Shown: positions 1-64,000 of the stretch, in pieces
How positions within the stretch are numbered: position 1 is the first letter of the stretch
How the letters are laid out: the number at the start of each line of letters is the position of its first letter
Origin: Thermoanaerobaculia bacterium
GTDB taxonomy: Bacteria > Acidobacteriota > Thermoanaerobaculia > Multivoradales > Multivoraceae
NCBI GenBank assembly: GCA_963664405.1
Contig: OY761158.1
Coordinates: 5,184,001-5,248,000 of the forward strand
DNA length: 64,000 nucleotides
Direction of reading: 5' to 3'
Notes under the pieces: model-generated
The model's database searches: none
What the model saw: the letters and a program-made list of their open reading frames with translations, nothing else
Told to the model about the DNA's origin: nothing
Position numbers and translations under genes: made by a program

Positions 1-282
1 GTGGTCGGAGACGGCGAGAAAGTCCAGGGGTGGCCCTGACAATCGGATTGGCGAGCCATTGGTGTTCGGGATCGCCTCGCCTTTGGCATATCGATAAGCC
101 TGATCCGGCGTTGTTCGCACGCCGCCCATGAACGCGTCATAGGAAAAGGTCGTATGGATGTGGAGATCGCCGAAAAGAGCTCTCCGAGCCGCCGGCTCCT
201 CGGCCCCAGAGGCTTGTTTGGACCCTTCTGCCGCCAGCAGAGGGATCAGACAGCAGACCAGGAGTGTCGACTCGAATCGCAT
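1..282 (-). CDS. DUF3604-family secreted metallohydrolase-like protein, 5' part (runs off the window edge)
   Basis: Not in the ORF track. Manual translation from ATG 282 gives MRFESTLLVCCLIPLLAAE...LFGDLHIHTTFSYDAFMGGVRTTPDQAYRYAKGE...PLDFLAVSDH, with a signal peptide, typical DUF3604 N-terminal motifs and a GGGGA RBS. Confidence 0.8.
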   Translation of the reverse strand, partial: MRFESTLLVCCLIPLLAAEGSKQASGAEEPAARRALFGDLHIHTTFSYDAFMGGVRTTPDQAYRYAKGEAIPNTNGSPIRLSGPPLDFLAVSDH

Positions 283-340
283 GGTGTCCCCAATCTTGTT
301 TTTGAAGGGTCAACACCCTACCACCCGCTAGCAACCTCGC

Positions 341-1633
341 TTACGGGCGGGTCGAGACCGTGACCACCACCGACATTCCGGCGCGCAGTGGCCGCGTCGC
401 GTCGGAGGTGTCGTCAAAAACGATCTCCACCGGCAGCCGCTGAACCACCTTGACGAAGTTCCCGGTGGCGTTCTCGGGAGGCAGCAAGCTGAAGCTCGAC
501 CGGGTGGCGGCGCCGATCGACCCCACTCGTCCGCTGAAGCTGTGACCCGGATAGGCATCGACCTTGATCTTTGCGGCCTGGCCTGGCCGCATATGTTCGA
601 GCTGGGTCTCTTTGAAGTTCGCGACCGCCCACACATTGTCGATCTCGACGACGGCGAGCACGGCCTGGCCCGGACGCAGATACTCGCCCGACTCGACACT
701 CTTGCGGGCGACGACGCCGTCGACGGGAGCCAGGATCTTGGTGTATTCGAGATCGAGCTCCGCCCGTCTCAGGGCGGCGCGGGCGTGATCGACCGCGGCG
801 TTGGCTGAGACCGCCTCGGCCTCGGTGATGGCGACTCGCTGAGGCGCCATTGCCGCCGCTTCGGCGTCGGCCTGGCTACGACGGAGAAGCGACCGCGCCT
901 GAGCCTCGCGGCTCTCACTCATCGCGACTTCGTTCTCGGCCACGACGACGGCGGAGGTGGCCGCGTCGGCAGCCGCACTCTGAGCATGCTCGACCTCGAC
1001 GGCCGATTCGAACTCCTGGCGAGAGATCTCGTCGCGGGCAATCAGGGGCTCGTATCGCTTCAGGTCCTGACGCACTCGTTGGTGCTCGGCTTCGGCCTCT
1101 CGCAGCCGGGATCGGGTGATCTCGAGGCGCGCGCGTGAGGCGGCGACATCGTGCTCGGCGAAGCGGACTCCGGCCTCGGCGTCCTCTACCGAGGCTCTTG
1201 CGCTGGCGAGTGCGCTGCCGGTGGTGGTCGTGGCCAGGGGCACGCCCGTCTCCGCCGCTCTGGCCTTGGCGAGAGCCTCTTCGAGATCGGCGCGTGCCTG
1301 GGTGAGCGCGACCTGGTGATCGGCGGGATCGATCTCGACCAACAATGCTCCCTTCTCGACCGATTGGTTGTCGCCGACATGGACCTCCAGCACCAGGCCG
1401 GAGACCCGTGGGGCGACAGGGTGAATGGGCGCCTTGATACGGGCATCGTCCGTCGACTCTCGGCCACTGAAGTACCACCACAGACCGACGCTCGAGACGA
1501 CTAGGATGAGGCTGAGACCCGCGACGATCCTACGATTTCGGCCCGAGGCCGACACACCCAGCTGACGCCGCGGGCGTACGGGTGTCGGTGGGTCCGCAGC
1601 CGGCGACGCGGGTGTTGGGTGAGGTTCCGCCAT
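341..1633 (-). CDS. HlyD/EmrA-family membrane fusion protein
   Basis: One N-terminal TM, ESTDDA motif, lipoyl halves, coiled coil and SLLPPENATGNFVKVVQRLPV (EmrA signature); start taken at ATG 1633. Confidence 0.92.
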   Translation of the reverse strand: MAEPHPTPASPAADPPTPVRPRRQLGVSASGRNRRIVAGLSLILVVSSVGLWWYFSGRESTDDARIKAPIHPVAPRVSGLVLEVHVGDNQSVEKGALLVEIDPADHQVALTQARADLEEALAKARAAETGVPLATTTTGSALASARASVEDAEAGVRFAEHDVAASRARLEITRSRLREAEAEHQRVRQDLKRYEPLIARDEISRQEFESAVEVEHAQSAAADAATSAVVVAENEVAMSESREAQARSLLRRSQADAEAAAMAPQRVAITEAEAVSANAAVDHARAALRRAELDLEYTKILAPVDGVVARKSVESGEYLRPGQAVLAVVEIDNVWAVANFKETQLEHMRPGQAAKIKVDAYPGHSFSGRVGSIGAATRSSFSLLPPENATGNFVKVVQRLPVEIVFDDTSDATRPLRAGMSVVVTVSTRP

Positions 1634-1635
1634 AC

Positions 1636-3126
1636 TCAGGGTGGGCCGGCAAGAAGATCGTCGAGGGCGTCCTCGGCGTTGCCAAGGGCCCGCGCGGTCT
1701 GAACCTGGTGCAGACTGTGCCGGTAAAGGCTGGAGATCCACCCTTCGTTCGCACGGGCCAGAGCCTCCTGGGCCTCGACGACCTCGAGATTGCTCGTGAC
1801 GCCTGCGGCGAAACGGTTCTGGGCCTGCTCCAGCTGCTGGGTGGAGAGGTCGAAAGCGGCGCGAGTGACGACCGCCTCTTCGGCCGAGGCCTCGAGGTCT
1901 AAGAGGAGGGAGCGCACCTCGTAGTAGACCGCCGCCTCGAGCTCACGGAGCTCGGTTTCTCTGGCGCGGAGCTCCGCTGCGGCGCGCAGCTGGTTGCCGC
2001 GCATCTCTCCTCCTTCGAAGAGGGGCACGCGGACTCTCGCTGCGAGGTCGAAGGTCTCTTTGGCACTCGAAGCGTCACCGCCGAGGAGACCGTAGTCGCC
2101 CTCGAGGCGAAAGGAGGGAAGGCGCTCGCCTCGCGCGGATTTCACCGCCTGGCCGGCAGCGTCCAAGCGGGCTGAAGCCGCCGCCAGGTCACTGCGGCGC
2201 TCGTAGGCGGTGAGCAGGGCCGCCTCCAGATCGGGAGCCGGCGCTGGTGAGTCGCGAATGCGGTCGATCAGCTCAATCTCCTGGCCGAGGGGGAGCCCGA
2301 TCATTCTTGCCAAGGCGAGCTTCTGTTTCGCAAATCCGTTGCTGGCGACAATCAGGCGCTGGCGCTCTTGCTCGCGACGGACGCCGGCTCTCAATACCTC
2401 GATACCGGCCACCCATCCTGCTTCTTTGCGGTTCACGGCCATGGCGTGGAGAAGCTCGGCGGTTTCGAGCTGCGCCTGAGTTGCGTCGACCAACGCTCGC
2501 GCAGCGATCGACCGGAGATAGGTCTCGACCACCGCCTGGACCAAGAAGCCTCGGGCGTCTTGGTAGCTGAGCTCCTCCGCTCGCAGTGCGGCGAAGCCTT
2601 CGCGCCCGGCGTGTAAGGCCTCGGCGTCGAGGAGGCGCCAGGAAAGGAAGAGTCGGCTGTCGAACACTCCGAAGGGACCGACGATGTCGGGGAGGTCGTT
2701 GATCGACGAGAAGCCGATGACGTCGAGATTGATCTGTCGGCTGGACTGCCCGATCGAGGCCTCGAGGCGGGGGAGTCGGTCACTGCGGTCGATCAGGCGA
2801 TCGCCGCGACGCTCCTCGATCCGCTCTCCCGCGAGTAGGACGCCAAGATTCTGATCGAGGCCACGGCGCACTGCCTCTCGTAGAGTGAGCGCCATGGGCT
2901 GGTCGCTGCGCTCGCCCGTGGGCACACCGCCGGCAAAGTCCGTTTCCGCGGCGGCCCTGACTGCCGGTTGCCTCTGGTCGCGATTCGCTCCGCCTTGGTC
3001 GCGATGTAGGCCTTGCGCCCTCGCTTCGGGGCCATCGAAAGCAAAGAAAAACAGTGCAGTCAGGAGCAGATAACGCAGCCTGTCACGGGTATTCAGGACG
3101 ATCGGCTTGGCAGTCAAGGACGACAT
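1636..3126 (-). CDS. TolC-family outer membrane efflux protein
   Basis: Signal peptide and two OEP repeats (LTLREAVRRGLDQN, RFAAGVTSNLEVVEAQ); lies 2 bp upstream of the HlyD gene; start approximate. Confidence 0.9.
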   Translation of the reverse strand: MSSLTAKPIVLNTRDRLRYLLLTALFFFAFDGPEARAQGLHRDQGGANRDQRQPAVRAAAETDFAGGVPTGERSDQPMALTLREAVRRGLDQNLGVLLAGERIEERRGDRLIDRSDRLPRLEASIGQSSRQINLDVIGFSSINDLPDIVGPFGVFDSRLFLSWRLLDAEALHAGREGFAALRAEELSYQDARGFLVQAVVETYLRSIAARALVDATQAQLETAELLHAMAVNRKEAGWVAGIEVLRAGVRREQERQRLIVASNGFAKQKLALARMIGLPLGQEIELIDRIRDSPAPAPDLEAALLTAYERRSDLAAASARLDAAGQAVKSARGERLPSFRLEGDYGLLGGDASSAKETFDLAARVRVPLFEGGEMRGNQLRAAAELRARETELRELEAAVYYEVRSLLLDLEASAEEAVVTRAAFDLSTQQLEQAQNRFAAGVTSNLEVVEAQEALARANEGWISSLYRHSLHQVQTARALGNAEDALDDLLAGPP

Positions 3127-3400
3127 CAAGTTCTCGGCTGCTGGTCTAGGGGCACGGTACTGTGGGGGCCGCTCAGTGTAACACCGACCCGACAGGTCGC
3201 TTCGATTGGGCGGCGGGGCCCAGGATCGACGGATCCGGAAGGACAGCACGTCGTCGTACCAAGGAAGCGATCATTTCCCGCCTCCGAGGGCTGTTCTTCT
3301 TCGCGACAGGCGATATGATCCGCGCCTCGGCAGGTCGTGTGGAGGCGCCTCCATGCATAGGCCTGAACTTCAAACATAAAGAGTCGCTAGGAGTCGTTGC

Positions 3401-5572
3401 ATGACGGAATATGTCCCCGCAGGAGGCCTTCAGGTCGCTCGACGGATCTATGACCTGGTGCATGACGAGATCGCGCCAGGCACCGGTGTGGACTCGGATT
3501 CGGTTTGGGCTGGGCTGGGATCGATCGTCGCCGACCTGGGACCCAAGAACCAGGCTCTGCTCGACAAGCGTGACACGCTGGCGGCTAAGATCGACAATTG
3601 GTACCGTGATCGCAAGGGCCAGGCTTTCGACGGCGCCGAAATGGAGGCCTTTCTGCGCAAGATCGGCTACCTGGTGCGAGAGGGGAAGGGTTTCGAGATC
3701 GAGACCGAGAACGTCGATGCGGAGATCTCGACTCTTGCCGGTCCGCAGTTGGTGGTTCCGATCGACAACGCGCGCTATGCGTTGAATGCCGCTAATGCGC
3801 GTTGGGGGAGTCTCTACGATGCCTTCTATGGCACCGATGTGATCTCCGAGGATGACGGCGCTGGGCGCAGTGGTCCCTATAACCCGGTGCGCGGCGACCG
3901 TGTTATCGCACGCGCCAACACCTTCCTCGATGAAACCGTGCCGCTCGAGGCCGGCAGTCACTCGGAGGTGACGGGTTTCGCCGTAACGAAGGGTGCGCTC
4001 GTCTTCACTCTAGAGAGCGGCGAGAAGACAGGGCTTGCCGACACCGCGGCCTTCGCCGGCTACCAGAAGAAGGGCTTCGAACTGTCGAGCGTGCTACTCG
4101 TGCACCATGGGTTGCATATCGATATCCAGATCGATCCGTCGCACCCGATCGGCGAAGCACACAAAGCCGGGGTCAAAGACGTAGTGCTCGAGGCCGCGAT
4201 CTCGACCATCACCGACTGTGAGGACTCGGTCTCAGCGGTCGATGCCGACGACAAAGCGCTGATTTACCACAATTGGACTGGCATCATGAAAGGCAGCTTG
4301 GAGGCGGATCTCGAAAAAGACGGTCGTTCAATCGTTCGCCGCCTCAATCCGGATCGCGTTTACATCGGGCCATCCGGAGAGTCTGTCACTCTCCACGGGC
4401 GCAGCTTGCTCCTGGTGCGCAACGTGGGCAATCACATGATGACCGACATCGTGAAGACGGCGGCCGGCGACCCGGTCCCCGAGACCTTCGTCGACGCCAT
4501 GCTCACCGTTCTTGCGGCGATTCACGACCTCGTTGGTGGCGGCGCTATCCGCAACAGTCGCGTCCGCAGTGTTTACATCGTCAAGCCGAAGCACCACGGT
4601 CCCGAGGAGGTCGCTCTTTCGGTCGAGCTCTTTGGCCGCGTAGAAGAGGTCTTGGGGCTACGCCCGAACACCATCAAGATCGGCATCATGGACGAGGAGC
4701 GTCGCTGCACCGTCAACCTCAAGGAGTGCGTGCGCGTGGCGAAGGAGCGGGTGATCTTTATCAACACGGGCTTTCTCGATCGTACTGGGGACGAGATGCA
4801 CACCGCGATGGAAGCGGGCCCGATGATGCCGAAGCCGGAGATCAAGAACGCGCCTTGGATGCTCGCCTATGAGGATTGGAACGTGGACGTGGGTCTCGAG
4901 AGTGGTCTCGCCGGGCGGGCGCAGATCGGCAAGGGGATGTGGGCGATGCCTGACGAGATGAAGGCGATGCTCGATTCGAAGGCGGCGCATCCGGAGGCAG
5001 GTGCAAATACGGCCTGGGTGCCGTCGCCGACGGCGGCGACTCTCCACGCCCTGCACTACCACGAGGTCGACGTCTCGTCGCGGCAAACGGTTCTTGCCGA
5101 GCGACAGCGCGCCAGTCTCGATGCGATCCTTACTCCGCCGCTTCTCGACGGCCGTGAGCTGACCGCCGACGAAATTCAGAGAGAGCTCGACAACAACGCC
5201 CAGGGAATTCTGGGCTACGTGGTTCGTTGGGTCGATCAGGGGATCGGCTGCTCCAAGGTCCCTGACATCAACGATGTCGGCCTGATGGAGGATCGAGCGA
5301 CCCTGCGGATCTCGAGCCAGCACATCGCCAATTGGCTGCATCACGGCGTAACCAACGAGCCCCAAGTCATCGAGACCCTCGAGCGCATGGCGGCAATCGT
5401 CGATCGACAGAACGCGGGCGACGCCGCCTACCACCCGATGGCCCCCGGCTTCGACGAAAGCATCGCCTTCCAGGCCGCCAAGGACCTGATCTTCCACGGC
5501 CGCAACGAGCCCAACGGCTATACGGAGACGGTGCTGCATGCGCGGCGGCGGGAGATGAAGGGTAAGGAGTAG
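3401..5572 (+). CDS. glcB: Malate synthase G
   Basis: 723 aa; [43 protein letters not shown] and [13 protein letters not shown] motifs. Confidence 0.97.
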
Positions 5573-5632
5573 GAAGTAGGAAGTAAGCAGTAAGCAGTAA
5601 GCAGTGAGAAGTGAGAAGTAAGAAGTAGGAAG
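5563..5632 (+). repeat. Tandem heptamer repeat (10 degenerate units of TAGGAAG/TAAGCAG/TGAGAAG type)
   Basis: Read directly: TAAGGAG TAGGAAG TAGGAAG TAAGCAG x3 TGAGAAG x2 TAAGAAG TAGGAAG. Confidence 0.9.
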
Positions 5633-6064
5633 CGAGCGCTATTCCGCTGAGCGGATCCTCGAAGGAGGAATGGACGACCCTCTTTTCTCGCTCGAGCAGA
5701 CGCCGCGCCGCGGTCTCGTCGCTCTCGACAATCACGATGTCGGTGCCCGCTCGCTCGAGCTCGTCGCAAAGGTCTGCGACCGCCGGTCCGTAACCGTAGA
5801 TGAGCACACCGTCGTGGACCGGCGACGCCTTTTCAGGAAGGCGCCGCTCGAAGCGTTCCTCCAATGCAGGGATGAGATAGAAGGGGAAACCTGACCGTAT
5901 CCGGTGGTCGTAAGGGTTTCTGCTGCCCACCCCAGGCTGCGCCAGAATCCACGGCTCTTGCCCTCCAAGGTGGCCATGCCCACCATGTAGAGAAGGGAGC
6001 TCGCAATCAGCACAAGGACGAGGCTGCCAACCAGGGCGAGTAGCCGGCGGTGCGAGCGCTCCAT
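5633..6064 (-). pseudogene. Potassium channel/TrkA-domain protein, internally deleted and 3' truncated
   Basis: TM1 plus selectivity filter TLTTTGYG in one frame, then a jump to another frame with FPFYLIP...VLIYGYGPAVADL (RCK/TrkA-N Rossmann fold), ending at the heptamer repeat. Confidence 0.8.
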
Positions 6065-6155
6065 GATGGGATTCTAGCGCCAGCCCTCGAGGAGCACGCC
6101 ACCTGGTCGCGCGCTCGTCACTTTGATCCTCCGCGACCGACCGCGACTCGTGCGG

Positions 6156-9100
6156 CTAGGCGGTCGCGGCTCGAGTCTCTTTGGGGTGGATCTCGTCGAG
6201 CTCGACCGCCACCAGTTTGGAGACTCCCTTCTCCTCCATGGTCACACCGTAAAGCGTACTTGCGGCCTCCATCGTCAGCTTGTTATGACTGATGACCAGG
6301 AACTGGATATCCGCCGAGTAACGGCGAAGAAGGTCGACGAATCGCAACACGTTGGCATCGTCGAGGGGAGCGTCGGCTTCGTCGAGAATACAGAAGGGTG
6401 AAGGCTTGGTCTTGAACAGGGCGAAGAGTAGAGCAATCGCTGTTAGAGCTTTCTCGCCGCCGGATAGGAGTGTGATGTTCTGCATCTTCTTGCCCGGTGG
6501 GCGAGCCACGATCTCGATGCCGCTCTCGAGCACGTCCTCTTCGTCGAGCAGACGCATCTCGGCCTCTCCGCCGCGGAAGAGATCGGAGAAGACCTCGTTG
6601 AAGCTCTTGTTTACGATGGCGAAGGTCTCGCGGAAGCGCTCACTCGAGGTCTGATTGATCTCGCGGATGGTGCGGCGCAGACTCTCGACCGAGCTGGTCA
6701 CGTCGGCCCGCTGCTCGGTGAGGAATGTGAAGCGCTCCTCCTGCTCGTCGTACTCTTTAGCAGCCAACAGATTGACCGGCCCCAGACGTTCGAGCAGCTC
6801 TTTGCGCTCTTCGATCTGGGCTTCGATCTCTTCGATTGAGAGTGCCTCTATCTGCAGCCCGCCGAGGCTGTCGGCCTCGGGTGCGCGAGCCTCGGCCGGT
6901 GCATCTGCGATCGGGCACCCGACCTTCTCGGCATAGGTCTCGGCCACGTGCTCGGCGTCTTGCTCCAGGGTCGCTTCGCTAACTCGGGCGTCCTGGATCA
7001 GGGCTCGATGCCCCTCTCTCTGGCTGCGTACCTTCTCGACTCCCTCATTGAGCTCGCCAAGTCGCTGCCGCTTCTCGGTCAGCTCCTCTTCTTCGCCCTT
7101 GGCGCGCTGTTGCACCGTGGAACGTTGCTCTAGCGCTTCCTGGAGCTCTCGCTCGGCGGCTTCGATGCCTTGACCCAGGTCGAGCTGTCGGCGCGCGAGC
7201 TGATCCTCTTCGTCTGCGAGCTCTTTGCGCTGCCGCGTCAGCTCGTCGATTCGATGTTGCAACCTGCCCGTCTCTTGGCGATGACTCTCCATCCGCTCTT
7301 GAAGGAGATCCAGTCTGCCCTGGCGGCCGGCACCGGCGGTCGAAACTTGCTCGCGGTGATCGCGCCCTGCATCGAGCTCACTCTGGGCATGGTCGAAGCT
7401 CTTCTCCAACTCGAGATGAGCGCCCTGCCGTTCGTCTACCTGTTCTCGAAGCTGGTCCCGGCGCTGGCCGATGGTCTGGAGCTCGGCGACGATGTCGCGC
7501 TCCTGCTGCTCGAGGCCGGCGCGGCTCTGCTCCAGCTCGGCGAGGCGTTGGGCGGCTTCCTGGGCTCGGGTCTCGGCGACCGCAAGCTCTTGACGCACCG
7601 CTACGATCTCTCTTGCTAGGCGGTTGCTGGTCTCGGCCTGGAGGGTGCGGCGGCCGACCAGCGTCTCGAGCAGCTCGGCCGTGCCCTCGAGCTCCGCCTC
7701 GCGGGCGGGGAGGGAGGTGGTGATCTCCTGCATTTCTCGTTTGCGGGCGAGCGCGCCAGGGCGTGCTTCTTTGCCCTGTACGCGGAGCAGGCCTCCTTGG
7801 GCCCACAGCCGGTCGCGACTGAGGAAGGCGACTCCAGCATGGAGTCGTGCCAAGCGCTCGGCGTCGGCTGCTGCGGCCACCAGGAAGGCAGGCGGAAGGC
7901 TAGCGGCGTAGGGCTCCTCGAGGCCCAGGGCGGTGGCGAGCGAGTCGAGAACGGCAGGGTCGTCGATTTGGGGCCGGTCGACGGTTTCGAGCGTCGCCTG
8001 AAGCAGGGCGCCGCTTGAGCCTTTGCTAGCGAGGATCCGCGCCAGGGCAAGCGGATCTTCATCCTGAGGCACGATCACCGCGTCGCGGAATGCTTCGAGG
8101 TAGAGGTCGATGCTGTGCTCCCAGCCCGCCGGGACGGCGAGCTCATCGCCGAGAAAACGGGGCTTCTCCAGCCCTGCCGCCTCGAGAGTGTCCTCGACGC
8201 GATGGCGGCGCTCTTCCGCCGCAGCTTCGAGCTGCTCGATCAGCTCTAGACGCTGGTTGAAGGCGCTGACTTCTTCACGCAGTCGTGCGAGCTCCCCACT
8301 GGCGTCGGCTTCTTCGCTGAGAGTCTGCTCGAGCTCTTCGTTGGTGTCGGCGAGCTCTCCGCTCTTGGTGCGCGCCGCGGCTTCGAGCTCGATCGCGCGA
8401 CTCTGGGTCTCTTCGCGGAGTTTAGTGGCGACTGCCAGCCGATCAGCCAGCTTGGCGGCTTCGGAGCTGTTGTGCTCGTGCCTGAAGTCGGCCTTCTCGG
8501 TCTCGATCTGCACCTGGTGCAACCGCGCCTGAAGGGCGTTTGTTTGGGCGCTCGAGGCCATGACTTCAGCGCGAAGGGTCTCGACGCTCGCGCTCGCCTC
8601 GCGCAGATCAGCTTGAGCCAGCTCGATTGCTTGTTGATCTTGGGCTACTGCGCTCTCTGCGGCGCCGAGCTCACTCTCCAACTCACCGTGACTCGATCTA
8701 CAGGCGTCGAGACTCGCTTGATAGCCGCGAATCTCTTCGCCTAGCTTCTCGGCCAGATGCGCGCCTCGTGAAAGCCGATCGCCGGCGTCTTCCAACGCCT
8801 GCCGAGAGCCCTTTAGGTATTCGTTCCGGCCCTCGATCAACGCACGCAGATCGGACTGGCGAGCGTGCTGCTCGCTGAGCCCCTGCGCCAGCTTCTCGGC
8901 CTCTTCGCGGCCGGAGGCGAGCGCGGCCTCATCGCCGTGCAGGCGAGCTGAAAGCTCCGCGTCTTCGGCTTCCAGTACGCCAAGGCGCTTTCTGACATCG
9001 CCGAGACCTTCCTGGACCTCATCCCATCGGCGCAGATTGAGGACGCCGAGGAGCACGTCGTGCTCGGACTCTTTTTCGCGGTATCGGCGAGCGGCATTTG

Positions 9101-9728
9101 CCTGGCGCTTCAGCGAGCGCAGCGTGCGCTCGGCCTCAGAGAGGATGTCGTCGAGTCGCTGAAGGTTGGAACCGGCCTCCTCGAGCTTGATCTCGGCGAC
9201 ACGCTTTCGAGCCTTGTAGCGAGTGATGCCGGCTGCCTCTTCGAGCAGCTTGCGGCGCTCTTGGGGGTTGCCGGAGAGGATGGTGTCGACCTGCCCTTGA
9301 CTGATGACCGAGTAGGAGCGAATTCCGAGCCCGGTGTCCATCAGCAGGTCTCGGATGCGCTTCAGGGTGACCACTTTGCCGTTGAGGCGGTATTGACTCT
9401 CGCCGGTGCGGAAGACGCGGCGGCCGATCGCAACTTTGCCTTCGACCGCGACTTCTACCGAGGGATCGGCGAGTAGGGTGAGGTTCACTTCAGCCATGCC
9501 GAGGGCTCGGCGACCTTGCGAGCCGTTGAAGATGACGTCCTCCATGCGCTGGCCACGGAGGAACTTGATGCTCTGCTCGCCAAGCGCCCAGGTGACGGCT
9601 TCGGCGAGGTTGCTCTTGCCGCAGCCGTTAGGCCCGACAATCGCGGTTATGCCTGGGGCGAAGTCGGTCGCTACAGGGTCGACGAACGACTTGAAGCCCG
9701 AGATCTCGAGTCGGTGGAGGGTCAGCAT
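6156..9728 (-). CDS. smc: Chromosome partition protein SMC
   Basis: GFKSF, Walker A GPNGCGKSN, long coiled coils, LSGGE signature and LDEADAPLD; start at MLTLHRLE. Confidence 0.96.
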   Translation of the reverse strand: MLTLHRLEISGFKSFVDPVATDFAPGITAIVGPNGCGKSNLAEAVTWALGEQSIKFLRGQRMEDVIFNGSQGRRALGMAEVNLTLLADPSVEVAVEGKVAIGRRVFRTGESQYRLNGKVVTLKRIRDLLMDTGLGIRSYSVISQGQVDTILSGNPQERRKLLEEAAGITRYKARKRVAEIKLEEAGSNLQRLDDILSEAERTLRSLKRQANAARRYREKESEHDVLLGVLNLRRWDEVQEGLGDVRKRLGVLEAEDAELSARLHGDEAALASGREEAEKLAQGLSEQHARQSDLRALIEGRNEYLKGSRQALEDAGDRLSRGAHLAEKLGEEIRGYQASLDACRSSHGELESELGAAESAVAQDQQAIELAQADLREASASVETLRAEVMASSAQTNALQARLHQVQIETEKADFRHEHNSSEAAKLADRLAVATKLREETQSRAIELEAAARTKSGELADTNEELEQTLSEEADASGELARLREEVSAFNQRLELIEQLEAAAEERRHRVEDTLEAAGLEKPRFLGDELAVPAGWEHSIDLYLEAFRDAVIVPQDEDPLALARILASKGSSGALLQATLETVDRPQIDDPAVLDSLATALGLEEPYAASLPPAFLVAAAADAERLARLHAGVAFLSRDRLWAQGGLLRVQGKEARPGALARKREMQEITTSLPAREAELEGTAELLETLVGRRTLQAETSNRLAREIVAVRQELAVAETRAQEAAQRLAELEQSRAGLEQQERDIVAELQTIGQRRDQLREQVDERQGAHLELEKSFDHAQSELDAGRDHREQVSTAGAGRQGRLDLLQERMESHRQETGRLQHRIDELTRQRKELADEEDQLARRQLDLGQGIEAAERELQEALEQRSTVQQRAKGEEEELTEKRQRLGELNEGVEKVRSQREGHRALIQDARVSEATLEQDAEHVAETYAEKVGCPIADAPAEARAPEADSLGGLQIEALSIEEIEAQIEERKELLERLGPVNLLAAKEYDEQEERFTFLTEQRADVTSSVESLRRTIREINQTSSERFRETFAIVNKSFNEVFSDLFRGGEAEMRLLDEEDVLESGIEIVARPPGKKMQNITLLSGGEKALTAIALLFALFKTKPSPFCILDEADAPLDDANVLRFVDLLRRYSADIQFLVISHNKLTMEAASTLYGVTMEEKGVSKLVAVELDEIHPKETRAATA

Positions 9729-9847
9729 CGGATCGAAGGGAAGATACCAGAGGGGTCGGAGCAACCACAAGACCTAGGGGGCCACTTTTCTGAAAACACA
9801 AGATGTAGTGGCGCGATCCGCGCCCGAGTCAGGGCCCGGTCGCCTAG

Positions 9848-10459
9848 CTACGAGCCTTTTCTCGCTCGGGCCGGGGCTCGGGGCGCTTCGCCGCCGATGA
9901 GCACATCCCAGTAGAACGCGCTCCAGAGAATCAGTGGCAATCCGAACTTGAAAGGTAGGTCGAGGAGGTGCTTGCCGAGTCCCCAGAAGGTCTGGCCAAA
10001 AGTGCTGTAGTGCTCCTCGCTCCAGGCTCCAAGCTGAGTGGCATAGACGAACTTGACCCAGAAAACCACGAGGACGATGTGGAAGAAGACGGTGATCAGG
10101 GTCGCCCAGCCGGTTTTTGCAAGACGGGCGGTGAGCGGAGCTCCGGGGACCGCGAGAAAGAGCGCCCACATGAAGACCATGGGGAAGTGGATGTCGGTCG
10201 TTCTTACCGAGTAGAGGAAGCGACGATCGGTCTTGTAGTCGTCGCGGGTGATGACGAGAAAGTGCTGCTCTTGTCTGGGGCGCTCCTCGTCTATCGGCGC
10301 GGCGTAGAGATGAGTCACTCCCGGGCGCTCACTGAGGCGCACCAGAGTCTCCGCGCTGGACCGCAGAAAGGTGTTGTAGAAGGGGGTGCCGAGAATCCAG
10401 ATCAAGACCGAGGGGATGAGCCAGATGGCGAGATTGCGAAGAAAGCGGGGGTAGGGCAT
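9848..10459 (-). CDS. Exosortase H-associated membrane protein (putative)
   Basis: About 203 aa with several TMs; its ATG overlaps the xrtH stop (translational coupling). Confidence 0.65.
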   Translation of the reverse strand: MPYPRFLRNLAIWLIPSVLIWILGTPFYNTFLRSSAETLVRLSERPGVTHLYAAPIDEERPRQEQHFLVITRDDYKTDRRFLYSVRTTDIHFPMVFMWALFLAVPGAPLTARLAKTGWATLITVFFHIVLVVFWVKFVYATQLGAWSEEHYSTFGQTFWGLGKHLLDLPFKFGLPLILWSAFYWDVLIGGEAPRAPARARKGS

Positions 10460-11004
10460 CAGGCCCTGCGGGGCACGAAGCGTTGGGCCCAGAAGATCCA
10501 CAGCAGCACCGCAAAAAGAATCACGATGGTTTGCCAAACCACCGTATGGGAGCTGTCGAAGAAACTCGGGAAATACACGCCGGTGAGGAACAGGGCGATG
10601 ACCCGGATCAGGTTGATGAACTGGATGCCGACGATGCCGATGGCCAGACCTCCGATGCGGGCCGCCCACGGGGCGGGGAAGGAGAGGGTCGCGGAGAGGA
10701 AGATGATAAGAGCCTCGACGCCGTTGCAGCCGTTCTCGATGTCAACGGCGAAGTTGCCTCCTGTGATGCGAGTGCCCTCCATCTGAATGTCCTGCCCCAG
10801 AAGATTCAACATGAAGCCGCTGGTGCGCGCGATGCCGGCGGTGAAGGGCACGATGACTCGATCGTTGATCGGCTCCCAGGCGATGAAGGTGAACCCGCCG
10901 CCCAGGAGGACGACGAAGAGGACCAGGAACTGGATCTCCCGAAGGTAGGATCGCCAGCCGGTTGGCGGGGGCGCCGCTGATTCTTTGTCGTTCTTTTCGG
11001 CCAT
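10459..11004 (-). CDS. xrtH: Exosortase H (IPTLxxWG-CTERM-type sorting transpeptidase)
   Basis: FAVDIENGCNGVEA (catalytic Cys), INLIR (Arg) and HTVVWQ (His); about 180-aa membrane protein. Confidence 0.85.
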   Translation of the reverse strand: MAEKNDKESAAPPPTGWRSYLREIQFLVLFVVLLGGGFTFIAWEPINDRVIVPFTAGIARTSGFMLNLLGQDIQMEGTRITGGNFAVDIENGCNGVEALIIFLSATLSFPAPWAARIGGLAIGIVGIQFINLIRVIALFLTGVYFPSFFDSSHTVVWQTIVILFAVLLWIFWAQRFVPRRA

Positions 11005-11097
11005 TCTCGAGATCTCGCGTGTCAAGGGAGATTCTAAGGGACCATGCTTCGTCGAGTCTACGGGCTGGGAGACTGTATCGGCCGTGTCGATACGCCG

Positions 11098-11126
11098 TTG
11101 ACAAGGGCGAGAGCTGTGCGTACGAT
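11098..11126 (+). promoter_or_regulatory. Sigma70 promoter of the pyr operon
   Basis: TTGACA-17 bp-TACGAT. Confidence 0.75.
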
Positions 11127-11162
11127 CCGGCGAGCCTGAGCCCGACCCCGGGGCCTTCCCCA

Positions 11163-11699
11163 TTGTCCCAGATCAAGCAACTCCTCGACTCTCGCCAGAT
11201 GGTGCGAGTGCTTCGTCGTATGGCGGGGGAGATCGTCGAGCGTAACCACGACGTAGACGATCTGGTGCTGGTCGGGATCCGCACCCGAGGAGTTCCGATG
11301 GCAGAGTTCTTCGCCGATGAGATAGAACGCCTGGAGGGGACGAGGCCGGTGATCGGGCTGCTCGATATCACTCTCTACCGCGATGACCTCTCGGTGATCG
11401 GCCCCCAGCCGATCGTGCGCGAGACGCGTTTGCCTGCTTCGATCGACGATCGGGTCGTGGTGCTCTGCGATGACGTGCTCTACACCGGCCGCACCATTCG
11501 CGCCGCGCTCGACGCCCTGGTCGACTTTGGTCGCCCGCGAGTGGTGCAGCTGGCCGTGCTGGTGGATCGAGGGCATCGAGAGCTTCCGATCCAGGCCGAC
11601 GTTGTCGGACGCAGCATCTCTACCGGCGACAACGAGCAAGTGCGAGTGCGCTTCGAATCGACCGACGGCGACGACAGAGTCGAGTTGGCTGAGCTATGA
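11163..11699 (+). CDS. pyrR: Bifunctional pyrimidine regulator/uracil phosphoribosyltransferase PyrR
   Basis: [34 protein letters not shown] and DRGHRELPI; TTG start inferred from typical length. Confidence 0.95.
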
Positions 11700-12637
11700 A
11701 CCAGAGCGGATGGACACGCAAGCACCTTCTGGGAGTCGCTGACCTCGTCCCGGAAGAGGTCGAGCTCATTCTCGACACGGCTCACTCGTTCCTCGAGGTG
11801 GCCCACCGTCCGATCAAGAAAGTCCCGACGCTTCGGGGACGCACCCTGCTCGGGCTTTTCTTCGAGCCCTCGACGCGAACGAGCTCGAGCTTCGAGATCG
11901 CCGCCAAACGTCTGTCGGCGGACTGGGTGAATTTCTCCACCAGCTCCTCTTCTCTGCGCAAAGGCGAGTCGCTCTACGACACCGCTAGGAATCTCCAGGC
12001 GATGGCTCCCGACATGGTCGTCGTTCGCCATGCCTTTCCCGGCGTTCCGGAGATGTTGGCGGCGGAAATGGATTGTGGGGTGATCAACGCCGGTGACGGT
12101 GCTCGCGAGCACCCCACTCAAGCCCTGCTCGACGCCTTCACGATCCGCCAGGCCAAAGGACGGATCGAGGGGCTTGAAGTCGCGATTATCGGCGATATCG
12201 AGCATAGTCGGGTAGCGAGGTCGAACGTCTCGCTGCTCACCAAAATGGGGGCTCGCGTTACCCTGGCCGGGCCCCGCACATTGTTGCCTGCGGCGGCCGA
12301 AAGCCTTGGTGCTGCGGTTGCCTACTCGGTAGAGGAGGCGGTTGCAGGCAAGGATGTGGTCATGATGCTGCGGGTGCAGTTGGAGCGGCAGCACCGCGCG
12401 CTGTTCCCCTCTCTGCGGGAGTATTTCGACTTCTTCGCGCTCACCCGCGAGCGGCTGGCGGGAGCCAAGGATGACGTCATCATTCTTCACCCAGGACCGA
12501 TGAACCGAGGCGTCGAGATCGCCTCGGACGTGGCCGACGGCCCCTTCTCCGTGATCCTCGACCAAGTGACGAACGGTGTCGCGGTGCGCATGGCCGTGCT
12601 CTATCTGCTCTCGATCGCCACCACGGAGGCGGCATGA
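11696..12637 (+). CDS. pyrB: Aspartate carbamoyltransferase catalytic subunit
   Basis: [22 protein letters not shown] and [11 protein letters not shown]. Confidence 0.97.
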
Positions 12638-13926
12638 GCCTGCTGCTTCGCGGTGGCAGGGTCGTGGACCCGAGCCAGGACCTCGACGCCAGTCGGGACG
12701 TGCTGCTGGTCGACGGCGAGGTGCGCGAGCTGGCGGAGTCGATCGAGGCGTCGCCCGGCGTCGAGGTCTTGGATGTCGCCGGCAAGGTCATAACACCCGG
12801 GCTGATCGACATCCACGCTCACCTTCGCGAGCCGGGGCAGGAGTACAAGGAGAGCGTCCTCACCGGTACGCGAGCGGCGGCCGCCGGGGGGTTCACTGCG
12901 GTCGTGTGCATGGCCAACACCGATCCGGTCAACGACAATGCCTCGGTGACCGAGCACATCCTGGCCCAGGCGACTCGTCACGGCTACGCTCGTGTCTACC
13001 CGGTCGGGGCCATCTCCAAGGGGCTGCGAGGCGAAGAACTGGCCGAGATGGGCCGGCTGGCCGCAGCCGGAGTGGTCGCCTACTCGGATGACGGTAGGCC
13101 AGTGGAAAGCTCCGAGTTGATGCGCCGAGCTCTGAGCTATGCACGCCACTTCGGCTTGCCTCTGGTGCAGCACGCCCAGGACCTGCCGCTGAGCGGCGAA
13201 GGGGCGATGCATGAAGGCGAGTGGTCCGCTCGGCTCGGAATTCCCGGGATCCCGGCCGCCGCTGAAGATCTGATGGTGGCGCGCGACGTTCTCCTCACCG
13301 AGCTCGCCGGGGGTCGCTATCACCTACAGCATCTGTCGAGTGCGAAGAGTCTCGATCTCGTACGAGCGGCGAAAGAGCAGGGCCTCGCGGTCACTTGCGA
13401 GGCGACGCCACATCATCTGTTGCTGACCGACGAGGAAGTGTTCAGGAGTGGGATCTCAACCAACACGAAGATGAATCCGCCGCTGCGCTCCGAACGGGAT
13501 CGCCAAGCTCTTCTCGAGGGCATTGCAGACGGCTCGATCGATTGCGTCGCGACCGACCACGCTCCCCATCACGTCGACGAGAAGCGCGTCCCCTTCAATG
13601 TGGCGCCCTTCGGGATCGTTGGCCTCGAGACCGCGGTGGGGCTGTGTCTGGATCGTCTGGTGGCGCAGGGAGTCGTGGATCTGAGTCGATTGGTGGACCT
13701 GCTTTCGTGCCAGCCGGCCAAGATCATGGGTCTTCCCGGAGGCTCTCTACGACCCGGGGCTGTCGCCGACGTGACCGTTCTCGATCTCGACCAGGAGTGG
13801 ACCGTAGACGCGAGTCGCTTCGAGAGCAAGTCGAGTAACACGCCTTTTGACGGCTGGTCCGGCCGTGGGGCGCCGCTGCACACGATCGTCGGTGGGCGGC
13901 TCATTTCGTTATCGGCTTCAGAGTAG
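12634..13926 (+). CDS. pyrC: Dihydroorotase
   Basis: [17 protein letters not shown] and ATDHAPH; overlaps the pyrB stop. Confidence 0.96.
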
Positions 13927-13930
13927 GCGG

Positions 13931-14755
13931 ATGAGCGACTCGCGACTTGTCGAGGTAGCTGTGGAGGCTTCTCGGCGAGGCGGCGAGATACTGATGCGCC
14001 ATCTGGGGGGGAGCGATCTTGGAGTCGAGGAGAAGGAGAAGAACGACTTCGTCTCGCGTGCCGACAAAGAGAGCGAGGCCGCCGTCATCGCCTGCATTTA
14101 CGATGCCTTTCCCGCCCATCACATTCTTGCTGAGGAAGGTGGGCGGCGCGCGGGAACGGGAGAGGCAGACTATGAGTGGATTGTCGATCCTCTCGATGGA
14201 ACCACCAACTATTTGCAAGGCGTGCCCTTTTTCTGTGTGTCGATTGGCTGTCGGCGTGGCAGCGAGATGGTGGCGGCCGCGATTCTCGACCCCCAGCGCG
14301 ACGACCTTTTTACCGCTTCCGCCGGCGGCGGCGCCTACCGAAACGGAAAGAGGGTGCGCCTGGCGCCGAGAGAGGGCCTCGATGGGGCTTTTCTTGCTAC
14401 AGGGTTCCCGTTCAAGGCGCGGGGAGCCGCCGACACTTATGCCGCTCTCTTTCGCGACGTCTTCGTCGAAGCGCGAGGCATTCGTCGCTGCGGGGCCGCG
14501 GCCCTCGACTTGGCCTACACCTCGGCGGGGGTCTTCGAGGGCTTTTTCGAATTTCGGCTTGCCCCGTGGGATATCGCCGCAGGGAGCCTTCTGGTGCGGG
14601 AGGCTGGTGGCGTCGTGTCGGATCTCGACGGTGGAGACGAATACCTGAAAAAGGGCAGTATTTTGGCGGGAGTACCTGGCGTTCACCGTCGTCTGTTGGA
14701 GATCGTCGGCCGACACACCAGTGAAGCGGATCTTGATCGCCTTCTATCCGGCTAG
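13931..14755 (+). CDS. suhB: Inositol monophosphatase family protein
   Basis: WIVDPLDGTTNY, RRCGAAALDLAY and WDIAAG. Confidence 0.9.
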   Translation: MSDSRLVEVAVEASRRGGEILMRHLGGSDLGVEEKEKNDFVSRADKESEAAVIACIYDAFPAHHILAEEGGRRAGTGEADYEWIVDPLDGTTNYLQGVPFFCVSIGCRRGSEMVAAAILDPQRDDLFTASAGGGAYRNGKRVRLAPREGLDGAFLATGFPFKARGAADTYAALFRDVFVEARGIRRCGAAALDLAYTSAGVFEGFFEFRLAPWDIAAGSLLVREAGGVVSDLDGGDEYLKKGSILAGVPGVHRRLLEIVGRHTSEADLDRLLSG

Positions 14756-14764
14756 ACTTGACCG

Positions 14765-15712
14765 GTGAGAGCCCTCGCTCGCGTCGGACTGATCCTTTAT
14801 CTCGCCTTCTTGATCTTCGGCCTCTCGGTCACTCCGAGGGCGTTGGGCGATCTGCTGCAGCGCGGCGAGCTCCCGCAGGCCCGGCTCACTCGGGAACGTG
14901 TCGGAGAACGCCTGGGAGCCCTTCGTGACCGTTTCTTTATCTTCGCTTCTGAGGTGGATGATCTGCGTCTTCGGGTCGAGAAGATCCGTGTGGCCTATGG
15001 CCTGGCGGAGGCCCTCGAGCCCTCGCCGCGGTTGGAGGATCGAGGCGCTTTTCCGGAGACGGTGTTCCTTGCCCAGATCGAGGATACGGTGCGAGTTGCC
15101 ACGCGCCTGCGGTTGGACATCGGCGATCTCGAAGCAAAGGTAGCCAACCTGCGTGAGTTCGAGAGCGGTGAGGCCGGTCGCGTGGCCTTCACACCTTCGA
15201 TCTCGCCCCTACGCGGCGACTTCGTCCTCACCTCGGCGGTGGGCCAGCGAAAGAACCCCTTTACCGGTATCAGCGAGTACCACATCGGGATCGACCTGTC
15301 GGCCCCGGTGGGCAGCTCGATCTTGGCTGCCGCCGATGGTGAGGTGGTATTCGCCGGCCGTTACTCTCTGCGACGTCGTTCGGGCTGGTGGCGTCTTGGG
15401 AAGCTGGTGGCGGTGCGCCATGGCAAGGAGCTGCTGTCGATCTATGGGCATTGCGACAAGATCATGGTCCGTCGAGGCCAGCGGGTAACTCGCGGGGATC
15501 GTCTCGCCACCGTGGGCGAAAGCGGTGTGAGTGCCAATCCACATCTTCACTACGCGGTTTGGCGGCGCAACGATCTCGGAGTCCTGGCACCGGTGGACCC
15601 GAGGCTATTCATGCTCGATCGCCGCTGGAGCGACGAGGAGGCTCTGCTCGTGCAAGCAAGTAGCCATCCCGAGGTATGGCAGTACGAGGCGCTGCCGAGG
15701 GGGATTCGCTGA
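14765..15712 (+). CDS. M23-family metallopeptidase with coiled coil
   Basis: N-terminal TM; HIGID (HxxxD) and PHLHY (HxH) zinc motifs. Confidence 0.88.
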   Translation: MRALARVGLILYLAFLIFGLSVTPRALGDLLQRGELPQARLTRERVGERLGALRDRFFIFASEVDDLRLRVEKIRVAYGLAEALEPSPRLEDRGAFPETVFLAQIEDTVRVATRLRLDIGDLEAKVANLREFESGEAGRVAFTPSISPLRGDFVLTSAVGQRKNPFTGISEYHIGIDLSAPVGSSILAAADGEVVFAGRYSLRRRSGWWRLGKLVAVRHGKELLSIYGHCDKIMVRRGQRVTRGDRLATVGESGVSANPHLHYAVWRRNDLGVLAPVDPRLFMLDRRWSDEEALLVQASSHPEVWQYEALPRGIR

Positions 15713-15807
15713 GCAGCGAACCTCGACGCCACGAAGCCGCGGTCATCGGCGGCGGCCCTGCGGGCGCGACTGCTGCTCGCCTGCTCCGTCGCTGGGGATC
15801 TACCTGA
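15709..15807 (+). pseudogene. N-terminal remnant of an FAD-dependent oxidoreductase (halogenase/GGR-like)
   Basis: Manual translation HEAAVIGGGPAGATAARLLRRWG then stop; GxGxxG dinucleotide fold start coupled to the M23 stop. Confidence 0.6.
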
Positions 15808-16006
15808 ACATGAGCCCGAGTTCGTGCTGCAAGGGTTCCGGACCAAGTGGTAGCCACGAAGAGCGACACCTCCGAATGTACTGATGTCGCGATCTGTGGT
15901 GGAGCCGCACTTTGTGATTTCCGGGCAGTTTGGCTCGGTGCAGGCAACAGAAGTAGGCTCAGCGTTGCGACGACGAGACAGAGCCAACGATCGTGAGGTG
16001 ATGCGA

Positions 16007-16369
16007 ATGAGCCAAGCCGACAACTCCGTCGACGAAGCGAGCTTTCGCGACTCGATTCCGGACTCCCAGCAGCCGACGTTCACGCTGCTCCAGCAGCTCA
16101 TCGAAGATCTCGTGCCCGACGCCGACGTGAGCATCAAGTGGGGCACGATCGCCTACGACCTCGACTGCAGCCTTTTCGCGCTCTCGGCCAACAAGAAGCA
16201 CGTGAACCTCTACATCCTGACCTTGGGACTGCTCGCCGAGTACGCCGACGACCTGGCCGGCATCCCTCAGAGCAAGTGCGTGCTTCGTTTCAGTCCCAGC
16301 GCCGAGGTGCCCCTCGAGACTTTGCGTAAGGTCATGACCGATGCCGTGGAGCGTAAGCGGGCTGACTAG
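16007..16369 (+). CDS. DUF1801 (YdhG-like) domain protein
   Basis: SIKWGTIAY, ALSANKKHVNLY and SKCVLRF..PLETL patterns; GAGGTG RBS. Confidence 0.75.
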   Translation: MSQADNSVDEASFRDSIPDSQQPTFTLLQQLIEDLVPDADVSIKWGTIAYDLDCSLFALSANKKHVNLYILTLGLLAEYADDLAGIPQSKCVLRFSPSAEVPLETLRKVMTDAVERKRAD

Positions 16370-16384
16370 AGGCGCACGGGTCGA

Positions 16385-17734
16385 GTGAAGATTCCCACCC
16401 GCGCCGACGTGCTGCGCGTTGCGTGGCCGATCGTGCTGGCCAACTCGGCGATTCCGCTGCTCGGCCTCGCCGATACGGCTGTCATCGGCAACACCGGCAC
16501 CGTTGCGGAGCTCGGAGCGATTGCTCTTGGAGCGCTCGTCTTCAACTTCGTGTATTGGAGCTTCGCCTTCCTGCGCATGGGAACGACGGGGTTCGTGGCT
16601 CAGGCGGACGGAGCCGGCGACGAGGTCGAGGTGCGCTCAGCACTCGGGCGGGCGCTGGTCCTTGCGGCAGCGATCGGGGTCGTCCTGGTTCTCTTGCAGA
16701 AGCCGATCGAATGGGTGACGCTCGGGTTGCTCGCCGGCACGGCGGAGGTCGAGTCGATCGCCAGCTCCTACTACTTCATCCGCATCTGGGGGGCACCGGC
16801 GGCCCTCGGCACCTTCGCGGTTCTCGGCACCTTCATCGGCCTCGGCGAGAGCGGCCGGCTGCTCCAGACGCAGATCTTCCTCAACGGCCTAAACATTGCT
16901 CTCGACGTCGTCTTCGCAGGGGTTCTCGGCTGGGGGGTCGAGGGTATCGCTCTGGGTACGACGATCGCCGAATGGGCGACCCTCGTCGTCGCTCTAGTGC
17001 TTGTGCGGCGCACCCTGAGAGCGCGGCGCGAGGACGCCGAGCCGTTCTTTTTGTGGTCACAGATCCTACGGCGCGACAAGCTCGCCCGCACGCTGAGCGC
17101 CAACGCCGACATCATGGTCCGCACCCTCTTTTTGCTCTTCGGCTTCGGTTGGTTCACCAACCAGGGCGCACGCTTCGGCGACGAAGTGCTGGCTGCGAAC
17201 CACGTCCTGTTACAGCTCGTCACCGCCAGCGCTTACTTCCTCGACGGTTACGCCCATGCCACCGAGTCGCTGCTCGGTCGTGCGATCGGTGCCCGGCAGC
17301 GCGAGGCGTTCGATAGCGCGGTCCGCTGCTCCACCCAACTCGCTGCGGTGACCGCCGTAGTGCTGACGGCGATCGTGCTGCTCGGCGGCCGCTTCGTCAT
17401 CGCCTGGCTGACCGACCTCGAAGTGGTGCGCCAGCTCGCCTCGAGCTGGCTTCCCTACACCGCGTCTTATGTTCTGGTCTCCTTCGCCGCCTTCCAGCTC
17501 GACGGCATCTTCATCGGTGCCACTCGTACGCGAGATATGCGCAACACAGCCGGCGTTTCGCTCCTGGTCTTTCTGCTCGTCAGTTGGCCCCTGGTCGCGA
17601 TCGCCGGCAATCGAGGTCTGTGGATGGCCTTTGTCGTCTACGTGATCGTTCGTGCGGTCACACTGGCGGCTCGCTTCCCAGCGTTGCGGCGCGCGGCGCT
17701 CGAGCCGCAGGCCACAGACTCGTCGTGGTTGTAG
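16385..17734 (+). CDS. MATE-family efflux transporter (DinF-like)
   Basis: AWPIVLAN..PLLGLADTAVIG and FLRMGTTG; about 12 TMs. Confidence 0.92.
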   Translation: MKIPTRADVLRVAWPIVLANSAIPLLGLADTAVIGNTGTVAELGAIALGALVFNFVYWSFAFLRMGTTGFVAQADGAGDEVEVRSALGRALVLAAAIGVVLVLLQKPIEWVTLGLLAGTAEVESIASSYYFIRIWGAPAALGTFAVLGTFIGLGESGRLLQTQIFLNGLNIALDVVFAGVLGWGVEGIALGTTIAEWATLVVALVLVRRTLRARREDAEPFFLWSQILRRDKLARTLSANADIMVRTLFLLFGFGWFTNQGARFGDEVLAANHVLLQLVTASAYFLDGYAHATESLLGRAIGARQREAFDSAVRCSTQLAAVTAVVLTAIVLLGGRFVIAWLTDLEVVRQLASSWLPYTASYVLVSFAAFQLDGIFIGATRTRDMRNTAGVSLLVFLLVSWPLVAIAGNRGLWMAFVVYVIVRAVTLAARFPALRRAALEPQATDSSWL

Positions 17735-17780
17735 CCAAAGGCCCAAATCAGTCCCGATCGAAGCAGATCTGAGCCTCCTC

Positions 17781-19427
17781 TCACAGAAGAACCACACAGC
17801 CACTCGCGCGGTCCCAGCGCCAAGGAAATTCATCGGTGGTGAGGTGTGATGGCCCTAGCCAGCGCGAGATCCCATTCAGCGAGACGCTGTCTGAGCGACC
17901 CGCGAGGACGTCGCGGCCGGCATTCGTAATCCGGATGCCTTCGCTCATAAGCTCGGTCTCGCCCATCCCCAGGGCCGCTCCCTCTCGCTCGACAAGCGGC
18001 GTGGTTGCCGACTCGAGCTCACCCAGCATCGCGAAGAACTGGGTGCTCGAGAGATACGGATTCTGGTCACGTTCGTAGTGCTCGCTGAAGAGGTCTCGCC
18101 CCGTTCTGGTGGCCGTCCCAACGCTCTCTAGGACCAGCCGCTGGGACTTGGTGAGCCCATTCGATGAATCCGGAAGGTCCTCGAGGAAGCGCCTGAGGGC
18201 GGCCGCGAGGAAGGGGAGCGCCGACGTATTGCCTTGAATGGTGCGCTCGATTTCGAATGGATCGCCCGAGCAGAACGCGGTCCATGCACGTTGAGCAAGG
18301 AGGTGTTGCTCCTCGCTCACATCGCCCCGTGTCTCGAACAGCGACGCCATCTCGTCCTCATTCAGCTGACCCAGGCCTCGAAAGTCCTCGATGCCAGGGA
18401 AACTTCCGATACAGGTGAGGGAGAGGCTGGTGTCGCCGAGTGCACGGGACGCATACCAGGCCAGATGCCGGATGAGCAAGAGTTGATCGAAGAGGTCGTG
18501 CTCGAACCAGAGCACTACTTCGTCGTAGTCGGCGTGCGCCTCCATCGCCTCGTCCCAGCCCGAGGCCATCTCTCCGCCGGCTCCAGCAAATGCCCCGAAC
18601 CAAGCGGTTTCGTAGAAGTCGGCTCGCGCTGCGCGCCATGCCGGCGTCTCGATGCCGCCCGCCGGCAGCGGCCCGTCCCAGAGCAGCTCGGCCCAGATGC
18701 CGACAGTTCCCGGTACCTCGCAGGCGCGGAGGGTTTCGGCAGCGCTGTCGCCGTTGGTGAGATGGAACAGTGCCCTCTCCTTCCTTTCAGTGTCGAACAC
18801 CTCGGTCGGCGCGGCGCTTTCGATCGCATCCTGCATTTGTGATTCCTCGAGAATTACTTTCAGTTGGGCGCGAGCGCGGTGGAGCCAGCTCTTGACGGTG
18901 CCGGCGGGTGCACCGAGATGGTCCGCAACCCGCTGCAGGCTGAGGCCATCGCGATGGAAAAGAACGATCGGAGCGCGGTACTTCTCGGGAAGGCTCTCCA
19001 CCGCAGCCGCCACACGAGCCCGCATCTCAGCGCGTTCGAGGCGAGCGGGCGCTGATGGGAGCTCGCTGTGCAAGGCATCGACTCCGTGCGGAGACGTGCC
19101 GCGAAACAGAGCCGGCCGGAACGTTCGCATCCAGTCGACACAGGTGCCGAACACGATGCGTCGGAGCCAGGGGCGGAACTTCCTCGGATCGGACAGTAGG
19201 TCGATGTTGCCGAGCGCTCGGATGAACGCTTCCTGGCACATGTCCTCGGTTTCGACCGCGTCGCGAACTAAGGAGCGAGCGAGGGCGAGGACGTCACCTT
19301 GGTGGCGATCGACGAGGAGGCCGAAGGCCTCCGCTTCTCCGTTCCGAACCCGCGACACGAGTGTCGCGTCTTCGGCCGCGCCGTCTGCGTCCTTGCTGAG
19401 TCGTCGAGATTTGTCGTTGCCGTTCAA
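17781..19427 (-). CDS. ECF sigma factor fused to a C-terminal DUF1835-like domain
   Basis: Sigma region 2 (EDMCQEAF..FRPWLRRI) and region 4 (LPEKYR..GTVKSWLHRAR), then LFHLTNGDSA..LWDGP..VVLWFEHDLFDQL; TTG start with GGAGG RBS inferred. Confidence 0.85.
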   Translation of the reverse strand: MNGNDKSRRLSKDADGAAEDATLVSRVRNGEAEAFGLLVDRHQGDVLALARSLVRDAVETEDMCQEAFIRALGNIDLLSDPRKFRPWLRRIVFGTCVDWMRTFRPALFRGTSPHGVDALHSELPSAPARLERAEMRARVAAAVESLPEKYRAPIVLFHRDGLSLQRVADHLGAPAGTVKSWLHRARAQLKVILEESQMQDAIESAAPTEVFDTERKERALFHLTNGDSAAETLRACEVPGTVGIWAELLWDGPLPAGGIETPAWRAARADFYETAWFGAFAGAGGEMASGWDEAMEAHADYDEVVLWFEHDLFDQLLLIRHLAWYASRALGDTSLSLTCIGSFPGIEDFRGLGQLNEDEMASLFETRGDVSEEQHLLAQRAWTAFCSGDPFEIERTIQGNTSALPFLAAALRRFLEDLPDSSNGLTKSQRLVLESVGTATRTGRDLFSEHYERDQNPYLSSTQFFAMLGELESATTPLVEREGAALGMGETELMSEGIRITNAGRDVLAGRSDSVSLNGISRWLGPSHLTTDEFPWRWDRASGCVVLL

Positions 19428-19464
19428 AGTCTTTTTGCCCTCCGATCTTCGAGCCTCGCTTGAT

Positions 19465-19491
19465 AGTCGAGAGTCGTGCGGGCGAGGTTGC
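19465..19491 (-). promoter_or_regulatory. Putative ECF autoregulatory promoter
   Basis: GCAACC-16 bp-CGACT about 40 bp upstream of the inferred sigma start; matches the AAC/CG-type ECF consensus. Confidence 0.5.
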
Positions 19492-19814
19492 ACGGAAGCG
19501 CTGACATTCTCCCGAGAAGGTATCAATCGATGCGACGCCGCAACACCCGAGGCCGGTCTCTGTCCAGAGACGAAAGAGGCTCTTGACGTTTCCCAGTGGC
19601 GATCCAGGGGCTCGATCGGTGGAGATCGAGCTGGAGACAACTCCGTCCGTGTCTGCATTTGTTGGCCCGGTTTTGACCGCTCTATTCGCCTGGATGACCT
19701 GAAGGAGTAAACTGCATTCGGTTGGAGAAAATGCCAAGGCCCGCGATCGACACCAGTCGTGGTGCGGTGCGAAGGGCCGCTTCTGCGAAGGGGCGCAAAG
19801 GAGACTCGAAGCGA

Positions 19815-20894
19815 ATGAGCATGTTTCCGAAGTCGGTCAAGATCACCGACGACACGATGAGGGAAGGCCTCCAGATCGAGAGCGCCGACATTCCGGTGTC
19901 CGAAAAGCTGAGGCTGTTGGACGCGATCGGTGAGACCGGGGCGAAGACGATTGCGATCGGATCCTTCGCTCACCCGAAATGGACGCCGCAGATGGCCTGC
20001 ATCGAAGAGATCGCCGAGCGCTTCGTCCCCAAACCCGGCGTGAGCTATACGGCCGTTATCTTCAATCGTAAGGGGTTCGAGCGGGCAGACAAGTTCTACC
20101 CGAAGATCAACGTGCGAACCAAGCGATTCGGTATCCACATCGAGCTGTGCGATTCATTCGCCCGTCGCAACTACAATCGGACCCAGGCGGAGCAGATCTT
20201 GGGCATGCCCGACACCGTCGCCAGAGCGCACGAGGGTGGAGCCGAGCTCGGGGCGGTGGCGATCGGAAACCCGTTCGGGTCCAACTTCGAGGGGCCTTTC
20301 TCGCTGGAACAGCGGATGGACCTTTTGGCCATGATGATCGATGCCTGGCACGAGGGCGGGTTCGAGGTAAAGAGATGCTCTTTTCTCGACGCCATGGGTT
20401 GGAACATGCCGCATCTGGTGGAGGAGACCATCCTGGCGGTAAGGGATCGTTGGCCGGAGATCACGGACTTCCACTGCCACCTTCATGACACCAGAGGCGC
20501 CACCATGGCGAGCTTCTACGAAGCCCTCAAGTTAGGAGTGCGTGAATTCGATACCTCCATCGGTGGCATGGGCGGCTGTCCTTACTGTGGTAACGGTCGA
20601 GCCGCGGGGCACGTCCCAACTGAAGACTTTGTCGATCTCTGCCATGAGCTCGGCATCGAAACCGGCTACAACCTCGACAAGCTGATCGAGGCGGCCGCGA
20701 TCGCCGAGGAAGTGGTGGGGCATCCACTCTGGGGGCACGTCTCCAAGGCCGGCCCCCGGCCGCGTGGAGAGAAGCTCTATCCTCGTGATATGCCCTTCGT
20801 GGAGACACTCGACGAGGCGGCCCATTTCCGCAAGGGAGCCGCGGTCTACGCCGGGCAGGTGTCTCCTTGGAAGCCCGATCTGATGACTCGGTAG
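19815..20894 (+). CDS. HMG-CoA lyase-like DRE-TIM metallolyase
   Basis: DDTMREGLQ, HLHDTRG and GGMGGCPYC..AAGHVPTED. Confidence 0.85.
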   Translation: MSMFPKSVKITDDTMREGLQIESADIPVSEKLRLLDAIGETGAKTIAIGSFAHPKWTPQMACIEEIAERFVPKPGVSYTAVIFNRKGFERADKFYPKINVRTKRFGIHIELCDSFARRNYNRTQAEQILGMPDTVARAHEGGAELGAVAIGNPFGSNFEGPFSLEQRMDLLAMMIDAWHEGGFEVKRCSFLDAMGWNMPHLVEETILAVRDRWPEITDFHCHLHDTRGATMASFYEALKLGVREFDTSIGGMGGCPYCGNGRAAGHVPTEDFVDLCHELGIETGYNLDKLIEAAAIAEEVVGHPLWGHVSKAGPRPRGEKLYPRDMPFVETLDEAAHFRKGAAVYAGQVSPWKPDLMTR

Positions 20895-20921
20895 GAGCCT
20901 GCGCAGCAGGACTCCGGATGC

Positions 20922-21727
20922 GGCATTGTCAAGTTAGGGTCGGAGGCACGAGGCTTGGCCCGGCAACGCTGGTCGGCTCCGGGTTCAGCAGACACAGGTC
21001 GTCCGCCGCCAGACGCCGAAGGAGTGGTCACGCAGCGTACGATGGTTGGCGGAGCTGACGAGGTGCCGGCCAACTCGGAACAGGTTGAGGACGAGGCCAT
21101 GAACCGAGAGGAAGCGCTGCGCTTGACCGGGCGACTTGAACCGGCGCATCTGTCGTTCCCGCTGCCGGGTCGGCTGGTGCGAGACTTCCGCTCGGTTGTT
21201 GGCGTACTGCCTCGTATCGTGGACGACCGAAGGCATCGTGGTGCGATGAGCGGCTCCGTAGCTCTTCAGCTTGTCGGTGACCAGGCGCAGCGGCTCTGCA
21301 CATTGGCCCTTCAATAGCTTGCGGAAGAAGCGTTCTGCTGCACGCCGGTTCCGACGGGACTGGACGAGGATGTCGAGCACGTCGCCGTCCTGGTCGACCG
21401 CCCGCCACAGATACTGCCGTTTGCCCTGGATGGTTACGAAGAGCTCGTCGAGGTGCCACGTGTCACCAAGACGACCTTGCCGACGCTTCAGCTTGCGGGC
21501 GTACTCGGTGCCGAACTTCCGACACCACTGGCGGATGGACTCGTATGAGACGGTCACTCCGCGCTCGGCCAGGAGATCCTCGACGTCGCGGAAGCTCAAG
21601 GCGAAGCGGTGGTAGAGCCAGACGGCGTGACTGATAATCTCGGAAGGATAGCGGTGGCGGCGGTAGCTGACTGCGATCGTGTCCATAGCACCGAGTCTGC
21701 CAGGCATGGCGTTAACCTGACAGTGCC
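20922..21727 (-). mobile_element. IS6-family insertion sequence (806 bp)
   Basis: Terminal inverted repeats GGCATTGTCAAGTTA (20922) and GGCACTGTCAGGTTA (reverse, ending 21727), 13/15 identical; no flanking direct repeat. Confidence 0.92.
20985..21686 (-). CDS. IS6-family DDE transposase
   Basis: YRRHRYPSEII, WHLDE, YLWRAVDQDG, VTDKLKSY and NNRAEVSHQPTR. Confidence 0.95.
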   Translation of the reverse strand: MDTIAVSYRRHRYPSEIISHAVWLYHRFALSFRDVEDLLAERGVTVSYESIRQWCRKFGTEYARKLKRRQGRLGDTWHLDELFVTIQGKRQYLWRAVDQDGDVLDILVQSRRNRRAAERFFRKLLKGQCAEPLRLVTDKLKSYGAAHRTTMPSVVHDTRQYANNRAEVSHQPTRQRERQMRRFKSPGQAQRFLSVHGLVLNLFRVGRHLVSSANHRTLRDHSFGVWRRTTCVC

Positions 21728-21821
21728 CACCCCACGATGGCAGAGGGGGCGGCACCGGGAAGGGGGCGGAGATGATCGGGGCTAGCTTCCCCCAGGGGTC
21801 GCACGGGTCGAGCCTTGCGGC

Positions 21822-22460
21822 TCAGAACCGCCCTCCCAGCCGCTCGACGAGGGAGCGGAGGATCTCGACGAAGAGATCGGCCGTCTCTTCGGCGCTGAGG
21901 AAGCCAGCTTCCATCTGGCCGAGGAGTCCTTGGAATCCGCCGTACTGGAAAGCGGCGAGGGCCTGGGCGTTCTTCGGGGACAGGCCGTTGACCCCGACGA
22001 AGTAGTCGGCCCACATGTCCATGATGCGATGGCGCCGGCGCTGATTACCAGCCTCCAACGAGCGGTTGAGCTGCCTCAGAGGCCAGTGTCCGTAGACCAG
22101 CTCCATGTGCGCCAGGCGCCGCTCCTGCAGCCCCGCGAAGTAGGTCCTCACCCACTCCCGGAGGGCGGCCTCGAGATCGTTCGGGTGGGCCCGAATCGTG
22201 GCCGCGACGCTGGTGCAGACCTCCTCATAAAGCCTGTCGGCCAGTTGCCAGGTGAGCTCGTCGACGTTCGGGAAGTGCTCGTACACGAGCTGGCGGCTGA
22301 CGCCGGCGAGGCGGGCGAGGCGGATGACGCTCAGGTTCTCCCAGCCCTCTTCCTGCACCAGCGCGAGACCGTGCTCTAAGAGCGAGCGCTTCCTCTCACC
22401 CGCAGGCAAGTAGCGGCGCTTGGAGGGCTTCGCGCGAGGGGTGGTGCTCAGATTGCGCAT
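21822..22460 (-). CDS. TetR/AcrR-family transcriptional regulator
   Basis: HTH LARLAGVSRQLVYEHF; divergent from the TonB receptor gene. Confidence 0.88.
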   Translation of the reverse strand: MRNLSTTPRAKPSKRRYLPAGERKRSLLEHGLALVQEEGWENLSVIRLARLAGVSRQLVYEHFPNVDELTWQLADRLYEEVCTSVAATIRAHPNDLEAALREWVRTYFAGLQERRLAHMELVYGHWPLRQLNRSLEAGNQRRRHRIMDMWADYFVGVNGLSPKNAQALAAFQYGGFQGLLGQMEAGFLSAEETADLFVEILRSLVERLGGRF

Positions 22461-22529
22461 GCCGCTGACAGCCGGCCACGCGGTTCGAGGCAAAGCCGGA
22501 TCTCCAAGCGAGTGCATACTAATTCAAAA

Positions 22530-22673
22530 TGGAACAGACGTCCAAAAGGTTCGGTCAGCCACCCGTGCGCGCAAGCGCACTCTTCCACCGGAAGGTATAT
22601 GGACCAGTCTGTCTATTTTTGGTAGCTTGTCGTGGTTACGAATGTCTCGACAGCAGAGTAGATTTTGTCCACT
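22530..22673. promoter_or_regulatory. Imperfect palindromes, candidate TetR operators
   Basis: TGGAACAGACGTCCA (22530), TGGACCAGTCTGTCTA (22600) and AGTAGATTTTGTCCACT (about 22657) in the AT-richer divergent gap. Confidence 0.45.
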
Positions 22674-22699
22674 GGTCGATCTTCCACGAGGATTCCGAG

Positions 22700-25405
22700 A
22701 TGCGTGCTCCGTTAACCCTGCTCGCCTGCAGCCTGCTCTTAGCCGTTAGTGCCCTCGCCGACGCTCCCCAGACCGGTACGGTCGAGGGTGTCGTCACCGA
22801 CCCGTCGGGAACACCCATCCCTAGTGTCGTGGTCAGCTTGGAGAGTGATCGCGGCACTCAAACCGCCGTCACCGATGCCGAGGGAAAGTACCGCATCGGA
22901 CTGCTGCTGCCCGGCGCCTACACCGTCCAGGCCAAGATGGAGGGCATGCAGTCGCAGCAGGCCTCGGTACGCCTCGAGGCCGGCACGCGGTCGAGGACAG
23001 ACCTAGAGCTCGCCGCCTCCACCGACGAGACCATCACCGTCACCTCTGAGGCGCCGCTGATCGACAGGTACGAGGCCAGTGCCGCTTCCACCCTCGAGGC
23101 CGAGGTGGCCGAAAACTTGACCTTCGGGAAGCGCAACTACCAGTCGGCCGTCTTGATGCTCCCCGGCGTGACGAGCGACGCCCGCTCCGCGGCCCTCGGC
23201 GACCACACGCCCACCATCAACGGTGGCCTGTGGGCCGAAAGCGCGGGCTTCGTCGACGGCGTCGACACCAGCTTCAACCGCCGCGGCGGCAGCTCCAGGC
23301 TCTTCCTCCCCACCACCGCTATCAGCGAGGTGCGTCTGGTGTCCGCGGGAGCGCCAGCGGAGTACGGTCGGGTCATCGGCGGCGTGACCAATGCCGTGAT
23401 CAAGACCGGAACCAACAGCTTGAAGGGCAACCTGCTCTACATCGCGCAGCGCCAGACCTGGCGCGCCCAGTCGGACGCCGTGCCTCTGGACCGCTCTAGC
23501 GACAACGTCAACAGCTACGAGATCGCCATCGGCGGACCGATCGCCCGTGACAAGGCATGGTTCTTCGTCGCTGGTGGCGAGACCAACTCGAACGAAGTCG
23601 ACGCTTTCGCCGGGGGCGACATCCTCGACAATAGCCTCCGCGGCGAGCCGATCGTCGGCAAGTTCAACTACCAGCCCACCGCCAGCCACCAGCTCTCAGC
23701 CCTCTACGCCGACGGCAGCGTGCAGAAGGTCTTCTGGGCCTCGAACGCCGCCGACCAGTACACCCCGCTTGACTTCGATCTCACCGAGATCCTCATGCAG
23801 GGGGCCTGGAACTGGTCGATCTCGTCGAACACTTTCCTCGAGCTGAAGGTAGCCGACTACGAGTCGGAGATCCTCCGCAATGAGTTCAACCCTAGGACCC
23901 CCGACCCCAACGCTGCTCCCGACTCTCCCGCCGCCACTGCCGGCGCCTACTGGGACCTCAACAACCGCCTCAAATACAACGCCATCTACGTCGGCGCCGG
24001 CACCGGCTACAACGCCTTTCCCCGCAAACAGGGCAATGCGGCCCTGAGCTTGTTCAAGGGCAACCACGAGCTCAAGATCGGGGCCGACTTCCAGGACATC
24101 GAGTTCGAGAGTTTCAACACCCCACCCGACCGTTACGAGGGACGGGGCTACAACGAGAACCTCCCGGGTGGCTTCGCTCAGCCGACCCGGCTCCGGGTCT
24201 TCATTCCACCGGAGGCGCCGGTGGTGAGCACTAGCGAAAACCTGGCCGTGTTCGCCCAGGACCGCATCACCGTCGGCGACCACTGGACCTTCAATCTCGG
24301 GCTGCGCATGGACGCGCAGGACCACGCCAACGATGTCGGTGAGCCAGCCACCTCGCCCACCGACGTGGTGCCACGCCTGGCCGCCATTTACGACCGGAGC
24401 GGGGACGGCAAGACTCTGCTGAAGGCGACCGCCGGTCGCACCTATCAGCTTATCGGCACCCACATCGTCAACGCCTTCTTTTCGCGCTTGCCGAACGGCG
24501 CCAACGCCTTCACCCAGTTCGCTTACGACCCCGCGACCCAGCGCTATGACCTTTTCCAATTCACCCAGATTCCCTCCAACGCTACCCCGATCCAACCCTT
24601 CGACGCCTATTACAAGGATGAGGTGTCCTTCGCCATCGAGCGCCAGCTCGGCCAGCTGTGGGCCTTCGAGGCCAGGGCCATCTACTGGGATCTCGGCGAC
24701 ATGTACTGGGGCAACGAGCAGTTCGACACCAACGGCATTCCCTTCGATGCCATCAACAACTACGACGAGGGCAAGCGCGACTACACCGCGCTGCAGCTCG
24801 AGCTCGGCCGTCGCTACCGGGGCAATTGGACCCTGCGTATGAACTACACCCTCTCCGAAGCCGAGGGTAACGCCGTCGGAAACGTGACAAACAACGACAC
24901 CACGGACCTCGATACCTTCCTCGAGGGCAGCGGGGGAATCAACGTGGTCACCGGCCGGACCGACACCACCGAGGTCAACCGCTTCGGCCCGACCTCGTCC
25001 GACCGCACCCACAACCTCAACCTCATGGCCTTGAAGAACTGGGAGTTGGGCAGTCACACCCTCGGTCTCGGCGTGACCGGAACGTTCCGCTCCGGTCGCC
25101 CGTGGGCCCGCATCGCCCGGGCCACGGTCGCTCACCCGGTGAGCGGACAGCGGATCCTCACCGAGGCCTACCTCGAGCCCCGGGGAAGCCAGGAGCTCGA
25201 AGATACCCTGAACCTCAACTTGACCGGGACCTGGCGTTTCCCCCTCGGCCAGCGCGTCGAGGGCCAGGTGCGGGGCGAGCTGGCGAATATCACCGACGAG
25301 CAGGAACAGATCATCGTCAATCCCTTCAACGCCCGGCCCTTCCCGGGACGGGTCTCCTACCAGATCCCGAGGGAGTTCCGTTTGATCGTCGGAGTTAATT
25401 TCTAG
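22700..25405 (+). CDS. TonB-dependent receptor (Oar-like, carboxypeptidase-regulatory-like N-terminal domain)
   Basis: Signal peptide, TGTVEGVVTDPSG, ETITVT, PAEYGR..GG..N..KTGTN and C-terminal Phe. Confidence 0.92.
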   Translation: MRAPLTLLACSLLLAVSALADAPQTGTVEGVVTDPSGTPIPSVVVSLESDRGTQTAVTDAEGKYRIGLLLPGAYTVQAKMEGMQSQQASVRLEAGTRSRTDLELAASTDETITVTSEAPLIDRYEASAASTLEAEVAENLTFGKRNYQSAVLMLPGVTSDARSAALGDHTPTINGGLWAESAGFVDGVDTSFNRRGGSSRLFLPTTAISEVRLVSAGAPAEYGRVIGGVTNAVIKTGTNSLKGNLLYIAQRQTWRAQSDAVPLDRSSDNVNSYEIAIGGPIARDKAWFFVAGGETNSNEVDAFAGGDILDNSLRGEPIVGKFNYQPTASHQLSALYADGSVQKVFWASNAADQYTPLDFDLTEILMQGAWNWSISSNTFLELKVADYESEILRNEFNPRTPDPNAAPDSPAATAGAYWDLNNRLKYNAIYVGAGTGYNAFPRKQGNAALSLFKGNHELKIGADFQDIEFESFNTPPDRYEGRGYNENLPGGFAQPTRLRVFIPPEAPVVSTSENLAVFAQDRITVGDHWTFNLGLRMDAQDHANDVGEPATSPTDVVPRLAAIYDRSGDGKTLLKATAGRTYQLIGTHIVNAFFSRLPNGANAFTQFAYDPATQRYDLFQFTQIPSNATPIQPFDAYYKDEVSFAIERQLGQLWAFEARAIYWDLGDMYWGNEQFDTNGIPFDAINNYDEGKRDYTALQLELGRRYRGNWTLRMNYTLSEAEGNAVGNVTNNDTTDLDTFLEGSGGINVVTGRTDTTEVNRFGPTSSDRTHNLNLMALKNWELGSHTLGLGVTGTFRSGRPWARIARATVAHPVSGQRILTEAYLEPRGSQELEDTLNLNLTGTWRFPLGQRVEGQVRGELANITDEQEQIIVNPFNARPFPGRVSYQIPREFRLIVGVNF

Positions 25406-25957
25406 ATCCGTACGACCTCAGAGTCTCCGAAGCCGGGAGCCCGCCGTCGGCGGTGGTCCATCTGCCGACGTACCAGTACAAGACGATGCTTTCGCCGAGG
25501 TGCCCCGGGTGGTTACGGAATTGAGGACGATCGGCGTGCGAACTCCACCCGGGCAAGCCCCTCCGCGCGCGATACGGTGGCGCCGACGATCTCGCCTCCG
25601 GCTCGTAGTTGCGCCTCCGCGATCGCCCGATCCTCGTCGCGAAACCCGTAGCTGCGGAGCATTCCGGGCTCGAGGATGCGGCCGCAGCGGGGAGAATCAG
25701 GTAGAGGGTGACGACAATGCCCCCCTCCGCGCCTCTCGAGTCAGGCCGAGGTGCTCACTCCCGGGGCGAGACATCAGGCGACGCGAGGGCGTCGCAGTCG
25801 CGCCGTACGACGCAGGCGTCGACGAACCCGAGCAGGTCGTCGAGCACGCGGGAGAACCATGCCCTGCTCCGAGGCTTGTGCGCCACTCGCCGGCGTGCTA
25901 GATTCCGACGAATTAGACATCTGTAAGAAACGTGCGCGAGTGGACGCCTATCCAACC

Positions 25958-26100
25958 CCCGATCGACTTCCCGCGCTTCTAGACCTTCACCTCCCGGCTC
26001 CTCGACGAGGGGGGTGCTGATCTGGCGGGACCGCCGCTTCCATATCTGCGGCGCCCTCACCGAGGAAGACGTCGCCGCGACCCTGGCGCGGGGCTGGCGG
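25958..26100 (+). pseudogene. C-terminal remnant of a class III (GSAM-like) aminotransferase
   Basis: PIDFPRF*TFTSRLLDEG (frameshift in a G run) VLIWRDRRFHICGALTEEDVAATL. Confidence 0.55.
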
Positions 26101-26115
26101 TGCTGGAGGACGAAA

Positions 26116-27927
26116 ATGAAGACGACACTTTCCGCCTTTCTGTTGCTCACCCTATTGCCTGCGATGGCGCTGGTCGCCGACGACGACCTCGGCATCTTGC
26201 GTCCCGACCAGGCTACTCGCGAGCTCGGATACCTGCCCATGGACGACGGCATCGAGCTCGCCTACGTGGTGTGGAGGCCGCGGCAAGAGGGTCGCTTCCC
26301 GGTGCTGCTGAGCAATTCGCCCTACCTGGGCGGAGGCATCGACCTCGAGAATCATGAGGAGTTCAGCAGCGCCGCCCTGGAATACCTGCGCCACGGCTAC
26401 GCCTTTGTCGGGGTGAGCATCCGCGGCACCGGCTGTTCCGAGGGGGGCTTCGACCTGCTCTCGGAGCGCAACGCTCGCGACGGCGCCGCCGCGGTTGAGT
26501 GGGCGGGGTCTCAGTCCTGGAGCACTGGTGCCGTTGGCCTGGTCGGCAACTCCTACGAAGGCATCACCCAGTATCCGGTGGCCGCGCGCCATCCCCGCTA
26601 CCTGAAGGCGATGGCGGCCGGCGCCTCCGTCGGCGACGCCTATCTCGATGCAGCCTACCCGGGTGGAATCTTCAACTCGAGCTTCTTCGCCTTCTGGGCC
26701 TACGACGTGCAGCCGATGGCGGCGGCCTGGGGAGCGTCGTCGCGGGTGGAGGCTGGCGACGACCGCTGCACGGCGATCCGGGCCAAGCAACCAGGCAACG
26801 GGGTGTTCAGGGCTACCCGCACCCACCCCCACCGAGACGCCTGGTGGCAGGCGCGGGACCTGACGGCGATGGCAACGGCGATCGAGGTGCCGGTCTTCAT
26901 CGCCCAGGCCTGGCAGGACCAGCAGGTCGCGGTACGTGGCGCGACCCGGCTCTTCGAGTCGTTGAAGACCCCGAAGAAGATGATTCTGGGCAACGGCGAT
27001 CACGGCTTCTACGGCTTGCCGACAGTGATGGCCGAGCGCCTGCGCTGGTACGACCACTGGCTCAAGGGTGAGGACACCGGCGTCGACGGCGATGCGCCGG
27101 TCTCGGTCTGGTTCGAGCATCGGCCAGTCGACGGCGAGTGGCGGGCTGGCTGGACGCGGGATTTCGATGACTGGCCGCCACCGGAGTCGGAGCCCCGTAC
27201 GCTTCACCTCACCGCCGAAGGCCGCCTGCGTCGGGCAGCCGCCAGCACCGGGAAGGCGAGCGGGGAGCGTCACTACATCTACCCCGCGGGCTCGGAGCTC
27301 ATCGGGTCGGCGGCGGAGTTCGCCATCGCTCCGGCCTCTTTCGGGTCTCTCAGTTATCGTAGCGAGCCGGCGGCGACCGACATCACGATCCTGGGCTCTC
27401 CGGAGCTCGTTCTCTACCTGTCGAGTGAGCGCTCGGACACAGACCTGATGGTCGCGCTCCACGACATCGACCGCGACGGGCGCGTCCAGTACCTGCAGCG
27501 GGGGTTCCTGCGCGCCTCTCACGCGGCAAAGCTGGTGACGGCTGAGGGTGGCGACGCCGGAGTCGAGCGCAACCATCAGCGGCCGGCGCCGCTACGGCCC
27601 GAGTCGGTGTACGAGCTCCGCGTCGAGCTCCAGCCCCTTGGCCACGTGCTGCGCCCGGGACACGCCCTCGAGTTGGTCGTGCTCGCTCCCAACCCGCTGC
27701 CGCAACCGAACTGGGGTCTGGCCGCGGTGATGCTCCCCGGACGCAACACGGTCTACCACTCCGAGCAGCACCCGTCACGGCTCCTGGTCCCTGTGCTCCC
27801 GGGAGCCGGAGCGGAAGCCGCGGCACCGGAGTGCGGGTCACTGCCGATGCAGCCCTGCCGCGCACCGGCGCCGGAGAGCTCGGAGCAGCCCGGGCCGCCA
27901 GCGCTCTCGACTCGAAGGAAAGTTTAG
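26116..27927 (+). CDS. Secreted CocE/NonD-family serine hydrolase
   Basis: GGAGG RBS, signal peptide, SIRGTGCSEG, nucleophile elbow GNSYEG, WYDHWLKG and a C-terminal jelly-roll domain. Confidence 0.92.
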   Translation: MKTTLSAFLLLTLLPAMALVADDDLGILRPDQATRELGYLPMDDGIELAYVVWRPRQEGRFPVLLSNSPYLGGGIDLENHEEFSSAALEYLRHGYAFVGVSIRGTGCSEGGFDLLSERNARDGAAAVEWAGSQSWSTGAVGLVGNSYEGITQYPVAARHPRYLKAMAAGASVGDAYLDAAYPGGIFNSSFFAFWAYDVQPMAAAWGASSRVEAGDDRCTAIRAKQPGNGVFRATRTHPHRDAWWQARDLTAMATAIEVPVFIAQAWQDQQVAVRGATRLFESLKTPKKMILGNGDHGFYGLPTVMAERLRWYDHWLKGEDTGVDGDAPVSVWFEHRPVDGEWRAGWTRDFDDWPPPESEPRTLHLTAEGRLRRAAASTGKASGERHYIYPAGSELIGSAAEFAIAPASFGSLSYRSEPAATDITILGSPELVLYLSSERSDTDLMVALHDIDRDGRVQYLQRGFLRASHAAKLVTAEGGDAGVERNHQRPAPLRPESVYELRVELQPLGHVLRPGHALELVVLAPNPLPQPNWGLAAVMLPGRNTVYHSEQHPSRLLVPVLPGAGAEAAAPECGSLPMQPCRAPAPESSEQPGPPALSTRRKV

Positions 27928-27929
27928 CG

Positions 27930-28192
27930 ATGGCCCAAGCGATCGTTCTCAACGGCGAAGACCTCAGCGTCACCGACGTGTGGCGGGTGGCCGCAGAAGG
28001 TGCTGCCGTAACCCTCGACGAGTCTTGCCGGGAGCGGGTCGACGCCTCACGGCGGGTGCTCGAGGACCTGGTGGCCCGAGATCAGGTGGTCTACGGAGTC
28101 ACCACCGGGGTGGGACCGCTGTGCGACCGGCTGCTGCCCCGCGAAGACGCCGAGGCCCTGCAGCACAATCTGGTGCGCGCGCTCTCCGCCGG
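27930..28192 (+). pseudogene. Aromatic amino-acid (His/Phe/Tyr) ammonia-lyase, N-terminal fragment
   Basis: IVLNGEDLSV..VVYGVTTGVG..LQHNLVRALSAG, then homology ends after about 88 aa. Confidence 0.85.
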
Positions 28193-28250
28193 GCGATGCC
28201 GGTCCCGCCACCGGTCACGATCGTAGTCCTCCCCTCAAGTCGACTCGATC
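28193..28250 (-). pseudogene. Short-chain dehydrogenase N-terminal fragment
   Basis: GGAGGAG RBS then SRLEGRTTIVTGGGTGIA (TGxxxGI motif); start codon damaged. Confidence 0.6.
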
Positions 28251-28292
28251 TCGCTCCTCCCTGTTGAGAGCTACGGGAAATCTCCCTTCCGA

Positions 28293-29771
28293 TCAACCGG
28301 CCGCGTTGATCTCGCGGGCCGCGCGGTCGCCCGACTCCAGGGCACCCTGCATCCAGCCGGGACGGGTCGAGGCGTGCTCGCCGGCGAAGTGGATGCGCCC
28401 CTCGGGTCGCGAGATGTGAGGGCGGATCGAATACATCTGGCCCGGCTTGAAGTAGATGTAGCCGCCGCGCGCCCAGGGGTCGTCGTCCCATACCCAGGTG
28501 GTGCCGACTTCGAAGTGCTCGCGCACATCGGGGTAGAGCTTCGAGGCGTCGTCGAGGGTCGACGCGATACGCTCGGGCTCGCTCAGCTCGGCGGCGCGTC
28601 GGGCCCCGACACCCGAGCGGAACGACTCGAGAATGCCGCGGGGCCCCGGCTGCGCCACGGTGCGGTCGCCGAGACCGCGCATCGGCAGGTCGGTGAGAGC
28701 AGAGCCGTCGAATCCCTGCGCGAGCCAGAACCGCTCGCGGCTCTGCAGGTAGACCCGCGTTACAGAGGTGGTCGGCAGCTCGTCGATGGCGCGCTGCTTT
28801 TCCGGGCTGAAGCCGGGCGATACGTCGATGCGACGCAGCACCGAAAAGGGCACTGCACACACCAGGCGGTCGGCGGCGAGGGTCGTGGGCGACCCGGCCT
28901 GCTCGTAGACCACGCGCACGCCCCTATCGTCGTGCTCGATGCGGGTGACCGGGGCGCCGTAGCGGATGTCTCCGGCGAGGCGGGTGGCGAAGGCCTCGGG
29001 CAGCAGGTCGTTGCCACCGCGGATCGTGAACACCTCCTTCGTGGCCGCCTCGTCGACGAGCTGGCTGAGCATGTTCAGCGCTGAGTAGCTCTCGGCGCCG
29101 TCGCCCAGATTGTCCTGGAAGCCGAGGCTGAGGAGCTCGACGGCGGCGGCCGATGCACCCTGCTCGCGCAGCAAGTCGGCGAGCGAGAGACGATCGTACT
29201 TTTCAAGCGAGGCCGACGGCCAATCAGGAGTCTCGGGATCGCCCATCTCCTCGACTAGGGGACCGAGGTAGCGGTCCATCATCCCGTCCCGCCCCAGCCG
29301 TCTCTCCTCGGGGGTCAGGTCGAGAGGCCAGTTGGTGGGCTCGCCCCGCTTCACCTCGAGGCGGCGCCCCCGGACCCAGGCGCGGGAGTCCAGCTTCGAG
29401 GGCACAACCTTATCGAGCTCGAGGCCGAAGAGCTCGACGTAGTGCATCGTCCAAGCGTGCCGGTCGTGGATGAAGATGCCGCCCGCCTCGGCGTAGAGCC
29501 CGTCGGAGAACGGCGCGCGCAGAGTGTGGACGCGCCCGCCGGCCCGTCCCTGCGCCTCGAGGACCGTGACCTCGTGCCCGGCCTGGACCAGCTCCCAGGC
29601 CGCCGACAGACCGGCTAGTCCGGCGCCCACGACGATGATCTTTCGGCGCGGTCCCTGGCGCTCGACTCCCGGCTGACCTCCGGCGCGCATCGCGCGCGGC
29701 GCCACCGACAACGCACCCGCCGCCAGCAGGGTCCGTCCGAGAAAGTCTCCCCGGCCGATATGTGAGCTCAT
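28293..29771 (-). CDS. Flavin monoamine oxidase/L-amino acid oxidase family protein with Tat-like leader
   Basis: IIVVGAGLAGL, RAGGRVHT, AEAGG and IHFAGEH..GWMQGALESG; leader GRGDFL. Confidence 0.92.
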   Translation of the reverse strand: MSSHIGRGDFLGRTLLAAGALSVAPRAMRAGGQPGVERQGPRRKIIVVGAGLAGLSAAWELVQAGHEVTVLEAQGRAGGRVHTLRAPFSDGLYAEAGGIFIHDRHAWTMHYVELFGLELDKVVPSKLDSRAWVRGRRLEVKRGEPTNWPLDLTPEERRLGRDGMMDRYLGPLVEEMGDPETPDWPSASLEKYDRLSLADLLREQGASAAAVELLSLGFQDNLGDGAESYSALNMLSQLVDEAATKEVFTIRGGNDLLPEAFATRLAGDIRYGAPVTRIEHDDRGVRVVYEQAGSPTTLAADRLVCAVPFSVLRRIDVSPGFSPEKQRAIDELPTTSVTRVYLQSRERFWLAQGFDGSALTDLPMRGLGDRTVAQPGPRGILESFRSGVGARRAAELSEPERIASTLDDASKLYPDVREHFEVGTTWVWDDDPWARGGYIYFKPGQMYSIRPHISRPEGRIHFAGEHASTRPGWMQGALESGDRAAREINAAG

Positions 29772-29842
29772 CTCGCGTCTCTCCTTCTCGTATGCGCCGC
29801 GGCAGCGATTGACCGCGCCGCCGATGGTGGAGCGGGGCTGAG

Positions 29843-31201
29843 TCACTCGGCCGAGTGCCGCTCCAGCAGCTTCTCCATCCAGTCGAGGGCGTCGGCGACG
29901 TTCGGACCACCAGCGAGAACGCCGTGCCCCGAGCAGGGAATCTCGACGATCTGCGCTTCCGGACACTCGCCAATCGACGTCGGCGCGTCTGCCGCGCAAG
30001 CCCGGGTCGTACCGCCGCACTTCTCGTAGTTCACCGAGGCCCCGCCCGGATTATGCTCATCGATCGCACGCGCGATCGGCCCGTCGAGGTGCTCCTGCGC
30101 GAAGGCGATGTCGCCGCAGGTGATGATGTTGTCGCGGCTATTCCAGGCATGGAAGATCGGCGTCGTGATGGTGCCGTCTTCGATCGCCTCCGACAGAGAG
30201 AACTCGAGAAAATTGATCGTATCGAGGCCCCGCGTCGTGTCCTGCAGCGGATGATCGCACTGAACCCAGGTCTGCTTGTTTTCCCCGACGACAACGTGGC
30301 GCAGGCCGTTTACCACACCCTCGTCCTTGACCCGGCCGTAGGCCGCGACCTGGGCCGGTCCGCTGTCTACGATCGCACCCAAAAGATCGATGTCGGGCCT
30401 GTCTTTTTGCAGATCCCTGGCGATCACCGCAGCACCAAGGCCTCCGGCCGAGGTGCCTCCGACGACGAGAACGTCGATGCCGTGGTGCTGGTCGACGTAG
30501 TCGAGCGCCCGGATCACAGCCTCGTAGCCGTAGCGCACGCCATCCATTCCGCGCTCCCCCCGACCGTAGTAAGCGTCGCGCGAGCAGTAGCTCGGGAAGA
30601 GGATGCCCCACTCCGGGAACCGGTCCCGTAACTGGCTGAGGAAGCGACTGGGATTACCGGCCTGCGACGGCACCTCCTCGAGAGGCTCGAAGGTGAAGCT
30701 GGTGTAGGCGTGCTTCCGGGTCCACCACTGGGTCGAGAGCAGCGCGAAGTTGAAATGGACGCCGGGCCCGCGGATCTCGCCCCACGAGACACCGTAGAGG
30801 TCGGGGGTAACTTGATCGAGGGGGACAGTGGTGTCGACCCAGCCGAAGCCGCCGCCTCGGAGGTACAAGAAAACGGGCAAGGAGCCGCCGGAGTAGTCCT
30901 TCGGCAGCGCGAAGACGAACTCGTGATTACCCCAATCCCCGTTGACAAAGCGCTCATCGTGCTCGTCGATGCCGGTGAACTGGATGTTGGGCTGGAAGCA
31001 GCGCAAGCCCGGCAGCTCCACCGTCTCGACCTTCCGCCCATCGTCGAGGGTGAAGGTGTCGACGACGAGGAAGGAGCCCTCGGTCGAAGGCGTGACGGGG
31101 GCGAAGTCGGCCGCCTGCGAGTGGCTGCTGAAAATGAGAAAAGCCGCCATCGTCGCGCCCGCGATCGCGCGGAGAGGCAGGTTCATCTGGGAATCGGACA
31201 T
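29843..31201 (-). CDS. Secreted pectinacetylesterase/Notum-like alpha/beta hydrolase
   Basis: Signal peptide, YLRGGG oxyanion loop, YCSRDAYYG and GTSAGG nucleophile; AAGGAG RBS. Confidence 0.7.
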   Translation of the reverse strand: MSDSQMNLPLRAIAGATMAAFLIFSSHSQAADFAPVTPSTEGSFLVVDTFTLDDGRKVETVELPGLRCFQPNIQFTGIDEHDERFVNGDWGNHEFVFALPKDYSGGSLPVFLYLRGGGFGWVDTTVPLDQVTPDLYGVSWGEIRGPGVHFNFALLSTQWWTRKHAYTSFTFEPLEEVPSQAGNPSRFLSQLRDRFPEWGILFPSYCSRDAYYGRGERGMDGVRYGYEAVIRALDYVDQHHGIDVLVVGGTSAGGLGAAVIARDLQKDRPDIDLLGAIVDSGPAQVAAYGRVKDEGVVNGLRHVVVGENKQTWVQCDHPLQDTTRGLDTINFLEFSLSEAIEDGTITTPIFHAWNSRDNIITCGDIAFAQEHLDGPIARAIDEHNPGGASVNYEKCGGTTRACAADAPTSIGECPEAQIVEIPCSGHGVLAGGPNVADALDWMEKLLERHSAE

Positions 31202-31328
31202 TCTTTCTTCACTCCTTCGCTGATCGTTTTCGGGGGGTCGCTGCCATCCTCGGGGCGCACCCGGTCGGCTAGCTGCTGAGCTCGTCCTCGCATTCGACGC
31301 TCGGTCGGATCGACGTGATGTACTCAGA

Positions 31329-31350
31329 GAATTAGACATTTGTCAAGAAA
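31329..31350 (-). promoter_or_regulatory. Perfect -35 TTGACA embedded in the operator-like palindrome TTGACA-AA-TGTCTA
   Basis: Minus strand reads TTTCTTGACAAATGTCTAATTC upstream of the esterase; a near copy lies at 25910-25930. Confidence 0.55.
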
Positions 31351-31433
31351 GGCGCAGCGTCGGAATCGCCCGCTCACGCAGGCTTCCAGGCTCTCAGGTG
31401 CCGCGGATCATCGGTTTCGGTGTCGACGCGCTT

Positions 31434-31529
31434 CTAGGAGCCGCGACCCGGCCAGCGGGCAATGAGAGGCACCCGAAATCCGCCTTCGAAGCTGGTCGAT
31501 TTGCCGCCCCACAGGGGGCCTGCCGACCC
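31434..31529 (-). pseudogene. Internal arylsulfatase fragment
   Basis: [28 protein letters not shown] matches the conserved sulfatase GxKxxxxEGGxRVP motif. Confidence 0.7.
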
Positions 31530-31666
31530 GCTCTCGAAGTCGTGCCTCGCCGATGGCCAAACCGTTGCGCAGTAGTCTAGACATGTGTACAGTTCTCGCG
31601 CTACCCCCCAGCCTCCGAGAGATCGACGATTCGACCTCGGCGGCGCCGCCGAGATCAAACCTTCCA

Positions 31667-31933
31667 TTGAAAGCCGTCCTGAGAACTGCCGCTCAGCTGC
31701 CGGTCCCGGTGCTCGTCGCCGCTCTCTTCGCCTCGGCCGGAGGCACCTCGCAGGAGCACAGGGTAGACGACGAATCGGCTGCGCCGAACCTGATCATCAT
31801 TCTCGCCGACGACCTCGGCTACGGTGACATCACCCCCTACGAAGCCGAGCTCGTCAAGACGCCGAATCTCGATCGCATGGCGGCGGAGGGGATCAAGCTC
31901 CGGAGCTTCTACACCACCAGCGGGGTCTGCACG
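31667..31933 (+). pseudogene. Arylsulfatase N-terminal fragment cut within the CxPxR motif
   Basis: Signal peptide and [31 protein letters not shown], then foreign sequence. Confidence 0.85.
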
Positions 31934-31937
31934 CGAC

Positions 31938-32700
31938 GGGTAGGAAATCGCTTTTCTGAGCATGAGGAGCATGAGGAGCATGAGGGTTTTCGGAGGCCTG
32001 GGCGAGAGCTGGAGGTCCTGGGGGTCACTTCTCGGCGGCTCGACAGCAGGATTAGAGTGCGCGGGCCTGGCGGCAGGTGGGTCGCGAGAGTGCTTGGGGG
32101 CGTGCGCGGCAGCGGGGCCCCCCGGGAGTCCCCGGAGGGGGGCCAGAGGAGTCGAGGGTTCCCCGGGAGCGTCAGGCGCTCTTTGTGTCGGCAGGGATGG
32201 GTGTCTCAGACAGGCTCATAGACCAGCTCGGGGGCTGGGGGTGAGTGAGCGAGGGGCTAGCCGCTGTGCGGCCAGGAGAGCATGTTGTTCACCGTGTCAG
32301 CGTCGATCCTTCCCTTCTCGAACAGCATCCTGAGCACCTCGGCTCGGAAGAGGCGCTCCACCTTCTGGGCGTCGAAGTAGAGAAGGTGTCGAAAGGTCCC
32401 GTCAGGGAGCCAGGCGCAACTCGCCAGCTCTCCGAGCAGCTCTTCACCGGCCCACTCAGCCCACTTGAGGGGGGCGAAGCCCTGTTCGAGCAGGCCGCAG
32501 TCCAAGTACCGGTACACCACCCTTGCGACCACGCTGCGCAGGTAGCCGAAGGTCGGCTCGAAACGATCTTCGTAGACCTGGAGGAAGCGCTCGAAGTGGT
32601 GTGTCAAGGCGCGGTACGCCACGCTCCGCTCCGGCCGCCGCCGGCGATAGACCTGGCTGTGAGCCGCCTCTGCCATTGCCTCCCGTCGAAGACAAGAGAC
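31938..32700 (-). mobile_element. Internally deleted IS91-like (rolling-circle, Y2) element
   Basis: ORF 32257-32676 has the YRRRRPE..YLDCG...GFA start of the zinc-binding domain joined to a later LFRAEVLRML..W.HSG segment; C-terminal ELVYEP remnant; end motif AAAAGCGATTTCCTACCC; boundaries approximate. Confidence 0.75.
31958..31984 (+). repeat. GAGCATGAG x3 tandem repeat
   Basis: Read directly. Confidence 0.8.
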
Positions 32701-32874
32701 GGAAAGCGGCGCTCAGATCTGGCACCGATCGCACCTAATGCTCTTCCGCCCCGAGCTCGGCTTCCGCTCGAACCTCGCTGGGGAACGACCGTGGGCGGCA
32801 GGTCGGTGACCGGTTGCGAGGCGTGACGAGCGCTCCGCCGACGAGTACGCCACGCGCTGGTAGGTATAGTTGTG

Positions 32875-32979
32875 GGCTCCCGGCTCGATGGCAAGGGCCA
32901 CGGGCGCAAGTGAGGCGGCCCCTGCGAGCAGTGATTGCACGAGCAGGTGGGGTGGTAGGAGAGCGCTCTGCCAGAGGTC
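32875..32979 (-). pseudogene. Possible NrfD/PsrC-type membrane subunit fragment
   Basis: DLWQSALLPPHLLVQSLLAGAA resembles NrfD-family proteins; from recall only. Confidence 0.4.
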
Positions 32980-33252
32980 GCTCGCGAGAAGCCTCGCTCT
33001 CGGTGCCACCCGAAGAAAATTGGCTTGTTGTGCACTTTTCTCCTCGCCTGCGGACCCTACGCCTTGCGCCTCGTGTTTGCGGACTCCGTGGGTGGAGCCC
33101 CCGCGAGCGCTCGAGAAAGCGCCTAGCCGATCCCCTGGATATCGTCGAGCTCGAGGCTTCGGTCGAGTATGTCTGGCTCGAGCCCATAGACCCGGAACAG
33201 CAGGAAGAACTGTCGCTCAAGGTCGGTGGGAAGCGCGCTGAGGCGCGAAGGC

Positions 33253-34287
33253 TTAGGAAGAGCCGATCGATAGCAGGTTCTGCACTGGGCGGTAGAGCTC
33301 TTCGAGATAGACGACGTCCGCTTCGTCGAGGACGATCTCGGCCGCAGCGACCAGCTGCTCGAGCTGCTCGATCTTGGACACTCCCACCACCGGGGCGTGG
33401 ATCTCTGGCTTGTTGAGCAGCCAGGCGACCGCGATCTGAGCCGAAGACCTACCGTACTTTTCAGCCACCTCGACCACGCGGGCGGCGATCGCGAAATCGT
33501 TCTCACCCTTGTATAGACTCTCGGTGCGTTTGCGATCGCCACCTTTTGAGCGATCGGTGGAGCCGGCGTCGAAGCCGCCCTTGTAGGAGCCGGTCAGGAT
33601 GCCTCGGGCGAGCGGCGACCACGGAGTCAGCGCCACGCCGCTCTTGGCGCAGTAGGGATTCATCTCCCTCTCTTCCTCGCGGTAAATGAGGTTGTAGTGA
33701 TTCTGCATCGAGACGAACTGGGTCCACCCGTTCATCTGGGCCGTCATCTGCAGCTCGGCGAACTGCCAGGCGAACATCGAGGATCCGCCGAGGTAGAGAA
33801 CCTTGCCGGCCTTGACCACGTCGTGGAGGGCCTCCATGGTCTCTTCGATCGGCGCCTGCACCTGGCCGCGCGGAATGCCGTGAGGATGGCGGTGGATGAC
33901 GAGTTGGTCGATGTAGTCATGGCCAAGGCGCTGGAGAGACCGGTCGACGCCTTCGATGATGTGCTTGCGCGAGAGTCCACCGTGGTTGGCGGCCGGTCCC
34001 ATCGGCATCGCCACCTTGGTTGCGAGCACGTACTCATCGCGGGGTAAGAGCTCGTTGAGCAACTTCCCGACCACTCTCTCGCACGCGCCGACGCCGTAGA
34101 TGTCGGCACAGTCGAAATAGAAGAGTCCGTGCTCGATGGCGGCCTTGAAGATCGGCCGAGCCTGGTCGAGGTCGAGGGTCCAGTCGCCTTGGTGCCCTGT
34201 CCCCGGCTCTCCGAAGTTCATGGTGCCTAAACAGAGCTCCGATACGCGCAGGCCGCAGTTGTTTCCGAGTTGTACGGCTTTGAGCAT
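33253..34287 (-). CDS. Aldo/keto reductase
   Basis: LGNNCGLRVSELCLGTMNFG, FDCADIYG, LATKV, SLQRLGHDYID and PWSPLARG. Confidence 0.93.
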   Translation of the reverse strand: MLKAVQLGNNCGLRVSELCLGTMNFGEPGTGHQGDWTLDLDQARPIFKAAIEHGLFYFDCADIYGVGACERVVGKLLNELLPRDEYVLATKVAMPMGPAANHGGLSRKHIIEGVDRSLQRLGHDYIDQLVIHRHPHGIPRGQVQAPIEETMEALHDVVKAGKVLYLGGSSMFAWQFAELQMTAQMNGWTQFVSMQNHYNLIYREEEREMNPYCAKSGVALTPWSPLARGILTGSYKGGFDAGSTDRSKGGDRKRTESLYKGENDFAIAARVVEVAEKYGRSSAQIAVAWLLNKPEIHAPVVGVSKIEQLEQLVAAAEIVLDEADVVYLEELYRPVQNLLSIGSS

Positions 34288-34363
34288 GATTGAAGCTATG
34301 ACCTCCGAAGACGATGTGAGTGCTGATTCCCTGCAGGGCAACAGTATCGAATGTTGCTGCGAT

Positions 34364-35356
34364 CTATGACGCGGCGCTAGCCCCCACTTGGGCGGCAATC
34401 TCGAAGGAGCGCAGCCGTGCACCATGATCAAAGATCGAGGAGACTACGATGAGCTCGTCGGCTCCGGTCTTGGCGACAAAGGCTTCGAGCCCGCGGCGGA
34501 CGGTCTCCGGCCCGCCCACGGCCGAGCAGGACGCGACTTCGTCGAGCATGCGGCGCTCGGCCGACGAAAGCGTGGCCTCGAAGCCGGCCAGCGGAGGGGG
34601 TAGCTGACCTGGTGTCCCGCGCCGGAGTCGGACGAAGGACTGCTGTGCGGAGGTCCGCAGCAGCTGCGCCTCCTCGTCTGTATCTGCGGCGCAGACATTG
34701 AACCCCAGCATTACGAACGGTTGGTCGAGCTGATCCGAGGGCTCGAAGCGGCTGCGATAGATCTCGATGGCCTGCATCATCGCGGCAGGAGCAAAATGCG
34801 AAGCGAAGGCATAGGGGAGCCCGAGTGCGGCGGCGAGCTGAGCGCCGTAGAGGCTGGAGCCCAGGATCCATAGCGGCACCTCCAGACCCGCACCGGGTAC
34901 GGCTCGCACTCGCTGGCTTGGCGTGGCCTCTAGGAAGTAATCCCGCACTTCGACGACGTCGCGAGGAAAGTCGTCGACGTTACCGGCAAGGTTGCGGCGC
35001 AACGCGTAGGCGGTGTACTGGTCGGTGCCTGGCGCTCGGCCCAGGCCGAGGTCGATGCGACCCGGGAAGAGTGACGCCAGTGTTCCGAACTGCTCGGCGA
35101 TCACTAGTGGAGCGTGGTTCGGCAGCATGACGCCGCCCGAGCCCACGCGGATCGTCGAAGTACCGCCGGCGACGTGGCCGATGACGACCGCGGTCGCCGC
35201 GCTGGCGATTCCCTTCATATTGTGATGCTCGGCCACCCAGAAACGCTGATAGCCCCAGCGCTCCGCATGTTGCGCCAGGTCGAGTGTGTTGCTCAGCGCC
35301 GTCGCGGCGGTGCTGCCCTCGGTGATGGGCGAGAGGTCGAGAACGGAAAGCCTCAT
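34364..35356 (-). CDS. Luciferase-like monooxygenase (LLM, YhbW-type)
   Basis: [28 protein letters not shown] and [12 protein letters not shown]. Confidence 0.93.
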
Positions 35357-35413
35357 ACGGCGCGAAGTGTACTCCGGGTCGAAGGAACGATCCGGGAGAG
35401 AATCGATCCGAGG

Positions 35414-36250
35414 CTACGTCTTCCGAGCCGCGACGAGACAGCTTGACCCGGAGTGCATTACGAGCCCTTGCTGGATGCGATCGACTTCTTTGTCCAGAGA
35501 CCATTGCAGGAATCGCCCTGTCCATCCCTTCCTCGGCCGGTGCTCACTCTGAGTAACCTTCGACGTTATGTGCCCGCGTAGGCCCAGCCGAGAAGGCAGG
35601 CTTCGTAGTAGAAGGATCGGGATCGGCATCAGTTTGAAGAAGTAGCTGGCGTATAAGACCTCGAAGCCGACTCTCTCGAGGAGGCTCCCCAGTCCCGAGA
35701 TCGTGTATCTCCTGAAGTGCCCCGCTTCGACGTCGTCCCGAGACCACAGCAGAGGCTGGGCCGGTACGGTGAGAAAGAGGGTGCCTTGGGGTGCCAGCAC
35801 TCCATGAACTTCGGTGAGAAAGGCGGCATCTTCTTCGATGTGCTCGACGACATCGAAGAGGCCCACTGCCGGAAGCGAACCGGGGCGGAAGCCGGCGGTC
35901 TCTAGTGTCGCTTCGACGACGTACTCGACTCCGCGGGAAGAAGCGTTGCGGGCGCCCGATGGGCCGGGCTCCACCACAACCGCGGCGTGCCCGCTGGTCT
36001 GAATGGCGAGCGCCACGAAGCCGTTGCCTGCACCGATGTCGAAGATCGGGTCGGTGCTCTCCGGCGGGTGGCGTCGGATCAGCTCGACGATGCAGCGGTT
36101 GCGATGCAGAAACCAGAAAGACTCTTCTTCGACCTGGAAGCAGATCTCGTTCCCGTGCTCGGGGTAGGAGACCGGCGCTCGAGTCGCGGCACGCCAGACT
36201 CCATCGTCGCCCCTGCTGAGAGTCGAGCTGTAACGCCGCAGGTCGACCAT
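35414..36250 (-). CDS. Class I SAM-dependent methyltransferase
   Basis: DIGAGNG, FDVVEHIEED, LTVPA..LWS.DD and GHFRRY. Confidence 0.88.
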   Translation of the reverse strand: MVDLRRYSSTLSRGDDGVWRAATRAPVSYPEHGNEICFQVEEESFWFLHRNRCIVELIRRHPPESTDPIFDIGAGNGFVALAIQTSGHAAVVVEPGPSGARNASSRGVEYVVEATLETAGFRPGSLPAVGLFDVVEHIEEDAAFLTEVHGVLAPQGTLFLTVPAQPLLWSRDDVEAGHFRRYTISGLGSLLERVGFEVLYASYFFKLMPIPILLLRSLPSRLGLRGHITSKVTQSEHRPRKGWTGRFLQWSLDKEVDRIQQGLVMHSGSSCLVAARKT

Positions 36251-36253
36251 GAT

Positions 36254-37345
36254 TCAGGCGAGCACGTTGGTGCCTGCGCGTTTGCGGTCGAGAGTTGTGT
36301 CCGAGGTCGGGTCTTTGCTGACCGCGACCAGAGTCTTACCGAAGTTGCCTCCCTCGAGCATGGCTCGAAACGCTCGTGGCGCCTCCCCGAGTCCTCGGCA
36401 AAGATCCTCGCGGTATCGAATACGTCCGTCTCGAATCCACTCAGCCATCTCGCTGAGAAAGCGAGCCTGGTGATCCTCGACGAAGTTTCGCACCCACAGG
36501 TCGTGGACTTCGACGGACTGTCTCTCAAAGGTGGTCTGGCCCGTCTTCCTCCAGCTGTCTCTCGGGTCCTTGCCGTCGGTGTTGCTGTACTGAGAGATCA
36601 GCCCGCACAGAGTAATTCGGGAGCCTCGGTTCAAGAGAGGTAGAACGCCTTCGAAGACGAGGCCGCCGACACTTTCGAAGTAGACATCGACTCCATCGGG
36701 ACAGGCTGCGAGCAAGTCTTCGTTGAACGAGGGGGAGAGGTGAGAGACGCAGGCGTCGAAGCCGAGCTCTTCCCTGACGAAGTCGCACTTCTCCTGCTTT
36801 CCGGCCACGCCGACGACGCGGCAGCCGTGGATCGCGGCGATCTGCCCCGCGACCTGACCGACCCCGCCGGAAGCTGCGGAGATGACGACGGTCTCGCCCG
36901 GGCGCGGCCGACACTGCAGGTAGAGGCCTCCATAGGCGGTGAGGCCCAGCATTCCGAGCACGCCCAGCGCGGTGGAGATCGGCGCCAGCCCTGGATCGAG
37001 CTTGCGTGGAAACATGTAAGTGAAAACGTCGATGCCTTCCCCGGTGAGCCCGTAGGTCTGCCAGCCGTTGGTGTTGAAGAGATAGTCGCCGGGCTGGTAC
37101 TCGTCGACTCTACTTTCGACCACCTGAGCCACAGTTCGGCCGTGACAGATCTCACCGACAGCTTCAAGAGCACTGCGTCGCCGCCCCCACTGATAGGGAT
37201 CCAAAGACAGGTAGAGAGTCCTGGTCAGGATCTGGCCCACTTCGGGCGAAGGAGCGTCCGCCTCCTCCCAGAGGAGGTCCTCAGCGACCGGTAGCCCGCC
37301 AGGGGGTCTGCGGGCGAGCTTCCACATCAAGTTACGATCGGCCAT
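36254..37345 (-). CDS. NADP-dependent oxidoreductase (PTGR/CurA-like MDR)
   Basis: YLSLDPY, LGMLGLTAY, SAASGGVG, GVDVYFESVGG and GGNFGK. Confidence 0.9.
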   Translation of the reverse strand: MADRNLMWKLARRPPGGLPVAEDLLWEEADAPSPEVGQILTRTLYLSLDPYQWGRRRSALEAVGEICHGRTVAQVVESRVDEYQPGDYLFNTNGWQTYGLTGEGIDVFTYMFPRKLDPGLAPISTALGVLGMLGLTAYGGLYLQCRPRPGETVVISAASGGVGQVAGQIAAIHGCRVVGVAGKQEKCDFVREELGFDACVSHLSPSFNEDLLAACPDGVDVYFESVGGLVFEGVLPLLNRGSRITLCGLISQYSNTDGKDPRDSWRKTGQTTFERQSVEVHDLWVRNFVEDHQARFLSEMAEWIRDGRIRYREDLCRGLGEAPRAFRAMLEGGNFGKTLVAVSKDPTSDTTLDRKRAGTNVLA

Positions 37346-37486
37346 GGCTTAGTCTAGCCTCAGGAAGCGAATCGGCGTGATTGCGCTGATACTCTGGGCG
37401 TCTTGGACGCTCCGACTGTGCATCCTTTCGATGAGACGTCTTGAAGTTATGAGGCGTCCTAGCTGAGAACTAGAGGAGAACCGTGC

Positions 37487-38512
37487 ATGCAATCGCGATC
37501 AATTTCTTTCCTCCAGGGTGGCGTACTTCCTTTCGCTTTCTTGCTGCTCTTGTGCTCGCTGAGCTTGGGAGCGCAAGTCACTGGCGGCGGTCAGGGAGCG
37601 GTTGAACGACTCGACCCGGCGCTCGACGCCCTGATCGACCTCAGTGCGACGATCGAGAAAGTCGGCGGCGGCTTTGGCTTCGTCGAAGGACCGGCTTGGG
37701 TCCCGAGCGCGGATGGGTCCTATCTCCTGTTCAGCGACATTCCCGAAAACAAGGTTCGTCGTCTGGATGCCGATGGGACGCTTTCCGTCGCTCTAGACCC
37801 TGTCACTCCGCCAGACTCACCCGCCGGCGGCACCGGTGGCTCGAATGGTCTGGCGCTCGACCTCGAAGGCCGGGTGATCCTCTGCGAGCATGGCAATCGA
37901 CGGATCGCGCGCCTGGAGTCGGACGGAACCCGGACCACCCTGGCGGACCGTTACGAAGGAAAGAGGCTCAACAGCCCCAACGACATCGTTTTTCACAGTA
38001 GTGGCTCCGCCTACTTCACCGATCCGACCTACGGGGTGCCCGACAAGAGCCTCAGGGAAGTCGAGTGGGCCGGCATCTATCGTCTGTCGAAGGACGGCAA
38101 GGTCGAGTTGCTCGACAAGGGCCTCGCGAACCCCAACGGGATCGGTCTCTCGCCCGACGAGAAGACCCTCTATGTCGCCAACTCACACCCTGTTCGCCGC
38201 ATCTGGATGGCCTACCCGATCGAGGCCGATGGTTCGACGGGGCAAGGACGCGTGCATTTCGACGGCAGCTCGATCAAGGCCCAGGGCGTGCCCGACGGTT
38301 TTGCCGTCGACGAGAAGGGGAATATCTGGGCCAGCGGACCTGGCGGCATCGTGGTGATCGACCCCACCGGAAAGCACATTGGCACGGTCAAGGTGCCCGA
38401 GCAGCCTGCAAACGCCGGCTTTGGTGACGACGGCAGGACGCTGTACATGACCGCCAGAACCGGGCTGTATCGGGTGAAGTTGAAGGTCAAAGGGCTCCGG
38501 TTTCGAGAATAG
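37487..38512 (+). CDS. Secreted SMP-30/gluconolactonase family protein
   Basis: Signal peptide; EGPAW, FSDIP, RLNSPND, PNGIGLSPD and PDGFAVD. Confidence 0.92.
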   Translation: MQSRSISFLQGGVLPFAFLLLLCSLSLGAQVTGGGQGAVERLDPALDALIDLSATIEKVGGGFGFVEGPAWVPSADGSYLLFSDIPENKVRRLDADGTLSVALDPVTPPDSPAGGTGGSNGLALDLEGRVILCEHGNRRIARLESDGTRTTLADRYEGKRLNSPNDIVFHSSGSAYFTDPTYGVPDKSLREVEWAGIYRLSKDGKVELLDKGLANPNGIGLSPDEKTLYVANSHPVRRIWMAYPIEADGSTGQGRVHFDGSSIKAQGVPDGFAVDEKGNIWASGPGGIVVIDPTGKHIGTVKVPEQPANAGFGDDGRTLYMTARTGLYRVKLKVKGLRFRE

Positions 38513-38543
38513 ACGGTCGGCGGCCGAGGCGGAGCGGCGGGGT

Positions 38544-38576
38544 GGATGAGGGCTGGATGAGGGCTGGATGAGGGGA
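38544..38576 (+). repeat. GGATGAGGGCT-type 11-bp tandem repeat (3 units)
   Basis: Read directly; the last unit supplies the RBS of the next gene. Confidence 0.7.
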
Positions 38577-38582
38577 ACAGCT

Positions 38583-39647
38583 ATGCGTTCTACGATGATG
38601 ACGGCGGCCTTGGTGGGGTTTGCGCTGACTTCCTCTGGAGGGGCGGCCGAGAGCGACGACACCGTCGAGTGGAGGCACTACGGAGGCAGCCGCGCCAGCA
38701 CCAAGTACTCTCCAGCGGATCAGATCGACGCTTCCAAGCTTGCAGAGCTGGCGGTCGCCTGGAGATGGCAGAGCAAGGACGACCAGATCGAGGCCGAGGT
38801 TCCGGCGTTGATTCTGCGCGCGACGCCCCTGGTGGTCGGAGGTCGGCTGTTCGTCATCAGCGCCTACAACGTCATCAGCGCGCTGGACCCGGCCACCGGA
38901 GAGGAGCTCTGAAGCTTCGATCCGAAGGCTTACGAGCGCGGCAGAGTGCCCCACCGCGGCTATAACAGCCGCGGAGTGGAGTATTGGACCGACGGCAGCG
39001 TAGAGCGCATCTTCGCTGGGACCACCTCGTTGCAGCTTGTTTCACTCGATGCGAAGACCGGCCGGCCCGCCTCGGGCTTCGGGGTGGACGGCATTGTCGA
39101 TATGCGAGAGGGACTCGGCCGAGAATTCGATGTGCGCCAGATCGGAATGAACGCGCCGCCGGTGGCCTGCGGGGCGACGGTGGTGACTGGCTCGGTCATC
39201 AATGACTTCGGCACCACGCAGCGGATGCCGCCCGGCCACGTGCGCGGATGGGATGCGCGCACCGGCGCTATGAAGTGGATCTTCCACACCATCCCACAGG
39301 AGGGCGAAGTCGCGGTCGAGACCTGGGAGGGAGAGTCCTGGCGTTACAGCGGCAACACCAACGTCTGGACGATGATGAGCTGCGACGATGAGCGCGGCAT
39401 CGTCTACCTCCAGACCAGCACGCCCCGCGACGATCACTATGGTGGCCACCGCCTCGGCGACAATCTGTTCGCCGAGAGCCTGGTTGCGGTGGACGCGGAC
39501 TCTGGAGAGCGTCTGTGGCACTTCCAGGGCGTGCATCACGGACTCTGGGATTACGACTTCCCGGCGGCGCCGAATCTGGTCGACATCACCGTCGACGGCA
39601 AGTCGATCGCGGCGGTTGCGCAAGTCTCGAAGCAGGGCTTGGTTTAG
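38583..39647 (+). pseudogene. PQQ-dependent (glucose/quinate-type) dehydrogenase with a nonsense mutation and 3' truncation
   Basis: WRHYGG..KYSPADQI, ATPLVV, in-frame TGA at 38910 (GEEL*SFDP, a Trp position) and WHFQGVHHGLWDYD; ends after about 350 codons. Confidence 0.85.
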
Positions 39648-40528
39648 TTTGGCTGACTCGGGGCGGTCGCGCTGCCGACGAGAACCACGGTGCCGTCGTC
39701 TTTCTCCACCCAGACCGCTGCTTGGTCGCGTCCCGCGGGTGACTCGCCGGCGGCCGTCAAGACTCCGTTGGCCGAGATGCGGTCCCCGGGCCAAACGATA
39801 TTGGTGAATTTGACGTCGATCTCGCCTCCTTGCCACCAGCTGGCACCGAAGTGCCGTTGCAGCATCTCCGTCACCAGCGACAGCGTCATCCGGCCGCCGA
39901 CAACGACATCGCTGAAGCCGAGCTCTTCCGCACTCGATCGAGAGGTGTGGTAGTTGGCCTTGCCGTGAAAGAAGAGGCCACACATCTCCAGCGAGATCGT
40001 TCGCGCCAGCCCCTCGATCGCCTTGCCCTCTGGGCGGCGATAGCGCCGGCACCCCTCCTTCTTCTGCGGCGAGCGTAGGTCGACGCTGCCGGTGCTCTGC
40101 TCCACGAGGAAGCTCTGGTGGTGCCTCCCGGTGGCCGCGATCGCTCCGGCGGCGTTCTCGATGTTCACCTCGGCGAGGACTACGCTCCGCCCTCGGTAGT
40201 CGTAGATGTCTCGGACCTCCCCATCGATCTGATAACGCTCACCCAGGTGTAGGGGCTCGCGAAAGCTCCACTGCTGGCGGATCCAGAGATTGCCGAAGAC
40301 GTTGCGAAGGAAAAAACGACGGATAACCAAGTCCTCGGCCGTTCCGACCAGCATCGACGGCGCCACAGCTTGGTCGAAAGCCGAGTCGGAGGCCGATTCG
40401 GCCGGAGCCATGTCGAGGCCCTGGAAATAGGCCTCGATCCGGGTTTCGCTCACGTCGAACGAGACAGGCTCGATTGTGTCGCCGACCTCAGGGTCGCGGT
40501 CGGGGAGGGCAGGGGAGGAGGAAGTCAT
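39644..40528 (-). CDS. Tandem MaoC/hot-dog dehydratase-like protein
   Basis: Two hot-dog halves; NYHTSRSSAEELGF and KFTNIVWPGD. Confidence 0.75.
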   Translation of the reverse strand: MTSSSPALPDRDPEVGDTIEPVSFDVSETRIEAYFQGLDMAPAESASDSAFDQAVAPSMLVGTAEDLVIRRFFLRNVFGNLWIRQQWSFREPLHLGERYQIDGEVRDIYDYRGRSVVLAEVNIENAAGAIAATGRHHQSFLVEQSTGSVDLRSPQKKEGCRRYRRPEGKAIEGLARTISLEMCGLFFHGKANYHTSRSSAEELGFSDVVVGGRMTLSLVTEMLQRHFGASWWQGGEIDVKFTNIVWPGDRISANGVLTAAGESPAGRDQAAVWVEKDDGTVVLVGSATAPSQPN

Positions 40529-40538
40529 TGGCTCTGCT

Positions 40539-41354
40539 CTAGCCCTTGTGGAACTCGGGGGTGCGCTTGGCCATGAACGCCGAGATGGCCTCCTTGGCCT
40601 CGCCGTTACCTGTGTTCCCGATCATGTGCTCCGCCTCGAGCACCAGACTCTCGCGCAGACTTTGCGCCATGCCTCGGTTCAGATTGACCTTCATCCGCCC
40701 GAGCGCGTTCGTCGGACCATTGGCGATGGCGGCGGCGTAAGCAAGGGCATCTTCGCGAAAGCTCTCGTGCGGGAAGACTTTGTTGAAGAGACCGAGGCTT
40801 GCTCCTTCTTCGGCGTTGACTCGATCAGCGGTGTAGAAGAGCTCCTTGGCCTTGGACAGGCCAATCAACCTTGGTAGAAACCAACTACTACCGTAATCGC
40901 CCGACAGCCCGATGTTGCGAAAGGCGGTCGTCACAAAGGCATGGCTCGAGGCGATGCGCAGATCGCATGCAAGTGCGATAGAAAGCCCAGCTCCCGCCGC
41001 GGCGCCGGGAAGAGCCGCGATGGTGACCTTTGCGAGCTCATGAATCCTCAGGGTGAGTGTCGCTTGCTTGTGGACGAGCTCGGCAATGGCGTCCCTTCTT
41101 GATTTGGGCGCCCCGCTGCTGCCGCCGCCCATGCCACTCACGTCACCACCCGAACAGAACGCATCGCCCGCTCCGGTGAGCATCACGCAGCCTACACGCT
41201 CATCTTCTTCGAGAGTCACGACGGTGCGGCGCAATGCCGGGGTCAGAATGTCGCCGAGCGCATTCTTCTTGTGCGGTTTGTTGAGGGTGATGACCCCAAC
41301 TCGGTTCTCGATGTGGCACAAGAGCTCATCGGTCCCCGTCTCTATTTCGATCAT
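40539..41354 (-). CDS. Enoyl-CoA hydratase/isomerase
   Basis: AFCSGGD, AAGAGLSIALACDLR and IGLSGDYG. Confidence 0.92.
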   Translation of the reverse strand: MIEIETGTDELLCHIENRVGVITLNKPHKKNALGDILTPALRRTVVTLEEDERVGCVMLTGAGDAFCSGGDVSGMGGGSSGAPKSRRDAIAELVHKQATLTLRIHELAKVTIAALPGAAAGAGLSIALACDLRIASSHAFVTTAFRNIGLSGDYGSSWFLPRLIGLSKAKELFYTADRVNAEEGASLGLFNKVFPHESFREDALAYAAAIANGPTNALGRMKVNLNRGMAQSLRESLVLEAEHMIGNTGNGEAKEAISAFMAKRTPEFHKG

Positions 41355-41360
41355 CGTGGC

Positions 41361-42503
41361 TCAGGCCTTGTTGGGAGTGACCAAGAACTTCTCGCCGGTT
41401 GCCTGCTTGCCGTAGACCGCGATTGCGTCCAGGTGCAGGACCTCTGCAAGAGAGACTTCTTTGGCGTAGGAGCTGGCGAAGGTCGTTTTGACCCCGGCCG
41501 CCACCCGCTGCCTCAGCTTCTGCGCCGCCTCGAAGCCGATCTTCTGCAGGAAGGGGGGCAGCAGCCAGCCGCCGACGCCCCAAGCCATCCCGAAGCCGCG
41601 AGTGAGCTCGGTCGGGCCGCGGTCGAGACCGCCATAGATATAGACCTGCTTGTGGACGGTGGAGCCATAGCGATTGAACTCCCCGGCGTTGGCGCTGGCT
41701 GCCGCTTCCATCGCAGTGAGGATCTGACTGGCCAGCTTGCCTCCGCCGGTGGCGTCGAAGGCAACGGTGGCGCCGGTGGCGGTGAGGGCAGCGATGAGGT
41801 CCTTCATGAAGGTGGGGGCGCTGGAGTTGCAAACATGGTTGGCGCCCAGCCCTCGAAGGAGGGTCTCCTGCTCTTCCTTGCGGACGATGTTGACCAGATC
41901 GACTTTGTCTTGAATGCAGATCTTGTTGAGCATCTGCCCCAGGTTGGAAGCCGCGGCGGTGTGAACCAGAGCCGTGTGGTCCTCCATGCGCATGGTCTCG
42001 ACCATGCCCAGCGCAGTGAGCGGGTTGACGAAGCAGGAGGCTCCTTCGGCCGGCGTCGTGCCTTCCGGCAGAACCAGGCACTGCTTGGCCTTGATAGCGC
42101 GGTACTGGGCATACATGGCTCCGCCGAGAATCGCCACGGTCTTGCCGATGAGCGACTGAGCGATCTCGGAGTCGCCAGCCCCGACCACTACGCCTGCTCC
42201 TTCGTTGCCGACGGGCAGCGACTGGTCGACGCGGGCGGCGACGCCTCTCATCAGGTTGCTTGGGACGCTGGCGGTGACCATAGGGCTCGCGGAGGTTCCC
42301 GATGCTGTCGCCGTGCTCATGTCGGCCGGCCCGAAGAGCAGACCGAGGTCAGAGGGATTGATCGGCGAGGCCTCGACCCGGACCAGGACCTCTTCTGGGC
42401 CGGGCTCGGGGATCGGCACGGTTGCCAGCGAGAGCTGGAGCTCGCCGTCTTGGGTTATCGTGGAGCGGAGCTGAAGTGCTTTGCCTGTTTCTTCTTTTCC
42501 CAT
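41361..42503 (-). CDS. MDR-family (zinc-binding dehydrogenase-like) NADH oxidoreductase
   Basis: ASPINPSDLG, VGNEGAG, FVNPLTALGM and HTAAASNLG. Confidence 0.9.
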   Translation of the reverse strand: MGKEETGKALQLRSTITQDGELQLSLATVPIPEPGPEEVLVRVEASPINPSDLGLLFGPADMSTATASGTSASPMVTASVPSNLMRGVAARVDQSLPVGNEGAGVVVGAGDSEIAQSLIGKTVAILGGAMYAQYRAIKAKQCLVLPEGTTPAEGASCFVNPLTALGMVETMRMEDHTALVHTAAASNLGQMLNKICIQDKVDLVNIVRKEEQETLLRGLGANHVCNSSAPTFMKDLIAALTATGATVAFDATGGGKLASQILTAMEAAASANAGEFNRYGSTVHKQVYIYGGLDRGPTELTRGFGMAWGVGGWLLPPFLQKIGFEAAQKLRQRVAAGVKTTFASSYAKEVSLAEVLHLDAIAVYGKQATGEKFLVTPNKA

Positions 42504-42663
42504 GTTTTTTCTATCCTCGTTGCTGCGGTAAGGGTAAGCAGGGAGAATAGCGCAGGTCAGGAGCTGACGACGTATTGTGAACGTAGCCCTATCGAAGCAA
42601 GTATGATCGAGTTTCGAAGCGAAGCTTGACTGTCTGGCGAATGAACAAGAGGAGATCTCTCTC

Positions 42664-43038
42664 ATGATCGGTTACGTCACTATCGGCACCAAGGACATGG
42701 ACAGGTCGCTTGCCTTCTACGATGCGCTCCTCGCCGAGGTCGGCGCCAAGCAGGTCTTCGGCATGGACCGGATCAAGTTCTATGGCAACGAGCCTGGAGG
42801 CGCGATGCTCGCCATCTGTATCCCCCACAATGAAGAGGAGCAGAAGTGCGGTAACGGCAACATGTTCGCCATCCCCGGTGGCTCGCGCGAAGGGGTCGAC
42901 AAGCTCTACGCCAAGGCAATGGAGCTCGGCGCCACCGACGAGGGCGAGCCTGGCGAAAGAATGCCGGTCTTCTACGGCGCCTACGTCCGCGACCCCGACG
43001 GCAACAAGCTCTGCTTCTTCGAAATGAAGATGGGGTAG
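42664..43038 (+). CDS. VOC/glyoxalase family protein
   Basis: IGYVTIG, GNGNM, GATDEGEPG and YVRDPDGNKL; GAGGAG RBS. Confidence 0.92.
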   Translation: MIGYVTIGTKDMDRSLAFYDALLAEVGAKQVFGMDRIKFYGNEPGGAMLAICIPHNEEEQKCGNGNMFAIPGGSREGVDKLYAKAMELGATDEGEPGERMPVFYGAYVRDPDGNKLCFFEMKMG

Positions 43039-43132
43039 CGGCCCCCTGAAGCGGCCTGTGACAGTGCCTCAACGAGCGGCGCGGCCGCATCACCACCCCG
43101 CGCACACTCCGGAACGGCTGCCGGAGGGACGC

Positions 43133-44204
43133 TTACTGCGCCCAGGGGACTTCGCAGGCTTCGCCGATGCGGATCTCTTTGGTGACGAAGGTGTTGCGGT
43201 GGGGGCCGGCACACCAGGAGGGCATTACCATCGAGTAGAGGCCGCCGCCGCCGGCCACCACGACGAGGATGTCTTCGGGGCGGGAGAAGCAGTGCACGTC
43301 CTTCTCGTCGCTGATGCCGCGTGCCGGTACGTAGCTTTGAATCTCGGCCGCCGAGAAACTGGTTCGCTCGTATAGCTCGCTGCAGATGCGCTTGCGGTCG
43401 TAGCCGGCGGCGAGAAGGAGGCCCGCGTGGTCGGGGTTGAGGACCACGGTCGCGGCGCCGCCACGGATCCAGAAGTTGTTCGATCCCGGGTTTGCCAGAC
43501 AGACGGCGAGAGATCTGAGCAGTCTCGACGGCGTTTCGGGGTCGTCGGCGTCGCTGACCGCGATGACCGAGTGCGGGGCTTCGGCCCCGATTACGGTCAC
43601 GGTGCTCGTTTCGGCTGAGTAGCCCAGAGCAACGTGGAAAGGCTCGAAGGGGCTCGCCGCCTCATCTTCGGCGAAGCAGTAGGTGAACTTTCCCGGGTGG
43701 CCGTGCACGGCCATATCTGATGTACCGGCTCGGCCGCCGCCGATATTGATCATCGACAGGCGCAGCGCGCGGCCGATCGAGGCGTTAGCGCGATTCCCGG
43801 GACCGAAGACGCCGTAGCCTCCGGATAGCGGCCCACAGACCTGGGCGGCGGGTCCGTTGACGATCAAGAGCGGCGCCGTGCAGTGGGTCGTCGCCTGCAT
43901 CTCGGTGAGGTCGAATCGAGGGTCGAGAACCGCTTCGATCGCTGCCACTACGATCGGCATGTGCTGGGGCAGACAGCCGGCCATGACCGCCGATGTGGCG
44001 ATGCGCTCGAGGGTCGCGGCGCCCCCACCTGGGCCCATCGAGCCGAGCTCCAGATCCGCTTGGTAGTCCGCTCGCCAAGACCAAGGACTGCACCAGATCC
44101 GGAGTCGGAATAACGACCGGCAGACCGTCGGTGCAGCCGAGCTCGTGAAGCAGTTCGAGGGCCTCGATGCCGGAGGAGGCTTCGAGTAGAGATCCTGTCG
44201 CCAT
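43133..44204 (-). pseudogene. UGSC-associated conserved protein (TDGLPV.PT family) with a +1 frameshift near 44060
   Basis: N-terminal GCTDGLPVVIPT (ORF starting 44204) continues as ATLERIATSAVMAGC..NRANASIGRALRL..G.PGK (ORF 43133-44038); removing one A restores LPADLELGSMGP; may be a sequencing error. Confidence 0.7.
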
Positions 44205-44213
44205 AGCGAAGGC

Positions 44214-44786
44214 TTAGGCGGTCACTTCGACCGGCGAAGCCTCGGCTCGAATCTGTCCTCTCAGCTCACCGCCCAGGGCGGTGACCAAGGTCGGGCCGAT
44301 CCTCTCGGCGAGGCGGCGCATAGCCTCTTTCCCGGTGCCCGCAACCGGATGCGGAAGCAAGAGGCGGGGTATGTCGGGCATGCCCGTGGCGCGTGCCACA
44401 AAGTCGCCTTGCTCTCGAAAGTCTTCGGTGACAAAGGCGACAACGGGGATACCCCGCCGGGCGAAAGCGATTCCGTCACGCACGGTGCCGGTAGTGCAGC
44501 TCCCTCAGTGACCCCAGGCAGTGACAACTACCTTGCATTCTTTGGCGATGCCATCGAGAAGCTGATCACTGGCCAAGGAGGACGCATTGCCCTTGTTGAA
44601 TCGCTTGCACTGCGCTGCGGGTAGGAGCTCGGCCAGCACTTCTTCGACCCGGTCGAGAAACGCCTCGGAGTCGGGGAACCCGTTGGCAAGCAGGCCGATC
44701 GTCGGGCTGCCGGCTAGATCGGCGCTGAGAGTGTAGGGCTCGGGGCTGGCGCCCGGCTCTGCTCGAGGGTCGAGGAATTGGATCAT
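44214..44786 (-). CDS. UGSC-family selenoprotein (190 aa, Sec at TGA 44505-44507)
   Basis: ORF 44505-44786 ends ...TAWGH-TGA and the same frame continues GSCTTGTVRDGIAF..GIPVV..T..F..PHPV to 44214, giving the UxxC motif H-U-G-S-C. Confidence 0.85.
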
Positions 44787-44843
44787 TGTGTAGCTCCCTG
44801 CTTCAATAGTACACGGGAGAGTGCACTGTCTGCAGCCCCATCG

Positions 44844-45917
44844 TCAGTAGTGGTTGATGATGTGAGTGGCGAAGTCGGCGAAGTTCTCTCTCGCGCTGGC
44901 CATCGGCGGGAGCAGGGTCACTTCTTTGAGGCCCGCTTCCTCGAGCTCGCGGAGCCTTGCGATGATCTCTTCCGGCGTCCCCACGAGTCCGCCGGAGGCG
45001 CGGATCAGCTCGGGCGTCATGAACTTCCGCTCGGCAGGGACCAGATAGGTGCAGTGACCTTCATGTACCCGCATATGGGGGTGCCCTTCGAGGGTCTCGG
45101 TGTAGGCCAGGTACTGTTCCCAGAGGTCTCGGATCTCCGGCCGGATGAAGCTGTCGGTGCCCCGCTGCTTGGCCAGCTCCCACCAGAAATGGAGTGCTGA
45201 GGAGACCATCGAGCCCACCTCGTCGATGACCCGGTCTGAGCGCAGATCCTCTCCCGGCCGCAGCACGCAGGCGAAGCTCAGAGCGGCGGTGTGGTAGCTG
45301 TCGTCGAGCTTCCTACCCGAGGCTTCCGCTCCAGCGGCCACGATTCCGAGGTTCTGCTGGAAGACGGCCGGCGGCTCGCCTCCTCCGGAGACGCGCCCGT
45401 CTCCATGGGCTCCGGCGATCCCCAGCGCCAACGGTCCATTCGCCGCTACATAGATCGGCACCGGGTTCGCAACGTTGACGAAGCCGAGCTCCTGATGGAG
45501 GAACTGGATGGGTCGAGTCACCCCGTCGAGCGTGTACTCGACTTCGTCGCCGCGGAGGAGTGCACGCACCACTCGTACATATTCACCAAAGGCCTTGGGC
45601 TTGACCGGGTCCATTCCCATCACCCGCATCGCGGTGTGGCCGGTGCCGATGCCGAGGAAGACCCGCCCCGGTGCGATCCGGTTGATGCTCGCGATCGAGT
45701 GCGCGGTGACCGGTGCGATCCGAGTTCCGGCGATCGCGACCCCTGTCCCCAGTCGAATGGTGGATGTGTGTTGGGCCGCCAGAGCCATGGTGGCGTAGCA
45801 GTCGGACCAGATCATCTGCGAGTCGGGAAACCAGGCGTTGTCGTAGCCGAGGCTCTCGACATAAGGGATCAGTTGCCAATCGTCGATTTTGGTGGCAACC
45901 ATCGCGCCGAACTTCAT
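44844..45917 (-). CDS. LLM-class flavin/F420-type oxidoreductase (Mer-like)
   Basis: AWFPDSQ, TSTIRLGTGV, PGRVFLGIGTG and PIYVAANGP; GGAGG RBS before MKFGAM. Confidence 0.9.
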   Translation of the reverse strand: MKFGAMVATKIDDWQLIPYVESLGYDNAWFPDSQMIWSDCYATMALAAQHTSTIRLGTGVAIAGTRIAPVTAHSIASINRIAPGRVFLGIGTGHTAMRVMGMDPVKPKAFGEYVRVVRALLRGDEVEYTLDGVTRPIQFLHQELGFVNVANPVPIYVAANGPLALGIAGAHGDGRVSGGGEPPAVFQQNLGIVAAGAEASGRKLDDSYHTAALSFACVLRPGEDLRSDRVIDEVGSMVSSALHFWWELAKQRGTDSFIRPEIRDLWEQYLAYTETLEGHPHMRVHEGHCTYLVPAERKFMTPELIRASGGLVGTPEEIIARLRELEEAGLKEVTLLPPMASARENFADFATHIINHY

Positions 45918-46080
45918 CGGGACCTCCTTGGAGAAGAGGACTGAGTGTAGCTCGACTTCGGGGCTTGCCGACGCTTTCGAAAATGATCCCCCTTTTCCTC
46001 CGCGGCTGGATATCATGGCGCTGCCTGGCCAGCGAGATTGCCTTCCCAGCTGGCTCCATCCCGAAAAAGAGCAGACTTCG

Positions 46081-47499
46081 ATGAGCGCCACCACCCGGCT
46101 CGAGAACCAGGGCCGCGCCGGTCAGCGCCTGGAGCAATTCCAGAGCAACCCGCGGCGTGCGCTGTGGACGCTGGCGCTGCCGATCATGATCGGGATGTCG
46201 ATCTACACCGCCTACATGATCGCCGACATGATCTTTGTCGGCATGCTCGGCCCTGATGCCCTCATCGCGGTTGCCTTCAACATGCCCCTGCTCTTCTTGG
46301 CGATGGGCGCAACCTTCGGTCTCGGCAGTGCGGTGACCGCGCTGATCGCCAGGGCGATCGGAGCCAAGGACGACCGAAGGGCCGACCTGGTCGCCCAGCA
46401 CTCGACCCTGGTCGGGGTGGGGATGACGGTCGTTTTCATCTCCATCGGCTTCGGCTACGGAGAGAAGCTACTGCTCGGGATCGGAGTGCCGCCCGACTTG
46501 CTGCCTCTCGCCTGGGAGTACTTCTCGGTGCTGGTGGCCGGCTTCGCCTTCCAGGTGCTTTCCATCCTCTTCCGCTCGATGTTCAGCGGCGAGGGCGAGG
46601 TCAAGCTGCCGGTGACGATCCAGGCCGTGGCGACGGTGGTCAATATCGTGCTCGATCCGATCTTCATTTTCGGGCTCGACATGGGAGTGCGGGGTGCGGC
46701 GGTGGCAACCGTGGTCACTCAGGCCGCTGTGATGTTGACCTTCGCCTGGCTTCTCTTCATCCGCAAGCGCGCTCACGTCGACCTCTCCTTCCGGGGCTTT
46801 CGTATTGACAGCGACATCGTTGGAGACCTGATTCGGATCGGCGCTCCCGCTTCGCTCTCTTTCGTGGTGATGGCCGCCGGGGGCACCGCCTTCAACAGGA
46901 TCCTGGTAGAGCGCTCGCCCGATGCGGTGGCGGCGTTCCAGATCGGGGGACGGGTCGACCACCTGGTCATATTGCCTCTGGTGGCGATGGCCTCGTCGTT
47001 GGTCACCCTGGTGGGCATGTTCTCCGGCGCCGGCCGACTCGACCTTGCCGAACAGGTCGTCCGTTACGCGATGGGACGAGGCTTGTTGCTCGCCATTGTG
47101 GCCTCGACGCTCTTTCTCGTGTTCGCCCCGTGGCTGGTGGCACCCTTCACCGACAGCGAGTCGATCCGGAGCTACGCGGTGCAGTATCTGCGCTTCGCTT
47201 CGCTCGTCTTTCCCGCTTTTCCGTTCTCGATCATGATCGGCCGCGCCCTTCAGGGTCTGGGTCACGGTACCCCGGAGCTGGTGTTGAGCCTGATGCGGGT
47301 GCTGTTGATCTCCGTCCCCTTGGCGGCGCTCGCCGTCTTTCGCTTCGGTCTCCCCATCCACTTTGTCTGGATGGCGATGATCATCGGCGGGTGGACGTCG
47401 GCCGTGGTCGCTCTGCAATGGTGGCGTCTTGCGATCCGGGCGGCGATCCGCGACGCCGGGGAACCGTTGTCGCCTCTCGTCGAAGTGCCGGTGGCTTGA
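46081..47499 (+). CDS. MATE-family efflux transporter
   Basis: LALPIMIG..ADMIFVGMLG and NIVLDPIFIFG.MGVRGAAVAT. Confidence 0.92.
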   Translation: MSATTRLENQGRAGQRLEQFQSNPRRALWTLALPIMIGMSIYTAYMIADMIFVGMLGPDALIAVAFNMPLLFLAMGATFGLGSAVTALIARAIGAKDDRRADLVAQHSTLVGVGMTVVFISIGFGYGEKLLLGIGVPPDLLPLAWEYFSVLVAGFAFQVLSILFRSMFSGEGEVKLPVTIQAVATVVNIVLDPIFIFGLDMGVRGAAVATVVTQAAVMLTFAWLLFIRKRAHVDLSFRGFRIDSDIVGDLIRIGAPASLSFVVMAAGGTAFNRILVERSPDAVAAFQIGGRVDHLVILPLVAMASSLVTLVGMFSGAGRLDLAEQVVRYAMGRGLLLAIVASTLFLVFAPWLVAPFTDSESIRSYAVQYLRFASLVFPAFPFSIMIGRALQGLGHGTPELVLSLMRVLLISVPLAALAVFRFGLPIHFVWMAMIIGGWTSAVVALQWWRLAIRAAIRDAGEPLSPLVEVPVA

Positions 47500-47602
47500 C
47501 GTCAAGGCGACGAGTCGGCAGACTCCTTTTCCGTTCATCGCTCGGCGTCGTGCCAACGGACGGCTGGAATAGAGAGTTTTCTGATCATGAGAGGGCAAGT
47601 CC

Positions 47603-48373
47603 ATGGGTGAGTACTGCAAAGTCGAAAAGTCCGACCACGTCCTGACGGTCACCTTGAATCGTCCCGAGCGACTGAATGCGCTCCACCCTCCAGCGAATGT
47701 GGAGCTTGGAGAGGTTTTCGACGACTATGCGGCCGACCCCGACATGTGGGTGGCGATCATCACCGGTGAGGGCCGCGGCTTCAGTGCCGGCAACGACCTG
47801 CGCTATCAGGCCGAGGGTGGCGAGCGAATGGCGACGCCGCGCGGTTTCGGTGGGCTGTCGTCGCGCTTCGATCTCACCAAGCCGGTGATCGCGGCGGTGA
47901 ATGGCGTCGCGATGGGTGGAGGGTTCGAGATCGCTCTTTCCTGCGACATCATCCTGGCGTCGGAGACTGCCAGGTTCGCCCTGCCCGAGCCCAAGGTCGG
48001 GCTTGCCGCGCTGGCCGGTGGACTCCAGCGGCTGCCCAGGACTATCGGTCCGAAGCGGGCGCTGGGCATGATCCTCACCGCCCGCCATGTGTCGGCGCAG
48101 GAGGGCTATGAGCTCGGTTTCGTAACCGCCGTGGTCCCGCCCGAGGAGCTGATGGATACCGCGAACCAATGGGCCGGGATGATTCTCGAGTGTGCTCCGC
48201 TGTCGATTCGAGCGAGCAAAGATGTGGTTTATCGCAGTCTCGATATGGCCTCGCTGGAGGAGTCGATGGCGGTCAAGTACGAGTCGGTGCAGGCCCTGGT
48301 TGGGAGCGAGGACTTCGTCGAGGGGCCCAAGGCCTTCGCAGAGAAGCGGGCACCGAATTGGAAGGGGCGTTAG
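47603..48373 (+). CDS. Enoyl-CoA hydratase (CaiD-like)
   Basis: FSAGNDL, KPVIAAVNGVAMGGGFE and FALPEPKVG. Confidence 0.93.
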   Translation: MGEYCKVEKSDHVLTVTLNRPERLNALHPPANVELGEVFDDYAADPDMWVAIITGEGRGFSAGNDLRYQAEGGERMATPRGFGGLSSRFDLTKPVIAAVNGVAMGGGFEIALSCDIILASETARFALPEPKVGLAALAGGLQRLPRTIGPKRALGMILTARHVSAQEGYELGFVTAVVPPEELMDTANQWAGMILECAPLSIRASKDVVYRSLDMASLEESMAVKYESVQALVGSEDFVEGPKAFAEKRAPNWKGR

Positions 48374-48377
48374 CGCT

Positions 48378-49400
48378 ATGACCAGAACCACGATCGTCAT
48401 CGTCGCTCTTCTGGCACTCGCTCTGATCGCGTCGGTAGCGATGGCTGCCGATAGCGAGATCCCGAGAACCGCCGCCGGAAAGCCGGATTTCTCCGCCACC
48501 TACGACATCTCCAGCCTGACGCCCTTCGCCCGGCCCGAGAAGTTCGGTGAACAGCTGTTCTTGACCCGAGAAGAGGCGGAGGCGATCGAGAAAGCCGCCG
48601 CTGAGCGGACCGCCGAACGGGCCGTCGCCAGCGCTCCCGATAGGGACGCTCCCAAGGCGGGTGGCAGTGTCGGTGCCTACAACGACTTCTGGTTCGAGTG
48701 GGGCACTGACACCTTTTCGGTCGACGGCAAGTATCGGACTTCGATCCTGACCGACCCACCGAATGGCCGGATGCCGTCGCTGACCGACGCGGGCAAGGCC
48801 CGATTGGCGGCTCTGCCTCGCTTTGCCTGGCAGAACAAAGGATATGCCTGGTGGCTGGAGTCGGGAGACACGCCCTACGACGGCCCCGAGAACATGGTGC
48901 TAGGCGTGCGCTGCATCTTCCAACCGACGGCCACGGTTCCTGCACGCCCGCTGCCCTACAACAACCTCAAGACCGTCGTGCAGACCGACACCCACCTGAT
49001 GATCAACGTCGAGTGGATGCACTGGACCCGAGTGGTCCGCCTCGACGCCGAGCACCTGCCGTCGAACATGCGCTCGCTAGCCGGCGACTCGATCGGTTGG
49101 TGGGAAGAGGATACGTTGGTTGTCGAGACCATCAACTTCCTCGACTCGCCAGGTGTACCGAGAGAGCTTCGTGTCGTCGAGCGTTTCAGCCCTATCGACG
49201 GGGCCGCCTTGCTCTATCAGTTCACGGTCGAGGACCCCGACTATGCGGCCCCCTACAGTGGGGAGCTGGTGTGGCCGAGAACCGAGGGGCGCAGCTTCGA
49301 GTATGCGTGCCACGAGGGCAACTACGCGATGGGGAACACGCTTCGAGGCGCGAGATTGCTCGAGCAGGAGTGGCAGTCGGAGCAGTCCGCCTCCAAGTAG
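48378..49400 (+). CDS. Conserved secreted protein of unknown function
   Basis: Signal peptide; IPRTAAGKPDF, RTS..TDPPNGRMP, GDSIGWWEEDTLVVET and EYACHEGNY. Confidence 0.8.
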   Translation: MTRTTIVIVALLALALIASVAMAADSEIPRTAAGKPDFSATYDISSLTPFARPEKFGEQLFLTREEAEAIEKAAAERTAERAVASAPDRDAPKAGGSVGAYNDFWFEWGTDTFSVDGKYRTSILTDPPNGRMPSLTDAGKARLAALPRFAWQNKGYAWWLESGDTPYDGPENMVLGVRCIFQPTATVPARPLPYNNLKTVVQTDTHLMINVEWMHWTRVVRLDAEHLPSNMRSLAGDSIGWWEEDTLVVETINFLDSPGVPRELRVVERFSPIDGAALLYQFTVEDPDYAAPYSGELVWPRTEGRSFEYACHEGNYAMGNTLRGARLLEQEWQSEQSASK

Positions 49401-49420
49401 CGCGGAGCTGTCGGACTGGT

Positions 49421-50239
49421 CTAGTCGCGAAAAGGTTTGTCGCCTGTCACCGTGACTCGGATACCGCTGCGGGTTTCGGGGTGGTAGTCCCAGATCGCCA
49501 GGTGCTGGGTGCATCGGTTGTCCCAGATCGCCACCGAATCCGGCTGCCACTGAAAGCGGCATTGAAAGGCCGGGTTGCGAGCGTGCTCGAAGAGAAAGTC
49601 GAGTAGCGCACGGCTCTCGCCGGAAGAAAGCTCGTTGATACGTCGGGTGAAACCGCCGTTGACGAAGAGAGCCCTTTTCTTCGTTACAGGATGGGTCCGT
49701 ATCACCGGGTGCGCCGCCTCTGGGGACTCGCGCTGGGGCGCATGGTCGCCGTAGTAGCCTGAGTAATTCGCTCGGTGAGTGGCGGTCAGCGGCTCGAGGA
49801 TCTCCTTCATCTTCGGAGATAGAGCGTCGTATGCGGCGTACATGCTCGCCCATAGGGTGTCGCCCCCGTGTGAAGGAATCTCGTGGAGGTGGAGGATCGA
49901 CGCCATCGGAGGCTTTTCGTCGGCGGAGACGTCGGAGTGCCACCCGGCCCCGTTGTTCCTGAACGAGTCCTTGTCGGTGTGGATGACCATCAGCTCGGGC
50001 TGATCGTGCGCGTAGGGTGCGGCAGGATGGATGTGGAGCTCGCCGAAGCGCCGTCCAAAGGCGAGGTGCTGCTCAGGCGTCATCTTCTGATCCCGAAAGA
50101 AGAGGACCAGATGATCCATCCATGCTTGGTGAATCTCCGCGAAGAGCTCATTGCTGATCGGGCCGGTCAAATCGGCTCCGCTGACGACGCCTCCGATTGT
50201 TGGTGTCAGTGGCTCCACCTCGATGTGTCGATAGTCCAT
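49421..50239 (-). CDS. TauD/TfdA-family 2-oxoglutarate dioxygenase
   Basis: WHSD, GGDTLWA, HPVIRTHP and WDNRCTQH. Confidence 0.93.
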   Translation of the reverse strand: MDYRHIEVEPLTPTIGGVVSGADLTGPISNELFAEIHQAWMDHLVLFFRDQKMTPEQHLAFGRRFGELHIHPAAPYAHDQPELMVIHTDKDSFRNNGAGWHSDVSADEKPPMASILHLHEIPSHGGDTLWASMYAAYDALSPKMKEILEPLTATHRANYSGYYGDHAPQRESPEAAHPVIRTHPVTKKRALFVNGGFTRRINELSSGESRALLDFLFEHARNPAFQCRFQWQPDSVAIWDNRCTQHLAIWDYHPETRSGIRVTVTGDKPFRD

Positions 50240-50303
50240 TTCCTTTTTCCTCTTTGAGAGACTCCTACTTTATCCCCTGACTCTACTCCGGTAGGGTCGT
50301 GCA

Positions 50304-51650
50304 GTGAACTCTTTCGACCCCCTACGCTCTTCGGCGCCACTGATCGTCTATATCGACGTCAAGAGTCCCTTCGCTTACGTGGCGAGGGATCCGACCTACG
50401 CGCTCGGGGGAGAGCTCGGCATCGAGATCGATTGGCGGCCGCTGACCTTGGACATTCCGAGTTATCTCGGATCGGCCCGGCTCGACTCTCAGGGAAATGT
50501 GGCGGAGAGCGAGCGCACCGACGAGCAATGGACTGCCGTTAAGTACGGCTATCGCGACGCCCGTCGTTACGCGGCGTTGAACGGCCACACTCTTCGCGGG
50601 ACGGTCAAGATCTGGGATTCTTCGCTCGCCGCCATCGGCATGATGTTCGCGAAGCGCCAGGGCCGCGAGATCGAGCGCAGGTACTTGGACCGTCTCTTCG
50701 AGCCCTTCTGGAAGCGAGAGCTCGATATCGAGAGCCCTGAGGTGATCGAGGGTGTGCTCGAGGAGGCTGGGGCCGAGACGGCCGCGTTCGAGACCTTCCT
50801 GGTAGGGGAGGGGCGCGAGCTTCATGACGCGATGCAGCGAGCGATCTTCGACGCCGGCATCTTCGGGGTCCCGAGCTACGTGGTCGAGGGCGAGGTCTTC
50901 TTCGGTCGAGAGAACCTGCCACTGGTGCGCTGGCTGCTGTCGGGGCAGACTGGGAGGGCGCCTGATATTGCGTATCGGCATTTGGCCGGGCCACCGCCGG
51001 ATGAACCGGCGCTCGCGACCCATTCGTCTTCGCGACCTCTTCGAGTCTGCATCGATTTCAAGAACCCCTACTGCTACCTGGCTCTCGAACCGACTTTGGC
51101 GCTGGCGTCGGAGCTGGATCTCGAGGTCGAGTGGCTGCCGTTCGTGGCCAGACCTGTTTTGCCCCCACCTCCGGCGAGCGCGGGCGACGATCGGGGTGCT
51201 CGGCACCTCCGCTTTCGCGGCGAGTATGAGGCCGGCGCTCTCGAGCGTTACGCTCGTATGAGGGGCCTCGTGATCGAGGATATCTATCGGTACCCCGACT
51301 CCTCGGTGGCGAGTATCGGCCTGCTCTGGGTCAGCCGACAGTCAGCCGATGTGCAGACACGCTTTGTCGAGTCGGTCTTCGGGCGCTACTGGCGCCAAGC
51401 GCTCGATCTCGCCGAGGTCGACGCTCTGACGGCTGTGATGACGGAGGTCGGTGCCGATCTCAGCGGGTGGAGCGACTACCTGCTCGGGCAAGGACCTCGA
51501 GATCTCTTGGCTCTTCGCTCGGAGCTCGGCTCCGCCCAACTCTTCCATGTTCCGAGCTATCTGGTGGAGGACGAGATCTTTCTCGGACGCGAGCATCTGC
51601 CGATGATTCGCTGGCTCTTGACCGACCGCCAAGGCCAGCCACCCATCTAG
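50304..51650 (+). CDS. Tandem DsbA-like/HCCA isomerase (kappa-GST) double-domain protein
   Basis: Two repeats: DVKSPFAY..GIFGVPSYVV..FFGRE and DFKNPYCY..FHVPSYLV..FLGRE. Confidence 0.85.
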   Translation: MNSFDPLRSSAPLIVYIDVKSPFAYVARDPTYALGGELGIEIDWRPLTLDIPSYLGSARLDSQGNVAESERTDEQWTAVKYGYRDARRYAALNGHTLRGTVKIWDSSLAAIGMMFAKRQGREIERRYLDRLFEPFWKRELDIESPEVIEGVLEEAGAETAAFETFLVGEGRELHDAMQRAIFDAGIFGVPSYVVEGEVFFGRENLPLVRWLLSGQTGRAPDIAYRHLAGPPPDEPALATHSSSRPLRVCIDFKNPYCYLALEPTLALASELDLEVEWLPFVARPVLPPPPASAGDDRGARHLRFRGEYEAGALERYARMRGLVIEDIYRYPDSSVASIGLLWVSRQSADVQTRFVESVFGRYWRQALDLAEVDALTAVMTEVGADLSGWSDYLLGQGPRDLLALRSELGSAQLFHVPSYLVEDEIFLGREHLPMIRWLLTDRQGQPPI

Positions 51651-51827
51651 CCTGGATTATTCATGAAGCTCCTACTACGGTGCCGCAGCTGCCCGAATCT
51701 ACTGCGTTGCGCTCTGTCGCGCCCCTCGACGTATTGCCCAATACGCCTGCGGTGCTCTCGGTCGCGACGCCTTGTATCTTCGGGCATCTGCGGCACCTCG
51801 CTACGGACCTCATGAATAGTCCAGGCT
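51649..51827. mobile_element. MITE-like palindromic element (about 180 bp)
   Basis: Terminal IRs AGCCTGGATTATTCATGA / TCATGAATAGTCCAGGCT; inner IR GTGCCGCAGCTGCCCGAA / TTCGGGCATCTGCGGCAC; CTAG at both ends. Confidence 0.75.
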
Positions 51828-51910
51828 CTAGCCGGGCCCGCTTCAGGTAGGATCGAGATCTTGTCGTTTGGACGACTTCACGAGCCCTGACTTCATCAGA
51901 GAGAGATCCC

Positions 51911-52179
51911 ATGAGCGGCCCATTTGCAGGCCTTCGCGTCATCGAGCTCGGTCGGTTTATTGCCGCTCCCTACTGCGGCCAGCTGTTTGCCGACGGCGGA
52001 GCCGACGTGATCAAGGTCGAACCGTGAAGCTCTCGGAGACACCGTTACGAGCGAGCGCGGCATCGCCAACCCTCGGTAAGCATTCGGTCGAAGTGTTGCG
52101 GGAGGCGGGGCTGAGTGAGGACGAGGTGTTGGCACTCATCACCCGTGGAGTCGTGGTAGCACAGGAGGCTGCCCGATGA
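51911..52179 (+). pseudogene. CaiB/BaiF CoA-transferase with a large internal deletion
   Basis: MSGPFAGLRVIELGRFIAAPYCGQLFADGGADVIKVEP is fused out of frame to the C-terminal VKLSETP..PTLGKHSVEVLREAGLS. Confidence 0.85.
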
Positions 52180-53186
52180 ATCGGCGGGTGCTGGTGATCG
52201 GGGGCACCGGGCCGACGGGCGTGCCGACGGTCAACAATTTCCTGCGCGCCGGTGACGCAGTCACGGTCTTGCACTCCGGCGCACATCCCGCCGACTTCGA
52301 TGGCGAGGTGGAGCGGATCTTCGGCAACGCGCGCGACGGCGATGACATGCACGCGAAGTTGGGCGGGCGTGAGTGGGACATCGCGCTCTGCATGTACGGC
52401 CGCCTGCGAATGCTCGCCGAGGAGCTCGCCGGCAAGACCACCCGTCTGGTTGCGATCACCGGCCAGCCGGTCTACAAAGGCTCGCAACCCCCGACTCCTG
52501 AGACCAAGATCCCTCTCCCCGTGCCCGAGTTTGCTCCACGCCAGTACGACGCCGCGAACTATACGGGGAAAGTCGCGATCGGCGAGGATCAGCTGTTCAT
52601 GCAGCATGGTCGCGGTGACTTCGAAGTCGTGATTCTTCGCTATCCGGGTGTCTTCGGGCCCCGCGCGCCAATGAACCAGGAGTGGGCCGTGGTGAAGCGG
52701 GTCCTCGACCGGCGACCCTTCATGATCCTGCCTCATGACGGGATGGCCTATTTTCAGCGCGGCTACGTCGACAATCTCGCTCACCTGGTGTTTCTCGCCG
52801 CCACCCGTCCCGAGGCGGCCGGAGAGGCTTTCAATGCCGGTGACGAGCGTGTGCTGAGTGCGCGTCGGGTTGCGGAGATCATTCTCGAGGAGCTGGGCTC
52901 TTCGATGGAGCTCATCGGCGTGCCGGCCCAATTCTGCCGCGGGGTCTTTCCTCTAGCGGAGAAGTCCAACCAGATTCTGGATATGTCGAAGGCGCGCGAT
53001 CTGCTCGGGTACCGCGATGTGGTCGAGGTCGAGGAGGCGACCCGCCGGACGGCACGCTTCTTTTTCGACAACCCTCCGAACGAGGAGGACCTGCGCTCTG
53101 CCGGCAGCGGCGCCTTCGATTACGACAGAGATGAGCAAATCGTCGCGCGCTGGCGCCAAGCTCAGGCTCTGATGGCCGAAGCTTGA
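52176..53186 (+). CDS. NAD-dependent epimerase/dehydratase family protein
   Basis: VLVIGGTGPTG, ILRYPGVFGP and GEAFN. Confidence 0.85.
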   Translation: MNRRVLVIGGTGPTGVPTVNNFLRAGDAVTVLHSGAHPADFDGEVERIFGNARDGDDMHAKLGGREWDIALCMYGRLRMLAEELAGKTTRLVAITGQPVYKGSQPPTPETKIPLPVPEFAPRQYDAANYTGKVAIGEDQLFMQHGRGDFEVVILRYPGVFGPRAPMNQEWAVVKRVLDRRPFMILPHDGMAYFQRGYVDNLAHLVFLAATRPEAAGEAFNAGDERVLSARRVAEIILEELGSSMELIGVPAQFCRGVFPLAEKSNQILDMSKARDLLGYRDVVEVEEATRRTARFFFDNPPNEEDLRSAGSGAFDYDRDEQIVARWRQAQALMAEA

Positions 53187-53219
53187 TTGTGACGAACTAC
53201 TGATACAGGACACTAAAAG

Positions 53220-54728
53220 ATGAGTAACGAGAAGACTGCTGACGACACCGCCAATGTCTCTGATGGGCCGTCTCGCCTCGGCGAAGGGACGACCGGGGAG
53301 GGGCACTTCGACACCGGTACCGCGAGCTACCCGTACCGGGTCAGCGCCGACTGGCTCGATCTCATCAACGAAGACCGAGAACCGACGGCGTCAATGTTCT
53401 ACACCTCCTACACCTTGGGCGATTCAGTCGATGCGCAACGACCGCTGACTTTTCTCTTCAACGGCGGTCCTGGCGCCGCCTCCGCCTTTCTGCACCTCGG
53501 CGCCGCGGGACCGTTACGAGTGCGCTTCGAAGATGACGGCACGGTGCCGGCTGGGCCGGTTCAGCTGGTCCCGAATGCCGAGTCTTGGCTGCCGACGACG
53601 GATTTGGTCTGCATCGATCCGGTCGGCGCCGGCTTCAGTCGCGCTCTACCGCCCAAGAAGGGCAAGGATGAGACGGTCTCCGCTGCGCCCGGCGCGGAGT
53701 CGAGAACGAAGAAGGCCGGCGAGGCGTTCTGGGAAGTCGGCAAGGATCTCGAGAGTCTTGCCGCTTTCATCTCCCGATACCTGTCGTTGACCGGGAGGTG
53801 GCTGTCGCCGATCTACCTAGCGGGCGAGAGCTATGGCGGTTACCGCGTAGCGCGGCTCGCCAAGATCTTGCAGGGCTCACGGGGAATCGGTCTTGCGGGA
53901 GTGGTTCTACTCTCGCCGGCGATCGAGTTCGACGGCTTGATGGGGAACGATTACGACCTGACCCACTGGGTCGAGACCTTCCCGGCGATGGCCGCGGCGG
54001 CTCACTGCCATGGCCGTGCCGGTTCGGGTCTCCCGCTCGAGAGTCACTTGGAGGCAGCCGAGGCTTTCGCCGAAGGCGATCTTCTCCGGCTCCTGGTCCG
54101 CGGTGAGGCCCTCGAAGAGGCCGAGCGTGCCCGTATTGTCGAGAGCATGGCTAATCTGATCGGCTTGCCAACAGAGACCATCGCCGCCAAAGGCGGTCGT
54201 ATCGGCCGCGAAGCGTTTTGTCGGGCGCTATTGGCCGACCAGCAGCGCTACCTCGGTCACCACGATGCATCGGTAACCGGTGTCGATCCCTTCCCGGATC
54301 GCGAGACCCACGGTGGCCCCGACCCGGTACTGGACGGGCAATCGCCGCTCTTCACCATGGGCATCAACGCCTATCTTCGAACCACTCTGGGGGTCAAGAC
54401 CGATCTGGAGTACGACCTGCTCAGCATGGTCGCCCATAAGAGTTGGAAACACAGCGAGCCTCACATCTTTGATATGGAGTTGGCGGCGATGGACGATCTG
54501 CGCTACGGAATGGCGCTTAATCCTGCGATGAAGGTGCTGCTCTGTTACGGCTATTACGACCTGGTGACCCCCTACTACGAAGCAAGACGTTTGACTCGCC
54601 TGATGAAGTTGACCGACGAGCAGAAGACCAAGCTCGAGACTCGCTACTTTGTCGGCGGTCATATGTTTTACGCTCGGCACGAGTCGCGGGCGAAGCTTGC
54701 CGAGGTCATTGCTCAGGTTTGCGCCTGA
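53220..54728 (+). CDS. Serine carboxypeptidase S10
   Basis: FNGGPG, IDPVGAGFS, GESYGG, GYYDLVTP and GGHMFY. Confidence 0.92.
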   Translation: MSNEKTADDTANVSDGPSRLGEGTTGEGHFDTGTASYPYRVSADWLDLINEDREPTASMFYTSYTLGDSVDAQRPLTFLFNGGPGAASAFLHLGAAGPLRVRFEDDGTVPAGPVQLVPNAESWLPTTDLVCIDPVGAGFSRALPPKKGKDETVSAAPGAESRTKKAGEAFWEVGKDLESLAAFISRYLSLTGRWLSPIYLAGESYGGYRVARLAKILQGSRGIGLAGVVLLSPAIEFDGLMGNDYDLTHWVETFPAMAAAAHCHGRAGSGLPLESHLEAAEAFAEGDLLRLLVRGEALEEAERARIVESMANLIGLPTETIAAKGGRIGREAFCRALLADQQRYLGHHDASVTGVDPFPDRETHGGPDPVLDGQSPLFTMGINAYLRTTLGVKTDLEYDLLSMVAHKSWKHSEPHIFDMELAAMDDLRYGMALNPAMKVLLCYGYYDLVTPYYEARRLTRLMKLTDEQKTKLETRYFVGGHMFYARHESRAKLAEVIAQVCA

Positions 54729-54749
54729 GCTCGGCGAAAGCCGCAGACG

Positions 54750-56441
54750 CTAAAAAGTCTCCTTGCTGTTGATCAGCCATTGGATCTCGCGCTCATCCCC
54801 ATCGAGCGGGTAGGCGACGTCGAAGTGGATCATCGAGCCTTGCGCCGAGCGGCTCGATCCGAGCCTCAGCCCGATACCGACATTACGAAGGGTTCCGCTG
54901 TCGATGGAGGGCACCGGTGCGTCTTCGTACCAGATCCGTCCGGCGTCAAAGAAGACCGCGGCTCCGACGTGAACGAGCTTGAAGAGCTCGAGGTTGGTGT
55001 AGAAGCGCTGCTCGAGGCTCAGCAGGGCACGACGGTCACCGTCGCGATAACGGCGGGGATAGCCGCGCAGGCCGCTGTCGCCACCGAGCAGCAGCTGCCG
55101 TTCGGGATCGAGGTTGCGGGCGGCGTCGACTTGCACGGTGGTGAAGAGCTGGTGGCGGCCGAAAGTGAAGAAGAAGTGGCGCAGGCGGCCGCCTAGAATG
55201 ACGTTCTCTTCGCCGCCCCCACCGAACCTCCCGCCGCCGTAGGCGCTGAATAGCAGAGTGTGTTCTCCGGCGCCGAGAAGACCTCGACTCCAACCGGCGT
55301 CGATAACGGTCTGGTTGGTGTCGGCTCCCCAGGACGGGGAGGAGTAGCCGAGGCGCAGATGCAGCTCCTGGCCGAGGTTGAAGTCTTCGGTGCGGACCAT
55401 CCGGTCGACATTGTTGCGCTCGATGAAGCTGTCTTGGATCCAGTTGAAGCCGATCCAAGGGTAGGCAAGGGTGAGCGGTGAGGGCGGCGCGGTGCCGGGC
55501 GTGTCGAGGGCCAGATCAGGATGGAATGAGCGCTCGTCGAAGGTGAAGCCGAAGAGCCATCGGCGCGACCCTCCTTCACGAAATCCGCGCGAGATGCCAC
55601 CCCGGACTTCGACGTAGGAAGAGTCCTCCACGAAGCGATTGACGACGTCGCCCTGAGAGTAGATCCGGACCAGACCCTCATGGCTGACCAACCGAGTCCC
55701 GCTACTCCAGCGGGTGTCGAGGGAGAAGAAGGGGCGCTCTAGGTCGAGGGTGTGGCGATGGCCGTCGCTACGCTCCGAGTACCTGAGCCGCAGCTCGGCG
55801 CGACTACCGAAGAGTGCGGGGTCGATGAAGCGCAGTCGTCGCTCGGTGCGATCGGGGTCGTCTTGGTACTTGGCTGTGAGGAAGCGGCCGGTGCCGAGGA
55901 AGTTCGAGTCTTCGAGGCCGAACTGGACCGTGTTGGCGCCGCCGCTGCGCGAGAAGCTGGCTCGCGCTCCCAAGGTCCAGACGTCGCGAGTCACGACGCG
56001 GACGTCGACTTTGTCGCCGCGCACCCGCGTCGGCTCGACGCAGGCATCGTAGAGGTAGGGCTGAGAGCGCAGATAGCGCTCGGTCTCCTGGAGAACCCTC
56101 TCGTCGAAGGGCTCACCGGTCTCGAACAGCAGCTTTTGCTCGACGACGGTCGGACGAGTATTGATGTGAAGACGGTTGGCGAGCCGAAAAGGGAGTACGT
56201 TCTGGCCTGATTCTTCGAGGTCGAAGACGTCGAGAACAAGGAGCTCGATCTTGCCGATGACCGCGTCGGCTGGGAGGCCGCTCAGGTCGGGCGGCAGGGT
56301 GTCGCGCTCTCGGCTGAGGCTTTGGCAGAAGCCCGCCGGGTGCTCCTCGGTCGCTGCCAGTGGAGGGCCGGCGCAGAAGAGAACGAGGGGCGCAAGCAAG
56401 AGCAGGCCGCGAGTGGAAGGTGCTCGGTTAGTCGCTCGCAA
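54750..56441 (-). CDS. BamA/TamA (Omp85) family outer membrane protein
   Basis: Signal peptide, POTRA-like segment (ETERYLR), NFLGTG, LGGDSGLRGYP and C-terminal Phe. Confidence 0.85.
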   Translation of the reverse strand: MRATNRAPSTRGLLLLAPLVLFCAGPPLAATEEHPAGFCQSLSRERDTLPPDLSGLPADAVIGKIELLVLDVFDLEESGQNVLPFRLANRLHINTRPTVVEQKLLFETGEPFDERVLQETERYLRSQPYLYDACVEPTRVRGDKVDVRVVTRDVWTLGARASFSRSGGANTVQFGLEDSNFLGTGRFLTAKYQDDPDRTERRLRFIDPALFGSRAELRLRYSERSDGHRHTLDLERPFFSLDTRWSSGTRLVSHEGLVRIYSQGDVVNRFVEDSSYVEVRGGISRGFREGGSRRWLFGFTFDERSFHPDLALDTPGTAPPSPLTLAYPWIGFNWIQDSFIERNNVDRMVRTEDFNLGQELHLRLGYSSPSWGADTNQTVIDAGWSRGLLGAGEHTLLFSAYGGGRFGGGGEENVILGGRLRHFFFTFGRHQLFTTVQVDAARNLDPERQLLLGGDSGLRGYPRRYRDGDRRALLSLEQRFYTNLELFKLVHVGAAVFFDAGRIWYEDAPVPSIDSGTLRNVGIGLRLGSSRSAQGSMIHFDVAYPLDGDEREIQWLINSKETF

Positions 56442-56497
56442 TACGCGATCGTAGCAGCCATGGAAATGATCGCGGCATTGGCTCCGCTGTCGGTCCC

Positions 56498-56526
56498 TTG
56501 ACGGAGGTTGCCGGAGGACCTAAACT
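56498..56526 (+). promoter_or_regulatory. Sigma70 promoter for the riboswitch-controlled operon
   Basis: TTGACG-17 bp-TAAACT. Confidence 0.75.
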
Positions 56527-56561
56527 CTCCTCCCTTGCAGTCGGTCTTCGGGACCGATTGT

Positions 56562-56680
56562 TTTCTTATCAAGAGTGGCTGAGGGACTGGCCCGTTGAAG
56601 CCACCGCAACCGCCCGGTACCGCACCGGGAAATGGTGCGAATTCCTGCCCGGTGCTTCGGCGTTCGGGGTAGATAAGGAG
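56562..56680 (+). ncRNA. SAM-I (S-box) riboswitch
   Basis: CTTATCAAGAG..GAGGGACTGGCCCG.TGAAGCC..GCAACC..GGTGC.AATTCCTGC..GATAAG; P1 is CTTATC/GATAAG. Confidence 0.93.
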
Positions 56681-56685
56681 CGGAA

Positions 56686-58011
56686 ATGCTTCAAGAAAAA
56701 CCTCTCAGCTTCGTTCAAGGCCTTCGCTGCAAGGTTTGCAGCAAGCTTTATCCGATCGAAACTCGGACCCTCTGCCCGGAGGACTTCGGCCCTCTCGAGG
56801 TCGCCTACGACTACGAGGCGATGCGCGGGGTGGTGACCCGCGAGCGAATCGAGGCCGGACCCCGCTCGCTGTGGCGATACCGGGATCTCTTGCCTATCGA
56901 AGGCGAGCCGACGGCCGGGCTGCACTCGGGCTACACCCCGCTGGTGCGTGCGCGCCGGCTGGCGGCCGAGCTTGGGGTCAAGGAGCTCTACCTCAAGGAC
57001 GACAGCGCCAACTACCCGACTTTTTCCTACAAAGATCGAGTGGTCGCGGTGGCGATAAGCAAGGCTGTAGAGCTCGGATTCACCACCGTAGGTTGCGCCT
57101 CGACCGGCAATCTCGCCCACTCGGTGGCCGCTCACGCTGCGCAGGCCGGCCTCGAGGCGGTGGTCCTGATTCCCCACGACCTGGAAGAGGGAAAGATCAT
57201 CGCTACGCAGATGTTCGGTCCGCGGATGATCAAGATCGAGGGCAACTACGACGACGTCAACCGCCTCTGCACTCAGATCGCGGGGGAGTACCCTTTCGCC
57301 CTGGTCAATGTGAATCTGAGGCCCTACTACACCGAAGGAGCCAAAACTCACGGTTTCGAGATCGCGGAGCAACTGGGCTGGGTGCTGCCCCGCCACACCG
57401 TGATCCCTGTCGCCGGCGGCACGATCTTGCCGAAGGTCTGGAAGAGTTATGAAGAGTTCATCGATCTCGGCCTGGTGGAGGATACGAAGCCCCGCATCCA
57501 TGCGGCGCAGGCGGCGGGCTGCGATCCGATCACCAAGGCGATCGTCGATGGCGACGAGGTGTTCCGGCCCCAGAAGCCCGACACGATCGCCAAGAGCCTG
57601 GCAATCGGTAATCCAGCGGACGGGTTCTTCGTCATGGATGTGGTCCGCGACTCCGGCGGTCATGCGGCGTCGGCGAGCGACGACGAGATTCTCGATGCTG
57701 TGGACCTGTTGGCGAGGACCGAGGGCATCTTTACCGAGCCTGCTGGAGGTACGACGCTCGCCTGCACAATTCGCCTGATCGAGTCGGGGAAGATTCCCCG
57801 CGACGAATCGATCTGCGTCTCGATTACGGGCAATGGCCTCAAGACGGCCGAGGTCTTTCGTGGGCGCTTCGCGGCGGCGCCGGTGATTGCACCTCGTCTT
57901 GCGGATTTCGGCCCGGCCTATGCGCTCGCGTCGCAGGCGAAGCCGGCCCCCCGTACAAGCATCTCCGCTGCGGCTAGTCCAGCAGCGGTACTCACTCCCC
58001 ACAGAGTTTGA
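56686..58011 (+). CDS. Threonine-synthase-like PLP enzyme (candidate O-phosphohomoserine sulfhydrylase)
   Basis: N-terminal CxxC knuckle, PTFSYKDR (PLP Lys), CASTGN, EGAKT, TEGIFTEPAGG and TGNGLK. Confidence 0.9.
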   Translation: MLQEKPLSFVQGLRCKVCSKLYPIETRTLCPEDFGPLEVAYDYEAMRGVVTRERIEAGPRSLWRYRDLLPIEGEPTAGLHSGYTPLVRARRLAAELGVKELYLKDDSANYPTFSYKDRVVAVAISKAVELGFTTVGCASTGNLAHSVAAHAAQAGLEAVVLIPHDLEEGKIIATQMFGPRMIKIEGNYDDVNRLCTQIAGEYPFALVNVNLRPYYTEGAKTHGFEIAEQLGWVLPRHTVIPVAGGTILPKVWKSYEEFIDLGLVEDTKPRIHAAQAAGCDPITKAIVDGDEVFRPQKPDTIAKSLAIGNPADGFFVMDVVRDSGGHAASASDDEILDAVDLLARTEGIFTEPAGGTTLACTIRLIESGKIPRDESICVSITGNGLKTAEVFRGRFAAAPVIAPRLADFGPAYALASQAKPAPRTSISAAASPAAVLTPHRV

Positions 58012-58024
58012 AAGGAGTCTCACG

Positions 58025-58306
58025 ATGGCGAACACGATCAAGGTGCACATTCCCGGTGAGCTGAGGGCGCAGGTGGACAACCAGACGGAGGTCCAGATGG
58101 CGGGCGGATCCGTACGCGAGATCCTCGGTAGCTTGGCTACGGCCTACCCGGTCTTGGGTAAACGTCTCTTTGATGGCGAGGGCCGGCTCAACCGCTTCGT
58201 CAATATCTATCTCAACGACGAGGACATCCGTTTCCTCCAGGATCTGGAGACCGGAACCAACAACGGGGACGAGATCTCGATAGTCCCCGCCATCGCTGGC
58301 GGCTAG
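58025..58306 (+). CDS. MoaD/ThiS/CysO-like ubiquitin-fold sulfur carrier
   Basis: 93 aa; FVNIYLNDEDIR and C-terminal IVPAIAGG; AAGGAG RBS. Confidence 0.92.
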   Translation: MANTIKVHIPGELRAQVDNQTEVQMAGGSVREILGSLATAYPVLGKRLFDGEGRLNRFVNIYLNDEDIRFLQDLETGTNNGDEISIVPAIAGG

Positions 58307-58866
58307 CCCGACCGCCCAGGGCACCCCACCTCACCGCGTGCTCGTCGCTCGGCTCCTCCGGCGTACCAGAAGTACGCCTGCGTCGCCTCGCTCCTGCGCT
58401 GCGGCGATCTGGGGCACCCTGAACGGCCGGGCTCCCGGGGACCCGAGAGATTGCCTCTCCGGCCGGCTGGGCGTACAGGAGTACGCCAACGTCGCCTTGC
58501 CCCTGTGCTGCGGCGATCTGGGGCGCCCGACCGCCCAGGGCACCCCACCTCACCGCGTGCTCGTCGCTCGGCTCCTCCGGCGTACCAGAAGTACGCCTGC
58601 GTCGCCTCGCTCCTGCGCTGCGGCGATCTGGGGCACCCTGAACGGCCGGGCTCCCGGGGACCCGAGAGATTGCCTCTCCGGCCGGCTGGGCGTACAGGAG
58701 TACGCCAACGTCGCCTCGCCCCTGTGCTGCGGCGATCTGGGGCGCCCGGCCGCCCAGGGCACCCCACCTCACCGCGTGCTCGTCGCTCGGCTCCTCCGGC
58801 GTACCAGAAGTACGCCTGCGTCGCCTCGCTCCTGCGCTGCGGCGATCTGGGGCACCCTGAACGGCC
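58307..58866. repeat. 219-bp tandem repeat (about 2.6 copies) of palindromic subunits
   Basis: Units start at 58307, 58526 and 58745 and are nearly identical; each holds two GGCGTAC-N5-GTACGCC hairpins. Confidence 0.93.
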
Positions 58867-58952
58867 CGGCGCCGACCGCGAGGGCACCCTTGAACGGCCC
58901 GGCGCCGGGCGTCCAGCGGGCGTCCAGCGGGACCCTGAGGGACTGAGGGGCG

Positions 58953-61085
58953 CTACAGGCCCTCGTCCAGGCCGATGCCTTCGAGTGGGAGGGGATGGGG
59001 CTCGGCGGCTGCGCCGTGCTCTATCGATAGCGAGGCGCTGCGCGGGCCGGCCTCGGTCGGTTTGAATCGAAGGCCGACCGTGCAGTCGCTGCTTGGCGCC
59101 AGGTAGGGTGCGCCGGCGCAAGTGCCTGGAACGATCTGGAAGTCTTGTGGATGGTCGCCGGCCAGGCGGATCTCGCCCATCGCAAGGCGACCTTCTCCTT
59201 CGTTGCGGACCACGATCGTGGCGATCTCGCTACGCTCTCCGAGAGGGTGCGAAGCAAAGTGCTGAGTCTCGGGGTCGAGGACGATGCGCGGCAGGCGCGG
59301 GAGAATGCCATCGCCAACTGCTGGGACGACGCTCGGGCTGGTACGGCCGTTGTGGCGAGTGACCAGGGAAGCTACCTTGCGGCCCGCGTCCGAAGGCGCC
59401 ATCTCCAGGACCAGCGTGCATGAGCCTCCGGGTTGCAGCCGCGGCTGCGAGCGACAGCCGTCGACGACGATTCGTAAATCTCGGCTGCCTTCGAGACGCA
59501 GATCGGAGAGACTGAGCTGGGCGGATCCGGTGTTGGTGAGGGTGACGCGTTGACGGCTACGGTCGCCCACCTCCACTTCGCCGAAGCTGACCTGAGCGGT
59601 CGAGATCTCGAGCCGACCTCGAGCCCCGACCCCTTCGAGCTCGAGGGTCGCCGAGATATTTGGGTCGCCGCTCGGTATCTCGATCGTGGCGGTCTGAGGC
59701 CCCTCTTCGAGGGCCTGGAAAGAGACCTCCAGCCGGCACTCTTCTCCTGGCGAGAGGATGGCTTGACTGCAGCCGTCTACGATCATCAGAAACGCGTCTT
59801 GCGCCTGAGTGCTTAGGCGCAAGCTGCCGAGCTCGAGCGCGGCGGAGCCGTCATTGGCCATCACTACTTGTTGCACGCGGCCGCCACTGTGCACCGGCAA
59901 TCGACCGAAGTCGACTCGGGACGGTGAGACCCGAAGACGGGGCTCGATAGCGTTGCCGGTGAGAGCGACGGTTGCCATCGGCTCCGGCGTATCAGAAACG
60001 ATCTGGATGGCGGCGTCCAATTTTCCTTCGGCCGCCGGCGTGAAGCGCACCTGGAGACGGCAGCTCTCTTCGCGCTGGAGCAGAGCTCCATCGCAATTGT
60101 GGAGCTCGAGATCGAAGGAAGCTGCGGGGTCCTCGAGCTGGATATCGGTGATCCGCAGCCCGCCGGTTCCACCGTTTCGAAGGAGCAGCTCCATTTGCTG
60201 AGCCGTGCCCACGCGCGCGGTGGCGAAATCGAGCGCAGTCTCGCTCAGCACCAGGACCGGCTGCGGTGCCACTCCGGAGCCGAGCAGGGTGAGCTCGTGT
60301 GGCGCCCCGGAGGCATCGCTGTCGATTCGAAGCGCGGCTCGACGTGGTCCGGCAGAAGAGGGCGAGAAGACAACCGCCATCTGACAACCTGCATCGGGCT
60401 CGATCGCCAGTCCAGAGCAACCGTCCTGGATCAGAGCGAAATCTTTCGCCGCCGGCCCGACCAGTGTGGGTGCGACGAAGTGGAGAGTTGCCGAACCGCC
60501 GTTCTCTATCCGTAGGGAGTTTGAGTCCGTGGTCTCCCCGAGCAAGATCGATTCGAAGCGAAGCTCTTGTGGGCTTGCGGCCAGAATCGGCTCCGTCGCC
60601 GTGCCCTCAACGAGGAGCCGGAGAGGACTATTGATCGCGGATCCTGTGACGACGAGAACCGCCTCGCGATCTCCGGCCGCTCGAGGAGAGAAGGTCAAGG
60701 ACAAGACGCAGGACTCGTCCCCGGCCAGGGTTGCCTGGGAACAGTTGTCGACGCCGATCGTCAGCTCCTCGGCGTGTGCTCCTTCCAAGGCGACGCTGTC
60801 GATCTCGAGCCGTCGCGTGCCGCCGTTGCGGATCTCGACGGGCCAGTCGGTTGTCGAGTCGCCGACTCGGGTGGGGGGGAGCTCTACGAGCTCCACCTCG
60901 GTCCGAAAGAGTGCGGGTCGTGGCCTTGGCGCCAAATAACCGGCGATCGCTGCTATGACCAGCAATACGACGAGCAGCCAACGCCGACTTTTTGCCGGCT
61001 TGGTAGGAGGGGAGGGCTCGGTCGGCGGCCTCTCGTGCCTGGGCTCACCCGGAAGAGGGAGGTCGAGAAGAGAGTCTTCGGGCAT
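58953..61085 (-). CDS. Membrane-anchored choice-of-anchor D (ASH/PapD-like Ig) repeat protein, six domains
   Basis: Pro-rich N-terminus and one TM, then six ~108-aa repeats (F....G..N.G..L...C-x10/11-C..F.P...G....G). Confidence 0.85.
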   Translation of the reverse strand: MPEDSLLDLPLPGEPRHERPPTEPSPPTKPAKSRRWLLVVLLVIAAIAGYLAPRPRPALFRTEVELVELPPTRVGDSTTDWPVEIRNGGTRRLEIDSVALEGAHAEELTIGVDNCSQATLAGDESCVLSLTFSPRAAGDREAVLVVTGSAINSPLRLLVEGTATEPILAASPQELRFESILLGETTDSNSLRIENGGSATLHFVAPTLVGPAAKDFALIQDGCSGLAIEPDAGCQMAVVFSPSSAGPRRAALRIDSDASGAPHELTLLGSGVAPQPVLVLSETALDFATARVGTAQQMELLLRNGGTGGLRITDIQLEDPAASFDLELHNCDGALLQREESCRLQVRFTPAAEGKLDAAIQIVSDTPEPMATVALTGNAIEPRLRVSPSRVDFGRLPVHSGGRVQQVVMANDGSAALELGSLRLSTQAQDAFLMIVDGCSQAILSPGEECRLEVSFQALEEGPQTATIEIPSGDPNISATLELEGVGARGRLEISTAQVSFGEVEVGDRSRQRVTLTNTGSAQLSLSDLRLEGSRDLRIVVDGCRSQPRLQPGGSCTLVLEMAPSDAGRKVASLVTRHNGRTSPSVVPAVGDGILPRLPRIVLDPETQHFASHPLGERSEIATIVVRNEGEGRLAMGEIRLAGDHPQDFQIVPGTCAGAPYLAPSSDCTVGLRFKPTEAGPRSASLSIEHGAAAEPHPLPLEGIGLDEGL

Positions 61086-61158
61086 GTTCCCACCATTGTA
61101 GTGCTGGTCCTCCGGCTCTGGACCTGCGGCTATACTCTCGCCGGCTGCGTGAACGACA

Positions 61159-62082
61159 GTGGAAGATTTTCTCTTCATCGGCCTCGGCGTGGTCCTGCTC
61201 TACTCTGGCGGCGAAGTGCTCGTCGGCAGTGTGAGCCGGATGGCCACGGCGTTTGGCGTCTCGCCGCTGATAATCGGTCTCACCGTGGTCGCGTTCGGCA
61301 CCTCGAGCCCCGAGATTGCCGTCGCCGTCGGCGCGGCCCTGAGCGGGCAGCCCGATATCGCTCTCGGCAATGTGCTTGGCTCGAACGTGGCCAACCTGGG
61401 CCTCATCCTCGGCCTCTCCGCAGTGATCGCCCCGGTCGAAGCCCACTCCAGTTTTCTACGGCGAGATCTACCGTTCATGCTCGGAGTGGCCGTTTTGCTC
61501 TTGGTGGCGGGCTGGATCGGATTCGGGCGCATTCTCGGTGTTGTTCTGGTCGCTCTCTTGGTTGCCTACCTATGGGTCCTCTTTCGCGACGGCGGCGCGG
61601 CGGACCTCGAAGACGCGGAGGAGGGCTCCGCTGTCGACCGCTGGCTTGGGCCGGCAGGCGCAGTGCTCGGCATCGGCCTGTTGGTTTTCGGCGCCGACGT
61701 TCTCGTCGATTCGGCGGTGGAGGTGGCTCGCGGCCTTGGCGTAAGCGAACGGATCATCGGGCTCACCCTGGTGGCCTTCGGCACCAGCCTGCCCGAGCTG
61801 TCCGGCTGTCTGGTGGCGGCGGCCCAGAACAAGGGCGATCTCATCATCGGTAATATCGCCGGGTCGAACATCTTCAACACCCTGCTGGTCCTGCCTGCCG
61901 CCATCTTCTTGCTGCCAATCGTTGCTGACGCCTCTGATCTCTTCGATGTCGGCGTCGTCATAGGCTTCAGCACGGTCGCCTGTGTTCTGTTCTTTCGCAA
62001 CGGCCGCTTGTCGCGGCGCGGTGGCGCTCTGCTTCTGAGCGCCTATGTTGTGTACGTGGTGTACCTCTTCACCGTTGGTTAG
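61159..62082 (+). CDS. Ca2+/Na+ antiporter (YrbG-like)
   Basis: Two alpha repeats: IIGLTVVAFGTSSPE..GNVLGSN and IIGLTLVAFGTSLPE..GNIAGSN. Confidence 0.92.
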   Translation: MEDFLFIGLGVVLLYSGGEVLVGSVSRMATAFGVSPLIIGLTVVAFGTSSPEIAVAVGAALSGQPDIALGNVLGSNVANLGLILGLSAVIAPVEAHSSFLRRDLPFMLGVAVLLLVAGWIGFGRILGVVLVALLVAYLWVLFRDGGAADLEDAEEGSAVDRWLGPAGAVLGIGLLVFGADVLVDSAVEVARGLGVSERIIGLTLVAFGTSLPELSGCLVAAAQNKGDLIIGNIAGSNIFNTLLVLPAAIFLLPIVADASDLFDVGVVIGFSTVACVLFFRNGRLSRRGGALLLSAYVVYVVYLFTVG

Positions 62083-62136
62083 CCTCTACGGCAGCACTAG
62101 CGGCGCCGCGGACCACCCGAGACGAAGGCCTATGGA

Positions 62137-63222
62137 CTACTCGCACTGCGCCTTGTGGCGCAGGGCGTGATCGGCAAGAGTCAAGGCGATCATGGCTTCC
62201 GCCATGGGCACGAAGCGAGGCAAGAGGCATGGGTCGTGGCGTCCGCGAGTGCTGATGGTCGTGGGCTCTCCCGCTCGGGTGACGGTAGGCTGCTCGCGGG
62301 GCAGACTGCTGGTGGGCTTGACCGCGCAACGAAGCAGCAAGGGCATCCCGGAGGAGATGCCACCCAGCATGCCGCCGTGTCGGTTGGTCTCGGTGATTAT
62401 GCTTCCCTCGTGCGCGACGAAAGTGTCATTGGCCTCGGAGCCGCGGAGTGTTGCGACCGCGAAGCCGGCGCCATACTCGACTCCGACGACCGCGGGTAGG
62501 CTGAAGAGAGCTTTGCCCAGGTCTGCCTTGAGCTTGTCGAATACCGGTTCGCCCCAACCCGGCGGCACGCCAGTTGCGACGATCGCCGCGATCCCGCCGA
62601 CAGAGTCACGCTCCTCCCTCATGCGCTCGATGAGCTCGACCATGCGCGGGGCGATCTCCGGGTCGGGACAGCGGACGGGTGTGGCCTCTACCTCTTCGAG
62701 GCGGACGGTGGTCGGATCCTCCACGCGGGCGACGAGCTCGCCGATCTGGGCGACGTAGCCTACGATCTCGACCCCCCAGCGTTCGCGGAGGAGTTTCTTG
62801 GCCACCGCGCCGGCCGCTACTCTTACCGAGGTCTCTCGGGCACTCGAGCGCCCGCCGCCACGGTAGTCGCGGAATCCGTACTTGGCGTCGAAGGTGAGAT
62901 CGGCGTGCCCTGGCCGATATTTGTCCTTGATGTCGGAATAGTCACGAGGGCGCTGATCACGGTTGTGGATGACAATGGCGATGGTCGTGCCGGTGGTGCG
63001 GCCTTCGAAGACGCCGGAAAGAATCTCCGGCTCGTCGCCTTCATCGCGCTGGCTGGTGATGCTCGATTGGCCTGGGCGCCGGCGGTCCAGATCGGGTTGC
63101 AGATCGTGGGTGGAGAGCTCGATTCCCGGCGGCATGCCGTCGATAATGACGACGTAGCCAGGGCCATGGCTCTCGCCTGCGGTGGTGACCGTGAAAGCTT
63201 GGCCGAAGGAGTTGCCTGCCAT
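62137..63222 (-). CDS. aroC: Chorismate synthase
   Basis: GESHG, RPGHAD, RGGGRSSARET, GGISSG and RGRHDPC; start at MAGNSFG. Confidence 0.97.
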   Translation of the reverse strand: MAGNSFGQAFTVTTAGESHGPGYVVIIDGMPPGIELSTHDLQPDLDRRRPGQSSITSQRDEGDEPEILSGVFEGRTTGTTIAIVIHNRDQRPRDYSDIKDKYRPGHADLTFDAKYGFRDYRGGGRSSARETSVRVAAGAVAKKLLRERWGVEIVGYVAQIGELVARVEDPTTVRLEEVEATPVRCPDPEIAPRMVELIERMREERDSVGGIAAIVATGVPPGWGEPVFDKLKADLGKALFSLPAVVGVEYGAGFAVATLRGSEANDTFVAHEGSIITETNRHGGMLGGISSGMPLLLRCAVKPTSSLPREQPTVTRAGEPTTISTRGRHDPCLLPRFVPMAEAMIALTLADHALRHKAQCE

Positions 63223-63294
63223 AGGACGGATGTTAGCAGTGGCGGACACCGCTTTCGCGCTCGCCGAGCCTTCGGACTCTCGTACAATCGACCT

Positions 63295-64000
63295 GTGCTT
63301 CCCTCCAGACGTCTCTACCTCGGCGTGCTTCCAGTCTTGCTCGTGGTGCTCTTTGTGGCCGACGTGGCTACCGGTTCGGTGAACATCCCCCTCAGGGCCA
63401 CGGTGTCGATTCTGCTCGGCGAGGACGTGTCGCAGAAAGCGTGGGTGAGCATCGTGCGCAATCTGCGGCTGCCGCAGGCGGTGACAGCTGCTCTGTCCGG
63501 CGCCGCTCTGTCTGTGAGCGGCCTCATGATGCAGACCGTATTTCGTAACCCACTGGCTGGCCCCTTCGTTCTGGGTATCAGCTCGGGCGCGAGCCTGGGA
63601 GTGGCATTGGTGGTGCTGACCGGTGGCGCCGGAGTGCTGGCGGGTTGGGGAGGCAGTCTGGGGCATGCGGGAGCCGGAGTCTTGGGTGCAATGGCGGTGC
63701 TTGTGCTGGTGGTGTATGCGGCCCGGCGAGTGCCCACTCTCACACTTCTGATTCTGGGAGTTCTCTTCGGCTATGCGGTCTCGGCGCTGGTGAGCATTCT
63801 GCTTCGCTTCAGCTCGGCCGAGAGCATACAGAGCTATGTGATCTGGACACTCGGCGAGTTCAGCGGCGTAACCTGGTCGGAGCTCGGTGTGCTCACCCCG
63901 GTTATTGCGGTGGGTCTGCTGATGGCGGTGGTCGCGGTGAAGCCGCTGAATGCTCTGCTTCTCGGCGAGGCCTATGCGCGCTCAATGGGTGTCGCGGTGG
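63295..64000 (+). CDS. FecCD/BtuC-family ABC transporter permease (partial, runs off the window)
   Basis: Not in the ORF track. Manual translation gives LRLPQAVTA..GAALSVSGLMMQTVFRNPLAGPFVLGISSGA. Confidence 0.9.
   Translation, partial: MLPSRRLYLGVLPVLLVVLFVADVATGSVNIPLRATVSILLGEDVSQKAWVSIVRNLRLPQAVTAALSGAALSVSGLMMQTVFRNPLAGPFVLGISSGASLGVALVVLTGGAGVLAGWGGSLGHAGAGVLGAMAVLVLVVYAARRVPTLTLLILGVLFGYAVSALVSILLRFSSAESIQSYVIWTLGEFSGVTWSELGVLTPVIAVGLLMAVVAVKPLNALLLGEAYARSMGVAV

Follow-up and report, generated by a model that had tools for sequence, protein, structure and literature searches.

Are two short open reading frames (ORFs), lying one behind the other in the same frame on the minus strand of a Thermoanaerobaculia genome, two genes, or are they a single selenoprotein gene in which a UGA is read as selenocysteine (Sec)? 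The question arises at positions 44214 to 44786 of the window, a term used here for the whole 64,000-nt stretch of DNA that was analyzed. A 93-aa ORF (44505..44786) ends there in TAWGH-TGA, and beyond it the frame stays open, starting with GGG AGC TGC ACT, through 96 codons up to a TAA. The original prediction, made from the letters of the sequence, was that the two ORFs form one gene of the UGSC family with Sec in a U-G-S-C redox motif, that the host decodes Sec, and that a hairpin downstream of the UGA acts as a bacterial SECIS.

The family has been catalogued since 2008 as "UGSC-containing protein" by Zhang and Gladyshev, who counted 255 Sec forms and 21 Cys forms in the GOS data and placed UGSC among the most abundant predicted selenoproteins of aquatic metagenomes (PMC2398784). 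In their entries on the family, reviews of 2022 (PMC9312934) and 2026 (PMC13188914) list UGSC without a function. The passages on UGSC in these three papers give no function, and they say nothing about a partner protein beyond the note of a fusion in 2008 (PMC2398784, PMC13188914, PMC9312934).

One gene across an in-frame UGA

The features from which the analysis starts are the following.

44214..44786, minus strand: UGSC-family selenoprotein gene (predicted), ATG at 44784-44786 and TAA at 44214-44216, 190 codons plus stop, translated with TGA as U
44505..44507, minus strand: in-frame UGA, codon 94, read as Sec on the comparison of orthologs, paralogs and fused homologs
44794..44798, minus strand: Shine-Dalgarno-like GGGAG, 7 nt 5' of the ATG, read directly from the sequence

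With the TGA translated as U, the frame encodes 190 residues, and H-U-G-S-C-T occupies residues 93-98. Pfam gives one match to this product, PF24696 (UGSC), which covers residues 5-172 and crosses the TGA (E 1.4e-45; 156 bits, with a gathering cut-off of 25 bits). The match is near end-to-end, at profile positions 3-171 of 172. Because a single family profile extends across both sides of the TGA, the ORFs are not two unrelated ones. The read-through sequence also fits the NCBIfam profile NF041046 at positions 4-146 of 147 (112.4 bits, E 1.7e-32), a score below the 125-bit equivalog cut-off of that model. The Pfam match bears out the assignment to the UGSC family, and the gene in the window belongs to a diverged subfamily that the NCBI pipeline, using NF041046 alone, would leave unnamed. 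The U/C-G-S-C motif is present at its conserved column: U94, G95, S96 and C97 are invariant across 70 aligned sequences, and all ten family-invariant columns (P7, K65, U94, G95, S96, C97, D104, H146, P147 and A160) are retained.

Is the UGA itself conserved? Orthologs were collected at 80 loci from public genome contigs, with 48-64% identity and in records titled Acidobacteriota, Actinomycetota/Acidimicrobiia, Gammaproteobacteria/Pseudomonadales and Myxococcota. At the U column, TGA is present in every one of the 80 and Cys in none, and the frame stays open downstream. Together with the single PF24696 match, the retention of the TGA in 80/80 orthologs supports the claim that the two small ORFs are one gene. 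Cys forms come from another set of homologs, namely proteins in which a full-length UGSC domain is fused to the partner protein described below. Cys stands at the U column in 11/16 of these, and 9 of those 11 read C-G-S/N-C, so Cys homologs do align at the TGA, as anticipated. A residue other than Cys, which the original prediction would have counted against Sec, occurs in just the remaining 5/16 fusions; these are degenerate, with Ser, Ile or Ala there and the whole motif lost. The description of UGSC as a family with Sec or Cys at this position and no established function accordingly agrees with the 80/80 TGA codons, the 11/16 Cys fusions and the entries in the reviews.

The UGA is also a regular feature of the family in close relatives. 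A search of 61 genomes (the window genome and 60 relatives) found a UGSC match in 37, the window genome included (same-family relatives with a UGSC match, 35/36). Among the matches listed for these 37 genomes, each has at least one in-frame TGA. The window genome has four UGSC genes, and each of the four has a single TGA, which falls on the U of U-G-S-C in the alignment. The other three genes are as follows.

G000:C1:1791168-1791662, minus strand: UGSC gene with one in-frame TGA
G000:C1:2234668-2235174, plus strand: UGSC gene with one in-frame TGA
G000:C1:5304755-5305249, plus strand: UGSC gene with one in-frame TGA

The copy at 2234668-2235174 has a C-terminal extension of ~100 residues, for a total of 280 aa.

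Probable selenocysteine decoding by the host

Can this organism insert Sec? The window genome, which is one contig of 6.78 Mb, was searched for the Sec machinery. Both selA (423 bits) and selB (340 bits) were found. A selD gene scored 362 bits, and a second selD-like gene scored 243 bits. The Rfam tRNA-Sec model matched at 72 bits, and ARAGORN called a tRNA-SeC with anticodon TCA. Each of these scores exceeds the cut-off of its model. With selA, selB, selC and selD all present, a full set of genes supports the expectation that the host decodes Sec. The better-scoring selD (G000:C1:388007-388930, plus strand) has one in-frame TGA, and its product is probably a Sec-containing SelD; the second selD-like gene, at 565727-566650, is without a TGA. 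TGA is at the same time the commonest stop in this genome, closing 2592/4866 open frames of at least 300 codons, which indicates that it is otherwise an ordinary stop here.

A presumed RNA signal fixed in sequence

What would tell the ribosome to read this UGA as Sec? A general bacterial SECIS model has been described in PMC9312934. The original prediction proposed two pairings after the UGA, GGGAGC with GCUUUC as a lower stem and CCGU with ACGG around a GCGUG loop as an upper one. Both pairings exist in the window, and the loop starts 24 nt after the UGA. In comparison with the orthologs, the two parts of this proposal fare differently. The upper CCGU/ACGG hairpin lies in an invariant stretch; the lower GGGAGC/GCUUUC stem is not conserved, being paired in 45.9% of cells across 78 orthologs, and it appears to be a property of the window sequence alone. 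When the whole proposed structure was scored across orthologs, none of the 500 shuffles scored lower. The presumed element is shorter.

44473..44491, minus strand: presumed SECIS core, nt +14 to +32 after the UGA

Positions +14 to +31 after the UGA are invariant in 78/78 distinct ortholog nucleotide sequences, and +32 is G in 77/78. At the level of codons, residues 99-104 (T-G-T-V-R-D) are each encoded by a single codon in 79 codon-aligned orthologs: five of these codons are fixed in 79/79 sequences, and the sixth is fixed in all 73 that have Thr. Every other conserved degenerate amino-acid column in this alignment uses 2-6 codons. When metagenome contigs were placed on the window, 44466-44510 was the sole part that drew extra matches from other organisms. 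The single-sequence fold of 44430-44510 is not unusual (z 0.76; 152/200 shuffles are at least as stable), so only the ortholog comparison speaks for an RNA signal. A search of Rfam with 44100-44900, at E up to 10, returned four chance-level rows and no SECIS family.

There are two possible folds of the core. In one, 4 bp (CCGU/ACGG) close a 5-nt loop; in the other, two 3-bp helices separated by a G.A mismatch close a 5-nt loop. The RNAalifold consensus is the 3+3-bp form, at -5.9 kcal/mol. No covariation was found in the hairpin across the 78 ortholog sequences because the stretch never varies, and the 4-bp and 3+3-bp forms are for that reason not distinguishable by covariation. On our reading of the alignment, the 3+3-bp form would explain six frozen wobble positions (four paired and two in the loop) and the 4-bp form would explain four. 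The three paralogs in the window genome have 7-8-bp hairpins that begin 11 nt after the UGA and carry G/U-rich loops.

The frozen stretch may have shaped the protein. Among residues 99-104, only D104 is invariant across the whole family, which suggests that T-G-T-V-R, fixed in this subfamily, may owe its constancy to the RNA and not to the protein. If so, the stretch shows cleanly how an RNA signal can constrain a protein sequence. It also offers a simple nucleotide signature for spotting members of the H-U-G-S-C-T-T-G-T-V-R-D subfamily.

A constant partner

UGSC genes do not stand alone. In 79/80 ortholog loci, a gene for a protein of ~357 aa lies directly downstream of UGSC, and the 80th locus stops at the contig end. 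In the window genome, a paralog of this partner, 33-41% identical and unbroken, lies directly upstream of each of the three UGSC paralogs. Four loci from Actinomycetota/Acidimicrobiales (L057, L060, L062 and L063) have two UGSC-partner pairs of different subfamilies within ~3 kb; one pair is of the D-U-G-S-C-S-S-C type with the partner upstream, and the other is of the H-U-G-S-C-T-T-G type with the partner downstream. The partner family itself is large, with 4609 representative clusters at E up to 0.001, and it has no name: sequence searches of Pfam, NCBIfam and the PDB with the partner gave no match (best PDB E 0.2). In the Protein Atlas, which was used for leads only, the partner falls in unnamed clusters; one automatic label reads "thioredoxin (fragment)", and in one cluster 41% of the members carry PF24696.

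The two proteins are also found as one. Among the best 150 of the 4609 partner representatives, 16 are full UGSC+partner fusions, and 20 have just the post-U part of UGSC ahead of the partner, the product that a gene caller would yield on restarting beyond a Sec codon. A further 3 of these 150 are partner+UGSC proteins that end exactly before U. These truncated database entries, and the two ORFs given by table 11 in the window, fit the expectation that standard gene callers split such genes. In the loci and proteins examined, UGSC thus appears always to adjoin, or to be fused to, the ~357-aa partner family. Two proteins show a different domain in UGSC's place: in P0067 and P0101, the partner is fused to an AhpC/TSA domain in one case and to a ferredoxin-thioredoxin-reductase beta domain in the other. 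Three proteins of 713-741 aa (P0013, P0015 and P0018) have partner-family matches in two or three stretches, without a Pfam domain, and probably arose by tandem duplication of the partner domain.

Other genes near the pair were considered as members of the same unit and rejected. A luciferase-like monooxygenase gene (44844-46094, minus strand) lies just upstream of UGSC on the same strand. As a third member it did not hold up, with such a gene in the 3-kb flanks of 9/80 ortholog loci, mostly downstream on the opposite strand. The glyoxalase, ADH-like and MATE neighbors recur at 0/80 ortholog loci.

The partner gene in the window strain

The partner gene beside the window UGSC gene is broken.

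43133..44204, minus strand: partner gene, no named family, split by a frameshift into ORFs 43785..44204 and 43133..44038
44060..44061, minus strand: extra base that breaks the partner gene, located by contig comparison

The partner ATG at 44204 lies nine bases past the UGSC stop. When the intact orthologs were compared with the window by tblastn, the gene aligned in two parts, and the reading frame changed between them at about 44064-44067; each of the 79/79 ortholog loci that reach the partner gave one unbroken tblastn piece. Is the break an assembly error? Contigs X1 and X4, from two studies, have 0 differences from the window over 43100-44800, and contigs X8 and X9, from two other studies and from relatives that are ~95.5% identical, have one letter fewer at 44060. 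From this agreement between two studies, and from the lack of the base in relatives, the one-base insertion is real in the window strain and not an assembly error, with the caveat that one of the two matching studies may be the assembly's own source. Among the sequencing runs listed for this DNA, none was of RNA. The window copy of the UGSC-partner pair may therefore be impaired. An ATG at 44038, with GGAG before it, could restart translation of the partner's last 301 residues. The window UGSC gene itself is undamaged in its start, its TGA, its RNA stretch and its ten family-invariant residues.

Predicted structures of the two proteins

An AlphaFold2 model of the UGSC protein, built from the 70-sequence alignment, has a pLDDT of 94 and a pTM of 0.89. 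It predicts a small domain of five beta/alpha units, flavodoxin- or Rossmann-like, in which U94 sits where strand 86-92 meets helix 95-110 (strand 3/helix 3). Among the rows listed, Foldseek matched only generic three-layer alpha/beta proteins (best E 2e-4, TM 0.45). In a VIA search, 427 chains scored Z of at least 8, the highest being 10.9, and the fold matches listed are flavodoxin-like, Rossmann-like and receiver-like. The PDB searched by sequence gave nothing for UGSC (best E 1.5). The text of the 2008 study suggests a likely thioredoxin-like fold for UGSC (PMC2398784), whereas the model here has five beta/alpha units with flavodoxin- or Rossmann-like matches, and there is no thioredoxin-fold entry among the Foldseek and VIA rows listed. 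The earlier suggestion is thus not borne out by the predicted model, as judged by the fold matches listed.

The partner model has a pLDDT of 88.7. Foldseek gave no match for it at E 0.001 or better, and the best VIA match (Z 5.8) covers residues 215-346 only, with no solved relative of weight. Among the invariant residues of the partner are the Cys of an A-V-M-A-G-C motif and charged residues elsewhere in the sequence.

How might the pair work?

In the mechanism that we propose, the UGA at 44505-44507 would be decoded as Sec by the host's SelA, SelB, SelD and tRNA-Sec together with the downstream RNA signal. SelB would bind the frozen stretch of 18-19 nt, at 14-32 nt after the UGA, and bring the Sec-tRNA to the UGA. 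In the finished protein, U94 and C97 would cycle between a selenol/thiol pair and a selenenyl-sulfide, and this pair would reduce a cysteine-based intermediate on the partner, passing electrons to the partner's conserved Cys. UGSC and the ~357-aa partner would then be the two parts of one enzyme. A redox relay from the selenol/thiol pair of UGSC to the partner is suggested only by gene order and fusions, and we regard it as somewhat better than an even prospect. Dedicated redoxin modules fused to peroxiredoxins or to methionine sulfoxide reductases offer an analogy for such a relay.

We lean modestly toward a joint reading of these observations, in which UGSC and its ~357-aa neighbor would make up a widespread and undescribed two-part selenoenzyme. 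A flavodoxin-like selenol/thiol module would feed electrons to a catalytic protein whose fold is without a solved relative, and the module would be evolutionarily interchangeable with peroxiredoxin-like and ferredoxin-thioredoxin-reductase-like domains. In the subfamily, an 18-nt element of fixed sequence, common to at least four phyla, would serve as the SECIS and may dictate T-G-T-V-R.

Alternative explanations

There are two other ways to account for the UGA. It could be a true stop, which would leave a nonsense pseudogene, or two small ORFs that have nothing to do with each other. Translation with table 11 does give two ORFs, TGA ends more frames in this genome than any other stop, and the local RNA fold is not significant by itself, but a true stop sits badly with one family profile that covers both halves, with TGA in 80/80 orthologs across several phyla and a frame open beyond it, with the complete Sec machinery in the genome, and with frozen synonymous sites right after the TGA. 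We consider a true stop extremely improbable. Reading of the UGA by a near-cognate tRNA (Trp or Cys), or under a reassigned code, is just as hard to credit: TGA terminates 2592/4866 long frames, homologs have Cys and not Trp at the column, selA, selB, selC and selD are present, selD itself has a TGA, and a position-specific conserved RNA stretch fits SelB-dependent decoding. The two short ORFs are thus very probably one intact gene for a UGSC-family selenoprotein, with Sec predicted at the UGA at 44505-44507.

A different doubt concerns the fate of this particular copy. The gene could be decodable with Sec and yet belong to a decaying UGSC-partner pair, in which case the window UGSC gene would be a remnant that is turning into a pseudogene, and its function would fall to the three other pairs in the genome. 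The insertion near 44060, seen in contigs of two studies and absent from 95.5%-identical relatives, speaks for such a history; the partner is unbroken in all 79 ortholog loci that reach it, and three other intact pairs are at hand in the genome. The UGSC gene, however, keeps its start, its TGA, its invariant RNA stretch and its ten family-invariant residues, a restart at the ATG at 44038 (with GGAG before it) makes a split partner conceivable, and the two matching studies are not fully independent, since one is possibly the source of the assembly. Decay of this copy is possible and, in our judgment, rather unlikely.

What are the practical implications of a Sec-containing UGSC gene with a constant partner? 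For annotation, two short ORFs should be replaced by one selenoprotein gene, and the following gene should be marked as frameshifted. For enzymology, the constant pairing or fusion of UGSC with one unnamed family points to what should be co-expressed when its substrate is sought.

Comparison with known systems

The product resembles the described UGSC family in its full-length profile match, its size, the U-G-S-C at the same column and the dominance of Sec forms (80/80 here). It differs in that the H-U-G-S-C-T-T-G-T-V-R-D subfamily of the window scores under the NF041046 cut-off. A fusion of UGSC with Unknown_1, a conserved domain of unknown function, is described from aquatic organisms in the 2008 study (PMC2398784). 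As described there, Unknown_1 is like the ~357-aa partner in being a conserved domain fused to UGSC; unlike that fusion, the window has two separate genes, with the partner frameshifted.

The hairpins of the window-genome paralogs, with 7-8-bp stems from 11 nt after the UGA, follow the classical arrangement. In the fdhF-type SECIS of E. coli, a hairpin inside the coding sequence lies a short, fixed distance after the UGA and presents G/U in a small apical loop. The window element differs from this type in its very short helix (4 bp, or 3+3 bp with a mismatch). It also sits 2-4 nt further from the UGA than the paralog hairpins, and it is fixed in sequence and not only in structure.

For the protein pair, selenoprotein B of the glycine and D-proline reductases (GrdB and PrdB) is a point of reference, with a U-x-x-C motif and a second, separately encoded catalytic protein with which it works. 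UGSC is similar in combining a U-x-x-C selenoprotein with a second protein, and the likeness is one of analogy only: the GrdB/PrdB Pfam family was not matched in the UGSC product in a scan up to E 0.1, in which PF24696 was the sole family. Compared with these systems, the present case stands out in three ways: the partner gene carries a frameshift, one genome has four UGSC-partner pairs, and within the subfamily the presumed SECIS stretch does not vary even in its codons.

Follow-up and report, generated by a model that had tools for sequence, protein, structure and literature searches.

A SAM riboswitch-linked threonine synthase homologue and an adjacent sulfur carrier as a probable carrier-dependent route to homocysteine

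The window that we analysed is a 64,000-nucleotide stretch of DNA (C1:5184001-5248000 of the genome). It contains a short locus in which a promoter and a leader with a SAM-I riboswitch precede two genes on the same strand, here called metM-like and metO-like (Table 1). The original prediction had read the locus as a promoter, a SAM-I riboswitch, a ThrC-like PLP enzyme and a MoaD-like protein ending in Gly-Gly, and all four were found at the positions it gave. The two coding sequences are separated by an intergenic gap of 13 nt.

Table 1. Positions of the features of the metM-metO locus within the window
Feature	Position	Strand	Remark
Sigma-70-like promoter (putative), TTGACG-17 nt-TAAACT	56498..56526	+	9 of 12 consensus positions match
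5' leader hairpin, 11 pairs, UUC loop	56537..56561	+	followed by a U-run continuing into the 5' strand of P1
SAM-I riboswitch aptamer, RF00162	56563..56679	+	86.4 bits, E 4.4e-19, full model 1-108
Shine-Dalgarno AAGGAG of metM	56675..56680	+	ATG 5 nt further on
metM-like gene, ThrC-fold PLP enzyme, 441 aa	56686..58011	+	profile matches, clade, motif
Shine-Dalgarno AAGGAG of metO	58012..58017	+	ATG 7 nt downstream
metO-like gene, CysO-like ThiS/MoaD-fold sulfur carrier, 93 aa	58025..58306	+	ends exactly in Gly-Gly

The promoter was assigned by consensus match and marks a putative start region. One site of this type was found compared with a mean of 0.2 in 50 shuffled sequences, and both hexamers are conserved in two relatives from the same family, where the aligned sequence reads TTGAC/TA.AAT. 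A hairpin-forming stretch also occurs at the equivalent position in these relatives. The aptamer, for which the Rfam gathering threshold is 44.4 bits, is the sole Rfam match within the 64-kb window, and RF00162 is present in a single copy across the 6.78-Mb genome. No riboswitches were found at the metY-metX, metH, thrABC and cysM cluster loci of the same genome. A cobalamin element adjoins the second metY. According to the structure line of the cmscan match, the P1 helix is formed by pairing of positions 56563-56570 with 56672-56679, and the latter strand contains five of the six Shine-Dalgarno bases of metM. Plain minimum free energy folding, applied to the leader, did not recover the aptamer structure (z-score −1.64) and did not resolve two states.

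The first start codon in the metM frame is the ATG at 56686 and no start is possible before 56677. The encoded protein matches PF00291 with 223.2 bits and NF006050 with 292.2 bits, which is below the cut-off of 303 for the latter model. Its score of 267.7 bits against the threonine synthase equivalog model TIGR00260 exceeds the cut-off of 167.1, but this model does not distinguish the clade of the window enzyme from true ThrC, so the score does not discriminate function. Among solved structures its best matches, with E values from 2.7e-60 to 1.3e-57, are without exception threonine synthases, and every named database homologue among the matches listed carries that name. The nearest named ones among these matches are labelled Acidobacteriota, Vicinamibacteria and Phycisphaeraceae, and no Streptomyces entry occurs among the top 120 homologues listed. 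The profile score and the solved relatives both speak for a first alternative, in which the enzyme is a paralogue that acts as a genuine threonine synthase or as a bifunctional threonine synthase/deaminase, the carrier serves another pathway, and control by SAM balances the branch point at O-phosphohomoserine (OPH).

Comparison with class-I threonine synthases (solved structures 6cgq, 2zsj, 1uim and 2d1f) showed a common fold and, presumably, the common substrate OPH. The two groups share 61 conserved positions, among them those of the S-x-K-D-R lysine motif. The putative Schiff-base lysine of the window enzyme, Lys116, lies in SYKDR, which aligns to SFKDR of the solved enzymes, and is invariant across 31 orthologues. 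The metM-like enzyme differs from the class-I enzymes by about 60 extra N-terminal residues, by its position in a separate clade, and by its linkage to a riboswitch and a carrier; none of the ThrC loci examined showed either of these. It has an N-terminal zinc-ribbon-like domain (C15, C18, C30 and D33), the fourth Cys being replaced by Asp in the window enzyme. Furthermore, 34 clade-conserved positions deviate from class-I ThrC, which argues against the threonine synthase alternative. They include RPYY instead of NPYR in a loop that we take to be phosphate-binding; a literature search gave no usable published statement that the Arg of this loop binds phosphate.

The carrier matches PF02597 with 51.9 bits and has the C-terminal sequence AIAGG directly followed by a TAG stop codon; G92 and G93 are invariant across 31 carriers. 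Among solved structures, chain 3dwg_C is the nearest to it (E 1.9e-16); we take this chain to be CysO of Mycobacterium tuberculosis. A model of the MetM-MetO complex received a score of 0.65, compared with 0.00 for the best control. Of 157 solved complexes 116 attained this mark, as did two of 215 mismatched pairs. At least 80% of the contacts agreed between model runs, the partner pLDDT was at least 84, and the zinc-ribbon-like domain was placed at the carrier interface. The complex model thus supports binding of MetO by MetM, but part of the good score could stem from the modelling program having memorised the solved complex 3DWG, presumably CysM with CysO. A repeat array that follows metO was considered as a dispersed repeat and rejected; its core occurs only three times in the genome, all within the array.

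The similarity of the carrier to 3dwg_C is one of the points in favor of a second alternative, namely that the pair makes another sulfur compound, such as cysteine from O-phosphoserine, as CysM/CysO do, or cysteate. In some bacteria SAM-I switches control cysteine genes too. The M. tuberculosis CysM/CysO/Mec+/MoeZ system (3DWG) shares with the window pair a thiocarboxylate donor of the same carrier family, and it shares the E1 and JAB partners, which in the present genome are encoded in a cysM-mec-cysO-moeZ cluster. It differs in that the PLP enzyme of the window is ThrC-like, with OPH rather than O-phosphoserine as the expected substrate, and carries an N-terminal zinc-ribbon-like domain that is modelled at the carrier interface. 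Against the second alternative, the cysM-mec-cysO-moeZ cluster already includes a carrier of its own, to which MetO is 40% identical, and the window enzyme scores 83.8 bits against the cysteate synthase model, which has a cut-off of 324.9. CysM-like genes do share the operon at 25 of 79 orthologue loci, but there the CysM-like gene is an additional gene and not a replacement. Moreover, MetX and MetA appear to be lacking in most orthologue-bearing genomes (see below), which makes homocysteine the gap to be filled. We consider production of another sulfur compound very improbable.

The cysM-mec-cysO-moeZ cluster encodes candidates for the activating and releasing enzymes of a carrier-dependent route. 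The sole PF00899 match of the genome is a MoeZ-like E1 (276.4 bits) with a rhodanese-type C-terminus. Full-length alignments were obtained both to the MoeZ model NF005902, with 499.8 bits (cut-off 647), and to the MoeB model NF005646, with 518.5 bits (cut-off 633), each score being below its cut-off. The JAB/Mec peptidase gene (strong PF14464 match, 95 bits) is located between cysM and cysO at C1:3686780-3687142. Both genes lie at C1:3.687 Mb and tblastn with E1 queries gave no match inside the window, in agreement with the original prediction that the activating and releasing enzymes are not in the window. As checks, the same prediction had named a second thrC, which was found in a separate thrA-thrB-thrC operon, and the absence of metA, metX, metB and metY, which did not hold: metX, two metY genes and a CGS/CGL-like gene are all present. 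The genome also encodes MetH (1123.1 bits). In the thr operon, ThrB scores 354.3 bits against NF002288 (cut-off 194), and ThrC, of 430 aa and with 291.1 bits against TIGR00260, is encoded downstream of a bifunctional thrA-like ORF by a gene that shares 13 nt with the end of thrB.

The window gene is thus not the only thrC-like gene of its genome; its own partner is a carrier gene, and the pair stands behind a SAM switch. The complete thrA-thrB-thrC operon elsewhere argues against the threonine synthase alternative, as does the sign of the regulation: expression that stops in response to SAM runs in the wrong direction for channelling OPH to threonine at high SAM. In plants, SAM activates ThrC. 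At least one further ThrC-family gene was also present in all 27 other orthologue-bearing genomes (G022 excluded).

A phylogenetic tree of 66 ThrC-family rows (LG+G4, quick search) placed the 27 MetM-like rows in one clade with an SH-aLRT value of 100, distinct from all remaining ThrC paralogues of these genomes. A second tree included one of the two same-family orthologues, with L171 left out. Phmmer scores were 440-723 bits within the MetM-like group and at most 258 bits against the paralogues, except for one row of 362 bits, which duplicates the L061 orthologue in cut form. Locus context was counted at 79 orthologue loci (L078 excluded). SAM-I was found upstream at 56 of these and at none of the 44 loci of other ThrC paralogues. 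A carrier gene lies downstream at 53 loci; four of the 26 carrier-less loci have less than 500 nt of downstream sequence. A ThiF-type E1 gene is nearby on the same strand in 39 of the 79 cases, in 17 loci between the riboswitch and metM, and at one locus (L073) a JAB peptidase gene lies between metM and metO. This strong clade-wide linkage to carrier, E1 and JAB, together with the absence of the switch from the 44 other ThrC paralogue loci, argues against the threonine synthase alternative. The order of riboswitch (68.7 bits), enzyme (50.2% identity) and GG carrier is the same in a chromosome-sized record of the actinomycete Nonomuraea gerenzanensis, and four loci from Actinomycetota MAGs fall inside the MetM-like clade. 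A NIL-domain partner is present at Dehalococcoidia orthologue loci; it is absent from the window operon and was not found anywhere in the genome. In the window's own family and order the orthologue is rare, being present in three of 41 genomes.

A corresponding pathway, the MetM/MetO/MoeZ/Mec route, was described for Streptomyces albulus (Hasebe, Adachi, Maruyama, Hamano 2024, Appl Environ Microbiol 90:e0124724), as cited in the available parts of PMC13759103, PMC12172450 and bioRxiv 10.64898/2026.09.15.751699. The accessible text of the GapMind 2026 paper lists the pathway and its four proteins as experimentally supported and describes Mec in Streptomyces as the hydrolase that matures MetO (PMC13759103). 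A SAM riboswitch upstream of S. albulus metM is mentioned in the available part of PMC12172450. As far as these texts go, the two systems have in common a ThrC-homologous enzyme, an adjacent ThiS/MoaD-type carrier, an upstream SAM riboswitch, genome-encoded MoeZ and Mec, and homologues annotated as threonine synthase. The window locus differs from that of S. albulus in lineage, in a carrier that ends exactly at GG, so that maturation by trimming should not be needed here, in a riboswitch without a separate expression platform, and in the presence of a metX/metY route alongside. Orthology of the window enzyme to the characterised S. albulus MetM (UniProt A0A059WBP2) is suggested indirectly, by the four Actinomycetota MAG loci in the clade and by the matching layout in Nonomuraea gerenzanensis.

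In the literature, the main warning against assigning one activity to the whole clade comes from Microcystis aeruginosa, as far as the available text of PMC12172450 shows. Its 'ThrC' is a MetM-type homologue with 51.6% identity to S. albulus MetM and a MetO-like neighbor gene, and in vitro the protein acted both as a threonine synthase and as a threonine deaminase; its induction gave no rise in methionine (PMC12172450). In the same text the Microcystis system differs from the window locus in having neither a SAM riboswitch nor a demonstrated role in methionine synthesis. These in vitro activities favor the threonine synthase alternative, which we nevertheless regard as improbable for the window enzyme in view of the second thrC, the sign of the switch, the linkage across the clade and the deviating positions.

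We therefore consider it probable, at roughly 85%, that metM-metO is a two-gene operon that makes homocysteine from OPH with a protein thiocarboxylate as the sulfur donor and that is repressed by SAM. The idea of a carrier-dependent homocysteine route mislabelled thrC/moaD, as originally proposed, is supported by gene context, by the separate clade, by the gene content of the genome, by the complex model and by the naming of the homologues. Most likely, the locus is a further example of the known and widely mislabelled pathway published in 2024. The steps of the route are deduced from homology and context. OPH would be supplied by ThrB of the thrA-thrB-thrC operon. The MoeZ-like enzyme, the only ThiF-family E1 of the genome, would adenylate the Gly-Gly terminus of MetO and convert it to the thiocarboxylate. 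The ThrC-fold enzyme would bind OPH on PLP at Lys116, phosphate would be eliminated, and MetO-COSH would attack C-gamma. Homocysteine could be released directly, or by an acyl shift followed by cleavage by the JAB peptidase Mec as in CysM/CysO, after which MetH would methylate it to methionine. Since metX and two metY genes are present, metM-metO would be a second, SAM-repressed route in this organism and not a required one.

Regulation of the operon would proceed through P1. With SAM bound, P1 would form and hide the metM ribosome-binding site except for one of its six bases, so that translation is proposed to stop; when SAM is absent the ribosome-binding site would be free. A terminator is missing, as is a separate sequestering hairpin. 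The SAM-I switches of Bacillota belong to the same aptamer family but have terminator platforms, whereas the window aptamer stops 6 nt before the ATG and has the Shine-Dalgarno sequence inside P1. This spacing resembles the 0-7 nt seen in the four Actinomycetota loci. As judged by eye, orthologue loci of Phycisphaeraceae have a platform of the Bacillota type, with a classic terminator hairpin and a U-run, and the 5' arm of this terminator can pair with the 3' strand of P1. Compared with the two same-family relatives, roughly 55-80 nt of the leader is gone in the window, an ancestral GAGGAG has become GAAAAA and the ancestral ATG has become CTC. From these alignments it appears that the window switch has lost its expression platform and that P1 itself covers the ribosome-binding site.

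The platform deletion could equally have damaged regulation as rewired it. The loss of the ancestral Shine-Dalgarno sequence and start codon, together with the conventional metX/metY route in the genome, is what would be expected from a third alternative, a decaying remnant in which proper expression or regulation of the pair has been lost. Both ORFs are intact, however, and the window protein retains each of the 98 alignment columns that show no variation across 31 orthologues, as it must by construction. A new ATG has arisen with a strong AAGGAG 5 nt upstream, and the identical N-terminus (MLQEK) occurs in a 98%-identical protein of another assembly. The GC content (0.60-0.63) and GC3 (0.77-0.81) match those of neighboring genes and give no compositional sign of recent transfer. 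A decaying remnant is hardly to be expected on this evidence.

A more far-reaching version of the carrier-dependent route can be formulated, on which we would not bet. In this version metM-metO arrived by lateral transfer and backs up MetX/MetY, and its riboswitch was rebuilt by the leader deletion so that P1 hides the new ribosome-binding site; as a separate element, the clade-specific zinc ribbon is the docking module through which a ThrC scaffold became a homocysteine synthase that depends on a carrier. If true, the locus would show a SAM-I switch that was converted in nature from control through a hairpin to direct occlusion by P1. The route beside MetX/MetY, the platform-less riboswitch and the modelled contact of the carrier with the zinc ribbon are leads rather than findings.

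Since the pathway has already been published and is included in GapMind 2026, the main value of the present locus lies in annotation. MetX was found in five and MetA in none of 29 orthologue-bearing genomes, so that metM-metO looks like the only route in most of them, although these genomes are mostly MAGs, for which 'not found' is weak evidence of absence. The 24 genomes in which neither MetX nor MetA was found belong to several mostly uncultured phyla. If this absence holds in complete genomes, these organisms would depend on the mislabelled pair alone for homocysteine, and metabolic reconstructions in which they appear as methionine auxotrophs would be wrong.

The promoter, SAM-I riboswitch, ThrC-like enzyme and Gly-Gly-terminated carrier named in the original prediction were all found in place. 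The aptamer is the sole Rfam element across the 64-kb window, and RF00162 is matched only this once in the 6.78-Mb genome. The metM product contains the PLP-enzyme domain PF00291 (223.2 bits) and scored 267.7 bits against the thrC model TIGR00260 (cut-off 167.1) and 292.2 bits against NF006050, just under the cut-off of 303. MetO ends in AIAGG, followed by the stop codon. Its nearest solved relatives are the ThiS/MoaD family protein 4n6e_B and chain 3dwg_C (E 1.9e-16), which we take to be M. tuberculosis CysO. A leader hairpin precedes the aptamer, and a hairpin-forming stretch occupies the matching position in two same-family relatives, the only other orthologue bearers among the 41 genomes compared from the window's family and order; the hairpin may stabilise the 5' end or belong to the switch. 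A tandem array starts exactly at the metO TAG stop. It can also be read as sub-units of about 110 bp, and its core occurs three times in the genome, always inside the array itself.

Features of the metM-metO operon and of related loci; positions refer to the window unless a contig (C1 of the window's genome, G000) or a numbered genomic locus (L) is given
Feature	Position	Details
Sigma-70-like promoter, TTGACG-17-TAAACT	56498-56526	1 site against a mean of 0.2 in shuffles
11-pair hairpin and U-run	56537-56561	between promoter and aptamer; U-run extends into P1 5' strand
SAM-I aptamer, full-length	56563-56679	Rfam, 86.4 bits, threshold 44.4, E 4.4e-19
P1 3' strand, GAUAAGGA	56672-56679	partner 56563-56570 (cmscan alignment)
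metM ribosome-binding site, AAGGAG	56675-56680	ATG at 56686
metM ORF, 441 aa	56686-58011 (+)	start 6 bases past aptamer
metO ORF, 93 aa, ThiS/MoaD-fold	58025-58306 (+)	13 bases past metM stop, own AAGGAG; PF02597, 51.9 bits
Tandem array	58306-58870	219-bp unit, 2.6 copies, 99% matches
CysM-like gene, JAB peptidase, CysO-like carrier, MoeZ-like E1 (last gene)	C1:3685812-3688711 (L007/L100)	
ThiS-family match near cysM cluster	3690626-3690847 (C1)	opposite strand
Third ThrC-family paralogue	L003:1351-2472 = G000:C1:5974889-5976010	NF006050
Cobalamin riboswitch beside second metY	L090:2894-3090 (+)	93.1 bits; second metY on other strand
Class-I thrC, Nitrospirae MAG	L061:4773-5852	TIGR00260 326.2 bits
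NIR_SIR/4Fe-4S gene, Armatimonadota	L073:1703-2680	
Carrier ORF continuing past Gly-Gly, Omnitrophota	L030:4450-end	
Carrier ORF continuing past Gly-Gly, Armatimonadota	L073:4766-end	

The search for related loci returned 80, assigned by record title to Planctomycetota/Phycisphaeraceae (69-74% identity to the window protein), Binatia and 'Deltaproteobacteria'-labelled MAGs (about 60%), Omnitrophota, Acidobacteriota, Actinomycetota, Chloroflexota and others. Recounted totals (n = 79) exclude L078, whose genome is flagged as unpublished. At least one further ThrC-family paralogue was found in all 28 genomes searched (27 of 27 without that of L078). With the window protein as phmmer query the orthologous group scored 440-723 bits and the other paralogues at most 258 bits, a single row at 362 bits being the L061 orthologue again in truncated form. 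The phylogeny separated the two: in a 66-row tree, made after removing eight rows that were fragments or duplicates as well as 51 more orthologues, 27 MetM-like rows formed one clade with a support of 100 (LG+G4, quick search, SH-aLRT only), apart from both a nine-row class-I ThrC clade and an NF006050-like clade.

Several genes and elements travel with metM. In 56 of the 79 loci a same-strand SAM-I aptamer precedes the gene (55 from Rfam, with L079 added by our own model). By comparison, no SAM-I element was found at any of 44 loci of other ThrC paralogues, including the thrC and third paralogue of the window's genome. A MetO-like gene follows directly in 53 loci; among the 26 that lack it, 4 have less than 500 nt of downstream sequence. 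A ThiF-type carrier-activating enzyme (E1) is encoded on the same strand in 39 loci, and further neighbours are a CysM-like PLP gene (25), a small NIR_SIR protein (9), aspartate kinase (9) and homoserine dehydrogenase (3), these four families each being confirmed on one representative. The E1 gene stands between riboswitch and metM in 17 Binatia-type loci, a JAB peptidase gene between metM and metO in the Armatimonadota locus, and an 80-aa ORF in that position in five Dehalococcoidia loci; Pfam identified the latter as a NIL-domain protein in both loci tested (L080 and L084). The named, cultured actinomycete Nonomuraea gerenzanensis has riboswitch (68.7 bits), enzyme (50.2% identity, 90% query coverage) and a 91-aa carrier with AVAGG at its C-terminus in the same order. 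Streptomyces albulus metM, with a SAM riboswitch upstream, is described as sharing this layout (PMC12172450).

Some loci hold additional variations. In 8 of 10 Omnitrophota loci, and likewise in the Armatimonadota locus, the gene immediately preceding metM encodes a small NIR_SIR/4Fe-4S protein of about 310-325 aa, which may serve specifically to reduce sulfite or supply sulfide. At one Omnitrophota and the Armatimonadota locus the carrier ORF continues past Gly-Gly for about 80 aa, and by eye these tails resemble the Dehalococcoidia NIL proteins. In a Nitrospirae MAG, at a locus where no SAM-I element was found (L061), a class-I thrC follows metM-metO on the same strand, so that both enzymes consuming O-phosphohomoserine are in one gene string.

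The MoeZ-like E1 and JAB peptidase expected elsewhere in the genome are indeed present, in a cysM cluster about 1.55 Mb from the operon. The E1 is the genome's only ThiF-family gene (PF00899, 276.4 bits); its 391-aa product aligns over the full length with the models for MoeZ and MoeB, under cut-off in both cases. The CysO-like carrier of this cluster is 40% identical to MetO and ends in AGGGGAR, so it would need trimming by JAB, whereas MetO, ending at GG, would not. Another ThiS-family match lies nearby.

One check proposed with the original prediction, absence of metA, metX, metB and metY, fails. A metX (NF001209, 334.7 bits, cut-off 331) adjoins a metY (TIGR01326, 561.6 bits), and a second metY (NF006004, 740 bits), a CGS/CGL-like gene and metH (1123.1 bits) were also found. 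Since the conventional metX/metY route is present, metM-metO is a second route here. SAM-riboswitch control was seen for this route alone: no Rfam elements were detected in the flanks examined upstream of metY-metX, metH, thrABC and the cysM cluster. A cobalamin riboswitch lies beside the second metY.

A complete threonine operon elsewhere on C1 comprises an 825-aa thrA-like ORF, thrB (NF002288, 354.3 bits, cut-off 194) and a 430-aa thrC (TIGR00260, 291.1 bits) whose start overlaps the thrB end. The third, more distant paralogue is the genome's true NF006050 member (463.9 bits, cut-off 303). Its N-terminus includes a ribbon-like region, it lacks riboswitch and carrier, and it groups with paralogues of six further genomes, which were reached via Binatia-type ('delta proteobacterium'), Vicinamibacterales, Acidobacteriota and Dehalococcoidia loci. 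Because of these two genes, the case in which metM would encode the genome's sole ThrC does not arise.

The arrangement of the aptamer suggests how SAM could act. Because the metM Shine-Dalgarno sequence overlaps the 3' strand of P1, stabilisation of P1 by SAM would bury five of its six bases, and translation would presumably be blocked. Both same-family relatives match the window well across promoter, leader hairpin and aptamer, but have some 55-80 nt between the aptamer and GAGGAG and ATG; by eye, a short hairpin in this stretch could mask the Shine-Dalgarno sequence. The window lacks the stretch. Its old Shine-Dalgarno sequence reads GAAAAA and its old ATG reads CTC, while the aptamer end has changed from AAGAAG to AAGGAG, followed by a new ATG that lengthens the protein by six residues. 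A 98%-identical protein from another assembly has the same N-terminus, and the leader change is therefore not an assembly error. Actinomycetota loci resemble the window, with an aptamer-start spacing of 0-7 nt; Phycisphaeraceae loci have a terminator-like hairpin and U-run 88-253 nt upstream of the start.

Solved ThrCs align with MetM only from about residue 60 onward. The extra N-terminus carries a clade-wide zinc-ribbon-like CxxC...CxxC motif, the fourth Cys of which is replaced by Asp (CPEDF) in the window and its Phycisphaeraceae-related subclade. At 34 positions conserved to at least 90% in 78 orthologues the residue differs from the class-I ThrC consensus, for example SYKDRVV versus SFKDRGM and LRPYY versus NPYR, the latter loop presumably binding the substrate phosphate. 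Models of the enzyme-carrier complex, built from a 31-row alignment for each partner, scored 0.65, 0.66 and 0.65, with 0.00 for the best control. Of 157 solved complexes 116 reach this mark, compared with 2 of 215 mismatched pairs; the prediction may benefit from the related solved complex 3DWG. Contact agreement between runs was at least 80% and partner pLDDT at least 84. The confidently predicted contacts include ribbon residues 17 and 28-36 and residues 189-212 (including R212) and 292-314 of the enzyme, and residues 56-70 and 87-90 of the carrier. The modelling thus supports enzyme-carrier binding.

Among the window's genome and 40 relatives from its family and order, two genomes besides the window's have an orthologue (79-80% identity); the remaining matches are at most 38% identical. 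MetX was found in 31 of these 41 genomes, 21 of the 24 same-family relatives among them. Of 29 genomes with an orthologue (27 reached via loci plus the two relatives), 5 gave a MetX match and none a MetA match, although these are mostly MAGs of unstated completeness, in which not found does not mean absent. The MetX/MetM pattern in the window's family and order is the reverse of that in other phyla. In a second tree (64 rows) the window protein falls in a 10-row clade (support 99) with one same-family relative and proteins labelled Acidobacteriota and Vicinamibacteria by NCBI. This clade is nested in a 31-row clade (support 100) that is otherwise Phycisphaeraceae/Planctomycetota, and is separate from the clade formed by the remaining Acidobacteriota loci. 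Patchy family distribution and Phycisphaerae-nested position together suggest lateral exchange between the window's lineage and Phycisphaerae, in either direction. Unusual base composition was not seen in the operon.

The best interpretation of metM-metO, with a probability of roughly 0.85, is a carrier-dependent homocysteine route of the MetM/MetO type. The operon is a further member of this pathway, which was published in 2024. The MetM clade may nevertheless retain or combine activities, since a cyanobacterial homologue with a MetO-like neighbour is reported to have threonine synthase and threonine deaminase activity in vitro, while methionine did not increase (PMC12172450). GapMind 2026 includes the pathway and points out the frequent misannotation of MetM as threonine synthase (PMC13759103). 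This genome adds only a switch that lacks a separate platform, the presence of MetX/MetY beside metM-metO, and a modelled contact between ribbon and carrier.
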